64,000 nucleotides of DNA from Schizochytrium sp. TIO01 (Eukaryota > Protista > Bigyra: Labyrinthulomycetes), in assembly GCA_004764695.1 (NCBI GenBank), contig SMSO01000007.1, forward strand, positions 1,619,270 through 1,683,269, written 5' to 3'. Each line of letters begins with the position of its first letter. Position 1 is the first letter of the stretch. The notes beneath the pieces were generated by a model. It had not been told where the DNA came from. It ran no database searches and saw nothing but the letters and a program-made list of their open reading frames with translations. Shown here in pieces: positions 1 to 64,000 of the stretch. A program made the translations under genes and the position numbers.

Positions 1-566
1 GGTAACTTGCGAAAGCGATTCCCCATCAGAAGAATAGTTTTAACATCATTCAACTGGACAGTTAATGTGCTTTCAAGTTCTCGAGGCACTTCTTCAAAAT
101 GCTTCCATTGAAGAGAAATCACTTTTGAAGATAAAGCTGCACGTAGCGCTGATTTCACAATCTCTGATTGATCTAAGTAGTCGCGCTGCTCTGGGTCCTT
201 TGCTGAAGGCAGTTTGTCCAGTAAGAATTTTTTCCGTAATGGATTTGGATTAGGCTGCATTTTCTCAATAATATTTTGTACTCGAAAAGGGCCATCTGTA
301 GCAACCCGGCGTTCATATCGTCTCTGTTCAAGACGCTTCCAATCTCTTCTTTGAACTCCATCTGCAGTTTGCACACGTCGTTCTTCAAGTGCATGGGCTT
401 GGGCACCCATGGCTTTCCTGGCTAGAGCATGAGACCCAAGGCGTCGATACGCTTCACCATAGGTTTCAAACTCGCCAATATTGGCTTCACCTCCTCCAGG
501 GAATAAGAAGTCATCTTGGTCATCCTGATTAGGTTTGCGGGCCTCGTAGCTGACCGTGGAGTCCAT
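1..566 (-). CDS. Leucine-rich-repeat protein, 5' part (runs off left window edge)
   Basis: Frame read by hand, absent from the ORF track because there is no stop in the window. ATG at 566 opens MDSTVSYEARKPNQDDQDDFLFPGG...KVISLQWKHFEEVPRELESTLTVQLNDVKTILLMGNRFRKL with no stop to position 1. The last segments fit the LRR consensus LxLxxNxLxxLP. Confidence 0.7.
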   Translation of the reverse strand, partial: MDSTVSYEARKPNQDDQDDFLFPGGGEANIGEFETYGEAYRRLGSHALARKAMGAQAHALEERRVQTADGVQRRDWKRLEQRRYERRVATDGPFRVQNIIEKMQPNPNPLRKKFLLDKLPSAKDPEQRDYLDQSEIVKSALRAALSSKVISLQWKHFEEVPRELESTLTVQLNDVKTILLMGNRFRKL

Positions 567-2337
567 CCCCACGTGCACGCTCCGTACCCGCTTGCACGTC
601 CTCGCTTTTAGTTCTATGCAATATTACTGTCTGATTTCAATGATCGCATGTGAGCAGCTTTAATGAAAAGGTACTCTGGGCTTTGCATGGGGATCCCTTT
701 AATTGCTGCCTTCTCTCCTTCAAAGATAGCTAGCTTACGAACTATGTGCTCATTTATAAAGACGGGTTCTAGGTTGTACTGTAGACTTTACCCCCTTAGT
801 GTCATTTTGAAAGGAAAGCTTAGACATATCCGTTGAACATATTTGCCTTGATCGTTTCATATAGTGTCATAGAGTCATATAGCCTCTTATAGTCTTAGCT
901 CAGTATGAGTATATTAAGGAGGATGGGGTGAATCTATTGATGGCTAGTTATGAGCACCCAGTGAAAGAGCGCACCAATTTTATGGGTTTATAGGTTGCGT
1001 AGCCCCATATTTTTACCTGCAAGTTATCGATGCAATAAAATAAGTGGTGAATGGAAAGGTGAAAACCTCTAGAAATATATGCTCCGGTGTTTTAACGTAG
1101 TCTTTGATGCCAAGTCATTCTTTGGGTAAGCTTAGAATCACTCCTACATAGTTTAAAGAGTGTCCAATAACACAGGAGTACTAAACAGGAGGAAGCGGGG
1201 CCTCAAATGTCGTTAAATAAAAAACAGAAGTGATATTTGAAGGCTGGTCGGTCGGTAAACGTCAAACTTCGTAGGCTGAGAAATCGGAGTAGATTAAATA
1301 TCTTACTACTTGTGCAATATAAGGAAAGCTGAGAATTAAATAAGTATGAGGATGAGTATACCCCCACTCAATACACATTGACGCGCACGCAGAAAACTGA
1401 CTTCTAAACTTACATCGATAGGATTAAATTTGAGACCTGGGCAGCGATATGAGACCAACAATTATTGCACCATTCTACATTCTGCATACTGATGATTTAT
1501 TCTCATTCTAAGCTAATCGTCACACCGCAAAGCCCAACATCGTTGTTGTTTTTCTTTCAAATATGGAGTCTCACTTCAACTCTACATACTCATTTTTTAT
1601 ATCTGCCTGAAGTCCTCTTCTCCTTCGCAGCTTCATTTAGAAGATATTCTTCTATCGATGGATGCTGCGGCTCTTGGAGTGGTGCTTCGCGCGTGGCATC
1701 ACATACATACTCTCAAAAATTGACCGACTTAAGTATGAAGTTCATCGTACCTCTGGCGGCTGAACAAAGAAACTAGTGATGCTCGGGCAAATACTACTAC
1801 CTGGTTTGTGCTATTTTCTCAAGACCAGCGAGATATTGGTTTGCCTTCGTACTTTCTAGATGGGTTTTCAGAAACAACTAGGTATGCGCGCATAAAAGTT
1901 TGCATTGTACATGCACTTGAATCATGTGCATATCGTTCGGCCACTGAAAACTTCTTTATTTTTTTTTTTTCCCCCTTTTGTTTTCATTCCAAGTCGAAGG
2001 AGTGTATAAAGAAAAAAGGAAGGTAATCATTGGAAACTTTAGCCATTTTAATTATTTCTTTAGCTGTCGATACTCAACTCGAAAGTGTAATTCCAACTTG
2101 GCTGTCTGATGCTTTTAACCGAAAGCTTTGAAGCTAGAATTATTCTGACTATTCTTCTGCTATTTTTGTCTTCCCTGTTCAAGTTAATCTCCCTCTATTT
2201 TATTTCGATAGACGAAGACTTAAAAATAAATTAATGAAGAAGAAAAGCAAAGGCTCGTAAAACGGGGTCAAGAACGACTGTAAATTGTAGGTAGGCACGA
2301 ATAGGGCAGCAGTCATTTAGCCAGTGAAGGATGCTTC

Positions 2338-3240
2338 TTGACGGCAGACCGGTGCTTAGATTTTCTTGAGACCAGGGCCAGCTTGCAGGCCTGGAGTTCT
2401 GGCATCATGCTTACCACTATTGTGCTGATGACCATATTTTGCTCCAAATGTGCAGCCATGCATATTGCGGAAAACCTCTCGAGGTTTCAGCCACCCAGAT
2501 GCCGTAGGCTTGCTTCATGTGCTGATGTATGGTTGTCATTTTCAGAACCAAGTACAAAGTGCGGTAGATTTACCGACCTCGCGCTCTTTTCGAGACGGGC
2601 CGGTCTCACATCGTTCGGGGAGCCTGTTTTGATCGTGACCTAGCGCGAGCTTACGAGTGGCGGGCTGGTACTTGATATTCTGTGTTCTGCAATCGCCGTG
2701 CTTTGTCTACCTGGCAAGCGCCGTTGACAACGCCGCGGAGGTGGTGGGTCTTACGCAGATGGTATGATGTGTTAAGTAATGGGAGGTGCTGGAAAGCCGG
2801 GCCAGCTCTGAGGATTACACAGGAGTGCGAAAGTGGAGTTTGCGAGACTTGAACTACACGCACAAAGGGAGATGGATATACCGTTCGTTGGAAGACAAGT
2901 GCCTCATAGCAGGCAGGCGAAAGGAAGGGAACGGGGCAAGGCTCTTGAAGAAGGGGATTACGAGGGTTGAGAGAGACTTTGTAATATCGAAATGGACGAG
3001 TGGAATGCATGACATACCTGGGGTGTCTATTCTTGGTCCTTATCAAGTCTTCGTCAGAGGAAGGGGCGAAGTTGACTAGAGACTGCGACCTTCGTCGAGA
3101 GTACGACGTGAAGCTTAAGATGACAATTTGGCAAATCGCTACATTGGGTTTTGACTGATACACCAATATTTAGAAAAGAGATTTTAAACAAAAAAAAACT
3201 TTAGAAATAAGTAAAAAGGAACTATCAACTTAAAATAAAA
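2338..3240 (+). mobile_element. Possible decayed 3' fragment of a non-LTR (LINE-like) retrotransposon
   Basis: Broken ORFs with CSKC...ENLSRF...C...VW, loosely like the zf-RVT CxxC-x-E-xx-H-C motif but lacking the His. A Trp-rich fragment and an A-rich tail (3170-3240) follow. No RT core motif is visible. Confidence 0.25.
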
Positions 3241-3441
3241 AGTACGGGCAGCTCTACCAAAAACAATACTGGCCTGACTTCCTCGTATCTAAAGAGCTTC
3301 TGCAGTAGAGAATTCTTCTCAACCATTTTTTTTTACAGCAGAACCAAATCTATCTTGAGAGGAGCGTCGTTTCGCGGAAGCTTTCGTCAAGCTGACTGTA
3401 TATAGAAGCGAGCTCGACAGGCCTACAGTAACACTACAGAA

Positions 3442-4548
3442 ATGCTCAGGAATACACAGAATGAAGCGGAGCGCATGTACAGGCTATGGAGTTACAGATC
3501 GCGATATACACTTTTAATGAGTGTAGCATGCTTATCAGTTTTTGCACTACACCATATTGGCAAGGAGTCTTTATCAAGCTGGTCATATACCTCAGAGAAC
3601 TTCATGCAAGATTATGGTAAACCAATGCGCATCTTGAATTCGGTTTGGGAAGCAGGCAGCAACTCAAGAAACGAAGATGAAACTTTCCATGCCCCCAGAA
3701 GAGCCCTTCGGAAAAGGAGAAAAGAGACTCGTTCATATGATATGCCAGATAGCGGATGTGGGTCAAATTTGTCTCAAGCAAACTGCGAGTCTTTCCGAAA
3801 TTGCCTTTGGCAATCCAATCGATGCAAATTTTCCTCCACTAACTCAACTCGAGTTCTCTTCATAGGTAACTCTCTCACGATCCGCAACGATCTTCCAGAT
3901 ATGTTTGCAAGTATGAGTTCAAATGCTGGGAATCCTGTAGTTGTTCGTATGGAGGCCTTAGCAGGTCGTACTTTTCAATATCACGCTAGCGCCACGGCTA
4001 CATCCACTGCCATGGAGGAGTTTGACGACTGGGATGCTATTGTTTTACAAGAGCAAAGCAGCTTCTTTTCTTACCCTACTTGGAAATACGTATCTACTAG
4101 CATTCCTTATGCCAGAACTCTTTATGAAATGGCACGCGAGCGCTCTACACGCGTAATCCTCTTTCAAACTTGGGCATATCGTGGTGGTAACCCAAGTTAT
4201 TTAACTGGACTCAATGACGACTTTTTTAGTATGCAAGATCGAATAAGTAGTGGCTACAATTATGCAAGTGATGCCCTTCAAGAGCTACGCCGCGATACAA
4301 CAGACGCTGCAATTGTAGTTGCTCCTGTGGGTGAAAGCTTTCGCAGCGTTTTCGCAGGATATCAAACGAAGCTTTATGAGCTTGACTGGAAGCATCCTCA
4401 GCCTCTTGGAACATATCTTGCAGCGAGTGTTTTTTACGCAACTATCTTTCAACAATCACCAGTAAAAATTAACTACCGGCCCAAAGGTATTAGCAAGTCT
4501 GACTCCAAAGCTATGCGTGCCGCTGCTGCAGACATCGCGCTTGGATAA
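3442..4548 (+). CDS. SGNH/GDSL-type hydrolase (esterase) with N-terminal membrane anchor and small 4-Cys module
   Basis: Block I VLFIGNSLT, WDAIVLQEQS, FQTWAY and the catalytic DxxH (DWKHP). Hydrophobic segment LLMSVACLSVFALHHI; Cys module CGSNLSQANCESFRNCLWQSNRC. Confidence 0.85.
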   Translation: MLRNTQNEAERMYRLWSYRSRYTLLMSVACLSVFALHHIGKESLSSWSYTSENFMQDYGKPMRILNSVWEAGSNSRNEDETFHAPRRALRKRRKETRSYDMPDSGCGSNLSQANCESFRNCLWQSNRCKFSSTNSTRVLFIGNSLTIRNDLPDMFASMSSNAGNPVVVRMEALAGRTFQYHASATATSTAMEEFDDWDAIVLQEQSSFFSYPTWKYVSTSIPYARTLYEMARERSTRVILFQTWAYRGGNPSYLTGLNDDFFSMQDRISSGYNYASDALQELRRDTTDAAIVVAPVGESFRSVFAGYQTKLYELDWKHPQPLGTYLAASVFYATIFQQSPVKINYRPKGISKSDSKAMRAAAADIALG

Positions 4549-5199
4549 AAGCTCAAACTATTCCACCTTTTGTATTATTTTGTACAGCATCTTTCTTAAC
4601 AAAATCGATTCTGTTTGTAGAAACAAAAGACATGAACTGCTGGCGCTATCAAAGATGTTATAACTGTCCCCTTTGACTAGGTAGTTTGAATCTCTTGTAC
4701 TGCAAAAGCTGATATAATAGTTTTGGACACATGACTGAATATAATGCATATGCGAGGTACTCTCTGCCAAGAGTAATAGAACTAAAAGTACTGGAACTGA
4801 ATTGTATAGACATATGAACAATTGTGTTCTTAAATTTCTGAATAATATCTGGTGTACGTCTTACTACACAATACTCGGGTGGGGCAACCCCACAATCTGA
4901 AGTGCGCGTTTTTGTTTCAAATACAAGTAAATGTATAGACCAGTTGGATAGTTGAGTTAGACTACATTCACGGTAAATGAACAAAATTGAATATTGAAAC
5001 GAGAAATCAACAATCATTCCTTTGAGTGATACTGTAGCGGTGCATTGGGATGAGAATAGCCTTCGCTTATGTCAATCTTAATTTTAAGTGAGTGCCGAAT
5101 TTTGAGCGCAATGAGAACAGAACGCCTAAATAGAGCTATTCCGTAATTCGAATGGAGTATACATGATTTCTCGTAGTGAGGGTACTCGTAAGTAGAATA

Positions 5200-5335
5200 C
5201 ATAAAGTTTAAGAAGAACATAAGGTTTGAGAAGAACAGTAGCGATGAGGTTAAGTGAGGGGAAAAGATGAAGCTGGAAAGCATAAGTTTAAGAAGAACAG
5301 TATTTAAGTGAAGCATAAGTTTTAGGATAAGTTAA
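5200..5335 (+). repeat. Degenerate short direct repeats (CATAAGTTTAAGAAGAACA-like, 3-4 copies)
   Basis: cataaagtttaagaagaaca / cataaggtttgagaagaaca / cataagtttaagaagaaca / cataagttttagga, visible by eye. Confidence 0.6.
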
Positions 5336-5458
5336 GGTTCTATGTAACAGTCAATAATATGATGAAGTATATTAAAGTTACAGAGTAGACCACCCTGTGT
5401 TCTTTTGACAATTACAGTAAAGTCTAATTCTACTAGCTACTAGTTTAAAGTGAATTTT

Positions 5459-5741
5459 AAAAGGTGGGTTACTGTAAGACGCCCGCCCCCTTCATATATT
5501 GTTAGATAATTGGTCCGTATAGGTTTTTCTCCCTCAAAGACCAGCAGTGCAGCGCTAAGTATGTGCACTTCAGACAGTCTGCATTGTCGAGACAACTTAA
5601 GGAGATTCCAAAGTAAAAAGTCATTATTAAGGAACAATTTGCTCGTGCGTTTCGGCTCTCCACAAACAGCCCCTAAGCCAACAATTATAGTCACAGTAAT
5701 ATCAAGTCCTTCGATAAAGCCTCTCGGGATGGCGATTTACA
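5459..5741 (+). mobile_element. Possible polypurine tract plus 3' LTR relic
   Basis: AAAAGGTGGG purine run, then TGTAAGACGCCC (5473) ... GGCGATTTACA (5741): TG..CA ends with an imperfect terminal inverted repeat. No partner LTR, TSD or pol sequence seen. Confidence 0.25.
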
Positions 5742-6677
5742 ACATCCTATCATTTCGTATAAGATCAATCAACTTTCTGCTGCTTTTTTAATATCAGTTG
5801 AAGAGGTGAAATGAATGACAGGACTCTATATTTCAGTTACCAGGGCTATATTGTTTTAAACGGCTAAATAAGAATTCTATAGTAAGTATATTTACCGGTG
5901 TAGTCTCATATATATATTTAATCAAAAAATTAAAATTTAAATTTTAAAAACGTTTTTGATTTTTAAAATGTTTTATAGGCAAAAGTGAGTAACGCAAACA
6001 TCACATTATTGAGGCAGGGTTTGCATCAATCATCAATTAGGGGCTCTAGCAACCATACGCCAACTGCTCTTATGATTCGCAGGCGCATCAACCATTGACG
6101 CACTCTCCCGTGTAACTACTGACCATAAAAGATCCGTTGACAAAGCATGTGCAATGAGGGAAATTGAACTAGGCTGGACCTTTTTCTTTCAAATATTTCG
6201 TAATTGAAGTGGTTGTAGCATATGAGGGGAAAAGAGGTGTATACCTATTACCGATGAAAGTCTTCCATTCGTATACCTCTGTGGTTCTACTTCTGAATAG
6301 ATTATTATTCATTACGTTTATGTATAAGTGGTTACCTTTTCGGATAATATAGAGGGCTGAAAATAAAGGTAACCTGAAATAGAAACGAACACTATCATAG
6401 CACTTACCTCCATCTGACAAGCACTTAATGAACAGCGCATAGTATTTGAATACCTGACTAATATTAACCTTACTCTATTCGTACTTGGTCTTGTGCAAAA
6501 CTAGAGTACATTTTGCCTTCAAGACCTACAGAGTAAGCAAGCCATACTCAACTTGAGGTGGGTTCTAGTAGAAAACAAAGTACAATATACTATCGAGACG
6601 AGAGGAATCGCAGCATCTTCGAAGTAGACTATTTCTTAAATGGACGAAGGCGAGAGCACCTAACCAACGAAGTTGCA

Positions 6678-9600
6678 ATGGCGGACACTTTACGGCGCTC
6701 TATGCGCCAGCGTCAGGCAAGCTGGAGTCTAACAATGGAAGATGGCATGTTTTCAAGGAGAACCAGCCGTGCTCTATTTGGACACCAGCAACAGCAGGGA
6801 GCACTTGGACAAATTGAAGTAAAAAACCCAGAGATCATGGCAAAGTTCTACGAACTTGATATGTGTCGTATCGAACTTCGCCAACTTGCTATTCGTATCC
6901 AAAAGAATGGAGGAGTTGATTTTGCAGATCATCGCAAAAATGGCCAAACCTACCGTCGTACTTTCGCAACCTTAGAGTTTGTTCGATGGCTCGTCGACAC
7001 ATTTGGCTTAAGTCGCGATTTAGCTTGCCTCATTTGCAAGGAGATGTGGAAACAAGGCATTATTTGGGACGCAGAAGATCCATATGCTGCTTTCTCAGTC
7101 AGCGAGGGCGCATTCTATCAGGTTGCTCACCCGTACGCAATTAATTTGCTTCTTCTTCCTTCAGAGATGGAGCAACTTTATGAAGAGGCAAGAGATCGGG
7201 CTGGACCTAAACGAGTTGACAAGTATTTAGGAGGCAGACAGATCCATTCCTGCTTTCCAAGTTCTGAATTAGTAGAGTGGATCATGTCAGTGTATTCAAT
7301 CAAACCACGAGAGCGAGCGTTGCAAGTTGTACAGCAAATGGCAAATGAGGGTTACTTTTTCAATGTAAACGGTTCAGATCATATCGTTGACTCTTCGAGC
7401 CAATATCTTCAACATAAACATGACTATATTGGCAACCTCATTCTCAGTAAACGCCGAATGGCGTCTATGGGGAACGATATTGCGAATCTCTATGAGCTAT
7501 GCGTAGATCTCGAATGCGCAGGACGGAGACCTCCAGTGACTGTGAGTCTTGCAGCTTCATTAATTGAGAACCTTATTCAAGACTGTAGCTTTGTGAAAGC
7601 GAAGCATGTACTTCTTATGATGAAGCGAGCAAAGTTTGTGCAAGTTCAGTCATCCCAAGTCTCGAAACAGCGCACAATTAACTCTCCGAGATGGCATCCA
7701 AGCACATTATGGAAAAATCTCAAAGGGCTTTCGTCGATGAATCAGGAGCAAACATTACTGCGAGAACTTGGAAACGATGGTGACCCTGTCAATATCATGA
7801 TAGATGGAGCGTTTGTGAATTTAAAGACGCGACGTTTTAAAAGGAGTAATTCTGGAGCGGCTGTACATCCCGAAGCGGAGGATGGAGGTACAACAGAAGA
7901 TGAGTTAGAAGGCCAGAACACTATCGCTGACGTACCGAAAATGCGACTTTCACGTGATCGAGGTGAGACCAAAATTCAGAACCTTGCCGTTACACTCATG
8001 TCGCATCTTGGCGGTAGAAATAGTGGAAAGCTGAACTCATCACAGATCCATCAGAGCGCCAGAAGTCAAATTTATAGAGCTATTCTGCACATCATCTTTT
8101 GTTTCACATTGTGGACTCTAGTTTTTTCTTCAACTCAAACTGAACTTAGTTTGAATGAGGGTTTAAAAGAAACGATTAAGACGTCGAACAACTTCAATAT
8201 GATTAGTTCGGCTAAGGAGTTTCTGGTTTGGACCCAAACCGAGATTGAGAATGGGTTTTCATGGCGAGGCACTCAATATACCTTATTAGAACCCCCGCAT
8301 ATACTGTTTGGGATTGCAGACAAGCTGTCGGAATGTAGCTCGATCCAGAAACTCGTAACGTCTGCTGCACAAAAGGCAACGCTACATACACCTACCTACG
8401 ATCCTTATATTCCAATTGACAATGAATCTGTACCGACCGAGTGCTACCTGAATCGTGACAGTCATGCAGATGGAGCTGAGAACTCGTATGATTATGCGTC
8501 TCTGGTCGAGCTTAGCTGCGTTGACAATATAACAACATGCCCAGAACAATTTCAATATATTCAGAATAAATATCTCTCAGCTGAAAACGAGGTGTTAGTA
8601 GAGCGCATGGCGCTGGAGGTAACCTTACTAGGGTTTAAGGCTAATCCCCCGGTCATCGTTCGAGTTACTGCACATGCTAAGTTCTCTGCAATAGTAAACA
8701 CTGTCTTGGTACGCTTTATACATGTACCTGACCAGTTAAGCTTGTCGCCACTTGAACATTTTCTAATTTTCATGTTGGTGATGGTTTCCTTAGATTTTAT
8801 TCTGCTTGCATGCTTGGGTGGAAGCTCATTTCTTTTCGATGTATCTAAGCTTTTCCATGTGGCTCGTATCATATTGCCTATTATCGGCCTTCACATTCAC
8901 AAAACTTTCGAGATTGAACTATTTGATTATCTTTCTACAATTTCGTGGGATAACTCTAGGGAGTATCAAGGAGCAAAACGCGAGGGGTTTGAGCGTCTTC
9001 ATCATCTAGACCTTTCCTCACGGGTTTGTTTCGTGGGCGCCATGTTTCTTGTATCTATGAGTTTGGCGTCGTATATTGGAGGTCCAAAGTACAACATCTT
9101 TGATGTCTTACAAAAAACGTTAAAATCCGTCCATGAAGATGTGAAAGTTCTAGCCATAACTTTCGTAATAACTTTTGTCGGCTTTGTATCAACCTTATAT
9201 GCAATCATGAACTCTTTATCGTCACTCTTTGCTACTCCAAGCTCAACAGGTATGACATTGTATGGTTCATTATTTGGTGGAGCTCCATGGTCTACATTTA
9301 TGGAACTCCGAAGTACCAGTCGCATACTCAGTACTCTTGGGTTTGTTTCGATGGCCATGTACCTCTTTCTCTTTATCATTATGATTCTTAACATGTTTGT
9401 AGCAATCATCATTCAAAGCTACCAAGCACAGAAGCACGACGAAGCAGTTCTTCGAGCAGAATTTATTCGACATCTACATGCGTCTGAGGGAACGAGTGAT
9501 ATTTCAACACTCAAAAATTACCTTGGAGAGCGCCTTTATGAGATTGTCGATAATTCCAATGATGAGCGAAAGAATTTGCGATCAATACTAGCAAAATCGA

Positions 9601-9875
9601 TCTCAAACCTCGCTGACCACTTGAGGAGTTCCGCAAAGGTTCACCATGCAAATGACTCAATTATAAGTCAGTCAACTTCGGAAGCAATGATCCACGATCC
9701 TCCTTCGGAGATCAAGCAGTCTTCGGCTGCGCGCCCAGCGACCTTTGTACGACCCCCAGTAGCTAGACAAGACAGTAAAATTCTGAAGAAACCTGCAATT
9801 CTCACATCACAGCCATCGAGTACACAAACTGGTCTTCCCCAGAACTTACCCAAGAAACTTCAGCATATGCTGTAA
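6678..9875 (+). CDS. Polycystin-2/TRPP-like cation channel with N-terminal tandem DEP domains
   Basis: Two DEP-like repeats (YRRTFATLEFVRWLVDTFGLSRDLACLICKEMWKQGII; IHSCFPSSELVEWIMSVYSIKPRERALQVVQQMANEGYF) and a possible degenerate third. Then S1 (YRAILHIIFCFTLWTLVF), a ~200-aa extracellular loop, further TM helices, pore helix (TGMTLYGSLFG) and the PKD2-type S6 motif ILNMFVAIIIQSY. First ATG at 6678; the ORF is open from a GTG at 6558. Confidence 0.8.
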   Translation: MADTLRRSMRQRQASWSLTMEDGMFSRRTSRALFGHQQQQGALGQIEVKNPEIMAKFYELDMCRIELRQLAIRIQKNGGVDFADHRKNGQTYRRTFATLEFVRWLVDTFGLSRDLACLICKEMWKQGIIWDAEDPYAAFSVSEGAFYQVAHPYAINLLLLPSEMEQLYEEARDRAGPKRVDKYLGGRQIHSCFPSSELVEWIMSVYSIKPRERALQVVQQMANEGYFFNVNGSDHIVDSSSQYLQHKHDYIGNLILSKRRMASMGNDIANLYELCVDLECAGRRPPVTVSLAASLIENLIQDCSFVKAKHVLLMMKRAKFVQVQSSQVSKQRTINSPRWHPSTLWKNLKGLSSMNQEQTLLRELGNDGDPVNIMIDGAFVNLKTRRFKRSNSGAAVHPEAEDGGTTEDELEGQNTIADVPKMRLSRDRGETKIQNLAVTLMSHLGGRNSGKLNSSQIHQSARSQIYRAILHIIFCFTLWTLVFSSTQTELSLNEGLKETIKTSNNFNMISSAKEFLVWTQTEIENGFSWRGTQYTLLEPPHILFGIADKLSECSSIQKLVTSAAQKATLHTPTYDPYIPIDNESVPTECYLNRDSHADGAENSYDYASLVELSCVDNITTCPEQFQYIQNKYLSAENEVLVERMALEVTLLGFKANPPVIVRVTAHAKFSAIVNTVLVRFIHVPDQLSLSPLEHFLIFMLVMVSLDFILLACLGGSSFLFDVSKLFHVARIILPIIGLHIHKTFEIELFDYLSTISWDNSREYQGAKREGFERLHHLDLSSRVCFVGAMFLVSMSLASYIGGPKYNIFDVLQKTLKSVHEDVKVLAITFVITFVGFVSTLYAIMNSLSSLFATPSSTGMTLYGSLFGGAPWSTFMELRSTSRILSTLGFVSMAMYLFLFIIMILNMFVAIIIQSYQAQKHDEAVLRAEFIRHLHASEGTSDISTLKNYLGERLYEIVDNSNDERKNLRSILAKSISNLADHLRSSAKVHHANDSIISQSTSEAMIHDPPSEIKQSSAARPATFVRPPVARQDSKILKKPAILTSQPSSTQTGLPQNLPKKLQHML

Positions 9876-9982
9876 ACCTTAAATTTAGAAACAAGCTGGA
9901 CACCAAAACTTCGTTTCTATTTATAAAAAACCTAATGAATCCTAACTTTAAAATGATTCTCTTGTAAAATTCATTCTGAAAG

Positions 9983-11246
9983 CTATGGTGACTTTTGGTG
10001 GGGACGTTGGATCGATAGCCTCGCTTCTCTGGTTCCTTCTGAATTAAGCTCTATCAGGAAGAGGTCTTGACCATCGATGTTTCCATTAGTCTTCAGATGT
10101 CGCAGCGCGAATGCTTTCCTGCCATGGCTATGGTAAGCTCTTGGACTAAGATTAAATTGATTTAGAGAAGGAATCCACGGGGTGGAGTATCGAGCGAAGT
10201 TCCATCGTGACTCATTTGTTGCGCTCACTGATGCGCCAAAAACCACTTCATTTTTGCCGAGTCTCTGTGCATAGGCTCGGCATGCGTTCTGCATGAGCGC
10301 AAGCACAAGGCCCAGTGCAGAGACGATTGTAGCTCTTTGCTCACTCAGCACTGGGTGACTAATTGAATTTTCATCATTCTGTAAGGTGCTTTGACCTGTT
10401 TTTTTCATTTTATTAAATGTTGAACAGCGCCGAAGTACAAATTCTACCGTGTGAGTTATCTCAATCTTATCTAGCCTCCATGTAACGACCTAGCTTTTAA
10501 ATCTTCTCCAAAAAGCGTAACAATGATATAAAAGATGTTTTTCTCGGACTAATGGGGCCTATTAAACTTTACAACAAGAAATAGGAATTAAGAAGCAAGA
10601 AACTTACAGAGCAAATGAAGGTCATCAATAACAAGTGTGTGCACAGTTGCGTCGGAGACGTGCATGTTACCCAAATAAGTAATGAGATCTTCATGCGATT
10701 CAACATATTTGAAGACTACGCGCTTCATGAAATGCTCTACCTGGCTCTCGGGAAGAGAATCATTCACACGGATAGGGGGGTGACTGAGAAGCTTCTCCTT
10801 CTGACAAATAATCACAGCAACACCATCTTGAATTCGTCTTACTCGTTTCAGTGCCATCTAGCAGTTAAACGAAACACCATTGGTTATAATTACGAGTTAG
10901 TATATTCCCACATATATGACCTCTTGATCTAACTTACGTTGAACAGCAAGGATGTGCGACAGGATCCTTGCGCTCCTTGCAAGAGAAAACCTGACACATG
11001 TGAATCCCCTAAATTGTGATTTGTGTCATTTCGTCCATATGCAGAAGCTCGGCTATTTTCAAGATCCGAAACTTTTCGTGATAAACCTTCAAGGTCATAG
11101 ACCTTATCGCTCGACTCGTCCTTAGAAGAAAAGCTCAGACCAGACAAGCTCCGGGTCGAGCTCCGCTTTTGCAAAACTTGGTTATCCTCTAAAGGAAGAA
11201 AGAGCTCCTCCGCCAAAAGCTCTCCAGAGAACCTCTCGGCTGTCAT
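9983..11246 (-). CDS. SWSAP1-like RecA/RAD51-paralog ATPase (3 exons: 11246-10938, 10857-10608, ~10395-9983)
   Basis: Three short ORFs joined by GTAAGT...AG introns: 10937-10858 (phase 0) and 10607-10396 (phase 1; alternative acceptor gives exon start 10470). Variant Walker A LLQGAQGSCRTSLLF, VFKYVESHEDLITYL, Walker B TLVIDDLH and ALGLVLALMQNA match the SWSAP1 pattern. Confidence 0.65.
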
Positions 11247-12549
11247 CTCTGCTCTTTACACGGCTTGTCGTCCTCACTCTGTTGACCAAAATGACCAAAC
11301 GAGTTTAACGGAGGACCAGTTGAGCAATCAATACACGTTCCGCCAGAAAAATTACCAAGATGACTAACGACCACTGCTGATACGTTCACAACTCTCGGTT
11401 TACCACCTAGACAAAGGTATATATGCTGCTTATTCTCACTTTGTTATTGCGCCACACCTCCTGTTCATGCTCAAAGTACCGTCAGCGAGACTGGGAGACA
11501 GGGAACTTGAAGGTATTATATATAAAGTTTGCTTTGGGGTGGATTTGACGAGAACCCAAAGCAAAGAAGAGACTGACTGTAGCAAAGAAACTTTAGATTG
11601 ACAGGATTAGCTAGCACACACTCGAGGTGTCTTGGTACCGCCACAGGCTCCTTCCTCCTATGGATACCTTCAAGTTAGCAGTGTGGTCGCTAGCACTGGT
11701 TATACAACCAAGACCATAGCTTTGCTCATTTACACGTACACGATTGTATGTTGATTGCCCTCTTGCCCACAGTGTGCTACTATTGTCAACTGGCGAACAT
11801 AAGTCATCAAACCGTGGCTTGTACTCTATTGCAGTCACGACAACAACATAGCGTTATCGGCACTCGCCTGCTAGAAGAGGTGCTACTGTTGGACTCTGCG
11901 TCAATTACAAAGCTATCATGATGTTGAGCAATACTTCAAGAGTCTATCACAGTTTTAGATATTCAAGTTATTCATGTTGATGCTCATAAAATTTGCACAA
12001 CCCAATTGTGAGGATTATGCGTTCCGCATATTTGCGGCTTCAAGTTGAAGCCACCATTCCTCTATCCTTGAATTATGGAAGGAAATGTATAGATTGAAAA
12101 AGAAATTAACTTCATCTACAATCTGCGACGTCCAAAGGAAATCTGCGTCATGCTGAGAGTTTCACATGCTAAACTTGCATGGCGATGCTGACGAATTTTC
12201 AAGAAATGGCTTCTGGAGAATTTTGGCGATTTTCTGTGCCTTGGGTTCTGATGGTCGTTAATTTTTTATTTATTTTAAAATCATGAAATAATTAGTTGAG
12301 AGCACTTCACACAAATTACCTGAACAGACTGCGAACGAACGAGACGTCCTTGTGCTCCCAACCACTTTTAGGCTCGGTCGCGCCGGTGGGTTTGACACGC
12401 CCTCGAGTTGTATCGGGGCGAAGCCTCGCTACTACCGGTACTGTGCTACGCACTTTGGAAGTGCGGAAGAGTAGAGGATCGATTTGACTATCCATCTCAA
12501 ATTACGTGCTTTGTTGGGCCTCTGAGGTTTTGCTTGCTTTGAGAGCATT

Positions 12550-15359
12550 ATGAGCGTCTCGAGTGACGATGAAAACTCAACGCGTGCCATAGAGCGACTG
12601 GAGAAAGAACCACCTGGTTCCGATGTTTTGCGTATTCTCGTAGCTACCGACAATCATTTGGGCCTGAATGAAAACGACCCTGTTCGTGGTGAGGTAAGTT
12701 CATTGTAGGAGGAAATCGATGATTAGGAGGCCAAGGATAATGCATTCGCAGATGCATCACAAAGCTTCATATTGCTACACTGTAGCTTTGATCGTGCTCG
12801 TTCGTAGGATTGAATTCAATGAGATGGGTCTTATCTACTGCGTTTTTTTGAAATGCGTTCCGCGTCTCATCAAAGTGATATCCTCTGGATTCATCTGCAC
12901 CTTGAGGCGGATTAATGACTAACACATACACTAAATCAAACTGCTGCATCTCAATTCGACTTGAACTGTATGAATTCAAAATAATTGAACTCAACGGGAT
13001 ATAATGGATATGAACGAACCACATCATATTGATTTCACAGGACTCGTTTCGTACCATGGATGAAATATTCAAGATTGGGCGGAAATGCCATGCTGACATG
13101 GTGATTCTCGGGGGCGATCTCTTTCATATTAATAAACCCACACGAAGCACAACGATCAAGACCCAAGAGTTGTTTCGGAAGCACACGAGAGGTCGGCGGC
13201 CGGTCGACTTAATCGTTCGAGGCCAACAATTTGGCCGCGATGGTAAGACTCCCGTGAATTTTGAGGATGAAAATTCGGCGGTGGATATGCCGATCTTTAT
13301 GATTCACGGTAACCATGATAACCCAACTCATGATGGGTGCAATGTGGTGGCACTTTCTCCCCTGGACATATTGCAGGCTGACGGACTTGTGAACTACTTC
13401 GGACGTGTTCAGAAAATGGATGATGCCGTCTTAGAGCCGGTTCTTATTGAGAAGGGGAACGCAAAGCTCCGGCTGTATGGTATGGGCTGGATTCGGGATG
13501 AACGAATGCATCAGATGTTTCATAATAACTGCGTATCCTTCAAACGACACATTCCGCGCGGAACTGAAGAAGGGTATAGCAGCAGAGAAAGCCAACAGCA
13601 TAATGAGGATGAGGTTGGACAAAATATTCATGATAAAGACTGGCTTAATGTTTTTCTGGTTCATCAAAACCGTGACTACAAGGGTCGTGGAGCTAAAAAT
13701 TGTTTCAATGATGAAATGATTCCTTCCTTTATGAACCTCGTGTTCTTTGGCCACGAACACGAGTGCCTGATCGAACCGCAGCAAAGTATCAGACATCCGG
13801 AGACCTTCCTTTCTCAACCAGGATCTTCCGTCGCAACCAGTCTGATTGAAGCAGAGGCACAACCAAAGAGTGTCGGGATACTTGAAGTCAAGACAGATCA
13901 TACTGGCACCGCGTCCTTTGAACTTACCCCTATCCGTTTGCGTACGGTACGTCCTTTCATCTTCGACGAAGTTGTCCTCGAAGAATTTCCAGAACTAAGT
14001 AAAAACGTTATGGAGGCAGACAAGATTGAAGCTATTAGCATGCTCTTGGCTGCTAAAATTGATGAAATGATTAGAACTGGGCGCGAAGAATACCATCGGC
14101 TCAATCCCAATGCAACATCTCGAGAGGTGAGGGAAACGCTTCCGCTTATTCGTCTTCGTGTAGAGCATACCCATTTTCCTGTGTTGAATCTCCAGCGTTT
14201 TGGCGAAAAATTCAAAGGAAAAGCTGCCAATCCAAACGATTTGGTTTATTTCTACAAACGGCGCAAAGTTCGGGAGAAGACTCAAAAGAATGAAGGCTCA
14301 GGAGAACTGAACGATGAAGACTTGGAATTGCCTGATGATGAGATCTCTGCTGGAACTCGTATTAATGCTCTTCTTGAGAACATCCTCAGTGGTGATAATA
14401 AACTCACTTTTATTCCCGACCGTGAGCTTCATTACAATATCCAGGAATTTGTCGACAAAGGAGAAACTAAGCTCCTTGAGCATTATTTAAATGATGTTCT
14501 CAAGTCTCACCAAGAGCAAGTCTTACGAGGTCGTCGTAAGAAGTCTAAGAAAACCGACGAAGATCAAGGAAAGGATGGCAATGATGATCATGACAACAAC
14601 GAAGACTACAGCAGTGACGATGACGGAGATAATGATGTTATGCCAGATGGAAATCATATCACCGAGGTTATTCGCAGAGATACGGAGCGTCGAAACAGGG
14701 AAGCCTCAGTCAACCTTAGCCGCTCGTTGCAAAGTTTTCAAGATACAACAGATGGAGCTACAGACAAAACGACGAAGAAAAGATCAGTCACATCTCGAAA
14801 CGGGACCGGCTCAAAGTCTAAGAGCACATCAAGGCCCAAGTCCAATCGCGACAGGGACAATGATAGCACAGCCTCAATGGATGACGACAGTGAGTACAAC
14901 GATGATAATGAAAGTATTAGTAAAGCCTTGTCTGGCAAAGCGAAGCGGAAAACTGCGTCTCGAGCAGCTTCAAAACGAAAATCTAAACTCGAAGATGACG
15001 CTATTGTGCTCGATAGTGACAATGATGATGGCGACAGTGATGATATTCGTTCGTCAGCTGCGCGCAAACCGGCACAAAAATATCGTCAGCAAAAACTAAC
15101 TCTGGAGAAGGCCAATACCAAGAAAGCTTCTTCTAGGGGCGGGAAGCAACAGGTCATTTCTGAGAGCAGCGATGATGAGAACGCTTCCTTTTCCACAAGT
15201 CGACAAAATCCCTCAAGCAAAACTACATCACGTACACCATCTAGGCAGCGGGCGGCTAAAAAGAGAATTGCCTACAAAGAAAGTGATGATGAAAGTGATG
15301 ATGAAAGCGATTATAGTGCGCCAAAGAAAGCTCCATCGAAGCGTCCGAAAAGAAAATAA
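12550..15359 (+). CDS. MRE11: Double-strand break repair nuclease MRE11 (exons 12550-12693, 13041-15359)
   Basis: Exon 1 encodes LRILVATDNHLG...DPVRGE. Intron GTAAGT(12694)...CACAG(13040) joins in frame to DSFRTMDEI. Phosphoesterase motifs GGDLFH, IHGNHD, VHQNR, GHEH, QPGSSVATSL and LPLIRLRV are intact; long charged C-terminal tail. Confidence 0.97.
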
Positions 15360-15629
15360 CTCTTCAAGAGCCTCGATTATAAGAGGGCTGATTTTTAATG
15401 ACAAATCATTTTTCAAAGGCTTAACATTTTGAGTTTCACAGATAGATGGCTTTAGTACCAAATATATTTGAAATTGGCATACGAAGAGGCTCATTTCTGG
15501 TCTTTTTAGGGAGGAGACCTCTACAATTTAATCACTTAATAGATCCGGGCGTTTTTCGAAGGCGAAAATGTGCGATTTATAAAAGTAAGGGTGTGTGTCA
15601 GTAAGTTTGGGATTGAATTTGAGGATATT

Positions 15630-18600
15630 TTACTTTTTGCCATGTCTTGCAAAAACCCGATCATTTGCGATTGGATCATACCTATCTTGCCTTGCTGACG
15701 ATGGCGATCGATGGGAGCGCTGCGATTTCCTAGCATGGGTTCTCGGCCGATTATCACTCTCAGCACTACTAGGACTTGGGCTTGCACGCCGTCGCCGGGG
15801 CGGGGATTTCCGCGAGCCTTTGCTCTTGTTATTTCGAGGCCGAAATGACCCATCAGAGGCATATGAGTCTGATTCTGACTCGGACTCCACTGTGCGCCAA
15901 CCCTTCCCACGCTTATCCTTCGGAGAGCAAGATGCGTCTGAAGTAGATGAATAATCTTTATCATGTGCACCCCCTCGACGATGGCGACCTGATCGGTGCT
16001 TACGAGGACTACGGCCACGTCTTTTGTCGAGCGGCAAGCTTCGATTGCGAGGGGATCCAGATCTTTTGGAGGATGAACTATGATGTCTTTTGGGGGAAGA
16101 TGTATTCTTGCTACGTCTCTGACGCCGCCGTGTTCCATGACTATGATCATCATCATCTTCATCGGTATGTTCACTACTTTCGTCCAGAAACGCGTCAGCA
16201 ATGATTGCTCTCAAAGCATTATCATCACGACTCAGAGCAAGTCCTGCATAACTCCACTGCTTTTGCCAATCTTGATCTGGTTCGTACAATGATGTTGAGG
16301 TTACATGAACATCGCCAGGTTGGTGCTGAAGGAAACGGTCTGCATGACTACGCAGGGTTGCAGCAAATTTAGCTTGTGCTCTAACCCTAGCTTTGGCTGT
16401 CTCAGCATGGTCCACGACTCGATGAACAGTAGATCCAGCATGATCATAGAATACTTCATCACTGTGTTGGGCTGCAAGCAAGTGAAGAGAGCTATTTGAA
16501 GTGAAACCTGCCTTTTCTCTAGAGAATTCATCGATTGCACTCTGTAATCCTAGGTATTCAGCTCTCTGTGTTTTGGTAGCACCATTCTGAAGCCAGCGAT
16601 TAACTTTCACATCGACGTTATGACTAGATGTGCGTGGGGACCCAGTAATAAGAGCTTTAGATGCAAGCATACACGACATTGAAGAAGCAGACGAAGGGCC
16701 TCCGAACCCATCGTGACCGCTTCCATTCACAGTAGTTCGCGTTTCATCCCCACTCTCAGAGCTTTTGAACCGTCGGTTGTGACGAGAATTCTCTCTTCTT
16801 AATCTGTCTTGCTCATGCATGAGATCTGAAGCTTCTCGCGCGGTAACAAGGTCCTGGCGCATGATCACCCATCTTAAAAAGTCATTGTAGTGGATGAGAT
16901 CATGATTGTCAAATTGAGCAAACTTGCTGCCTAACGCATAGACTTCAGCTTCGGTAAGAGGTAAGCCGAGTACGCGTGCACCCTCACGGAATTCTCGTCG
17001 GGTAATTCGTCCGTCTCCAGAGACGTCAAAGACCCTAAAAATATCATTGTAGTCAGTCCCATCAGCCTGAACTTCTTTCAGCCTCCGTAAAACACGTGCA
17101 GCTAATTGATCCATTTCAAGCTCAGAGAATCCTGCAAACCGGACAAAGGCACCGTAATTAACCTGGTCATTTGCTCGTGGGTCGAATTTAGCGAGAAGCA
17201 CCTTGCGTTCACTCTGGGAAAATTCAAGGCCAAGGCGCTGCAGTCCAGAGAAAAACTCTGTTTGGGTACAATAGCTACGCCCATGCGGATCAAAACAATC
17301 AAAGACAGCCTGCAAGTTCATTGAAGATCCACCTCCCTGCATAAGAGCAGCGGTTCGTATCGAATTTCGAATACTTGATTCTAGTCCTGAAAGGTCATGA
17401 TCCTGTATCGTTCCAGCCTCACCATGTGGCGCAACGAAGTCAAGAAATGCAACGTAGTCTATTCGAAGTGATCCTCTATTAGAAGAAGCAAAGCGTCGCA
17501 TTAAGTACTTCATCTCTGACTCCTGAAGACGAAGACCTAGTACTGAGAGGCAAGTTCTACGAAAATCAACGCGGGACACTAAACCTTTGTCGCGAGGGTC
17601 TATTCCCCTAAATACAGACCAAGCACTGATTCCCCGGGCAGCGGCTGCACGGAGTTGCTCTCGAATGGCGTGTGCAAGTGCCTCATCAGAATGCATCAGA
17701 GATTCAAACTTTATGTAATCAACCCGATCTCCATTAGCATCATGTACAGGCCCCTCTAACTCACTGGGACTGGGTTTACACAAAGCTGCTATGGAGCGTA
17801 AATCCTCCATTGCCACAACAAGGCCAAGTCTACGAACACCTGTAATGAATTGAGTGAATGACAACGTTCCCTCACCAGACCGATCAAGTTCTTCAAACGG
17901 CTTTCGAATACGCATAGCTTCACCTCGTGCTGTACTCAACTCCAGAACTTGTTGCTTGACTCTTTTAAGCGCATCCTGGGCATGAACTGCTGGATCTTTC
18001 CCGTTTGACAGCTTTCCATGTTGTTTCTTTGCGCGTTCACGACTATCAACACGTAAGAGTCGTAGAAGCTCACAATAGTCAATCTGACCTTGTGGAGTAT
18101 TTGGGGCCACAAGTCTCAAGCGGCGGTCTAAAAGATGCATCTCAGGTTCTGTTAAATTACATCCTAGGAGAGCGCACGCTTTCACAACCGCTTGCAGGGG
18201 TATGTAGTTCGATGAACCCTTCGTAAAAAGTTCAAATGCATCTGCTGGGCTCGTGTTACGCATTTTGGCGCGCCGAAAAGAATTTTCAAGGCGTAGTAGG
18301 ATCTCATCTGCACTGTCGATGATGCTTACTTGTTCCGGTCCTCCAGTTCGGCCTTCACCACGTTCCAGGATTTTAATAAGTAATTTCCAGCTGACTGACC
18401 CTGTTTTTTTGGAATCAAGAACCTCAAAGAGTACGTCTAAATGTTGGCGTTGCAGGTTATGAATGTGAGCTGCATTCAAAGCATCCTGCAAAGATGCAAA
18501 CGTCATACGTCCTGGTCGTGATGGGATATCTGCAAAGTCTTCCAGTAGTCCTGGGAAAGAAAACACGGTGTTCTGTTTTGCCGCGGCAGTCTTGGCGCGT

Positions 18601-20069
18601 CGAATTCCTTTGCGTAGCATAGTGAGCACATCGAAGAACTCTTCGCTGTAGTCTGCTTCATCAATGTCAGAGTCGAAAGAAGCGTCACTTTCAGCATCGG
18701 GTACTGTCGTAGGCGACAATGAACGTCGGCGCAATGGCGATGCTCGAGGAGCTTTTGCTTGACGAATACGTTCGAAGGGAACATAACGTTGATAGCTACC
18801 GTCATCAAATTTGATATCCACGGATTTACCACTCTTGTGGACACGTTCTATGACTGCGGGTAGCCAAGTAGTACCAGCAAGAAATTGAGCTTCTATAAGA
18901 TCGCCTGGTCGAGGATGTTGAGTTGCGTTCAAAGTGGGCTCGAAACTAGGAGTTTCTTCTTTTTCATAAAGGGATTTTCGCTGTGCTTGATTAGGGCTCA
19001 GGGCAAGAACTGCATTTTCAGCTTCGATCCTGTTCATGAATGCCTTGATACGTTTCAATGGGACTCGATTTGTGTTATGAGGATCGAAGCGTCTATAAAT
19101 AACACTCCATTCCCGACGAGAACACGAGACACCGAGGTCAAGCAATATGTTGCGTAATTGCTTTCGAGAAAATGTTAAGACTTGGTTGGGGTCTTCATCT
19201 GCTGGTGCAGTGAGTAGCGAGGTCCAACCATGTTTAGCTTGTTTTGCAAGAATCTGAGTTTTGATTCGTTCTAACAACTCGTCTTTCTTTTGACCCGCTT
19301 TACCACTTTGACTATGTTCGTCAGAAGAAGAATCATATTGTGAAGAGTGACTGTTGTGCGAGTCTTTCTCTTGGCTGCTATCTGAGCTTTGACCCGAGTC
19401 GCTATTCATATCACTACTACTGCTCGAAGAGTCAGCTTCTTCGTTTGAGTCAAGCAAGTCAGTCTCATCAAGATTCACTGTCTGCTGAAGATCCTCAAGC
19501 CTATCTGGAAGAAGTGCTCCAATACCGATTTTGAGACGCGCCTCACTATGCTCTCCCACGAGCGCGTAAATTGTCGAAGTCAAGCTAGTGCGTACGTTGG
19601 AGAGGCTTAGATGAGTGGTGGCTCGATGAAACCGCTTACTGTGCTGGGAGCGAGCAAACACTGCTACAGTCACATGTCCTGTGCGCCCCCATCGATCAAA
19701 AACTGCACACCAGCCCTTCCAATCAGCTTGAAGCGTTATGGGAGATATGGTTGTGCTCTTTTGACTTTTGTTGCTTGCTGCCGAGAGTGACCGCGGTCGG
19801 AAGAAAGAGAGTCGTGAGGGTGCTCTTGCACGCACAATAGTTGCCCAGATTACGGGAGTACGCAGAATCTCTCCGCTACACGAGATCTCAGCAAAGACAG
19901 CCCACCCACCATTTTCCTGTGAATGAGATCTAGTCCGTCTTTTCCTCGATGAGGACGAGCCCGACCTTACTCGTTGGGTCTCGTCGTGGACCTCTTGCTG
20001 ATTTTTCACAGTAACCGTAACATTCTCAAGCTTTACTGCGAGCTTGCGAGACTGCTGCGACACACTCAT
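15630..20069 (-). CDS. Large multi-EF-hand protein with N-terminal C2-like region, Tudor/Agenet-like domain and RS-rich tail
   Basis: Many EF-hand loops (FDPHNTNRVP, LDSKKTGSVS, LDRSGEGTLSFTQF, IDPRDKGLVSRVDF, FDVSGDGRITRREF). Tudor-like PGDLIEAQFLAGTTWLPAVIERVHKSGKSVDIKFDDG; Arg/Ser-rich C-terminus. First in-frame ATG at 20069. Confidence 0.8.
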   Translation of the reverse strand: MSVSQQSRKLAVKLENVTVTVKNQQEVHDETQRVRSGSSSSRKRRTRSHSQENGGWAVFAEISCSGEILRTPVIWATIVRARAPSRLSFFRPRSLSAASNKSQKSTTISPITLQADWKGWCAVFDRWGRTGHVTVAVFARSQHSKRFHRATTHLSLSNVRTSLTSTIYALVGEHSEARLKIGIGALLPDRLEDLQQTVNLDETDLLDSNEEADSSSSSSDMNSDSGQSSDSSQEKDSHNSHSSQYDSSSDEHSQSGKAGQKKDELLERIKTQILAKQAKHGWTSLLTAPADEDPNQVLTFSRKQLRNILLDLGVSCSRREWSVIYRRFDPHNTNRVPLKRIKAFMNRIEAENAVLALSPNQAQRKSLYEKEETPSFEPTLNATQHPRPGDLIEAQFLAGTTWLPAVIERVHKSGKSVDIKFDDGSYQRYVPFERIRQAKAPRASPLRRRSLSPTTVPDAESDASFDSDIDEADYSEEFFDVLTMLRKGIRRAKTAAAKQNTVFSFPGLLEDFADIPSRPGRMTFASLQDALNAAHIHNLQRQHLDVLFEVLDSKKTGSVSWKLLIKILERGEGRTGGPEQVSIIDSADEILLRLENSFRRAKMRNTSPADAFELFTKGSSNYIPLQAVVKACALLGCNLTEPEMHLLDRRLRLVAPNTPQGQIDYCELLRLLRVDSRERAKKQHGKLSNGKDPAVHAQDALKRVKQQVLELSTARGEAMRIRKPFEELDRSGEGTLSFTQFITGVRRLGLVVAMEDLRSIAALCKPSPSELEGPVHDANGDRVDYIKFESLMHSDEALAHAIREQLRAAAARGISAWSVFRGIDPRDKGLVSRVDFRRTCLSVLGLRLQESEMKYLMRRFASSNRGSLRIDYVAFLDFVAPHGEAGTIQDHDLSGLESSIRNSIRTAALMQGGGSSMNLQAVFDCFDPHGRSYCTQTEFFSGLQRLGLEFSQSERKVLLAKFDPRANDQVNYGAFVRFAGFSELEMDQLAARVLRRLKEVQADGTDYNDIFRVFDVSGDGRITRREFREGARVLGLPLTEAEVYALGSKFAQFDNHDLIHYNDFLRWVIMRQDLVTAREASDLMHEQDRLRRENSRHNRRFKSSESGDETRTTVNGSGHDGFGGPSSASSMSCMLASKALITGSPRTSSHNVDVKVNRWLQNGATKTQRAEYLGLQSAIDEFSREKAGFTSNSSLHLLAAQHSDEVFYDHAGSTVHRVVDHAETAKARVRAQAKFAATLRSHADRFLQHQPGDVHVTSTSLYEPDQDWQKQWSYAGLALSRDDNALRAIIADAFLDESSEHTDEDDDDHSHGTRRRQRRSKNTSSPKRHHSSSSKRSGSPRNRSLPLDKRRGRSPRKHRSGRHRRGGAHDKDYSSTSDASCSPKDKRGKGWRTVESESESDSYASDGSFRPRNNKSKGSRKSPPRRRRASPSPSSAESDNRPRTHARKSQRSHRSPSSARQDRYDPIANDRVFARHGKK

Positions 20070-21301
20070 TATTGAGGCACACCTGCGCAGTATGCGGACA
20101 GCTACCCCGGCAACTGCGCGCCTGTGACCTCTACTGTGCTGCAACGCCCTTTCAGAGAGGCTTGGTTGTCTTTGTTTGTAGTGGGATTATTATGTCCCAG
20201 TGAGCGCATTTGCAGATTGGAAAGGTCCGTTGGGTAAAAAATAAATAAGAAATCCCAATATTGGCAAACATAATAATAGAAACTATTGCCAGACAGAACT
20301 AATTTTGAACTATACATGCGCCGCGATCTAATACTGTAAATCACGTATACCGTAGATCGCTGCAATGCAAGCTTCATTATACGCTCTCAAGGTAACAGTA
20401 TATTCCTTGAATTGGCATCACCGAGCAACAATTTTAAAGCTCAGAATGGGTTAGCAAACCTCAGGTTCACGCAGATGTTCAACATACGAAACAGTGCTCC
20501 TCTACATATAGTTAATACAATAGTTTTAGCATTCAGGGGATTACTAATGCAGGGATTGATATGGCTGGAATGCTTATTAGCCTGAAATCTAAGGAAACAA
20601 ACCCAACACAAATGAAGAACTCTGACTTTGGCAATAATAATTAATAATCACTACATTGGTTATCTCTCAAATGCGAACCATAAGTCCTTCTAACTTGAGC
20701 AGTTCCGATGAAGGACGAGCTTCATCAACCATAGGGGGGGGGGAATGATAAGCTGGGCTACGAAAACTATTACGCATACAAGAAACCAGCCACGGTCATT
20801 GCTGTCACAATACTCATGCATGATACAACTAGAGATCCAAAGTAAAAGTCAGCGATAATAATGCATCAGACTTACTTAAAATGCATCTTCAAGTTCCCCA
20901 TTCTAGTGTTATGTTTACATCTGATCAACGCACCGAAACTTATTGAGTAATCCAATCAAAGCAGAGCTCATGGCATATTGATTCACAAACTTGGAAGGGT
21001 GGTGAAAAAAAAACAAAAAACACCATCTCCAACTTGTGTAACAGCGCATAGGGAACATGTGCTTGCGCTCACTTGCAAACATCTCAAACCGGCATTGCAC
21101 GGCGAGAGCGATACGCCCCTTTTCTTCTCCAATGATCAGAGGGTTATACAATCCGGTGATCTCTTGAGTACTCAAATCAAGCGCAATCAAGTTGAGAACG
21201 TAGAATATGCATATATCTATAAAGAGAGAGATTTAGATATGTGTGTTTTACTAAAAAATCTAACTCAAATTGACGGAGAAGAACACGTTTTGGGGATCAT
21301 G

Positions 21302-22198
21302 TCAACTATTTTCTTTAACAAGCAACGATGAACATGGGCGGCCCTGCTCAAGAACATGAATTACACGATCAATGGAGATCCAATTGTAAACATGGCGATC
21401 AGCATTCCCAAATTCTGTGATAGGTCCTACCATCAGATGTGCATGAAGATACCCGACAGAAGGTGTCAGATGAAATCCAAGTTGGATGTTCTCAGGCCGT
21501 AGCCAAAATTCGATTTCTCGGCCTTTAAGATCATAGTCCTGCCAGATATGTTTAAAGTATGCACGATTTAATTCTACGAAGTCCTGGCTGTATTGTTTCA
21601 TTTTATACATTAGTGGTAGGTCTTTAACCTCAAGATCGAAGAACCACCGCAAGCTTACAGGAACTTCAGGATCAGTATCTGTTTCCCGGACTCTACTTCG
21701 CATCGCATGCATGCTAGGGATAAGCAGCATGTGCCACACAACGGCTAAGTCATGACCAGCAATGCCACGAAACGCTAACACGTCATCATCTTGGATGTAA
21801 AATCCCTTTCGACCGCTGTTAGCGGGCCTTGCAGGAATCAGCTCAAGCCGACCGATCTGAGAAAATATTTTGCCCCCTCGGGATATTGCTTCTTCTGTAA
21901 GCTCCCCATGATACTCCCATGAATCAACATCTTCATACATACCAGTTGGGTTCTCCTCGCTCAGTTTCTGATCAAGCACCGAGCTTTCCTTCTCTTGAAG
22001 ATCCAAGTTGAGTCGATAGATGGCTACCTTCTCATCAAAGATGCCACTCTGAGCATTGTTTGTCTTATTCGTGGCCTCGTGAAGGCCCATTTCGCTGTGT
22101 ACTTCGAGCTGCAATACTTTGATCTTGGGCTTCGATCTAAAGATCGCTCGCGTTTGCAATTCGAGATTTACCCTCACCTCAGCGTCTAGTTTCTCCAA
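21302..22198 (-). CDS. HIT-superfamily protein (DcpS C-terminal/aprataxin/HINT-like)
   Basis: AVVWHMLLIP, DLPLMYKM and LGFHLTPSVGYLHAHLM (GFHxxPSxxHLHxH-type motif). Start uncertain: the ORF opens at TTG 22198 and the first ATG is at 22090. Confidence 0.7.
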   Translation of the reverse strand: MEKLDAEVRVNLELQTRAIFRSKPKIKVLQLEVHSEMGLHEATNKTNNAQSGIFDEKVAIYRLNLDLQEKESSVLDQKLSEENPTGMYEDVDSWEYHGELTEEAISRGGKIFSQIGRLELIPARPANSGRKGFYIQDDDVLAFRGIAGHDLAVVWHMLLIPSMHAMRSRVRETDTDPEVPVSLRWFFDLEVKDLPLMYKMKQYSQDFVELNRAYFKHIWQDYDLKGREIEFWLRPENIQLGFHLTPSVGYLHAHLMVGPITEFGNADRHVYNWISIDRVIHVLEQGRPCSSLLVKENS

Positions 22199-23573
22199 CA
22201 GACTCAGACCCTCAGAGACTTCAGAGAAGCTTCAAACCGTGACAAAGCCGATTCAGGTTTGACATGTCTACACTCAATCAGACATGATAAATTGCTAGCA
22301 GCTATTAATGATCTAGTACTCTACCTCCTTTGTCCATGATCATCATGACGAGTCAAACGAGCAGCCGGTTCTCAGTACTCTGATAGCACCGCATATATCA
22401 ATAACGCTAAGAGTCCTCAATTCCTGCAGAACTAAGGCATCGACTGATTGCCAAAGGGTTGCGGAACCCACTGCATTTGCAGTGGGGTATGTTAGGTGTC
22501 TTTGAAGAATTAAAGAATGTGTCTTTTTTTAATCTACGCATATCAGTGAAGTTGATGGTAGGTATAAATGTACTACACATGAAAGACGTCTACTATACCC
22601 CATATGAGTGCAAGAGATGGAAGTCCACTTGAGTACCTGTAAACGAGCGCACTTTAGCACCGGCTTGAACTTCAAGTCCTTTTAAAGAGGTGGTTCATGC
22701 GACAACTTCGTCACTCACTTTGGAATAGGAATAGCCGGTCTAGTTAATGGGCTACCTACATTCCACCAACGTCAACGATATCTAATACTTCATTGTGGAC
22801 GAGATTCTCAGTTGGGACCCGTTCTCAATTGTGGATTGCAAATTCGATCGTCAGCTAGTATTGAGGGTTGTTTAAGTTTGCAAGAGCTCTCCGGTATCCT
22901 AGCAAATGAGATAGTGCCTGGCGACGGCAACAAATTAGAGTGCCTTCCGTGTGCTAGGTACTCAATTTGTTGGACTCAAGAGCCTGAGTAGGTAGGTAGG
23001 AACTTTAAGCCGCTTAAGTTAAAAGACCAATCTGGTACCGCAATGACTGTGGCACCAGTGCTTAGAGGTTGAGGACAACCAATATCGATGATTGGTTAGC
23101 TTCTGGGATGAGGCAGTAGGGTAGCACCGCGATTGGTAACTTACTTTTTTAAAAGTCGTGAAATTGTCGTTGGAGATTGTACGACAGGCAATAGCGACTT
23201 CCTTTGTGACATTTAGCTTGACTTCTCCACGTTAACAAGGTGAGGTTGTGGCGGTTTTGTGCAAGCGGCTGGTGTAGGTGCAACACCATGTTTCCTTCAA
23301 CACTTTGAATGGAGGTATATCAGCAAGACAGTTTTACTTCTTAGTAGGCTTACGGGTTGAGACAGAATGGTAAACATTAGTAGAAGAGGGATAAAAGCTT
23401 TGCATCTAGACTTGACAAAAGACAGCATCAAGCCGTTGAGTTCTCGCGCAACTGGAAAGGGGCAAGGAAGTGTTGCATATACTAGTTAAATGATATTTGC
23501 TGAAAATGTATTATGTCTAAACAATGTGCGGTACACGAAGAACCACAGAATACCTTGTCTTCCACGCACTGTT

Positions 23574-24779
23574 TTATGAAAAGGCACCAGGTAAAGAAGG
23601 GAGAGTGGTCTCATTATGAGAGGAACTTTCCTTGGTCTTGGATCCAGCAGAGTTTGACAACGACAGGTTCGAGGAGGATGCCGGTGTCGCCAAGGCGTTT
23701 CTTGCTGCAGCAGATCCTCTCAAGTCATCCATAGGTTCACCGAAGGCACGGTCTGGTTTAGGTGCCGCACCAGAACCCTGTGAAATGCGGACAAGGGCTT
23801 CCTGCACGCGACGCTTATCCTTCAGATTACGATCCAGGATTGCCTTAGGGTCTGATTCACGTTTTGTTGCGTCTACATAGGTGTACGAGTACGTATAACG
23901 CTCCGGAAAGGATGGGTAATGGCCTGGCACATATAATGGTCTTTCGAGCGTGTCCTCTTGGCGCGGCACATGTGGCTTGTTAGTATCCTTGGTTTTCTTG
24001 TCTTTGTCACTGTCGTTTTTCTTGTCTTTGTCTTTATCAGTTGCACCAGAAGTGGTTGCATTCTGGGCTCCCTTGCCATCATCAACATCCATGGCATTTG
24101 ACTTGTCCCCCGAAGACGAGGTCGCGGCGCCGTCTGTACCCTCTGTAGCAGTGGTGCCATTCGCAGTGGCCGCATCCTTGGCTTTCGCATCAACTGACGT
24201 AGTACTACTATCTACTGAAGTTTTGGTAGCTGCATTGGTCGCAGACTTTCCATCATTCTGTGCGGATGAGGCTTTGGCGTTTCCAGTGCCATCTTCACTC
24301 TTTGAGCCGTCTTTCCCCTTATCTGCATCTCCATCGCCCGATTCTCCCGTTTTCTGCCTTTTAGCAGAGGCCAAGAGGTTTGCTGCAGTGCTTGAAATTG
24401 CTGGAGCTTTGCGCTTTTCACCATACTGCTGTGCCCTGCGTGGCCTTTTGTCTACAGGAAATGCCGGAATGCCTGTAGTGTAAGGCACTTGCCACGGGAC
24501 CTCGCGGCACATGCGCTCCAGATCCCTCCAATCTACTCGGTTAGGCTCCAATCGATCAAAGGACTGCAATAGATCCAATAGGTTACTCTCAGTGCGCCCA
24601 TCGTGCTCGGCGTAAGTGCGACAGAGGCGCCCAATTTTTTCAATGTACTTTCCAATGACATCGACAAAGGTGTCGAAAGCGTGGCCTTCTGCAGCGCCGT
24701 CGAAGTCTCCAAACTCCTTGGATTTGCAGATCTGCGCGACAGCGATGCGCAGCACCTGGTGCGCAAACTGCTCACTCAT
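23574..24779 (-). CDS. TAF8: TFIID subunit TAF8 (histone-fold/Bromo_TP + TAF8 C-terminal motif)
   Basis: Histone fold FAHQVLRIAVAQIC...KYIEKIGRLCRTYAEHDGRTESNLLDL and TAF8 proline-rich motif RPLYVPGHYPSFPERYTY, then VQEALVRI. ATG at 24779. Confidence 0.85.
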   Translation of the reverse strand: MSEQFAHQVLRIAVAQICKSKEFGDFDGAAEGHAFDTFVDVIGKYIEKIGRLCRTYAEHDGRTESNLLDLLQSFDRLEPNRVDWRDLERMCREVPWQVPYTTGIPAFPVDKRPRRAQQYGEKRKAPAISSTAANLLASAKRQKTGESGDGDADKGKDGSKSEDGTGNAKASSAQNDGKSATNAATKTSVDSSTTSVDAKAKDAATANGTTATEGTDGAATSSSGDKSNAMDVDDGKGAQNATTSGATDKDKDKKNDSDKDKKTKDTNKPHVPRQEDTLERPLYVPGHYPSFPERYTYSYTYVDATKRESDPKAILDRNLKDKRRVQEALVRISQGSGAAPKPDRAFGEPMDDLRGSAAARNALATPASSSNLSLSNSAGSKTKESSSHNETTLPSLPGAFS

Positions 24780-26168
24780 AGTCGAGAAAATCTCGCTAAG
24801 GGGCTTTGGAGCCTGGCAAGACTTATCAGAAGATCTTGTAGCGATTGATAAAGGGGTAGCGCAAAAGTGCGATGAAAGCAATAGATTCGAAGAAGACGAT
24901 CGATGCGATGAATCTGATGAACTTCGAAAAATGCGATGGGTTTTACGAAATCGATGAGTGGAGACACGCAACGATTTCTGAATTGAACTCTGAGATTAGT
25001 CAGTCACTAAAGTACGGATTTCAATTTTGGTCAACGTTATGAAGGCGCACAGCTGCAGAGTCTTCGGAGTAGCGCTGGTTAGTCACAATGAAGACGCCAG
25101 TGATCTACGTGAAAGGCCAGTGCTGAGCCAGTGGTCACGCCAAGCCAAGGCAAGCTAAACGCGACTCAGCCAATAGAGAAGATGTTATTCAATCCAAGTC
25201 TCTCTTTCGCTCTGTCTCTTTCGGGCTAGCTAGCCAAGGAAACACAAGCTTGACGGGAGGGGTGTAGATGACCACACCAGTGCCCACACACACTTGACCC
25301 GCGATGGAGCTCTGCTGCAGCTCCCAATCCAGAAAAAGAAGACAGCAACTTGATGATTGATCGATTTTTTATTTTACTTTTTCACCTAACTTGAATATTA
25401 GCGAACGAGAGGATTAACTGATAACTACATAGTTTAAATAGTAAGGCTGACTCGACCAGAACAAAAGAGGGAAAAACCTTGCGAACAGTTTCGATGTGGG
25501 TAAGCAAGAATAAAAAATGTGAATGAGAGTCATGACGTCACATCATTGCAGTATCTCAGTTCGACAAAACTAGGAGGTCAACTCAACTTTACTAGATCGT
25601 GGTGTTATGTTGAAATGGTTAGAGAAGCGAAATGCTGTACTTTTACCCAAGGATCTTATCCTCGTGTTTTCCATTTGTGCTTTTATAAGGTTGAGAGCAA
25701 CAGAAAATTCATGATCCAGGCAATGGACCTGAGCATACATTCGAAGTCAATAAGTGTACTAGTATGTATGGGATTTTAAAACAGCGTCTATTTTTGTAAG
25801 TACTCAAAGTGCTTGTAAAGAGGGAAATTTGATACAGGAATTAACATATTCAGATAGATGTCTCCATTGCTTGCTCACTATCCTGAAAGTAGAGATACCA
25901 AACGGAGAAATACATTAGACTAACGTGTTCGGCATTATGCTCATCAAGAAAGAACATGCGAAGCATTTCTAGCGATTTTTTGATGACCTTGCACGGGAAT
26001 AGTTATACACTGCAACGATCATAGTTGGGTGTCCTTACACTCATGACTTCAAGCCAAATGTTGACCATTGAGATGAGGACAAAATCGATAAAGTGTTCAA
26101 GTCATTTTTCTCATGCCTTCTGCATTCATTCAGAAATTTAGGCAACGACATTTGTACCAGAATTATTG

Positions 26169-27290
26169 TCAAGTAGCAGAAAAAGATGACGTGGAAGGAT
26201 CCGCCTTTGAACTTCCATGTTCATGAAGGGTATTCGAGCTTGTAGTTGTTCGGGTACGAAGTCGAGGTCGACGAATAGGATTCCGCTTAAGTCGACTTGC
26301 ATATAACCTAAATAGAGAATGAAGACCTTCGTGAGGCAAAAGCAGCATCTGCACGATCATATCGTCCAGAGTAGCAAAAATCTGGACTGCTACAAGGTCG
26401 GTGATGACGCTCATAGCGGAGGATCCTGAGTCATCAACAATGATAAAGAACGAAAGAGGAAAGAGTGACCAGGTGAGCAATGCATCCGGCAACAGACCAA
26501 ACAGACGATAAAATGCAGACCACCATTCCTCCTCTTCCCTCATTCTATCTGAGGTTAGATTGTTTTCAAATCGACGTCGACACAGATGGCGGGGTAGGCC
26601 CATTACCGTCAAAACTAGTAACAGAGGAAGGCTAAACAATACGGCAGCCAGTGCAAGAACTGTACCCCGAATCGAGTACTCCAGCAGGTTGTAAGAGGAG
26701 ATCTTCTTAATCAATGTCATTGTTGGTTCCTGACGGTCACCTACAAGTATGAGCCATGTAAATCCCATTTCAAAAAGACTTGGCAAGAGAAGAGCAACGG
26801 ATAGGGCATATCCTACACGCTGATAGACTGCTAGAATAGCACTTGTGGGCTGATTCTGGTCCTGCGCAGTTTCATCATCGTTTTGCATAACCCAGATGCC
26901 CCACCACACGAAGACTAAGAGCGTCCAGCAAACGAGACCTTTGACAAGCATCATCTCATTAGAGTACATCAGTTCTAGTTTCTGCAGCTCCACATGGGTT
27001 TCCCCGTCTTCAAGACTTCCTCTAGACTCGAGACTATTGTCACTTGTGCTTGTTGCAGCATTGCCCGTATTATTGCCAGTAGTTCCCCTGCGTCTGCCGC
27101 CCTGACTAGACGACATTAATTGTAGTTTCCTAGTAAGTTCCTCAATCCCCTCCCTGTGTTGATCATTGAGCTCCTCATCATCAATCTCATGAACCATTCC
27201 TGGTCCGCTGTCTACCAAGCCGGGTCTTTTGGCATCTTGATCTTGTCGCTGGTCCAGGTGACCGGTTTCAAGGTCACCTGCACGAGTCAT
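26169..27290 (-). CDS. Uncharacterised multi-pass membrane protein
   Basis: 373-aa ORF from ATG 27290 with 4-5 hydrophobic helices (LVKGLVCWTLLVFVWWGIW; YALSVALLLPSLF; VLALAAVLFSLPLLLVLTV; LLTWSLFPLSFFII). Family not recognised. Confidence 0.7.
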   Translation of the reverse strand: MTRAGDLETGHLDQRQDQDAKRPGLVDSGPGMVHEIDDEELNDQHREGIEELTRKLQLMSSSQGGRRRGTTGNNTGNAATSTSDNSLESRGSLEDGETHVELQKLELMYSNEMMLVKGLVCWTLLVFVWWGIWVMQNDDETAQDQNQPTSAILAVYQRVGYALSVALLLPSLFEMGFTWLILVGDRQEPTMTLIKKISSYNLLEYSIRGTVLALAAVLFSLPLLLVLTVMGLPRHLCRRRFENNLTSDRMREEEEWWSAFYRLFGLLPDALLTWSLFPLSFFIIVDDSGSSAMSVITDLVAVQIFATLDDMIVQMLLLPHEGLHSLFRLYASRLKRNPIRRPRLRTRTTTSSNTLHEHGSSKADPSTSSFSAT

Positions 27291-28650
27291 CTTCAAGGCC
27301 AAATTATTCTTCGATACCCTGCCCTTCGAGACACAGTTTTCTAGAGTTGATCTCCGCTCGGCGTGGCGCTGCTCGATTGCGAGTCCACAAGCAAGTCGTG
27401 CTGCTCCGGGACAGCCACGCGAGTAGCGGGTAGCAAGTACTGTATACACGCGCTGTTTTTGTGTGATGATTGATTACGTTTTATAGGTGTGCAGAGTAGC
27501 TCGAGGTCGAGTAATCTCTGCACCAATTCTCTGAAAATATGGGAGGGAGTAACAGTAACATTGTCCAATGGCGCGCTGACAAGGACATCCTACATAGGTA
27601 TGCAAAGTTTGAGCTGACACGAAAGGTCAGTGTGCAAATGATGCATGTTTATCTGAGTTTAGTGCTTTCTCTGCTGACTGGAATGGTTTGCTTTGTTTTG
27701 TTCTGTTCTGCTGTAACTGACTGATTTCGATTCTGTTGGCACCAATTTAGGTACAATTAATCGTAGGCCCAGCAGATACCTCTAGAGTGTGGATACGCTT
27801 GAAACCAATGCCTGTCTGCTAATTCGAAACAGTTGCTTAGCAAGTCTGGAGCGATGTCATTCTGCCTCGAAAAGTATAGGGAAAGAAACGGAAAACCTCC
27901 AGGAGGTTCGTAGTGTCTTGAGCCACATGTGGCAACATCTAAACAACATCTCAGAGTATCTCAAACAATTGCCTGGTGCACATTCGACTTCCTGCATTTT
28001 ATATGTATATTTCTAAAAATAAAACCATCAAGAGGCTTTTGTTTTTTCTTCTTAAACATTTTTCTATTTTTTTTTTTTTAAATTATAATTAAATAGAAAT
28101 AAATTAACGCAAAGATTTTTACCAATTTATTGAAAAATAAAATAGTAGAAATGATAAATTCCGCACTCACTCACTCACTCCGCTTTGTTTTTATTTTTAT
28201 TTTTATTTTTATTTTTTTGCAAATTACACATTGATCCGCATACTCGAAGCTTAAGTGCACAAAACCCAGTCCAACATGTTATTTACGTGCCACGATACCT
28301 TCCATTATCTGAAGTCACAATGCAATGCCTTTCTTTGTTGCATAATATATCATATTAAGGCCAAAACCGCTTCACTTCCTTATTGTAATGTAAGAAAATG
28401 TCAAAGCAAAGTATAAATTGCGCTCTTAAGTTTAGTCACTCCGTTCCTCTTTATAATTGGATTCGACCAAAACATTTTTTGTTGGGGGGAAAACAAATAT
28501 AAATAGGCCTAATTCTAAAAAAAGATGGCGGTATTTGGGATTACGAAAATAGTCAGAAATTGCACTGCGAATCAGAACCCGAGCCACGTGAGCTCCTCAA
28601 GATCTAAGGAACGTGCTGTTTGGACAGCTTGGTAGACACTAATAGTCACC

Positions 28651-29853
28651 ATGCGGGAGTTCATAGTGAGCAAGCTATGCTGCGGTTTGGACGTGGGGGG
28701 GACGCTGGCGAAGGCGGTCTTCTTCATTCCGGACGGACATGAACGCGGTGCAGATATCCACTCTACGCTCACAGACGCAGCGTGGGTAGAAGACGATTTA
28801 CGTATGCCAGCTTGTGGAGGGCATCTCATGTTCCTCAAGTACCTCAGCGCTAGAGTTGACCAAGCTGGTCGCAATGTACGAAAATACAACCTTCTCAGTC
28901 GAGGGAATCGCATTGATGCCACAGGTGGCGGAGCGTACAAGATGAGCGACGCATTTATGGAAAAACTTGGTATAGAACTTCACCGCCACGATGAAATGGA
29001 AAGTCTCATGCGGGGACTTTTGCTGATGGCACTTGTACCCGGAGAGGCATTCTCCTTGCGTAACATTCTCTTTAAAGGGACACTTGGTCCTGCTCGTGAG
29101 CGAATTGAGACCGAGGCGGAGACGCTTGATGCTAGTGATGGTACTGGATTTCTTGTGGTCAACATTGGAAGTGGGGTTTCTTTTGTTCACTGTACGAAAG
29201 ATGGTTATGAGCGCGTGGGAGGCTCAAGCCTAGGAGGTAGTACTTTTCTGGGTCTCACGGCGCTTCTCACAGGTGAGGACAGTTTCGATAAGGCCATCGA
29301 CCTCGCTGCGAATGGGGACTCTGCTAGAGTAGACATGCTTGTGCGCGACATCTACGGCGAAGGTAAAGAAATTTACGGATTAAAGGGGACAACATTAGCG
29401 TCTTCATTTGGTAAAATGATCTCTCGCAAAAACAGAGATGAAGCTCGACCTGAAGATATTGCTTTGTCAACACTAATTATGTGCAGCATGAATGTAGCTG
29501 CGCTTGCACATCTGCATGCCAAGTCTCGAGGAACTCGACACATTGTCTTTACAGGATCGTTTTTGGCCCGCTCTGGCCGAACATTTTCTCCTGAGGATCC
29601 TGCCTGGGATCACTCCACGAGTGAGCTGCATCTCCACAAACGTAATTCTATTGCCATGAAAACCTTAGCATATGCTGTTTCATTTTGGTCAAAGGGCGAA
29701 CGCAAAGCCGTCTTTTTTCGTCACGAAGGATATCTCGGTGCCCTTGGCGCACTTACTCACGCTGGTGTGCAGGTAACACATGCAGGCCAACCACTTCCTC
29801 AACCCTCCATCGTTGAAACATCTGCTGCTACATCTGTTCCTGCCAAACTCTAA
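28651..29853 (+). CDS. PANK: Type II pantothenate kinase (Fumble family)
   Basis: GLDVGGTLAK, ATGGGAYK, DEMESLMRG, LVVNIGSGVS, RVGGSSLGGSTF, DMLVRDIYG, ASSFGK, HEGYLGALGA. Confidence 0.95.
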   Translation: MREFIVSKLCCGLDVGGTLAKAVFFIPDGHERGADIHSTLTDAAWVEDDLRMPACGGHLMFLKYLSARVDQAGRNVRKYNLLSRGNRIDATGGGAYKMSDAFMEKLGIELHRHDEMESLMRGLLLMALVPGEAFSLRNILFKGTLGPARERIETEAETLDASDGTGFLVVNIGSGVSFVHCTKDGYERVGGSSLGGSTFLGLTALLTGEDSFDKAIDLAANGDSARVDMLVRDIYGEGKEIYGLKGTTLASSFGKMISRKNRDEARPEDIALSTLIMCSMNVAALAHLHAKSRGTRHIVFTGSFLARSGRTFSPEDPAWDHSTSELHLHKRNSIAMKTLAYAVSFWSKGERKAVFFRHEGYLGALGALTHAGVQVTHAGQPLPQPSIVETSAATSVPAKL

Positions 29854-31300
29854 ATCAAATATTGTCCCTGATTCTATCTATTTTCTTTTCTCTCCTGTTT
29901 TTATTTATGTCAACTTTTCTGAAGATATTGGAGAAGGCCAACTTTGTCCGTAAGATTATTGTCCATAGCACTCACAAGAGATTGAGATTTCACACTACTT
30001 TTTGTACCATGCTAGCTACCTAGGTGTCTAATGATGGATTTCAAGAAAGTCACTCTCACAATTCCTAGCAATCCTTTTACTTTGATACAACCTCAAGTCA
30101 AAGTATATTTCTCATGACTTAAGGTACCTAGTTATCAATCTAAGTAGTAGGTAGCTACCTGTTTCAGCTGAGTCGGTTAGCCCTCTTGAGGGTTGCTGCT
30201 GCCACCATTAATTCGTAGTCTCAGATCGCTTTCTTCTTGCACATGGATCCAGTTTTATTGGCGGGGGCGCTTTTTATTTACTTACTTACTTACTTACCTA
30301 TTTATTCTTTTCTTGACACCTCAGGCATAGCTAAGAACTCATTTATGACACTGTGCCGCTCTCTCAAGATCTTCATGTTGTCCAAATTGCTCGATGATCA
30401 GGGATCACATCTACCTACCTACCTACCAATAATAGTGCCTGGCTGGGTTAGTAGCAGACTAAGTGCTTCTAATTCTCTCTGACGATGGTTCACGCGCCTT
30501 TCTTAATTTCCCGAGTGACCCTGCTCTGCCTCGCGAGAACAAACCTCAACCCTGTCATCTTTAGGTCATCTTTAGTTTCCTGAGCACTTTCCGGGTCTTC
30601 GCTCGCTGCCTGTGAGTATTTAGGACTCTATGTATGCATGGATGAGTGTAGTGCAGTGCTGCTCTGAGGCCCTTCCTTCCTCAGGCCACCCTGAATCCTC
30701 AGGTGAACAAGTGAATAAATAAATCCCTACCAACTTCCCTTAAAAATGAACGAATGACTACCACTACACTGTAAATCTCACTTCGATCTATCTTCCGGTG
30801 ATATTCCCTGTTTGGTGGACTTGCTCGAAACAACGACCTCTTGCCAGTGCACCACCAGGACACAGCTTTACGAAGCTACAAAGTCTTGGCCTCGAGTTCA
30901 CCCCCATTCTCAGAACTACTTCCCAGCGAGCAATGATCTGAGTGCCCAATGAGTTATCGCACAGTAGCTTTTGGCCTGTGCAAGTGGGTTATTGCTCTTC
31001 CACAGTGACCTATAATCGTCCTCCACAATGGAGTATACCGTATGTTACATTCTTGGTCCTTCTCCGCCATACAGAATACTGTAGAACGAGTGGGATCAGT
31101 ATATAATATATATCCTACGATAACGAATGATACTGAGCCTCTAATCTTCGTTGCCCTCAATCGTTACAATCCAGGTACATCTGCGCGGCGCCAGCTCCCG
31201 TTCTAGTGCGCGTGCGGCGGCCTGCTTGTGCGTGAGCTTCCTCGTCGCCCCGTTTCCTTCTCCCCTCTTTGGTCTCTCGCTATCTTGCGTGTCCTTCACC

Positions 31301-32203
31301 ATGGCCTCTGAGAAGACGCCTCTTGTGGGCCGCGATGGCGCCGCTGGTCCTCACCGCGATCTCTCCCTGGCTCGCGACGCCTATGCCAGCCACAATGCCG
31401 ATCTTTCTCGCAAGGCTCACCAGGCTGCTTCGGCCTCCCAGGCTCAGAACCACGAGGATGGCCACCAAAGCGAGGGCGACTTCATTAAGAGCGTGGTTTT
31501 CGGCGGCCTCGACGGCATTTTGACGACCTTTGCCATTGTCTCTGGTGCCACCGGTGGCTCTCTCGGCGTGGAGGCTATCCTCATTCTCGGTTGGAGCTCC
31601 AAGCTCGCTGATGCTCTGTCTATGGGTCTTGGTGACGCCCTTTCGTCGCGTGCAGAGCTCGAATTTATTTTGAAGGAACGCGAGCGCGAGTACTGGGAGT
31701 TCGACAACTACCCAGAGGGCGAGAAGGAGGAGATGATGGAGCTTTACAAGATGCGTGGTATGACCGAGTCTGACGCTAAGCTGGTAATTGACCTCATGGC
31801 TGACCACCGCGACTTCTTTGTTGACGTTATGATGGTTGAGGAACTGGGTCTCCAGGTCCCTACCGGCGACGAAAACCCTTGGTTCGAAGGCTTCGTTACC
31901 TTCTGCTCCTTCATCTTTTTTGGATTCTTCCCGCTCCTTGGATACTGCATCTTTCCCTTTGCCTTCCCGCACATGTCTGATCATACCTTGTTTGTGATTG
32001 CATGTGTGTTTTCGGGCCTCACACTCTTTGCGCTTGGAGCTGTGAAGTCCATGTTCTCCGTGAAGACGTGGTACACATCGGGCTTTGAGATGCTCATCAT
32101 CGGATCTGCAGTTTGTGCAGTGGCGTACTCTATTGGCGCACTTACAAGCGCTGTTGTTGGTATTGACCCGGACCAGATTGAGATGGGCAGTATCAAGAAC
32201 TAA
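31301..32203 (+). CDS. VIT1: Vacuolar iron transporter VIT1/CCC1 family
   Basis: KSVVFGGLDGILTTFAIVSG, LADALSMGLGDALS, EREREYWE..NYPEGEKEEM, MMVEELG; five TM helices; strong C-ending codon bias. Confidence 0.95.
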   Translation: MASEKTPLVGRDGAAGPHRDLSLARDAYASHNADLSRKAHQAASASQAQNHEDGHQSEGDFIKSVVFGGLDGILTTFAIVSGATGGSLGVEAILILGWSSKLADALSMGLGDALSSRAELEFILKEREREYWEFDNYPEGEKEEMMELYKMRGMTESDAKLVIDLMADHRDFFVDVMMVEELGLQVPTGDENPWFEGFVTFCSFIFFGFFPLLGYCIFPFAFPHMSDHTLFVIACVFSGLTLFALGAVKSMFSVKTWYTSGFEMLIIGSAVCAVAYSIGALTSAVVGIDPDQIEMGSIKN

Positions 32204-33294
32204 GGGATTCACTAACATTTAGCGACAATATGGAAGCACACCATGTCCCAGCGAAATAACATAGCTGGATGCGAAATCTTTTGCCGCTTTAGGAGCAATC
32301 CTAGAGCATTTTGAACCCCTCGCTTCTCTAGCACACATCAGGAGTGTCGAGCAATGCTTATGCTTCAGCAGGATCTATTGATCTGTAGAATATAGATGTT
32401 TAGGTTTGGTTTGTTGGGGGGATGGGCGAGAGGAGACTTCTAGTGTGATTAGATAAGCAGAACGCCGGTGTTTCGTTGCTCATCAAAGATGGATGCATTT
32501 TTAATTAGAACTTGACATGTGCGGGAGGGCTTCGTTTCTCCTCGCAGGTGTCTCTGGTGGAATGACTCGTACATTGGGCGGTGTTTGCTCTTCCTCTGCA
32601 GGTAGTGGATACAGATATCAGTAGACCCTCTCAATTCTCTCTTTTTAACCTGCTCCTTCCCTTCGTTCATGATCTTTTTTATGAGATGGGAGCGAGCACA
32701 AACTCAAGCAACATCAGTAATTATATAGGCCACGACAACAATGGTACGATCGTTATCATCTTTTACAACAGGGACACTCAGTATGAGATCCTATACATTA
32801 TATGTTAAGAGCCTATATACATAAGTATACTTACTTTTCTTTCTTTCATGCATGCATGTTTGGTTCTTTCTTCTTGTGAAGCCAAAAATAAGTATTGCAA
32901 TTCATTGAGAAGAAAGCCCAACTTTCTTTAAAATAATGTTGCAGCTTTTTTAAACGCTCTCCCCACAACACTTTTCGCGCTATTGGAGATGGAAATATAT
33001 TATGTCGTGATTATCTGAACCACATGAATACTTGCTAGTTATTCAACTGCATTATCGCCATCTCATTTTTAAAACTGCAAGTCCAAGCAACTAAAACTAG
33101 GCAACACTCCTTGATCAAGATAGAGGAAACTATGGTAATTTATATTAATTAATTCAAGATACGAAGGAATCTCGTTGTTGAGGCTCCAGCAGCTAGCAAC
33201 TATCTTCTATTGTTAAATAGAGTTTGGCATCATCAGCAGCAGCCATTTTATCAAAGATCCCTAAATGCAGAAACGGCTTCCAGTCATCAAAAAC

Positions 33295-34302
33295 TTAGAG
33301 CTTTCCATTGATAAGGTAGTCGCTGATCTGAACATCGGCCTTGCCAGTATCAGCCAGGTCGCCCTCGAAGCGGCGGCGGCGGAATTCGCCCCAGGTAAAC
33401 GGCGAGTACATTGCAGGAACCATGTCGCGCGTTCGCTTTTGCAGCACAGCATCGTACGCGGGGTTAAGGAAAAACGGCGCAGAGTACCGGTCGGCCTCCG
33501 CGTTCGCAAGCACGCGGTGCAGTGGCGATTGAAAGCGGTCATTGGACCAGACTTGGCACACATCACCAATATTGATAATGAAGGAGTTCTTCGCAGGGTG
33601 CACTCGAGCCCAGCGCTGTGCAACGCGATCAAACACCTGTAATGAACACGGGTCTCCTTCACGCTGACGCAGAACTGTCAACATCCCGGCGTCAGTGTGG
33701 CGGTTCACAGAAAGCACTCCATCTTCTTCAGGGTTGGGCTCCGCTCGATCCGAGTGCCAGTCCTCAGCAACAATGCGTTTGTCTTTGCAGGTCGGATAGA
33801 AATTGATACGCAGGAACGAAGTGTTCGGACGAAGCTCAGGGTCAAATGTGTTTGCAGGGAGGTCGAGGCCACTCGCGAGAAGGCTTGCCAGATGCAAGGC
33901 AAGATCTTCAACTTCTGTAAAATAAGTCTTGACCTTGGCTGTGAAATCCTCGGGCTCATTGGGCCACTGATTTGTACCGTCGATGGCAAATTCGCCCTCG
34001 GCGCCGACGTCAAAGCACTCCTTGAAATCTGGGGTCTGCTTGGTGAGTTCGTCGTCGAACCATCCGCGAGTGTTGTTTGCGTGGCGCTTCACGAGGGATT
34101 TCTTGCTCTTTGGCAACTTGAAAAACCTCTGCACAGCATCATCAAAGGCATCGATGGTGCCCGAGCTCACACTGTGGTTGACCACCTGGAAAAAACCCCA
34201 GCGTTCACACGCATCGCGAACAGCATGAACTACCTCGGTCTCGTTGCGGCTTAGGTCGATCACCGGCGGCTCCGTGCCCTTACGAAAGTCATCCACGGAC
34301 AT
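33295..34302 (-). CDS. 2-oxoglutarate/Fe(II)-dependent dioxygenase (DIOX_N + 2OG-FeII_Oxy, IPNS/plant-like)
   Basis: PPVIDLS, ACERWGFFQVVNH, LRINFYP, HTDAG, INIGD, WSNDRFQSPLHRV, RYSAPFF (HxD...H iron triad and RxS). ATG at 34302. Confidence 0.95.
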   Translation of the reverse strand: MSVDDFRKGTEPPVIDLSRNETEVVHAVRDACERWGFFQVVNHSVSSGTIDAFDDAVQRFFKLPKSKKSLVKRHANNTRGWFDDELTKQTPDFKECFDVGAEGEFAIDGTNQWPNEPEDFTAKVKTYFTEVEDLALHLASLLASGLDLPANTFDPELRPNTSFLRINFYPTCKDKRIVAEDWHSDRAEPNPEEDGVLSVNRHTDAGMLTVLRQREGDPCSLQVFDRVAQRWARVHPAKNSFIINIGDVCQVWSNDRFQSPLHRVLANAEADRYSAPFFLNPAYDAVLQKRTRDMVPAMYSPFTWGEFRRRRFEGDLADTGKADVQISDYLINGKL

Positions 34303-34749
34303 CTTCTCCTTCACAGCTGCTACGGCTTCTCTCTTCCAGCTCGGACCGATAGATAGGTAGATAGACACCAAACTCGGGCCTGTTCTCCAGAGTCCTGCCA
34401 GCCAAGTCTAGCGAGCGGCAATCAGCTGTTCGGGTGGACCTCGCAAATCGACGAATTAGCGATTTGACGACGACTACGATTTCTTTTTATTTTACTCTGC
34501 GTCCGTACTCTAAAAAAAATTAAAAAAAATTGCAGAAGCAACCATCCCAGAAATCAATGAATCATCAATCTCCAACGCCAGGTCCAAAGCCTTCGGGGGG
34601 CACCTTGCGTGCGTGGTGTCAGCGACCACCTGCACTTGACCTCTCCTCCAAGCGCAGCCTCAGTCTCCGCAGTCCTGAAGCCGTGATTCCGTGGCATACT
34701 ATGCATTCCTGTGCATCTCTGTCTATCACATAACTGCAAATATACTGTA

Positions 34750-35175
34750 TTTATGTACGGCACAACGGCGCAATAACCAATAGCCAATTCTGAAGGCGTC
34801 CCGCGATTCGTTGAGCTGGGACCTCTGCGCCCCGACGGCGCCAAAGCAGGCGGCTGGCCTTGGGCCCGGCCCAGGTGGCTCCGGGGCTTTCATCCGGCCA
34901 GACTGGCCGCTTCTGTGAGAGGCGAGGCGCTCGGCAGAGAAAGTTGATTGGGCAGAACTCACAAAACTTGGACAAATGTATACAGAAAAAGAGGGTACCG
35001 ACTGAGTGAGGTCTTATCTATCGGCGGAGACCGGGAGCGAAGCTGGCTGGCTGTACGGCGGGTGGTTGTGCGAGCAAGGCCAGGGACCGGCGCATGGTTC
35101 TCCATGGGCGCAGGCGGGCAAGCTCGCGAGAGCAGATCCTCCTGCATCGATCGATGGACGATGATCGTCACGTGA
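34750..35175. promoter_or_regulatory. GC-rich island with CCAAT boxes between divergent genes (candidate promoter region)
   Basis: Locally high GC with ACCAATAGCCAAT (~34778) and GATTGG (~34945), lying between the divergent dioxygenase (-) and Sec66-like (+) genes. Confidence 0.3.
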
Positions 35176-35223
35176 GGTTGTGTTTTTTGTCGATATCATT
35201 CTCATTTTTTGTAAGTTCTCCTT

Positions 35224-35300
35224 ATTTTCATTTCATTTCATTTTATTTTATTTTATTTATTTATTTTATTTTATTTATTTTATTTTATTTATTTTATTTT
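35224..35300 (+). repeat. (TTTA/TTTTA)n AT-rich microsatellite
   Basis: Run of ttttattttatttattt... visible directly. Confidence 0.9.
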
Positions 35301-36130
35301 TGAAGTTTAGAAATAAGAGCTTTTCTTTAATTAATTTAAATTAAAAACCAAAATCCAAAAAACATTACAATGATTAAACACGACGAGGATCGTGCATGAA
35401 ATGAATAACAAAGAAATGAAGAAGAACTTGAAAAACAAGCAAAAGTAACTGTGCTTGGGCGGACCTCAAGCCAGAGCTATAAGCCACGGATAACTTGCCG
35501 AAACAATACGCTGAGCAATCCTCCGCTCGCTCGAAGTTCTACTACATGCGCTTTCTTGGTGATCGAAATTATCAAAATAGATGAAAACACTCTTCTCTGA
35601 TAATAGTATAAACAAAAAACCACCCACAAAAAGCGTAGTGGCACCTCAGTAGTAGTCCCAGTGTGTGCAGAACGTACTAGGCACTCATTCAGAACGTTCT
35701 TCGCACGTTCTATCCAGCGTGGAGCAGATCGAACTTTTGCAATGTTTGGAACAAATATATCGTATAGAACACATGGAACGTCTCGAAGAACAGCGGTATT
35801 TTCGAAGGAAACAAGAAATCTAACAGCTGTAGCAGAAGTCGCGACAGAGTTGACGCCGTTGCCTGTGCAAGCGCCGCGTGCACTGCGTCCCGGAATCCAC
35901 GCAGCAAAGTTTTCTGTCCCTCACTGTCATATATCGCTGCAGCAGCTGCGCTTCGCAGTTAGTTTTCTTGAGAGGGGCCTCCGATCTGGGCTCGGAAGCC
36001 CGTTTGGGAGTCGATCGAACGGGCGACAGTCTCGAGAAAGACAAGCAAAAGCGCTGTGAAGGGCGACAAAGACAAGGCGACAAAGATTGATTATTAAATC
36101 GTTGATTTTGAACTATCTTACAGTCGCAAG

Positions 36131-36814
36131 ATGTCTTCCGAGGATCAGCAGAACGCGGAGGTGCCTGTGGAGGAGGTGCTGACGGCGCAGCAGGCCTTGG
36201 TTTTGGTCTGCGTGGTGCTTGCCACAGCGCTTTTCTATGCGTATCGTTGGTACAAAAAGAGCCAAGCTAACAGCGATGAGAATACCATTATGGACTATGA
36301 GTTCGTCCTGCCTGAAGAGAAAGCGATATTCATGAACATCTACAAGCAGAAGCCCGAGGACAAGAAAGAAAACATGGCTATGCTACAGGAGTGGCGCAAG
36401 GCTCTCATGCAGGTCCACTTCAAGCGTGTGTTGAAGGTGATTGCACTTCACGAGCAGGTGAATGCTGACTACAGAACACAAACTACGTTGTATAAACGTG
36501 GTGTCGCCGTTTCGATGTTGCCACAGGTTGAGGCTGCTAAACGCTTAGTGGAACGCGAGGTCCAGGAGTGCGGTCAGATTGCAAACCAACTGCAGCCCAA
36601 CTGGGGTCGAACCATCTTTCAGGAGGCTTACAAGATGAAGGAGGCCATGGATGCCAAGAATGCTCAGGTACAAGCGCAGGCCGACAAGGAAGCCAGAGAA
36701 AAGCGCGAGGCTGAGCTGATGCGTCAGGCCAAAGAACTTCAGGAGAAGGAGGAGGAGCTCTTGCGGAAGCGCGCAGAGGAAGACTTGTTGAAGGAGACGA
36801 AAAAAGCAAAATAA
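36131..36814 (+). CDS. SEC66: Sec66/Sec71-like subunit of the post-translational ER translocon
   Basis: Single N-terminal TM followed by a basic patch (ALFYAYRWYKK), then KALMQVHFKRVL...LYKRG...AAKRLVEREVQE...ANQLQPNWGRTIFQEA, matching the Sec66 C-terminal motif EAxxLxPxWGxxIFxxA. Coiled-coil tail. Confidence 0.7.
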   Translation: MSSEDQQNAEVPVEEVLTAQQALVLVCVVLATALFYAYRWYKKSQANSDENTIMDYEFVLPEEKAIFMNIYKQKPEDKKENMAMLQEWRKALMQVHFKRVLKVIALHEQVNADYRTQTTLYKRGVAVSMLPQVEAAKRLVEREVQECGQIANQLQPNWGRTIFQEAYKMKEAMDAKNAQVQAQADKEAREKREAELMRQAKELQEKEEELLRKRAEEDLLKETKKAK

Positions 36815-38403
36815 TTTTCATTCATAGATTCCTCTTTTGCAATAACACAAGTTATACACACATACAAATTATAAGGAAAAAGAAAAGAAAAGCGAAATTA
36901 AGTGCGCATGCAATCTTTTCTTTCTTTTCTTTTATTCGCCACATGCAGGTACCAAGGTCCTACTTTTTGCCACTGATTATTTCATTCAAACAACAGAGCA
37001 GCGTGCTATCAATAAATTCCAAGTTTGTTTTTACTCAGGTACTGGTTTGTTTTTGTTCATATTCTTACGTATTCGATATTATAGCATTAGAAAGACCATC
37101 AACACTCACAATCGTTTGGGCATACCTCAATTGATTATACCCTCACGAGTGAATAATGCGTTAACCTTTTGAAGGTTGCACCAGTTTATTTGCACCTTTC
37201 TTGTGCGAGCAGGCATTCATGTAGGTTCTAACCGAAAGTGAAAATCTTCGCAACTTGCTTAACTATGCCAAGTTCATGAAAGCAAGACAGCATGCGCTCA
37301 ACGACAAGGTGTGCGGGAGCAACATGCAGGTTAATCAAAAGATGTGATACAGCCTGCCCAAAAGTGACCAAGCGAATAAATGCATTTTCAATTTTAGTTT
37401 TGTTTCAATAATCCACACCAATCCATTCAAGAGTACATTTCGTGCAAACCAAAATCGCAGCCGCCCTTTTGCTCTATTCCACGAACCTAGCTCAGTTAGT
37501 CCAGGAAGCCTACAACTATAATATGTTTCGCATGGCTTTCTAGGAGAGGTTGTATCATGCGAGCCCGAGTGGAATGCGAATCCCTCCGTTCTGATCTACT
37601 CTGGAGCTCAGAAAACTGATCCTTCTATCTTTAAAAGATCACAATAGCTATCGTTCATCAAAAGCCCTAAGTAGCGCGGATACACACGCCTCGCGTGCAA
37701 AAGATACGCAAAAAGGAGACTATAGACTCCAGTGATGAAACCAGTAAGGTAGCAGTGCTTAAGCTAAGAAGAGTGGACTTGTGATGCAGAGAAGGAAAGA
37801 CCGATTAAGGAAATGGAATGCAGCAAATGTGTCGAACTCAATCGCGATGACAATAACCCCCAAGCCTTCGTCCAAGCAATGAAAATATTCCTCAAATGTT
37901 GCATGATATCAGGTTAAAAAGTTTTCATTGCAATCCCACCAGGCATGTAGCACAAATACTTAGTCTCCGATCAAATCTGGGTTTTGTTGAAAGTAAGTAA
38001 CTCATAATAATAAGAAGTGAATGTAACCAGCCGTATGTAAACTCCTAGTGTTATATAGTAATCTTAGATGTTCTTGTTCTTGTTGTATCTGTATTTCAAA
38101 GAGGGGCAACACCTCATCACCAAAACAGAGACCTACCGCCCTGGGCAGTCTGCGCGAAGCTGTTGCCGAGAAGAAGGCTTGAAGATAGATAGAAAGACCC
38201 ATATCAATGTATGTCAGCGTCTTCTTCCACTCTTTCTATCTTCAGGATAATACGATCGTCTAATTCCCTGTTCTACCTATCCTTCCTTTGGCAACCTAGA
38301 GCCCAGGATCTATATCTTCAAAAACAAGTATGGAACGAAAATAGAAGAGAAAGAAACCAGTACCAAGCTATATCAAGCTTCGAGATAATAGCTTTTGATT
38401 CGC

Positions 38404-39844
38404 CTACTTCCGCCTCCTCTTTTTGGCGCTTGCTTTCTCTTCGTCCCCCCACTTGATCTTCTCTCGCTCAAAGGCAATCCATTCCACATCGCCGTCATCA
38501 TAACTCACACGGTACTCATTTAAAGAGCTGTTCCACTCTTTGATGGTGCCGGCAAAAAACTCCTTTTCGAGAGGCCATAGCACGCGAAGACGACGGCCGA
38601 TTGCAGCTTTGCCAAAAGGGACATTTTGCTTTGCAGCTGCCTTTTGCGCTTCCTCTGCAAATTCAGCCTCTTCTTGACACGATCGCTTTGAGCGCCGCCC
38701 AGCGATAGATCTCTCCTTCGCTTGCGTGCGAGTCTCGCGTGCTTCCGAACCGACGCTCTTTGCGGAGACTGGACGACGAGGCGTTGTGCGCGTAGGCGGT
38801 GCAGGAGAGCCCCTACGTGCCCGCTTGCTTGGGGTGACATCCAGAAGACTTTCACTATCGGCAATTCTGCTAGCTCTGCGAGATGACCTAAATTTACCAG
38901 CAGGTGTTATTAGGCCTTTGTCTTCTTCCCAATCTTCCTGTTCATCATTATCATTTTGCACTTCTTCCTCCCCTTCGTGCCCTTCTTCATCGACGATATC
39001 TTCGTCATCTTCCTCATCCTTTGCTTGCTTCACTGGTGTCTTCCTTGCAGACGCCCTTTTGTTTGCCTGCTTCTTCATGGGTGTGCGCCTTACGGGCGTC
39101 TTTTCTACATGTGTGTCATCCTGGACCTCTTTGGAGTCATTGTCATCCTCAAGGCCAGAGTCGGTATCTGTTTCTTTCGCAGCATTATTGCCGTACTTTC
39201 TCCGACTGCTGCCAGAGACCGAATTCTTTTTCTTTGTTGCAGACTTGCTGGTGGTAGCAACAGCCTCAGATTTCACAGCTATTGTGTTTTCTTGATTATC
39301 CATAGATTCTTTGCGAGAGATACGTGGACGAGCCTGGAAAGGGTCTGTATCGCCCGCTAAAAGCTTCTCTAGCTCCGTTCTGCGACGACGTTTCGAAGTA
39401 GGAGAACGACCGGGTGTTGTTGAAGAGGAGGCTTCTCTCTGTGCTTTCATTGGTGTCATGGGCTCAGTTGTCTCTGCACCCTGCGGGTGCGCCGATGCGG
39501 AGTCTTGATTGGGAGTCTCCTCAATTGAATCGGAGTGAGCACGTCCAGCACCCAAACTTGAGACTGACGATGAAGAAGATGTCAAGGAAAGAGATGATTT
39601 TGTTTTCCGAGAACTTAGCGCCATTTCTTCAACTTCAGTGCTTATTACGGTTGCCGTTGGCGCTGGAGAGTTAGGCGAGCTTTCAATATCCTGTGCTCCC
39701 TGAGTGGGATTTGAATCGCGATCTCCTTCCTTCCTGTCTGTGTCAGGTTGCGACTGCGATGAATTTCCACCTTGAGGAGACAGTTTGGGCGAAGAAGATC
39801 CTGCATCGTCTTTTCCTTCTTCCTGAGCATCACTGGACTCATGA

Positions 39845-39885
<41 letters not shown>

Positions 39886-42456
39886 AACCTCACCCTCTCC
39901 AACTTTTGAAGCGGCCGCCTTGGCAGCAACCCGTTTTGCACGAGCTTCGGCTAGAGCGGCTTCTCGATCAGCGCGAGCCTTGCGCTTTGCACGAGCACGA
40001 AGGCGCGCCTTTTCACGACGGTGTTCCATGATAACCTCCGGAATAATATAGTTGCACAAGAGATCGGCAATAACATCCTCCTCGGGGTCCAAGAGCCGCC
40101 ATGTAAAGAGATCTTCTTCATCTGGCGACATTGCAGTTCCATTCTCAAGAAATTTCATCTCTTCAGAGACACCTGTGTTCTCATAGCGCACCGTGGAAAG
40201 CCCTGTTTTCTCCTTATAAGTCATACATTTAGCAGGATACTCCTGTCCTTCCCAGGTCACGCAAACGCGTTTGCTAACAATTCGTTTCGGTGTCCATTTG
40301 CCGCCCTTTTCGACAGTTATCTTCTCCACAGGCGCTGGTGTCGCCGCTCTGCTGGACCGCTTCGAAGGTGTTGAGTGCGATCTTAAGGACTTTGTCTGAG
40401 TTTCATGGAGTTGGCTTGCCAAAGCAGCCTCAGCTTCCTCGATTAGAGCTTGGTCTCGTTGCTGACGCTCGTCTTCTTTCTTGGCAAGAGCCTCATCAAC
40501 CTGGAACGCCCTAAATCCTAAGATAGAGGAAACGTGTTGTACAGGGGATGCTGGGCCACTTGACAGACCTGGGCTTCCCATGGCAGATGGAGATCCCAAG
40601 GCCTCCACTTCAATGCCACCAGCCATACCAACCTCAAATAGCAAACCAAGTCCGCATAAGGAAGACGCAGAATTTTCATCCTCTGTTGCCTCCACGAGCT
40701 TCTCTGGCACAACTTTTTTGCCTTTACCACGAGAGGCTGCCACCGGGCTTGCACCAAAAACTGGTAGAGCCTCCTTTCGAGTCTTTATAACCTGCTGATG
40801 TTCCGCAGAACTCGCAGATGAGGAGGTGAGACGGCGACTCAAGAGTTGCCGAGAGTGCTCCTGATGCTTTCGTTGCTGTTGCTGCTGTTGCAATTGCAAC
40901 TGGAGTTGTTGCTGGCGTTGAAGTTCCTGCTGGTGCCTCAATTCGCGCAGAACTTGCTCTTCTTGGACAAGGCGCGCCAGGTCAATTGAATCCTGGCGTT
41001 GTTGCTGCTGAAACTGGCGCTGCTGCTGATGGTGGAAATGTTGTTGCTGTTGTCGCTGATGTAAAGCATATTGTTGTTGTTGTTGTTGTTGTTGTTGATA
41101 ATGATGATGCGCAGGTGATGAAGACGCTTGCTCCTCCTGCATGCGTTGCAAGTATTCTGAGATTGTGGCAGCTGGATCTGGCGAATCCATAGCTGCTGCA
41201 GCGAGCTCTGGGGATTGTGCCATCAGCAATTGCAAATTGTGCTTAGCAAGCATCTGCGTTTGTTGTTGCATTTCATGAATCTGCTGGAGTTGATGAAGCT
41301 GATCTCTGGAAAGACCAATGCCTAGCGAAGACAAAATTGTTTGACTAACCATTTGCTGCTTGAGGGTGGCCACTACCGAGCGCAGCCGCGTAGCGAGCAC
41401 ACCAACAAGCTCTTCCGTAACCAATGCTAGCGTCTTGGAAAATTGTGCATTGAAAATGCTTCGTCCATAAGCTTCAGCCTCATGTTCCGAATGTCCATTT
41501 TGTAGCCACAGTTGTGCGGCCTGTGTGGAGAGCATGAGTGCACCAATTTTGAGGTTCTTCTGTGCATTGAAAAATAGCACCACCTGCTCTCTAGTCAACA
41601 ATTTGAACCCATACTGCGCTCTTGCATCTCCTGCCCTTTGCAATGCCATGCCCAGATCACCGTCTTCTGCTTCAGCAAAAACTGCCAAAAGAATCTCTGC
41701 CAATTGTCTGGCAGCATTTTCGCAATCTGAATCGTCCATGCTGGCGTCTACCACGCCATCCGTCAACGCTTTACACGCCTCTAGGAGTTCCTCCTGAGTA
41801 TCATTACTTCCACTTCGGTTACCAATAAGCTGGTTCATCATAGAGTGTCCTCCCCCATTGATGTTTATGTTGCTACCGATGCCAAGATTGCTACCTTCAT
41901 TATGGTTGTTGTGGGCAGCCATCTTACTGTTGCTAGCTCTGTTCGCAGAGGTTTTGGCAGCTCTGCCTTTGCCACCGATGCTAGCATTATTGTTGTTGCC
42001 GTTGCCGTTGCTCATAGCACTGGAGGTGTTTCTGCCTAGCGCTCTGCCGCTGCTCATGTTCGTTGGGGATTTGGCATTCGCGATGCCAAGATTTGAGTCG
42101 CTTCCGTATGCAAGATTGGCAGAGGCGGTGCCTTTGGCGGTGTTATTGGCGTTTTTGAGGCTGTTGGCCCTTGCAGGGCCGGTCTTTGCGTTTGCTTTCT
42201 TTCTGGGAGTGGCCTTCGTGGGGGGCCTTCCTCTAGTGTTCTTCGCGGTCCCAGCTTTCTCCTCCGTGTTCTCGCTCGCGCTCGTGGCATTCCTGCGCGA
42301 TGTTTGCGTCGTCGCTGTCCTGGGTGCCTTCAAGGCGGAGACCATCATCATGTCGGCCCTCGACACAGCCGCAGGGACCACACTCGGCAGCGACCGCGAC
42401 GCCGACAGCTGCGAGGGCGACGCCTGCACCGCGGGACGCCGCTCCTCAGCGAGCAT
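38404..42456 (-). CDS. Large low-complexity nuclear protein with AT-hook-like motif, polyQ, poly-E and two Tudor-like domains
   Basis: TRGRPP; Asn/Gln-rich tracts; central SKRVCVTWEGQEYPAKC...STVRYE; C-terminal PDS5/MSH6-type Tudor IGRRLRVLWPLEKEFFAGTIKEW...YRVSYDDGDVEWI; terminal NLS-like KKRRRK. First ATG at 42456. Confidence 0.8.
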
Positions 42457-44008
42457 CGCCCGCACGCACAGACAGGCCCGACCTGCACTCAATCAATCGT
42501 CGATCGATCGGGCTTTGTTGTTGCCGCTGATGTTTTTCTCGTTGATTGATTCAAGTTGTTTCTTGTTCACGCTTTTCTCTCGACTTCGATGTTTCAATTG
42601 TTTCCATTACAATGTTTCACATTCTTTCAACTCAATCACTCTTTTCTTCAAGTTTGCCCTCCTTCTTTCTACTAACTAATTATACTAATTAATTATCATT
42701 AATCAATTAACACAGCAATCATTCACATCATTCATTCAGAAAAGCGAAACAGAGGGGAAAACTTTACTTACAAAGAGAAAACAAACAGCTTTGAAAAGAA
42801 ACCCCAAAGAAAGAAAGAGAGAAAAAGAAAGAGAGAAAAAGAAAGAAAGAAAGGAAGAAAAAGAAAGAAAAAGAAAGAAAGAACCTAAGTCTGCTACTGC
42901 TACTGCTAATACTGCCAATACTACCACCTACTTGAAAGGAGCTGAAATGCACCAATTCTTTCGATGGGCGAAACACCCGTTCTTTGGCTCCTCCAATTGA
43001 ACTCGAACTCGAAAGCGGTCTTTGTCTGCGTCCTCAACATTCGCGTTCACGCGTGATCAATACCCAAATTAGGCGGCCACATTTACGCACAGCTACAGAA
43101 CTAAACTAAACGCTGTCGATCGATTCCAACTTTCGTTATTCGAGGTTTCGCTATTGTTAGTGTCAGTCACAATATATTTATTTATTCACTTCTCGATGTT
43201 TTTCAATTGAGTTAACATATTTTTAAAAAAACCTGTAAAAGTCTTTTCTCACGCAGTCAACTAGCACTTGCCTACAGACTACAGTAGGAGCCCACTCTTT
43301 CTTACATGATGGGTGTTCGTTCCTTCATTCACTTTTCAGAGCCTCTGCTTTTTAGCTGTTTACTTACTCTACTCTTCGTCTTTTTAGGAGCTTTTGTATA
43401 ATTTTGTTCAAAACTTTATGCTACCCACGTGCCTAGAAAGTGCTAGTCCCCATTGTCCTCCTTTCTTCTTCCTATCTCCCCTCTTCAAACTCTCTCCCAT
43501 CTCCTCTCAGAGTGTATTTTATTGTATTTTATTCGGTTCTGCCCTCGAAATAGCTAGGCAGTTCTCTATACGCGACTAGTAGCATCTTTTTCACCTTCCT
43601 CTTCCTGACAACTATTTTAATACTCTTTTTTACAAATACAAAATCTGTAGAAAACTCTCTCTTTTTTTTAATTTAAATTAAACTGCATTTACAGTGTAGA
43701 AACGAGCTTGCACATTTAGTACGTATCTCGTTCATCTTTTTCTTTTTCTTTTTCACCTTTTTCGACTGGGATGACAAATGTTTTTACCATTATTAACTAG
43801 TTAGATAGCTTAAACACTAAAGCTAAACATATTGTTTTTGTCTTCGTTTTAAAATCTTACTTTAAAAACATGCCATATTTTCAATTTACAAAATAGCCTG
43901 AGGAAAAGGAGGCGTATTTTTTTCCCTCCCTCCCCTCTAGTTAAGGGGAGGATAGCGAATTGGTAGCGAGCGCGTATACGATGCTACACCCACCTCAGAA
44001 CTCAACTC

Positions 44009-44080
44009 GAGTTTTCAATGAGTTTTTCAATGAGTTTTCAATGAGTTTTCAAAGAGTTTTCAATGAGTTAGTTTTCATGA
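44009..44080 (+). repeat. Minisatellite (GAGTTTTCAAT) x ~5
   Basis: Five near-identical 11-12 bp units followed by a degenerate one. Confidence 0.9.
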
Positions 44081-45660
44081 CGGAAATCGTTAACGCAGAG
44101 CTGTCTGTCTATAAGTTCTAAGTTTCCCTCCCTGAAAGTCTGCTTTGGCATCTCCGGTGCGTCGTATGTGGGTGTGATCATCATCATCGCCATCGAGGTT
44201 GACTTCCTTCGGGTACCTACCTACCTACCTACCTGTCAAACAAACGAATAATTGGTCGCCAAGAAAGCGCAACGATATGCTACCTCCCAGAAAGCGCGAT
44301 GTGCGAATGAGGATTCTATTCACAGAAAGAAAGAAGCCAAGGACTACGTACCTCGTTTGCAACCTGAAAAGGTATCAACACCGATGAACGAAAGCGACGT
44401 TGGATCGATCTCCTTTGAGAGTTGGGATGTTTGAGCAAATTGCTCGCCCGCCCGCTCGCTCCGTTTCGCTTTCCTGGGCTCCGTGGCGGACTTGCCTTTC
44501 TTCGGCTTGAGGCAGACCCAGCCGTGGTGTACATTTCAAGGCTGCATGCAGCGCGAGGAGATGGACTACTTGGGTGTCAAGGATTACGAGAAACCAGATG
44601 CTGCTGCTCTCCTGATCCACTGGGTTGGCCTTCTTTCCCTCACGAGTGAGGTGAGCTCAGGCTGCAGACCTACCCATCCATCAAGCGACGCTTCGAAGCG
44701 CAGCGCTTTGCGTGACACTGCACACGCTATGCATTATACGTGCATTCATTGCATTGGATTCCGTTCGAGTTCAACCTTCTTCTTTTCATTGACTCGCCGT
44801 CTCTTACTTGTAATCACACGGCACGACAGGAAGAGGCCTCAGAAAGAAGAAACCTCATCCAATGCACGAGCTTGTCGCAGGAAGCCTCAGGATCGCTCGC
44901 TGCGTCGTGCGCTTAAAGTCAGCCTTAGAGCTGGCCTGCGCCTGAGCTGGTCTGGTCTGGTCTGGCCTGGACTGTCGAAGGTGTCAACGCAGCGCGAACT
45001 TTCAAGCTTTTCTTCGAAGCCTGCAGTACTTTACTTGGTGCTCACTCGTCTCAGTTCTCACGTCGCTTTGCAGCATCGCCATCATTCCCATAATCGACGC
45101 CAAGAAGCTCTTGGAGATGAGATCAACTTCTTATTGGGTACCTTGGCACTACTACCACCTAGCACCTTCCTACCTACCCCAAATTGAACCACGGAAAGCA
45201 AAAGCTTATGCGAAACAGAAAAGTGGAAACTTGGTTGGCACGCGAAAGACAACAAACAACAAGACAACCTTAACACCAAAAACTCCTCAAGCCCTCGAAT
45301 CCAGGCAACGAACTCTTTGTTCGCTTGCAAGCTCATCGAGGGCGGCATTTACTATGACAACAACCTGAGTGAGTGAGTGAGTGAGTGTGTGCGTGCGTAG
45401 CCGCTTTATCATATCTGCCTGACGTCACTCGCCTGCATCGAAGGACGTTATCAGGTGGTCAGCCACTACATTCTCTTGGTGCTCGTCGTCCTCTCCGTCT
45501 CCAGCAGCGAGGTACCTCTAGAGGTTGCCCATTCTATTGCCTGCTAATGCCTGCCCACTTCCTTAAACCGCAGAGCAAGCAAATGCCAAAAAACGTGCCC
45601 TCGGTCGCAAACATCACATCCTGAACCAAACCCAGACGAGCAAGCAAAAGCAATCATTTA

Positions 45661-45726
45661 ATGCAATGCAATGCAATGCAATGCAATGCAATGCAATAAT
45701 GCAATGTAATGCAATAATGCAATGCA
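45661..45726 (+). repeat. (ATGCA)n microsatellite
   Basis: Seven perfect ATGCA units followed by degenerate units. Confidence 0.95.
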
Positions 45727-46407
45727 AAGTCACAGCAATTAGCAACTCCTCGCGCGCACATATGCACGCCTTGCTGCGAGTTTCATCCACGAAACCAGAA
45801 CAGAACCAGCCACAGCACGTTCACTCCTTCATGCATTCCTCCAAGTGCGTGCAAGCATGCATGGCATGGCATGCATTTCCCATGACCCATGACCTGACTA
45901 ATGGCATGAGTTGATCACTTAGTTGTCTTGGCACCTGCTCTGATCTTGTTCGTCCTGAATCACAGCTTATGCGTCCACGTTGCCGGCGTGTACAATGCAC
46001 CCAAACACAGCCAAGTGCCCGTCCATCGATGAGAAAACAGCTAGCTATAGCACAGCATAGTATAGCACAGGATAGTGTAGCACAGCATAGAGCAAAGTTT
46101 TGGAGGCGCCATTTCGTTCTTTCGTTCTTTCGTCTTTCGTTCTTTCGTTCCTTCTTTCGTGAGGAAGAGAGAACGAACGAGAAGAGCGACGAACGATCAA
46201 CCCTCTTCTTTCGATTGGAGCCTGAGGAGCGGTGGAGGGCTTCTTTGCGGGTTTAGGAGGCAAGAGATCGTGAAGAGATCGATCATCTCTGTGCGTTCTC
46301 GCTCTTCTCTGTGTATTGATCTGTCGATTGTTTGTCTGTCTGATTGCACTATTGAGTTGTTATTCCCATTCGACGCGTGAGAACTCAACTCAGTCAGAGC
46401 CATTTAG

Positions 46408-46506
46408 AAAACAAACAAACAAACAAACAATCTTTGTTTGTTTGTTTATTTGTTTGTTTGTTTGTTTGTTTGTTTATTGGCTTTGGCTTTGGCTTTGGCT
46501 TTGGCT
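46408..46506 (+). repeat. Compound microsatellite (AAAC)n-(TTTG)n-(GGCTTT)n
   Basis: Direct inspection; the AAAC and TTTG blocks are reverse complements facing each other. Confidence 0.9.
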
Positions 46507-47759
46507 CTGAAGAACTTCAAGGTTTCATGGCTTTCGCAAGAACTGCAGAAATGAGGAACCGGCGATGACAACATCAGAAGAGAGAGCTCCGACGGGAAAG
46601 CTGTTCTTTGGCATTGGCGGAGCGAGTTTGACTGACAGCCTTCGCGACGATCTTCGAACCGCATTTGATTGATTTTGGCGGCTATTCGATACTTTGCGAA
46701 GAGATGAATGAGTGAGTGAGTGAGGAAGTACTGTTTTTCTATATATATTTATTTTATGAAAGGTACTTTATAAGAATAAATCAAATAGCTTTGTAATTAC
46801 TCCCTTCTTTTACCTCAAATAGATAGATACATAGATACATAGATACATAGTGCAGGTAAAAAAAGGTAGAAAACTTCCGCTGCTGCCCATCTATCTAGCT
46901 TTATTTTCCACCAAGTCCATCTCCTTCCTTTCTTTCTTTTTCCTTCCTTCTTTTCTTTTTTTCCCTTCTTCTCCCACAGCGCAGCGAACCTATAATTTTA
47001 TTTCCCCCCGCCGATACCTAGTAGTAGCTACCAGGCAGGTAGTAGCTCCGCCGTGCGAAAAGGTAAATAAAATACGCCTAATAACGTACACACGTGACAA
47101 GAAGAACAAAAGAACAAAAGAACAAAAAGAACAAAAAGACCCGGGTTGTTCAGGCGTTGTTCTTAGTCAGAATGTTCCAAAGGGCGTTCATTTTCCTCGT
47201 CTCCTCTCCTTCGCGTGAAACTCGTATCAAAAAGGCCGAAAGAGACACGCACCGAGTTCGCTAGAAGCCCTATAGTTTAGGATAAGAGGCACGGGCCTCG
47301 GAGGCAGCGGCAGGAAGAAATCAAAAGCAGAAGAAGAAGAGACAAAGGAGGAATGCGAGAGGCCTCGAACGTAGCGAAAGGCCGGAGCGGAGAGGCCGAA
47401 GGCGTGGCTATCTGTGAGAGCCCTGTCGATCGATCGAACGATTTGGTGTATTGATGGATCGATTTGGTTGTTGTTTGTTGGTTGTTTGTTTGTTTGTTTG
47501 TTTGTTCAGAACTGTTATTGATTGGGTGTATGTATGCTCTGCTTACTTACTTACTTCCGCGAGACTGGCGGCACGCGAAAGCTTAGTTGCGCAGGAAGGC
47601 CTCATACGAGTATTGTGGGGAGCCCGCCGCCGTCATTTGCAGACAGAGACAGTCCGATTTTAGGACGCAGTTTTGAAAGTCTCTAAATTCCGGCGAATTT
47701 CAATTTGGAAACCTCGATGAAATAAATAAAGACAATTTATGAAAGTTAGTTTTTAAGTA

Positions 47760-47784
47760 GAGTGAGTGAGTGAGTGAGTGAGTG
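47760..47784 (+). repeat. (GAGT)n microsatellite
   Basis: About six GAGT units; the same motif occurs near 45367 and 46710. Confidence 0.9.
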
Positions 47785-50439
47785 ATCTATGCGAAGCGTA
47801 GCTGGCACATACCCACAGTGAGGTGGTGTTGTCTATGTTGTCCAAAGTTCAAGTTGTTGAATTTTATACCTAATTATTTTTAATTAGGATATTTAACTTA
47901 TCTTTTTTTTTTTTTTTAATTTCAAAAAGGAGGCTTTCCTGTGAGGCTAAAAGGAGCATTGAGTGACAGATAAAATACAGCATTTTCAAACAAGGTGTAT
48001 AAAAAGCACTGAGTGCGATGTACGTATGTCACGGTAGCGATGAAAGAAAAGTGGAATTTAAATGAATAGGGATGTTTGTTTCTGTTTCCTTACTGTTTAG
48101 GGGTTTAGCTTTTGAAGCCTTTTCTTTAAACAGTCTACAGAGCTAAGTACATTATTTCTGAAGGAATAAAAGAAGTAAAAGAGAGCAGCAAATGGTATGA
48201 AAGAGTTTATTTATCTTTCCTTTTGTGTTCGCGCGCGCTTCTTTCGTGCCTCCTTCCAATGTCTGTGCAGTCGTTCCACTTGTTCTCTGAGGTGTTCTAG
48301 CGTGGAAAGAGTCGGCGACTGGGGATAGACGGAAAGCTAGTGTCTCCTTTTAAACGTACTGTGGGAAGCCCCTTTGAATCCTCTCATTGACGTCGCGGTG
48401 CGGGGAAAAGGCCAGCCTTGTAAAGGCCCATACTTCGCTCCAGATCTCAACTCGTGGAAGCGCTGAGGGGGATGTGGGAGGATGTGGGGAGAAAATTTGC
48501 ACAATTGAGCTGACCGCGAGGGGCGCGCGACGAGCGAATTCAAGAATTTTGATATAAGAGGAAAACACTTCCTCACAGAACACTGAGAGGATTTAGCTCC
48601 AGTGGCGATGGGAGGAGAAAATCAGGTGGTGGGTCAGTGGGGCCTGGTCTATTCCTCACGGAGGAAATCAAATGCGAACACTTTCCCCGAATCAAGCTCG
48701 CACTCGTAGGAGTACTTTTACCTATTTACTTTTCACAACTGGAGTTTTAAAGAATTAAAGTAAACATGGTAATGAATAAACAAAAGAAATATGGTACTGC
48801 TTCTTTTACTTTTAATTAAAAAATACAATTAAAATTAAAAAAACAAGAAACAAAGAAAAATGACAAATGTATGAAAAAGATCACTTGGAAAGGCCAGAAA
48901 CGAAGTCTCTGCAGCGTCTAAAACGAAGCGAGCAAACCGACCTGATCGAGGCGAAGATTGCTGGATATATGCACAAGAACCTCGGGAAAAGGCTTGGCCA
49001 AGGCATAGTTACCAGAAGAGGCACTATCCTGGGCTTTCTCCCTCCAGCTTGAACGACATGGCCGAGGGGAGTTTCGCTTTCCTCAGAGGCTTCTTATCTG
49101 GGACCTTGCGGTGATCCCGAACATTTGGGTGTGTACCACAGTAGTAGTATGTTATAGAGGACCTAGGTAGATTGTACCTACCTACTATCGCTTTGTGGGA
49201 GCAACCGAAGAATGCGACCATTTTGCAAAAACGAACTTCTCGAGCATGGACTGGAGATGCGCATTTTCAGAGCTGCTGAATATGGAACAGGACATGCAAC
49301 TGAAGATGATATTCTGATGAGGTGGAGAAGCTTGACTCGATAGGCAGGATCTCCAATGCAAACTTGGTAAAGTGGGCTCTCGATGGAACAGATCAGCTGT
49401 GGTACCTAACCATGTTGTACGTGCTGCCACAGTTTCATATATAAGTTCAGAAATTATGGGTCAATGATAGACACTCACGGACTGGTGTTGAGGTGGGCGA
49501 CGATCGGGCTTTACTAATCATAGAAATGTAGAATCGGATTATGAAGAATAAATATGGATCGACGTCCACAGATTAAGGATCAGAATACTTTCTATGGTGC
49601 ATTCTTCGGTGATGGATGAAATAAGGCCCAGTCGCGGCCCAGAAAAGAATAGCAGTTTTATGAAGTCCCCTGAAACTACGACTGTTTGGGCGGGCTTATC
49701 GCCAAGAATCTCACTAGTGCACTGGCCATTTCAATCGCTCAAGCGAAGCTACCTGACTCGCGTTGCCCGCCTGGATGAATGGGAATGCTAGGAGGAACAA
49801 TAGAACTATCAAATGATAACGGTTGCGGTCAATACACAATATTGATTCAGCTATGATTACAAAGAAATTTGGAATGCATGAGAAGACTTAAGAAGGCATT
49901 GTATACTTAGGCTACTAGAGCAAGCGATCTGCTGACATTGGACATTGAACATCCAGGTAGGCTGCTTCATATTCTAGTTAGGATACCAAGATAGACCCTA
50001 TCTCCATTGCACAGCACTCAAGGGGGGTTAGGTTATCTTATCTCCTCTACCTTTAATTCAGGGTTTCCCCTTAAATATTCTCTTGATCAGTATTGAAGTA
50101 GTATACAGCTAAGTGTCCTCTGCGCCCTCTACTACACAAGCTAATCTGCGATAATCAGGTAGTGCGCATTCACTCTTGAGTTCCCTTGACCTCACTTCTT
50201 CCTGCTTCATAGTCACATTTTTGTCATATACAAGTCTTCATACGACTTGTATTACTAGTGTGCAAGGACGGTGGTGATGTTTTATAAACATGACCCGCCA
50301 ATCGGAAGTTTCGATATTATTCTGAAAATTCTAGTATGACGTATTGCCGGATGCATTAGGTTTATAGCGCAAGTATAATGGTGTAAAGAGTATGCCATAA
50401 AATAGTCTTATCTGGCCTTAGCCTTGAATTGCTCGTGAT

Positions 50440-53400
50440 CTAAGCATGTTCACTCCCCTCTTGAGCACTCCATAAAGCTGCATAGGCGCCATCATTCTTG
50501 GCAAGAAGCTCTTTATGAGTACCCTGTTCGACAGGAACTCCATTAGAGAAAACAACAATCTTGTCAGCATTCTGAATCGTAGTGAGTCGATGAGCAACTA
50601 CGAGAGTTGTAGCCTTTAAATCGTTGATCATTGTATCAAGAGTCTCCTGTACAATACGTTGAGACTCATTGTCCAAAGCGCTTGTAGCCTCATCAAGTAG
50701 CAAAATTTTGGGACGGCGCATTAAGCATCGTGCCAAGCAAATCCGCTGTCGCTGCCCACCACTCAGCTGGCTGCCTTGAGGACCAACATCGGTCTCGTAA
50801 CCTTGAGGGAACTGCATGATAAAGTCATGAGCATTAGACTTCTTGGCAGCAGCTTCTACCATCTCCTGCGTGACAACAATGTCTCGTCCATTAGCATCTG
50901 GCCCAGCCGGGATACCATAGGCAATGTTTTCAAACACTGTGGTGGCAAAAAGCTGGCCTTCTTGCTGTACATATCCAATTTGTTGGCGTAACCACGGCAC
51001 GTAGGCTTCTTTAGTTTCTACACCCCGGATTTTCACGGATCCGCCTGACGCATCATAGAAGCGTTCCACTAAACTAATGCAAGTGGACTTGCCAGAACCA
51101 GATGCGCCAACTAGGGCCACAGTTGTACCGCCCTTGATGTGCAAGGTCATGTTATCATAAATGAGAGCATCGGGACGGCTTGGATAGGCAAAGGACACTC
51201 CATCAAATGTGATGTCGTCTGAAACAGCCGAATCTTCTTTGAGACCAGATTGATCCTCCGGGTCGATTTTGGACTTGCGGTCGAGAACGCGGAATACATT
51301 GTTGATACCTACACTAGCCTTAGCAAGATCCGGTGCCATCGCAGCAGACTGACCCATACCGAAGCCCACCATGAAGATCACCATGATCGAAGTGAATACA
51401 TCCACAAAGGAGTAGCCTTTGTACACAATGAGGCGGGCTGCATAGAAGAACGCAACAGAATATACAGAAAAGGTAACAGCCTGGGAAAAGCCAAAGCCAA
51501 AGCCAGCACTGATACCTTTCTTAACGCCCAGCTGGGAGGGGCCCACAAGGAATTCATCGTACAAATCAACAATCCAAGTACGTAGGTTAAATGCGGTGAC
51601 TGTACGTACACCATAAATAGCCTCGGTAAGGACTTGACTGGCAACAGACAGGGCTTTCTCGTCCTCCTTGGCGAGACCACTCATGATCATTGTTTGCATC
51701 GCTCCACCTACAATGACCAGAGGCAACATAGCCATCATGACAAGAGTAAGCTGCCAGCAGTAGAAAAAAGAGATCACGGTGCCAGCTACAATTGTCACAA
51801 AGTTCATCACAGCAAGTCCAAGGCGATTCGTAATACTGGCCTTGACCACAGATGCATCAGAAGCAAGCTTAGAAGTCAGCCCTCCAATGCTATTCGTGCG
51901 ATCATCATAGAAGCCTATTTCCTGGCGCAGTAATGTCTGAAAGAGCTCCGCGCGAATTCGCGTTGTCATACGTTCTCCAATGATTCCAAAATAACTAAAT
52001 TGGGCCCAATAGCCAATCGCTGTATCTATACCTAGACCAATAAAGCAGAAGATGTACGTGTGTGACTTCTCCGTCACAAGCTCTTGTGACGGAAAGAAAT
52101 AGACAGTTGCAATGCCTGAAAAAATGACGCCATAAACAGGCATAATAGCACCGCTGACTAATGCTGACAAGATAGCAGGAATATAAAGTAGCTTGTCAGG
52201 CTTGCTATATTCAAAGAGACGACCCGTCGAAACCTTGTAAAGGTCTTCCTTATCCTTCTTTTTTTTCTTCCCAAAGCAGCCGCCATTAGAGCTTTCATCT
52301 TCCTCTTCAAGTTCATTCTCAGAATCTCGGACATCTTTGTATGACGCAGTGGAAGGAATTGGAGAAGCCGATAGTGTGCACTTGGAGATCGCTGGCTCAC
52401 TTTATGGGACATTGTACTCCCTCTTGGAGACCATGATTCTTCAGGGTTCGAAGCACTGCTTATGTGAGATCCAAACGAACTTGCAATTCTTCGTCCTGTT
52501 CCATAATCTCTTCGATGCCGATTTCATCAGTGTGGTGGTCATCGTGTCCCTGAGATCTGCTAGCCGCGGCGACCAGCGCAGAGTACATACCATCTATTTT
52601 CATGAGCTCAGAGTGGGAACCTTGCTCCAAAACTCCACCAGCGTTTGCACCGAGGACAACAATCTTATCTGCCGTGCGGACAGTTGACAGACGATGGGCA
52701 ATAACAACAGTCGTCCGACGGCGCTTCTTAAGAAGATTATCAAGAGCTCGCTGTACAGTGCGTTCGGACTTGGAGTCAAGAGCTGAGGTGGCCTCATCAA
52801 GAATAAGCGTGTTGGGGTCACGGATGATGGCGCGTGCAATAGCAATTCGCTGCTTCTGGCCACCTGAAAGCGAAGATCCGCGCTCACCAACGAAGGTGTC
52901 AAAACCTTCAGGCAAGTCTTTGATGAAATCATAGGCATTTGCGGCGCGTGCAGCGTCCTCAATCATTTGACGCGTAACAGTAACACCAGGTGCAGCACCT
53001 TGAGCGATGTTTTGCGCCACAGAGGTGGCGAAGAGCACAGGTTCTTGGCCAACCAGACCTATCTGTGCACGGAGAGAGGCAACGTTGAATTCTCGGATGT
53101 CCCGACCATCAAGAAGTACTCTGCCAGCTTCAGGATCGTAAAAACGCATCATAAGCTGGGTCACTGTACTCTTCCCGCAGCCGGAACCCCCAACAAGAGC
53201 AGTGGTTTTATTCGGTTCAATGTCAAGGTTTAGACTCTTGAAAATTATTACCTCTCGACGGGCAGGATAGCGAAACGTGACATCATCGAAACGGTAGTAG
53301 CCAACAAGTTTGCTACTCTCCACTTCTGCGCCAGAGGTACCACTTGAATTAATTTCAGGTTCACGGTCAATAACCTGAAAGATCTTACCAGCGGCAGCGC

Positions 53401-54838
53401 GAGCATTAGTAAAGGACGACAAGCTTGGGGCAGCTTGCCCAATCGACATCGAGCCAATGATGATGGACCAAAAGCAAGCAAGGATGTCTCCCCCGGTGAT
53501 GCAGCTTCCAGAACCATCAGAATAGTTGCAACCACAATTACAAACAGTACATGAACAGACATCAGCCGGATTATTAAGTGTGAAAGAGTCGAGATAACTG
53601 GAGAACTGGCAACCCAGCGCGGTACCTTCTCTATAGCTCATAGACACACCAACCTGACAGTACTTCTGGAATACAGGATCCACACGCGACGCATCGTACG
53701 GATACTGTGCAGCAGCACTATCTTGGTCATCAAATACGATCTTGGTACCAAACCAGAACGCAAGCGCATAGCAAAGGAAGTATACACCAAAAGTGAAGCC
53801 CATGCCTATTCCTTGGGCATAAGACTTGCGAATACCTGCAAGTTCCGCACGGTCGAGCTCTTTGGTATAACGAGCAACAGTACGCCTCTCAATTGAATAT
53901 GACTGCACAGATCGAATAAGGGAGAATGCTTCCTCGGCTACAGCTCCTGCACGTGCGTAGGCCCCAAGGCTACTGCTTGTTGCCTCTGACATAAGCTTCA
54001 CCATCATAAAGCCGCCAAAGGCAACGAGAGGAGACACGGCCAAAACGACAAGGGTTAATTTCCAGCTGTTGACGAGAGCTATGATAAGGCCACCCAAAAA
54101 CATCGCAGCGAATTGAACACCCGCTCCGAGCTTCTCGCCAAGACCCTCACGTATGATAACTGTATTTTCAGCGATTTTGCTTGATAATTCACCAGGGTTG
54201 GATGTGTCAAACCAGCTGATTTCTTGACGCAGAATGGACGCCAAGTACAGCTTGCGGATGCGAAGAGTCATGCGCTCACTCATTATCGTAAAGAAAGCAA
54301 CCTGTCCAAAACCGCAGACAAAGCATGCTGCCATAAGATAGGCAAAAATCTTCGAATATTTGTCCCCTGCGGCAAGGATATCACCTCCGTTGAAATCATC
54401 TAAGAGGCCTCCAAGAATCAGCGAAAATACTGGAAATAATACACCAGTTCCACAAGCACAAATGGTGCCGGCTATCATAAGGGTTATATCAGTGCAATCT
54501 GAATACTTAAAGAGGCCTGAAATGGAGACAGGAGGTGCATCTTTCTCCTGCATGCCCTCAGCATCTTCATTTTTCCCTTTTCCAAAAAGCATCCTGAAGA
54601 ACCAGTATTTATCATCATCCTCAACATCATCCATTGATTTCCGTTGCACGGGTTTAGTGGTCTTAGTGGTCATGTCCAAAATAATCTCATCCCTGGTAGA
54701 GTTTGCTTGCGAATTGCTCACATCTACATTAGTCGCAACAATTGTACTATGTACATTGCCGGGAGTTAGAGATGTCGGCATACCAACTGTAGGCACTGCT
54801 GATGCAGTGCCATCATTGTCTTTATCAGTATGAATCAT
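50440..54838 (-). CDS. ABCB1: Full-length ABCB1/MDR-type P-glycoprotein (TMD-NBD-TMD-NBD), reading frame interrupted in the linker at ~52381-52486
   Basis: NBD1 GGSGCGKST, LSGGQKQRIAIARA, ILDEATSALD; NBD2 GASGSGKST, LSGGQRQRI, LLDEATSALD; TMD motifs LRQEISWFD and LRQEIGFYD. The two halves are in different frames; the second frame is open upstream to ~52402 (…DLYKVSTGRLFEYSKPD). The symbol denotes family, not proven orthology. Confidence 0.9.
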
Positions 54839-55928
54839 TGCGATAGCAAGCAAGCAAGTTTTCGAAGTTTGAGGTTTGTTTTGATGTCAAGAGACTTCAC
54901 AAAGCAAACACGTCCGATCAAAATATGATCAAGCCTTTCAAATATGGGATATTTTGTGACCATGTCTTAGATTTGACAAGAACTACATTGAGCCTGCGTC
55001 ATAAACTGCTTCAATATGATGCCCTTAACTTTGTTGGGTACAACACACGCCTCAACTGAAGTAGCAAAAGCAATTAATCAACGAAGGTAGGATAAGTATT
55101 GGTAGCAAAGTACTGCAGAGACAATCAAATGTTAACTTTTATCGCAGTTTCATCACGCCATAAGTGTCTCAACTATGATGGTCATGTCTCGTTAAGCCAC
55201 CCTCACACTGTATAACATGAGGAGAGGAACTCACTCGGATCTGGCACGGAATGCCCGGTCAATCCTTCCAGGATTGCATCCCTCTTGCGTCATAAATGCC
55301 TAGAATATGATGAATGTTTTCTTCTTGTTAAATCTCACCACCACCCTCACTGGAATGACCTAATCAGTATTGACGGTTACCACTGCTGCTCCATCAGCAT
55401 GCTGTTGCTTTCGACGTCAAAAATGTCTGCACGATGACGGCTAGTGAGGTCTCCTCAATGAAGACTGCGCTGGGAATGTATCGGGAACAAACCTTAGAGA
55501 AGTTTGTCCACAAAGTGCATTGTGGCAATAAAGCTAGTGCGCTAATCCTGCTCATACTTATCACGGCTTTGAAGGCGTTCAGAGACCTCAATGAATGCAC
55601 AAAGTTGATTATGAAACCTGTTCTCTCATACACTTCTATTCTTCTATTACCTACCTAGCAGGAAGTATTAAGAAAGAATGCTTTCAAAAGTGTTTTCTTT
55701 TGAACAGATGGGTATATGAAGGCTAACGCTCGATGTTCCCTGTGCAAATATACTATAACTATTCTCTGGGTAACAACAAATCGAGATTCGCTTGATTCTT
55801 TATGAAACAGGCGTGGTTCTCATCAGTAGTACCATCTGAGCCGCTCATAAGCCCTTCAAGGCTGTTCTGCTGCTGTTCTCAACAAACTTTCGTACCACTT
55901 ATACACTATTTACTTACTCAAACCTAAC

Positions 55929-56113
55929 TGTTCTGTTCTACTGGTGGAACCTATTTTACTTTTTGGCCTAACACCAATGCTTTAATGGATGTTCTGTTCT
56001 ACTTGTAGAACAGTTTTACTACTAAGTCCCTAATTAATTACTTACTTTCGTGTTCTGTTCTTCACCCTTATTTATTAAAAAACAATGTTCTGTACTAGTA
56101 GTACTTAGGGACT
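55929..56113. repeat. Degenerate ~61-bp-period repeats with internal palindromes
   Basis: TGTTCTGTTCT at 55929, 55990 and 56051; GTTCTAC-TT-GTAGAAC hairpin in copy 2; AGTCCCTAA/TTAGGGACT inverted pair. Confidence 0.55.
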
Positions 56114-57297
56114 CTGCAAAGCTTCATCATCTAGACGGCTGAAGGCTGTTTTCAACCCAAACATGGCTACTTTATTATGCAGCGAATGATACTGTTGCTT
56201 TCATCTCAGAACCTTGAACTTTCAAGATGTTCATTTACCGTCTTCGTAACAAATCGGTAAATGAACGTAACAAATACTGATAATTGAAGATACGAATGCA
56301 ATGCACACTTCAGATCGTGGGTTTCCCCATCCGACTATTGAAAAGCGAAGTAGCTAGAAAAAGACAAGAATCTATGGCTTTAAAATACATTTAGTTATTT
56401 CTACTTGTGAGAACAAGTTGGGATATGGCAACCAAACCATGCAAATGACACTTTAAATGCACTTGACAGATCTTGACCTGGCTCGTGCGTTTGATACAAG
56501 TGACTAGCCAGAGCCATGTGCTTCAAGTTGCTTGAGTTAACAGTAAATTATAAAACTCTGCAAGGAGGCCTCAGAGTTGGACGACTCGGAAGACAACTTA
56601 GCATCTGTTCTGCTCAGTAGTACCTGCTGGAACGCAAGGAGTCCTTCGCAGTTCCCTAAAAGAGATGAAAAGTTGAAGACAGTGTGGAAGTCGCTGCACT
56701 GTGCCAGATGTACAGAAAAAAACAGCACAATCTCTTCTTCACCACGTTTGTTTGTAAAGGTTGAAATGGTTATGATTTTCAACAAATACATTCGAACGCG
56801 AAAATGAATATGAAAAGTCTCTTGAGCTTTAACAACTTCCTTTAAGTTGGTTAAGAGGTTGTACCACAGAAGATTTACAAGGGTGTATTGCCTCGTTCAC
56901 GGATCCAAAACAATGCTCACCATGGTATGTGAAGTTGTTCTTGGTGTGCGACCATGGCGGTCACGGAGGTGATGCTTTTGCTGACAACCTAAACCTTATT
57001 CCTCCCTCGAGTTTATGAAAAGTTTATGAAAAGAAGAGAAAATTGAAGATCTGGGAATTGCACTATTCGAAGAAGAAAGCAATATCATAACTGGGGGACT
57101 CAGGTCTGCAATTGGGGTGACGTGCCTGCTGTGCGCCGACGCGTCCCGCGACTGCGCGCGTCGCTATCATAGTTTCCTACGCCGCAAACCTGTCGGTCTG
57201 GTAGGTAGCTGAGTCAGGTGAAAGGTCACACCGCCTTTCGCAGTACATGCACGAAGGGACGAAAAATAGTCTCATCTTCGCTTTGTAAAGAAGAGCC

Positions 57298-58059
57298 ATG
57301 GCCAAGCTCGTAGCGATTCTGAGCGCAGATGCGCCTGCAGCATGGCAGCGTGCTGGTTTTGCTTTACGGGCAGAGCCTGTACCTCAATTTCTTGCTGAAA
57401 AAGGCTGCACTGCATGGTTGACGTTACCTACGCTAAAGGAAAACCTTGCAGTGGGCCTTGTTGCAAAGAATCATAGCCCAACGATCAATGTCGTGCACGA
57501 AAAGTCTGGAATCTTAGGATGGATCTGGAGCGGATCAGAGTTAAAAAGTGACATTGGAGCTTTTCCAACAACATTTGTGAATGAGAAAAATTGCAACTTC
57601 GAAGGCAGTCCTGAAACACACCCCAATGGCCTTATTGGCGTAGACCATATCGTCCTCAAAACTGCTGACATGCGAGCCACACTCGCTACTTTTGAAGCCC
57701 ATGGCGTGTCTGTGATTCGAGAGCGTAGCGATATCTACCCAGGCGTTCTGCAAGCTTTCCTGCGGCCGCAAAATGATACAATTATTGAGGTGGTCAGCTC
57801 TACGAAGGACCGAGTGGGCGGGAATACCATGGGTGGTATGCTGGACATTTCCAAAGAAGGAAATGAAGTATGGGGCCTCACACTGGTGTCAAAGGACATT
57901 GATAATACTGCAGATTTCTTGAGCCCCAATGTCAGCAAGATTCGCCAAGCTCAACAAAAAGGTCGAAAAATTGCCACTCTTCGCAACACGTCATTTGGGC
58001 TTCGTGTAGCTCTTGCCATTATGTCTCCGCACCTCAAAGCCGCTGATTCTAAATTATAG
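57298..58059 (+). CDS. Glyoxalase-like / VOC-fold protein (paralog 1)
   Basis: HPNGLIGVDHIVLKTADMRATLATFEAHG...QAFLR...IIEVV...WGLTLVSKDID: VOC beta-alpha-beta-beta-beta pattern with His and Glu metal-ligand positions. Intronless. Confidence 0.8.
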   Translation: MAKLVAILSADAPAAWQRAGFALRAEPVPQFLAEKGCTAWLTLPTLKENLAVGLVAKNHSPTINVVHEKSGILGWIWSGSELKSDIGAFPTTFVNEKNCNFEGSPETHPNGLIGVDHIVLKTADMRATLATFEAHGVSVIRERSDIYPGVLQAFLRPQNDTIIEVVSSTKDRVGGNTMGGMLDISKEGNEVWGLTLVSKDIDNTADFLSPNVSKIRQAQQKGRKIATLRNTSFGLRVALAIMSPHLKAADSKL

Positions 58060-58676
58060 GAGCCATGAATGTGATCTTTATTTTATTTTAACAACCACCT
58101 TCTTGTTCTTTACACTGAACTTGTTGCAGTCGATGCTATCAATCTATTAATTTTCTGCAAAAAAAACAAGCAAATCTCAATAAGAATCCAGTATTATCTC
58201 TTGATGTAGAACATCTGATATGGTTTTTTAATATCACGCTTCAAAGTCCCTTATTGCATCCAACCAAAAGATTATCTACTGTTTGTTGTTCATGTTGTAA
58301 CTCTGCTGTATCATTTATATGAACACCGGCAATTCTTTCATCTCCCATCACACGCTTTTGATATATAGTTTGTAGTTTCGATACCCTTTTCAACTGGTCA
58401 AGATTACCTTGGCAACAACGACAATATTTCTCATATGCTATCTTTTTCATTGCATATGTCTAGTGTGGACACCCCGAGTCTTGTATTTACAACATCTCGA
58501 GTCCGACACGACGTCCTTCATAAGAACTCCCTCTCTTTGTCCTCCTGTTTAGTTGGAAAAGAAATAAAGACCAACATGCCAAACCAAATTCAATGCCAAG
58601 AAGCTCCATTCTCTCGACGCGCAGCCTCTAGTATTCACCCGGCTAACCTTCCCGTGAAGAGAACTCTACGAAGAGA

Positions 58677-59498
58677 ATGGCTCGTCTAGTAGGACTGGCA
58701 AGCAGTGACAAGGCGACAGCATGGCAGAGTGCTGGGTTCACACTCTGCGAAGACCCAGTGCCATCGTTCTTACGAGCTTTAGGCTGCTCTGCATGGCTAA
58801 GAATTCCAACACAGTCTATGCAAATGGCAATAGGTATTGGAGCCCGAGATAACTCTGAAAAAGTGGTCGAGAATGGTCTAGTAGCATGGTTTTGGAGTGG
58901 AATTCCAAAACCCCACGGGGACAGTATCCGCATTGGTGAGATCAAAACAATTTTGGTCAGTGAAGATGAAGTTGCACGCAGTATGGGGAGTGATATGGCA
59001 CACGACATCCATGCTAATGGGCTTGTGCGAATTGATCAGGTCGTTGTTCATACTTCAAATCTGCGTAGTGTTCTGAGCTCCTTTGTGGACGTAGGTGTTA
59101 AGGTACTGCGTAAACGGTCAGACCTTTTCGCAGGTACTACTCAGGCTTTTCTCCGGCCTTCAGACGATGTCATCATTGAAGTAGCGGCACCTGATGAAGA
59201 TGCTCCAGATCAGCGTGTGGTAAAACATTTTGCAAAACATGCTAAGCTCACCCACTTATGGGGTTTCACACTCGTTACAAACGACATGAACGCCACTGTT
59301 GCAGCCCTGAGCCCAAACGTTGGAGAGATAATTAAGGCAAAGCAACCCGGCCGCTTTATCGCACATGTCAAGCATCAAGCCTTTGGTCTTCGAACACCAA
59401 TTCCAATTATGTCGCAGCATATCAAAATCAACCGAGGGACCGAAATTGAGGCGCCACCTCGTTCAAGAACCACATTATCAAATACTAGTAGGATTTAG
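58677..59498 (+). CDS. Glyoxalase-like / VOC-fold protein (paralog 2)
   Basis: Co-linear with paralog 1 (AWQSAGFTL..DPVPSFL; HANGLVRIDQVVVHTSNL; QAFLRP; IIEV; WGFTLV; AKQPGRFIA; FGLRTPIPIMS). Confidence 0.8.
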   Translation: MARLVGLASSDKATAWQSAGFTLCEDPVPSFLRALGCSAWLRIPTQSMQMAIGIGARDNSEKVVENGLVAWFWSGIPKPHGDSIRIGEIKTILVSEDEVARSMGSDMAHDIHANGLVRIDQVVVHTSNLRSVLSSFVDVGVKVLRKRSDLFAGTTQAFLRPSDDVIIEVAAPDEDAPDQRVVKHFAKHAKLTHLWGFTLVTNDMNATVAALSPNVGEIIKAKQPGRFIAHVKHQAFGLRTPIPIMSQHIKINRGTEIEAPPRSRTTLSNTSRI

Positions 59499-59621
59499 TT
59501 CATTTACAAAACAACACATATATTCGAACACTCGAAGCATTCGCGATCACTTAAAGCAGCATTGGCTGTAGCCTGAATTGTGAATGATATTAGACAATAT
59601 GGTAAAATACATTTTCGCCTA

Positions 59622-62600
59622 TTAAATGCAAAATAAAAGATCTTCGATGTCTCCTGTTGAGGAGCTCGTGCCACTGCTTTGACTCTGACTTTCCATTCCC
59701 GTTGATATGGTAGATCTACTTGGTGCACGATTGCGCCGTATGTTATGCTGGCTTTTTGGACCAAATCGTGCAGTTATCTTATTGATTGCAACCAGCTGTA
59801 GGTGTTCGATCTCCTCGCGTTGAAGCTTCAGGTGAGGGAATTTGTTTGACAAACGATTAGAGAAATGAATTCGAATCATCTCAATGAAAACAGGTGATCG
59901 AAATTCTCGGAATCTTGGTTTTTCGGTGATATTATCCACATAGCTACGCAAATGAGGAAAGTTTCGATCCAAGATTGAGAATTTGTGTTCAGCCTCTATG
60001 CAGTCCTCAATGAAGCGAAGTTCTGAGAAAACGAGAATATCAGTCATGCCTAAGTCAGAACCGCATAAATAAGGGCCCGCTCCCTGTGACTCCTCCTCGG
60101 CTAGCATATCATCAAGGAGGCGAAGAATAGACTCTAGCTGCGCCAAATGGTACTTGTTGTTTTCTGGTGCTTCAGACATGCTACCAAATTCCTTCACGCG
60201 AATTTTCACTAGAGCTTCCCGCTCATTGCTTTTTACTAGGTCAGTCACTTGCAATGGACTATGTTCTGGATCTTCGGCGTCTCCATAGAATTTTGCAGTG
60301 AATAAAATTAAAAATGGCTCAGGATAATCAGGCATCGTACTCGTGAATGAATCCAAGCGTTCAAAATGAGCAAGCCAGGACGACACAGCTGGGAAGCCCT
60401 CCGAAGTAATGTTAAAATCATGGAACCAACTACAGCATACCTTTACTGTTCGCCAGATGGAGCAAACAAGTACAATATCGTTTACAGAGCAAGTGAATCC
60501 ATGCAGAAATGGGCCCGGAGTATTCCGAAGTTGATTCTCAATGCCTCCTAAAAGACTCTTGAGAGCACCATACTTTGAAGAGCGCTCAGGGTCATTTGTT
60601 TTGGCTTTGAGATAGGCCTCGCAAATCTCATTGCTGGCATTGAACAAATTCATCTCTGATAGATCGGCTAGAGAATCCATACTACCAATATGCAAGGGAG
60701 TATCAAGAGGGCCATATAATTGCGGGTGAAGTTGACGAAGGACATTCAGAATCATCTGTGACTCACTCGTCCATAAGCCATTCCAGTAAATGCTTGGACA
60801 CATTCCATTCGAAGTAGCAGTAAACCACTCTGGCTTGTCGAGTAGGTCAATTTTGATGGTCTTAAAAGGTATACAGGCCTCTGCCGCAACCATCTCAACA
60901 ACACGTGAATAGGGGCATACCTTTACTAGAAACTCACCGCGATGTACGCAACCAACCGCTAAGTAAATGGTGTTCATTTCAAAGGGCGGGCCAGATACAC
61001 CACCTTGCACAGAGATCGAGCCATCACTTGCCACACGCACACTGTCATGACCATAGCTTGCAATAATTCGATGGATCATTGCAGCTTCAGCCTCAAGACG
61101 CTCTTGAGTCACCTGGCAGCGTAGTGGTTGCCAATCTGGATACTCTTTGGCAAAGTTTTCGCAGGCTATTAGCACAAGAAAGGTCTCAGCTCCTTCATGT
61201 TCGTAAGAGGCTTGCATGGAAGGTGTTCGCATCATTGCGTGGATGTAGCGTTCCAAACGTCCAAGCCCGTACTTTTTTAGTGAGAAACCATCCATCGGTC
61301 GTAAGATATAGTGCACGAAAAACAAAAGCTGTGGCGCAAGAATGAAGTCATCTAGACCTGCTTGAGTGTCACCAGAGAGGAACGGATGCCACGAAAAGCC
61401 ATCAACTTTGCACCCTGCCTGATATTCTTCAAGCAATTTATCCAAAGGCTTTAATACTTTCAGAACTCGAGACAGTCTTTCCATATCAACAGCATCACGC
61501 TGCGGTTCGGCACCTGTGCCATCTGGGCGCATCATGTAGCTATACACAGATAATTTAATTTCCTCACTAAGTGCAAGACACTCATCAAACGAATGATGTT
61601 GGGGCAGCTTCTCTGACTCTTTAGGATAGAGCTCGTACAGTAAACGTAATACTGCATTTGCGCCTATGGTAACACGCTCTTGAGGACCGGGCCCAAGCAT
61701 CATAGGGAGCTGGTCTGGCCGAACCCAATCCGGGCAATCCTCCACATCAACTAGAACAATTTCATAAGAAACCCCGAGAGCCCGTAAGAGAACTTCAATC
61801 TTTTGTGACGACGGACATGAACGTGCCAAACGATCCCCACGATGCTTGACACTCACGCAAAGATGCACTTGGTCACCGTCGCACCGGGGTCTTACCTTGA
61901 CTTTTCGATCACGCTTTAGTTTACAGTATGTGGTACGTTGACCAGGTGCATCCCGGCTCTTGTTCAAAATATCACCTGTGCCCTTACCATGCAAGTTAAC
62001 AATAACCTTACCGCGTGTTTCCTCTGGATTCATTTCAAGCATCTCTTGAACTTGCTCACGGGTAGCAAAAGCAAGCAAGTGCGCATGGCGCTCTAGAGCA
62101 TCAAAGAATGCCCACGTTGACACAGGAAGATTGTGTGGACGATTCAGGCGTTCAGCTTGTTCGCTAAATTTATGATGCAGATAGCGCATGATGTCACGCG
62201 AATTAGAGGTCCATTTGTTTTCAAAGAACACAGCAGGTGTTCGCGCAGACGGAACCGCATCTGTAAACCACGCAGGTTTGTTGTCCCAATCTATGTCAAT
62301 GATTTGGTACGGGATACCTGCTTCCATGATGAACATGGTGACCACCCGAGAATATGGGCATAACCGAACTAAATAATTCTTTACTCGCACACAGCCATAA
62401 CAAATGTAGACAACATTAGCAAGAGGCTCAGCTGGCAGAGAAGTTTGCACTAAGGCTCGTGATGTGTCATTGCGAAGCTCTTCCTTGCGTTTGCGCCGCC
62501 GTCTCCTAGAGTGAGAGGCGACACCACTCCAAAGCTTATCTCGAGCTTGTTCTGAGTCACTTGCCTCGGACTCAGAGGGGATATCAGAATCCCCGCTTGC

Positions 62601-63980
62601 ATCAGCAAGCGCCTCCATTAATTCTTCATGGGTAATACCTACAGCAGCCTGCACAGCGTCGAATTTGTCAAAGTTGGCGCGAATGCCTTTCCCGCCAGCC
62701 CGCCTTTCCATCATATCGCCAAAAAGAATACCTCCAAGTTCTAGGTCTATTCCTTTATATTGTGTTGTACAAACAAGCATATCATTATAGACAGAGTCAT
62801 GCCCCACAAAGCTGACACTTAAAACAATATTCGCCATTTCATCTGGATCAAGTAAAAATCTTCGCAATGGTGACTTTTGATCAATTTCATGAATAATAGT
62901 AGCCACAGCCGTAATGGTTGGGGGGAAGCTTGCTTGTAAATTCTCGTAGCTCACAAAATGTTCTCCCTCCTCGGTGTCGTGAAATCGTAATAACGCTACT
63001 GCCACACGGGTCTCGTAAACAAGGTTGACACGTCGATTACCTACACGAATTAACAGTGTAGGCTTCCCATCACGGGTTGTAACGAGAGCCTTCTTGCTAA
63101 AAACGATGTCTGGTTTAGGAATCTGAAATTTTGATACAACAACAGACAAAACAATCACATTGAGCATAAGACCAGTAAACTGTTGAGCGCAGGCAAGTGT
63201 ATAACAGCCGTACGAACTCGGGAGACAAGGCCCATAGCCAAGTGTTAGTACATTGCTTGTTGCATAGACAGCAGCAATTCCCAGAGTGCCTTGTAGGAAC
63301 GTATCCATTCCTGATTGGCACTCAATACTATTTGCAATAGGCCAAGTGAGTAGTGACCAAAAAAAGCAAGTAATTACATACGAGAGCAAAGACAAGAAAA
63401 ATACAAAGGCCCAACTCCAGTCCAAGAGTACATAATACCAGTTTTTGGCCTCATACCACTTTGACGACCCTGTCCCATGCAGAGCAGATCGTTTCTTGCG
63501 TTTTCCTGATTCAATTTGATCTGGCGCATACCGGCGCTGGGTGTATGAATGTTTATTCTTACGTCGCAGGCGTTCGACACGAAATCGTCGCCATTCGCTC
63601 AAGGAGAGCCCCATGTGATGAGTCTGAAGTCTAGGCATGCGACACTCTTTGCATACATCTTCATCGTTGTGCCGGTGGAAGTGAGAACCAAACCTGGTCT
63701 TATTCCTGCGCCTTAAGCCGGTTTCCTCGTTATGAGTACTCATTTCACTTGCAGATCTAGGTAGGCTGCCCATGGAATTCCTTCGAGTGTTCGGTCCCAG
63801 TGGAAGTTCGCCACTCTCGACAATCATGGCATTCTCCTTGGGATTTTCCGGCTCCTCATCGCTTGATGGTGTGTTACCCATCTGTACTTCATCTGGCGTG
63901 TACACGCACGTTTGCAATGCCGAAATGGGTTCATTTGCGTGCTCACCCCCAGAAGTTGCATTTGACTTCGATCCTGGCAT
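59622..63980 (-). CDS. Inward-rectifier K+ channel (Kir) fused to tandem CLIC/DHAR/omega-like glutathione-transferase domains
   Basis: Kir part: WYYVLLDWSW, M1, filter TLGYG (63231-63245), M2 QQFTGLMLNVIVLSVVVSKFQIPK, IVFSKKALVTTRDGKPTLLIRVGNRR, IIHEIDQKSPL. GST N-domains CPYS (62349-62360), CPSS (61806-61817), CPYS (60906-60917). GST C-domain motifs PFLSG...DDFILAPQL, GPFLHG..SVNDI and GPYLCG..GMTDI. The frame stays open upstream of ATG 63980 to the window edge. Confidence 0.9.
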   Translation of the reverse strand: MPGSKSNATSGGEHANEPISALQTCVYTPDEVQMGNTPSSDEEPENPKENAMIVESGELPLGPNTRRNSMGSLPRSASEMSTHNEETGLRRRNKTRFGSHFHRHNDEDVCKECRMPRLQTHHMGLSLSEWRRFRVERLRRKNKHSYTQRRYAPDQIESGKRKKRSALHGTGSSKWYEAKNWYYVLLDWSWAFVFFLSLLSYVITCFFWSLLTWPIANSIECQSGMDTFLQGTLGIAAVYATSNVLTLGYGPCLPSSYGCYTLACAQQFTGLMLNVIVLSVVVSKFQIPKPDIVFSKKALVTTRDGKPTLLIRVGNRRVNLVYETRVAVALLRFHDTEEGEHFVSYENLQASFPPTITAVATIIHEIDQKSPLRRFLLDPDEMANIVLSVSFVGHDSVYNDMLVCTTQYKGIDLELGGILFGDMMERRAGGKGIRANFDKFDAVQAAVGITHEELMEALADASGDSDIPSESEASDSEQARDKLWSGVASHSRRRRRKRKEELRNDTSRALVQTSLPAEPLANVVYICYGCVRVKNYLVRLCPYSRVVTMFIMEAGIPYQIIDIDWDNKPAWFTDAVPSARTPAVFFENKWTSNSRDIMRYLHHKFSEQAERLNRPHNLPVSTWAFFDALERHAHLLAFATREQVQEMLEMNPEETRGKVIVNLHGKGTGDILNKSRDAPGQRTTYCKLKRDRKVKVRPRCDGDQVHLCVSVKHRGDRLARSCPSSQKIEVLLRALGVSYEIVLVDVEDCPDWVRPDQLPMMLGPGPQERVTIGANAVLRLLYELYPKESEKLPQHHSFDECLALSEEIKLSVYSYMMRPDGTGAEPQRDAVDMERLSRVLKVLKPLDKLLEEYQAGCKVDGFSWHPFLSGDTQAGLDDFILAPQLLFFVHYILRPMDGFSLKKYGLGRLERYIHAMMRTPSMQASYEHEGAETFLVLIACENFAKEYPDWQPLRCQVTQERLEAEAAMIHRIIASYGHDSVRVASDGSISVQGGVSGPPFEMNTIYLAVGCVHRGEFLVKVCPYSRVVEMVAAEACIPFKTIKIDLLDKPEWFTATSNGMCPSIYWNGLWTSESQMILNVLRQLHPQLYGPLDTPLHIGSMDSLADLSEMNLFNASNEICEAYLKAKTNDPERSSKYGALKSLLGGIENQLRNTPGPFLHGFTCSVNDIVLVCSIWRTVKVCCSWFHDFNITSEGFPAVSSWLAHFERLDSFTSTMPDYPEPFLILFTAKFYGDAEDPEHSPLQVTDLVKSNEREALVKIRVKEFGSMSEAPENNKYHLAQLESILRLLDDMLAEEESQGAGPYLCGSDLGMTDILVFSELRFIEDCIEAEHKFSILDRNFPHLRSYVDNITEKPRFREFRSPVFIEMIRIHFSNRLSNKFPHLKLQREEIEHLQLVAINKITARFGPKSQHNIRRNRAPSRSTISTGMESQSQSSGTSSSTGDIEDLLFCI

Positions 63981-64000
63981 CGTTCCAGACTCAACATCGT

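Follow-up and report, generated by a model that had tools for sequence, protein, structure and literature searches.

Can a Kir potassium channel be gated by glutathione through GST domains carried on its own polypeptide? Kir channels are the textbook example of control by cytoplasmic ligands, namely PIP2, G-beta-gamma, ATP and pH. An earlier note on the stretch of Schizochytrium sp. TIO01 DNA analysed here (64,000 nucleotides, hereafter the window) described a gene, which we call Kir-GST, that would join a Kir channel to three Cys-GST domains, and proposed that it responds to the redox state of glutathione.

The gene occupies positions 59622-63980 of the minus strand as one open frame of 1452 codons plus stop, just as had been claimed. 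The frame remains open past the end of the window for a further 176 codons 5' of the methionine taken in the earlier note as residue 1, giving 1628 codons without a stop. Translation probably begins at an ATG lying 130 codons (390 nt) beyond 63980 in the 5' direction, at positions 3300-3298 of L001 on the minus strand, so that the 1452 residues are indeed unbroken but their first methionine is probably not the initiator. The coding region is intron-free, contigs from four public runs are colinear across the entire gene (0 joints, 0 indels), and 19 of the 23 strain variants listed in the ORF are synonymous, with no indel among them. Around the gene, a glyoxalase/Kef-like cluster was considered and set aside as weak, as the two neighbouring genes have only sub-threshold VOC-superfamily matches.

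The same layout, a Kir channel with N, N-C and N-C-C arrangements of GST domains, is kept in full-length orthologues from Hondaea, a JGI genome, Thraustochytrium LLF1b and Mucochytrium quahogii. The last two proteins come from poly-A transcriptomes (MMETSP), in which Kir and all GST parts lie on one transcript. Because orthologues share this layout, two of them as full-length transcripts, and because the strain variants are mostly synonymous and never indels, the sequence data indicate that Kir-GST is not an assembly artefact. It could still be asked whether the gene model reads through adjacent Kir and GST genes or spans a misassembled region. Aurantiochytrium transcriptome data yielded one protein (P0001), a 904-aa fragment that begins within GST module 1, and contigs are unable to prove a single transcript. 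Set against this are the stop-free codons, the same colinear sequence in four independent runs, the full-length fused transcripts in two other genera and the fused ORFs in five thraustochytrid-type genomes or transcriptomes, and we regard such an artefact as very improbable. Kir-GST is a real gene, with its Kir and GST parts sharing one transcript in related species.

The N-terminal part of the protein is, by sequence and by model, a complete Kir fold. It has two TM helices around a pore helix, a TxGYG filter and a beta-rich IRK_C domain directly after TM2. The membrane module (slide helix, TM1, pore helix, filter and TM2; residues 170-291, 63108-63473, minus strand) includes the K+ selectivity filter TLGYG (residues 246-250, 63231-63245, minus strand) and is followed by the cytoplasmic domain (residues 292-445, 62646-63107, minus strand), which scores 54-58 bits with Pfam IRK_C (PF17655; cut-off 22.5). 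The Pfam IRK model of the TM region gave no match to the protein at E<=0.1. With phmmer against the PDB, residues ~179-417 align to positions 35-269 of the 301 of KirBac3.1 (4e-18), which covers TM1 through TM2, and there is also a match to Kir2.2 (5e-16). An AF2 model of residues 151-470 (pLDDT 90.2) has helices at model residues 40-68, 83-95 and 107-136, and Foldseek places this model with KirBac3.1 (E 2e-22, TM 0.74-0.82) and also with Kir2.2, Kir6.1 and GIRK2. The complete pore and cytoplasmic domain reported in the earlier note are confirmed.

Several features bear on how such a channel may behave. Asn274 lies at the pore-lining position where the bacterial-type Kir clade has Val or Thr; we take this position to be the Kir rectification controller, and the Asn there suggests weak rectification. 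Judging by the filter, K+ selectivity is not universal among the orthologues, because P0003 carries TLSSSV instead of TLGYGP. Read by eye, the stretch after TM2 is SKFQIPKPDIVFS, in which we see two Lys but nothing resembling a PKKR cluster. A basic motif, GKRKKRS (residues 159-165, 63486-63506, minus strand), stands just before the slide helix and is conserved in four orthologues, one of which has KKKS. The linker that follows the Kir part (residues 446-523, 62412-62645, minus strand) contains an acidic stretch, a polybasic RRRRRKRK at 492 and, by orthologue alignment, a conserved LRND..T..LP segment. At the extreme C-terminus, the motif DIEDLLFCI (residues 1444-1452, 59625-59651, minus strand) is invariant at D1444 and E1446-I1452 in every aligned row, one orthologue having V as its second residue, and matches the acidic dileucine pattern [DE]xxxL[LI].

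Behind the linker, the active-site motifs CPYS, CPSS and CPYS recur at residues 541, 722 and 1022, and second motifs, KPAWF, CPDWV and KPEWF, at 568, 749 and 1049. In an AF2 model covering residues 505-1452 (pLDDT 77.4), modules 2 and 3 each adopt a full GST fold. Module 1 (61986-62411, minus strand) consists of a thioredoxin-fold N-domain (residues 524-610; Pfam GST_N_2 51 bits; DHAR2 5lol 4.6e-8) and a three-helix stub (622-665) in place of a full C-domain (H-site). It has Cys541, KPAWF and a cis-Pro in RTPAV, with Asn-Ser where acid-Ser is expected. Module 2 (residues 701-975, 61056-61880, minus strand) pairs an N-domain with a helical C-domain; Pfam GST_N_3 scores 21.3 bits, slightly below the cut-off of 22, phmmer gives weak CLIC1/4 matches, and VIA-align of model residues 197-451 returns a tau GST (Z 16.7) and CLIC5 (Z 16.1). 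Its glutathione site is partly degenerate, a Cys standing where the Lys should be and Gly-Ala in the position of the acid-Ser. Module 3 (residues 1001-1244, 60249-60980, minus strand) is a complete DHAR-like GST that aligns over its whole length to DHAR1 (phmmer, 5el8, 2.6e-14; VIA-align, 5ela, Z 17.4, rmsd 2.4 A, 211/212 residues), with Pfam GST_N above cut-off at 29.8 bits and all glutathione-site residues present (Cys1022 of CPYS, KPEWF, cis-Pro 1062, Glu1073-Ser1074). An extra GST C-domain (residues ~1247-1404, 59769-60242, minus strand) is recognised by Pfam GST_C_3, GST_C and GST_C_2 and matches the C-domain of module 3, to which it is homologous. Three thioredoxin-fold N-domains, C-domains on the second and third and one orphan C-domain, as previously described from the letters alone, are thereby recovered, module 1 with its N-domain and stub only. 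We classify the modules, from sequence and models, as DHAR/CLIC-like Cys-GSTs. Not every module may bind ligand, because the Lys and the acid-Ser are gone from module 2 and a full C-domain is missing from module 1.

The CLIC resemblance raises the possibility that the N-domains enter the membrane, a behaviour proposed for CLIC1, and there form an anion pathway beside the K+ pore. CLIC membrane insertion is itself debated. Pfam CLIC-like_N does match module 1 (35 bits within the whole protein, 21 on the fragment alone, cut-off 23.5), and CLIC1 scores Z 16.9 against module 3, but the similarity to DHAR is equal or better and no sequence feature singles out membrane insertion, making a second conductance highly unlikely.

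The fusion extends far beyond the thraustochytrids. When 89 Kir domains are placed in a tree, every one of the 37 proteins with a GST belongs to a single clade of 48 (SH-aLRT 99 for the separating branch), whereas none of the 41 bacterial-type Kirs carries a GST. The named members are spread over labyrinthulids, Amoebophrya (Syndiniales), prasinophyte green algae and Picozoa, and the family spans several eukaryotic supergroups. Copy number varies from 1 to 5, and the partnership withstands rearrangement, since the GSTs are C-terminal to Kir in 30 proteins, N-terminal in 4 and on both sides in 3. Cys-Pro is kept in all orthologue sequences that cover each active site (P0001 begins after Cys541). 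Across the aligned family N-domains, which share an overall identity of only ~30%, we count Cys in 77/78, Lys in 60/79, Pro in 67/78, Trp in 75/77, cis-Pro in 70/73 and Ser/Thr in 56/71. This pattern bears on whether the GST folds, free of any chemistry, act as a structural scaffold through which the protein assembles or binds partners, the role that GST-like domains have in eEF1B-gamma and in the multi-synthetase complex. The partly degenerate module 2, the truncated module 1 and the orphan C-domain would suit such a role; near-invariance of the Cys, and retention of KPxW and cis-Pro at ~90% or more apart from the Lys, would be unexpected in a pure scaffold, and we consider this explanation improbable. 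No published description of the architecture was found in the literature searched, as had been asserted, but dozens of these fusions are present in the sequence databases with automatically assigned names, for example 'Inward rectifier potassium channel 2', 'GST N-terminal domain-containing protein' and 'chloride intracellular channel protein 1'.

That the channel is linked to glutathione or to redox state appears to be the most economical reading of these sequences, because the modules are DHAR/CLIC-like Cys-GSTs whose glutathione-site residues are strongly conserved family-wide. In the mechanism that we propose, each polypeptide would be a subunit of a tetrameric Kir-type (2-TM) K+ channel with the GST modules on its cytoplasmic C-terminus, where they would bind glutathione at the conserved Cys/KPxW/cis-Pro/Ser sites. 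The state of the modules would follow the cytosolic thiol-redox balance, the active-site Cys being free, S-glutathionylated or oxidised, the forms through which this residue passes in the DHAR catalytic cycle. A change of state would be transmitted to the Kir cytoplasmic domain and alter the open probability, and K+ flux across the membrane would then track GSH/GSSG, dehydroascorbate or glutathione conjugates. A precedent for redox control exists in animal Kir6.1 and Kir5.1, which S-glutathionylation inhibits (PMC11631806). When module 1 was docked against a set of four Kir cytoplasmic domains, the score was 0.00, with the partner's fold uncertain. We infer glutathione binding, tetramer formation and gate coupling from sequence, and we give about an even chance to a tetrameric channel whose C-terminal modules sense glutathione or thiol redox and shift gating. 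The broader statement, that a widespread protist K+ channel family (labyrinthulids, Syndiniales, prasinophytes, Picozoa) is gated directly by glutathione/ascorbate redox or glutathione conjugates through fused Cys-GSTs, is one we put forward tentatively, at somewhat less than even chances. The architecture proposed in the earlier note is thus fully supported and extended to a conserved family with kept Cys, KPxW and cis-Pro, which makes redox or glutathione gating a well-founded hypothesis; the gating itself is purely what we infer.

The conserved active site would, however, suit a membrane-tethered enzyme as well as a sensor. In that case the modules would be dehydroascorbate reductases or thiol-transferases, the channel would be their anchor, and gating would be independent of them. 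Module 3, with every catalytic-site residue of DHAR1 kept, the soluble stand-alone N-C-C GST relatives (P0007; P0015 of Aplanochytrium) and a degree of conservation equal to what an enzyme requires are all consistent with this. Yet a K+ channel would be a strange place to anchor ascorbate recycling, and co-location alone leaves unexplained why the Kir-GST link persists across a whole clade and several supergroups, through N- and C-terminal rearrangements and changes in copy number; we judge the anchored enzyme unlikely.

Another possibility is that the fused Cys-GSTs act as a built-in glutathionylase or deglutathionylase, modifying cysteines of the channel or a partner covalently, with no allosteric ligand sensing. 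S-glutathionylation inhibits animal Kir6.1 (at Cys176) and Kir5.1 (at Cys158), and glutaredoxin reverses the oxidant-induced inhibition of KATP (Kir6) channels (PMC11631806). The glutaredoxin motif CPYC occurs in some members of the family, and a cytoplasmic Cys at the position of Val318 is clade-specific (36/48 rows of the GST-Kir clade against 0/41 bacterial-type rows). Kir-GST and its thraustochytrid orthologues, though, have Val at this position, and no target Cys is evident among those conserved in the Kir part, Cys221 and Cys252 (both judged to be extracellular) and Cys404. Covalent self-modification is, in our estimation, distinctly unlikely.

If glutathione gating is true, thiol-redox state joins the list of Kir ligands and the GST fold gains a role as a channel sensor. 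The hosts include dinoflagellate parasites, picoplanktonic green algae and the industrial DHA-producing thraustochytrids; because the family is found in such ecologically important marine protists, redox-coupled K+ transport could be relevant to stress physiology and to strain engineering. The hypothesis lends itself to direct testing, with an intron-free coding region and known catalytic cysteines (541, 722 and 1022), and Aurantiochytrium is transformable.

Compared with known systems, Kir-GST shares its subunit plan (slide helix, two TM helices, TxGYG pore helix, Ig-like cytoplasmic domain) with KirBac3.1, KirBac1.1 and the animal Kirs (Kir2.2, Kir6.x, GIRK2), but extends C-terminally by ~1000 residues that make up the GST domains. 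Reading by eye, we see in it no counterpart of the PKKR-type basic cluster with which animal Kirs bind PIP2 after TM2; the sequence there is SKFQIPKPD. Plant DHAR1/2 and animal CLICs have the CPxS Cys, KPxWF, cis-Pro and acid-Ser that are all present in module 3; they are soluble, single-module proteins, whereas Kir-GST chains three modules behind a channel, one truncated, and duplicates a C-domain. The best Foldseek match to the whole GST region is Leishmania TDR1 (PDB 4ags, E 2e-11), a tandem omega-like GST that likewise has two Cys-GST modules in one chain, although their placement differs (rmsd ~13 A) and TDR1 has no membrane part. Bacterial KefB and KefC, in which glutathione and its adducts gate K+ efflux, combine a CPA2 membrane domain with KTN/RCK and have no GST fold. 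Pfam finds no CPA2 or KTN/RCK domain anywhere in the Kir-GST protein, and the likeness lies in the idea of glutathione-controlled K+ flux, which for Kir-GST is predicted; the parts differ, and the systems would be analogous, not homologous. Kv-beta, a separate polypeptide of aldo-keto reductase fold bound to Kv1, is a metabolic sensor with NADPH as its ligand; in both cases an enzyme-fold domain for a redox ligand would lie under a tetrameric K+ channel, while fold, ligand and polypeptide arrangement differ. Kir-GST would, if the proposed gating is true, be a eukaryotic counterpart of Kef and Kv-beta built from different parts, and the first GST fold to act as the ligand sensor of an ion channel.

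The Kir-GST gene occupies positions 59622-63980 of the window on the minus strand as a single open reading frame of 1452 codons, so the one long frame described in the earlier note is borne out. In DNA of ~46% G+C, a stop-free frame of this length is far beyond chance. A whole-genome search showed the frame to be open for 1628 codons, running past the window end for 176 codons upstream of the methionine taken as M1 in the note, from which residues are numbered here. This upstream stretch (minus strand; window-equivalent 64001-64511, or 2911-3441 of L001, the host-genome sequence continuing beyond the window) contains, when translated, two more in-frame ATGs. The candidate start, with the sequence MGTGSSQ, lies 130 codons upstream of M1 (L001 3300-3298, minus strand). 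Contigs from four public runs all stop 388-397 nt past the window end, which is 18-27 nt upstream of the MGTGSSQ ATG and downstream of the more distal one, and the orthologue of Hondaea begins with MGASSSS. Both beginnings fit MGxxxS, an N-myristoylation consensus. The two indications for a start at MGTGSSQ are thus the contig ends and the common MGxxxS beginning; a BLASTP comparison of the upstream extension with the Hondaea protein found no similarity ahead of the conserved block. The full protein would comprise ~1582 residues with an N-terminal extension rich in serine and asparagine; this length is inferred, as the sequence of the extension is not conserved.

The contigs of these four runs, which come from four studies, are colinear over 58.6-64.0 kb; they show no joints, and the reading frame is free of indels, which argues against a misassembly. 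Three of them start within 40 nt of one another, some 60-100 nt upstream of the neighbouring convergent gene (one bears an adapter remnant at its start), and upstream of Kir-GST all four stop at a common place. This pattern looks like that of RNA, the run type itself being a guess, and contigs that span two genes do not prove a single transcript. Orthologues provide stronger evidence for one product than these contigs do: the same domain order is found in Hondaea fermentalgiana (57% identity), a JGI genome (47%), Thraustochytrium sp. LLF1b (42%) and Mucochytrium quahogii (40%), and the last two proteins derive from MMETSP transcriptomes in which the Kir, three N-domains and C-domains lie in one ORF, labelled 'type:complete' for Mucochytrium. 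Among the strain variants listed in the reading frame, 19 of 23 are synonymous. One related transcriptome protein from Aurantiochytrium (P0001; 904 aa, 99% identical) begins inside module 1, the first of the three GST units, and is most simply a fragmentary assembly. Given the transcriptome ORFs that carry both parts, we consider it highly improbable that the fusion is an artefact of the gene model. The header of P0001 (MMETSP0961) has 'Auranti...' in its ORGANISM field and TAXON_ID 87120, which resolves to the fungus Rhizopogon burlinghamii; the TAXON_ID is wrong or truncated, and the organism is taken from the ORGANISM field.

The channel part is the sole Kir gene found by whole-genome search of the 64-Mb genome, and several lines of evidence agree with the complete pore and cytoplasmic domain read from the sequence alone. 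Pfam IRK_C matches residues 292-445, and a phmmer search against solved structures aligns residues ~179-417 with almost all of the KirBac3.1 chain (E = 4e-18), with further matches to Kir2.2, Kir4.1, GIRK2 and Kir6.x. For residues 151-470, an AF2 model based on 48 sequences (pLDDT 90.2, pTM 0.80) retrieves KirBac3.1 as the best Foldseek match (E = 2e-22, TM 0.74-0.82), followed by Kir2.2, Kir6.1 and GIRK2. The selectivity filter TLGYG is found at residues 246-250 and the glycine hinge is kept at Gly270. An exception among the orthologues is the JGI protein (P0003, 47% identity), which, aligned to residues 246-251, reads TLSSSV in place of the TLGYGP or TLGFG of the others; the remainder of its channel and its three Cys-GST sites are all retained, and it may be non-selective or non-conducting.

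The three thioredoxin-fold GST N-domains previously noted were recovered with their motifs CPYS (Cys541), CPSS (Cys722) and CPYS (Cys1022), accompanied in modules 1-3 by KPAWF, CPDWV and KPEWF, respectively. Of the Pfam GST_N scores, that of module 1 is strong, that of module 3 exceeds the cut-off and that of module 2 is borderline. An AF2 model spanning residues 505-1452 (pLDDT 77.4) shows an N-domain and a short stub of three helices in module 1, complete GSTs in modules 2 and 3, and then a helical GST C-domain, which Pfam GST_C models match and which is a paralogue of the module 3 C-domain; the C-domain arrangement of the earlier note, orphan included, therefore holds. The repeats also proved to be GST folds. 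With VIA-align, module 3 resembles DHAR1 (Z 17.4, rmsd 2.4 A over 211 of 212 residues) and CLIC1 (Z 16.9), and module 2 resembles a tau GST (Z 16.7) and CLIC5 (Z 16.1), while Foldseek with the whole GST region gives the tandem GST TDR1 as best match. At the sequence level, Arabidopsis DHAR1 aligns with module 3 along its full length (2.6e-14), and DHAR2 with the N-domain of module 1 (4.6e-8). These similarities bear on two alternative roles: the modules could act as a DHAR or thiol-transferase that is tethered to the membrane but uncoupled from gating, which we regard as unlikely, or, by analogy with the CLIC folds, as a second conductance, which we hardly credit. Between module 1 and the Kir cytoplasmic domain, the linker carries the polybasic run RRRRRKRK (residues 492-499; window 62481-62504, minus strand), which follows an acidic serine-rich stretch and is only partly conserved among orthologues. 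The C-terminus DIEDLLFCI (residues 1444-1452; window 59625-59651, minus strand) is conserved in all orthologues, the second position being V in one, and the tail ends in Cys-Ile; its sequence is consistent with an acidic dileucine sorting signal and may decide the destination membrane of the channel.

The domain-architecture search suggested at the outset indicates that Kir-GST is one member of a family. A full scan with HMMER, covering 1.84 billion representatives, gave 1523 matches at E<=0.001, and a domain scan of the best 150 of these found ~40 clusters (50% identity) in which a Kir is joined to between one and five GST N-domains, a set in which fusions rank high because the query held both parts. 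In a maximum-likelihood tree of 89 near-complete Kir domains, from which animal Kirs were left out, two groups are split by a branch of SH-aLRT 99: 41 short Kirs of bacterial type, all lacking GST, and 48 others, among them all 37 GST carriers (GST C-terminal in 30, N-terminal in 4 and on both sides in 3); most of the remaining 11 are short and probably incomplete predictions. Named members include Labyrinthulomycetes, Amoebophrya (Syndiniales), Picozoa and the green algae Pycnococcus, Pseudoscourfieldia, Chloropicon and Pyramimonas, with a 1988-aa protein of Kir and four GSTs in Pycnococcus. A metagenome scan returned two short contigs (L002, L003) with a relative broken into several ORFs (33% identity), which gave no information on gene order. 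Literature full-text searches returned no paper on a Kir-GST fusion, in keeping with the earlier statement that no such channel had been described, and databases list these sequences solely under automatic names. Soluble stand-alone relatives of the GST region also exist: P0007, P0015 (Aplanochytrium minuta) and P0150 have an N-C-C unit with duplicated C-domain (460-536 aa) or a C-C part (310 aa), and P0006 (1036 aa) has three N-domains without a Kir. The GST array of the channel seems to have been built from a pre-existing unit.

Site conservation was counted from an HMM alignment of the family GST N-domains, since a plain regular-expression motif count misses many sites. The active-site Cys is kept in 77 of 78 domains, KPxW as Lys 60/79, Pro 67/78 and Trp 75/77, and the cis-Pro in 70 of 73, and helix 3 has Ser or Thr in 56 of 71; among the variant motifs is CPYC, the classical dithiol of glutaredoxins. 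In the query itself, the glutathione site is intact in module 3, has Asn-Ser for acid-Ser in module 1, and has lost both Lys and acid-Ser in module 2. At an overall identity of ~30%, such family-wide retention points to functional glutathione and thiol sites rather than to a scaffold, and a purely structural role for the modules is accordingly improbable.

Both termini of Kir channels are cytoplasmic, so a tetramer would place twelve Cys-GST N-domains in a cytosol rich in glutathione. The most likely role, on which our confidence is evenly balanced, is that the fused modules would serve as a thiol-redox or glutathione sensor biasing the Kir gate. A complex prediction with four Kir cytoplasmic domains and GST module 1 scored 0.00, which is neither support nor counter-evidence. 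The modules might instead form a built-in (de)glutathionylase working on channel cysteines, a reading that we consider rather improbable. The relevant column is that of Val318 (window 63027-63029, minus strand), which immediately follows the cytoplasmic domain's conserved GNxR: it is Cys in 36 of the 48 GST-Kir clade members and in none of the 41 bacterial-type Kirs, and Val in thraustochytrids, which makes this Cys a candidate glutathionylation target in the non-thraustochytrid lineages.

Downstream lie two tandem paralogues with 39% identity (57298-58059 and 58677-59498, both on the plus strand), the second being convergent with Kir-GST and merged with it in the contigs. Both match the glyoxalase/VOC superfamily in Pfam under the cut-off, and a comparison with solved structures gave no meaningful match (best E 0.28); on these grounds the neighbours are not counted as support for a Kef/glyoxalase-like gene cluster. 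Further away, two adjacent minus-strand ORFs (50440-52170 and 52460-54853) each carry ABC_membrane and ABC_tran (ABCB type), and may be one intron-split gene or two half-transporters.

Compared with animal Kirs, the channel part, read by eye, seems to lack a PKKR-type cluster after TM2, and it looks KirBac-like rather than animal-like. Asn274, which we equate, by animal Kir numbering, with the pore position controlling rectification, is Asn in 42 of the 48 GST-Kir clade members, compared with Val or Thr in bacterial-type Kirs. For the proposed sensor that would bias the gate, Kef and Kv-beta are among the nearest precedents, as analogues. Among known Kirs, the nearest precedent is the inhibition of Kir6.1 and Kir5.1 by S-glutathionylation (PMC11631806). 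As judged from the literature searches, the novelty lies in a Kir clade whose fused sensor or enzyme domains are of a new class.
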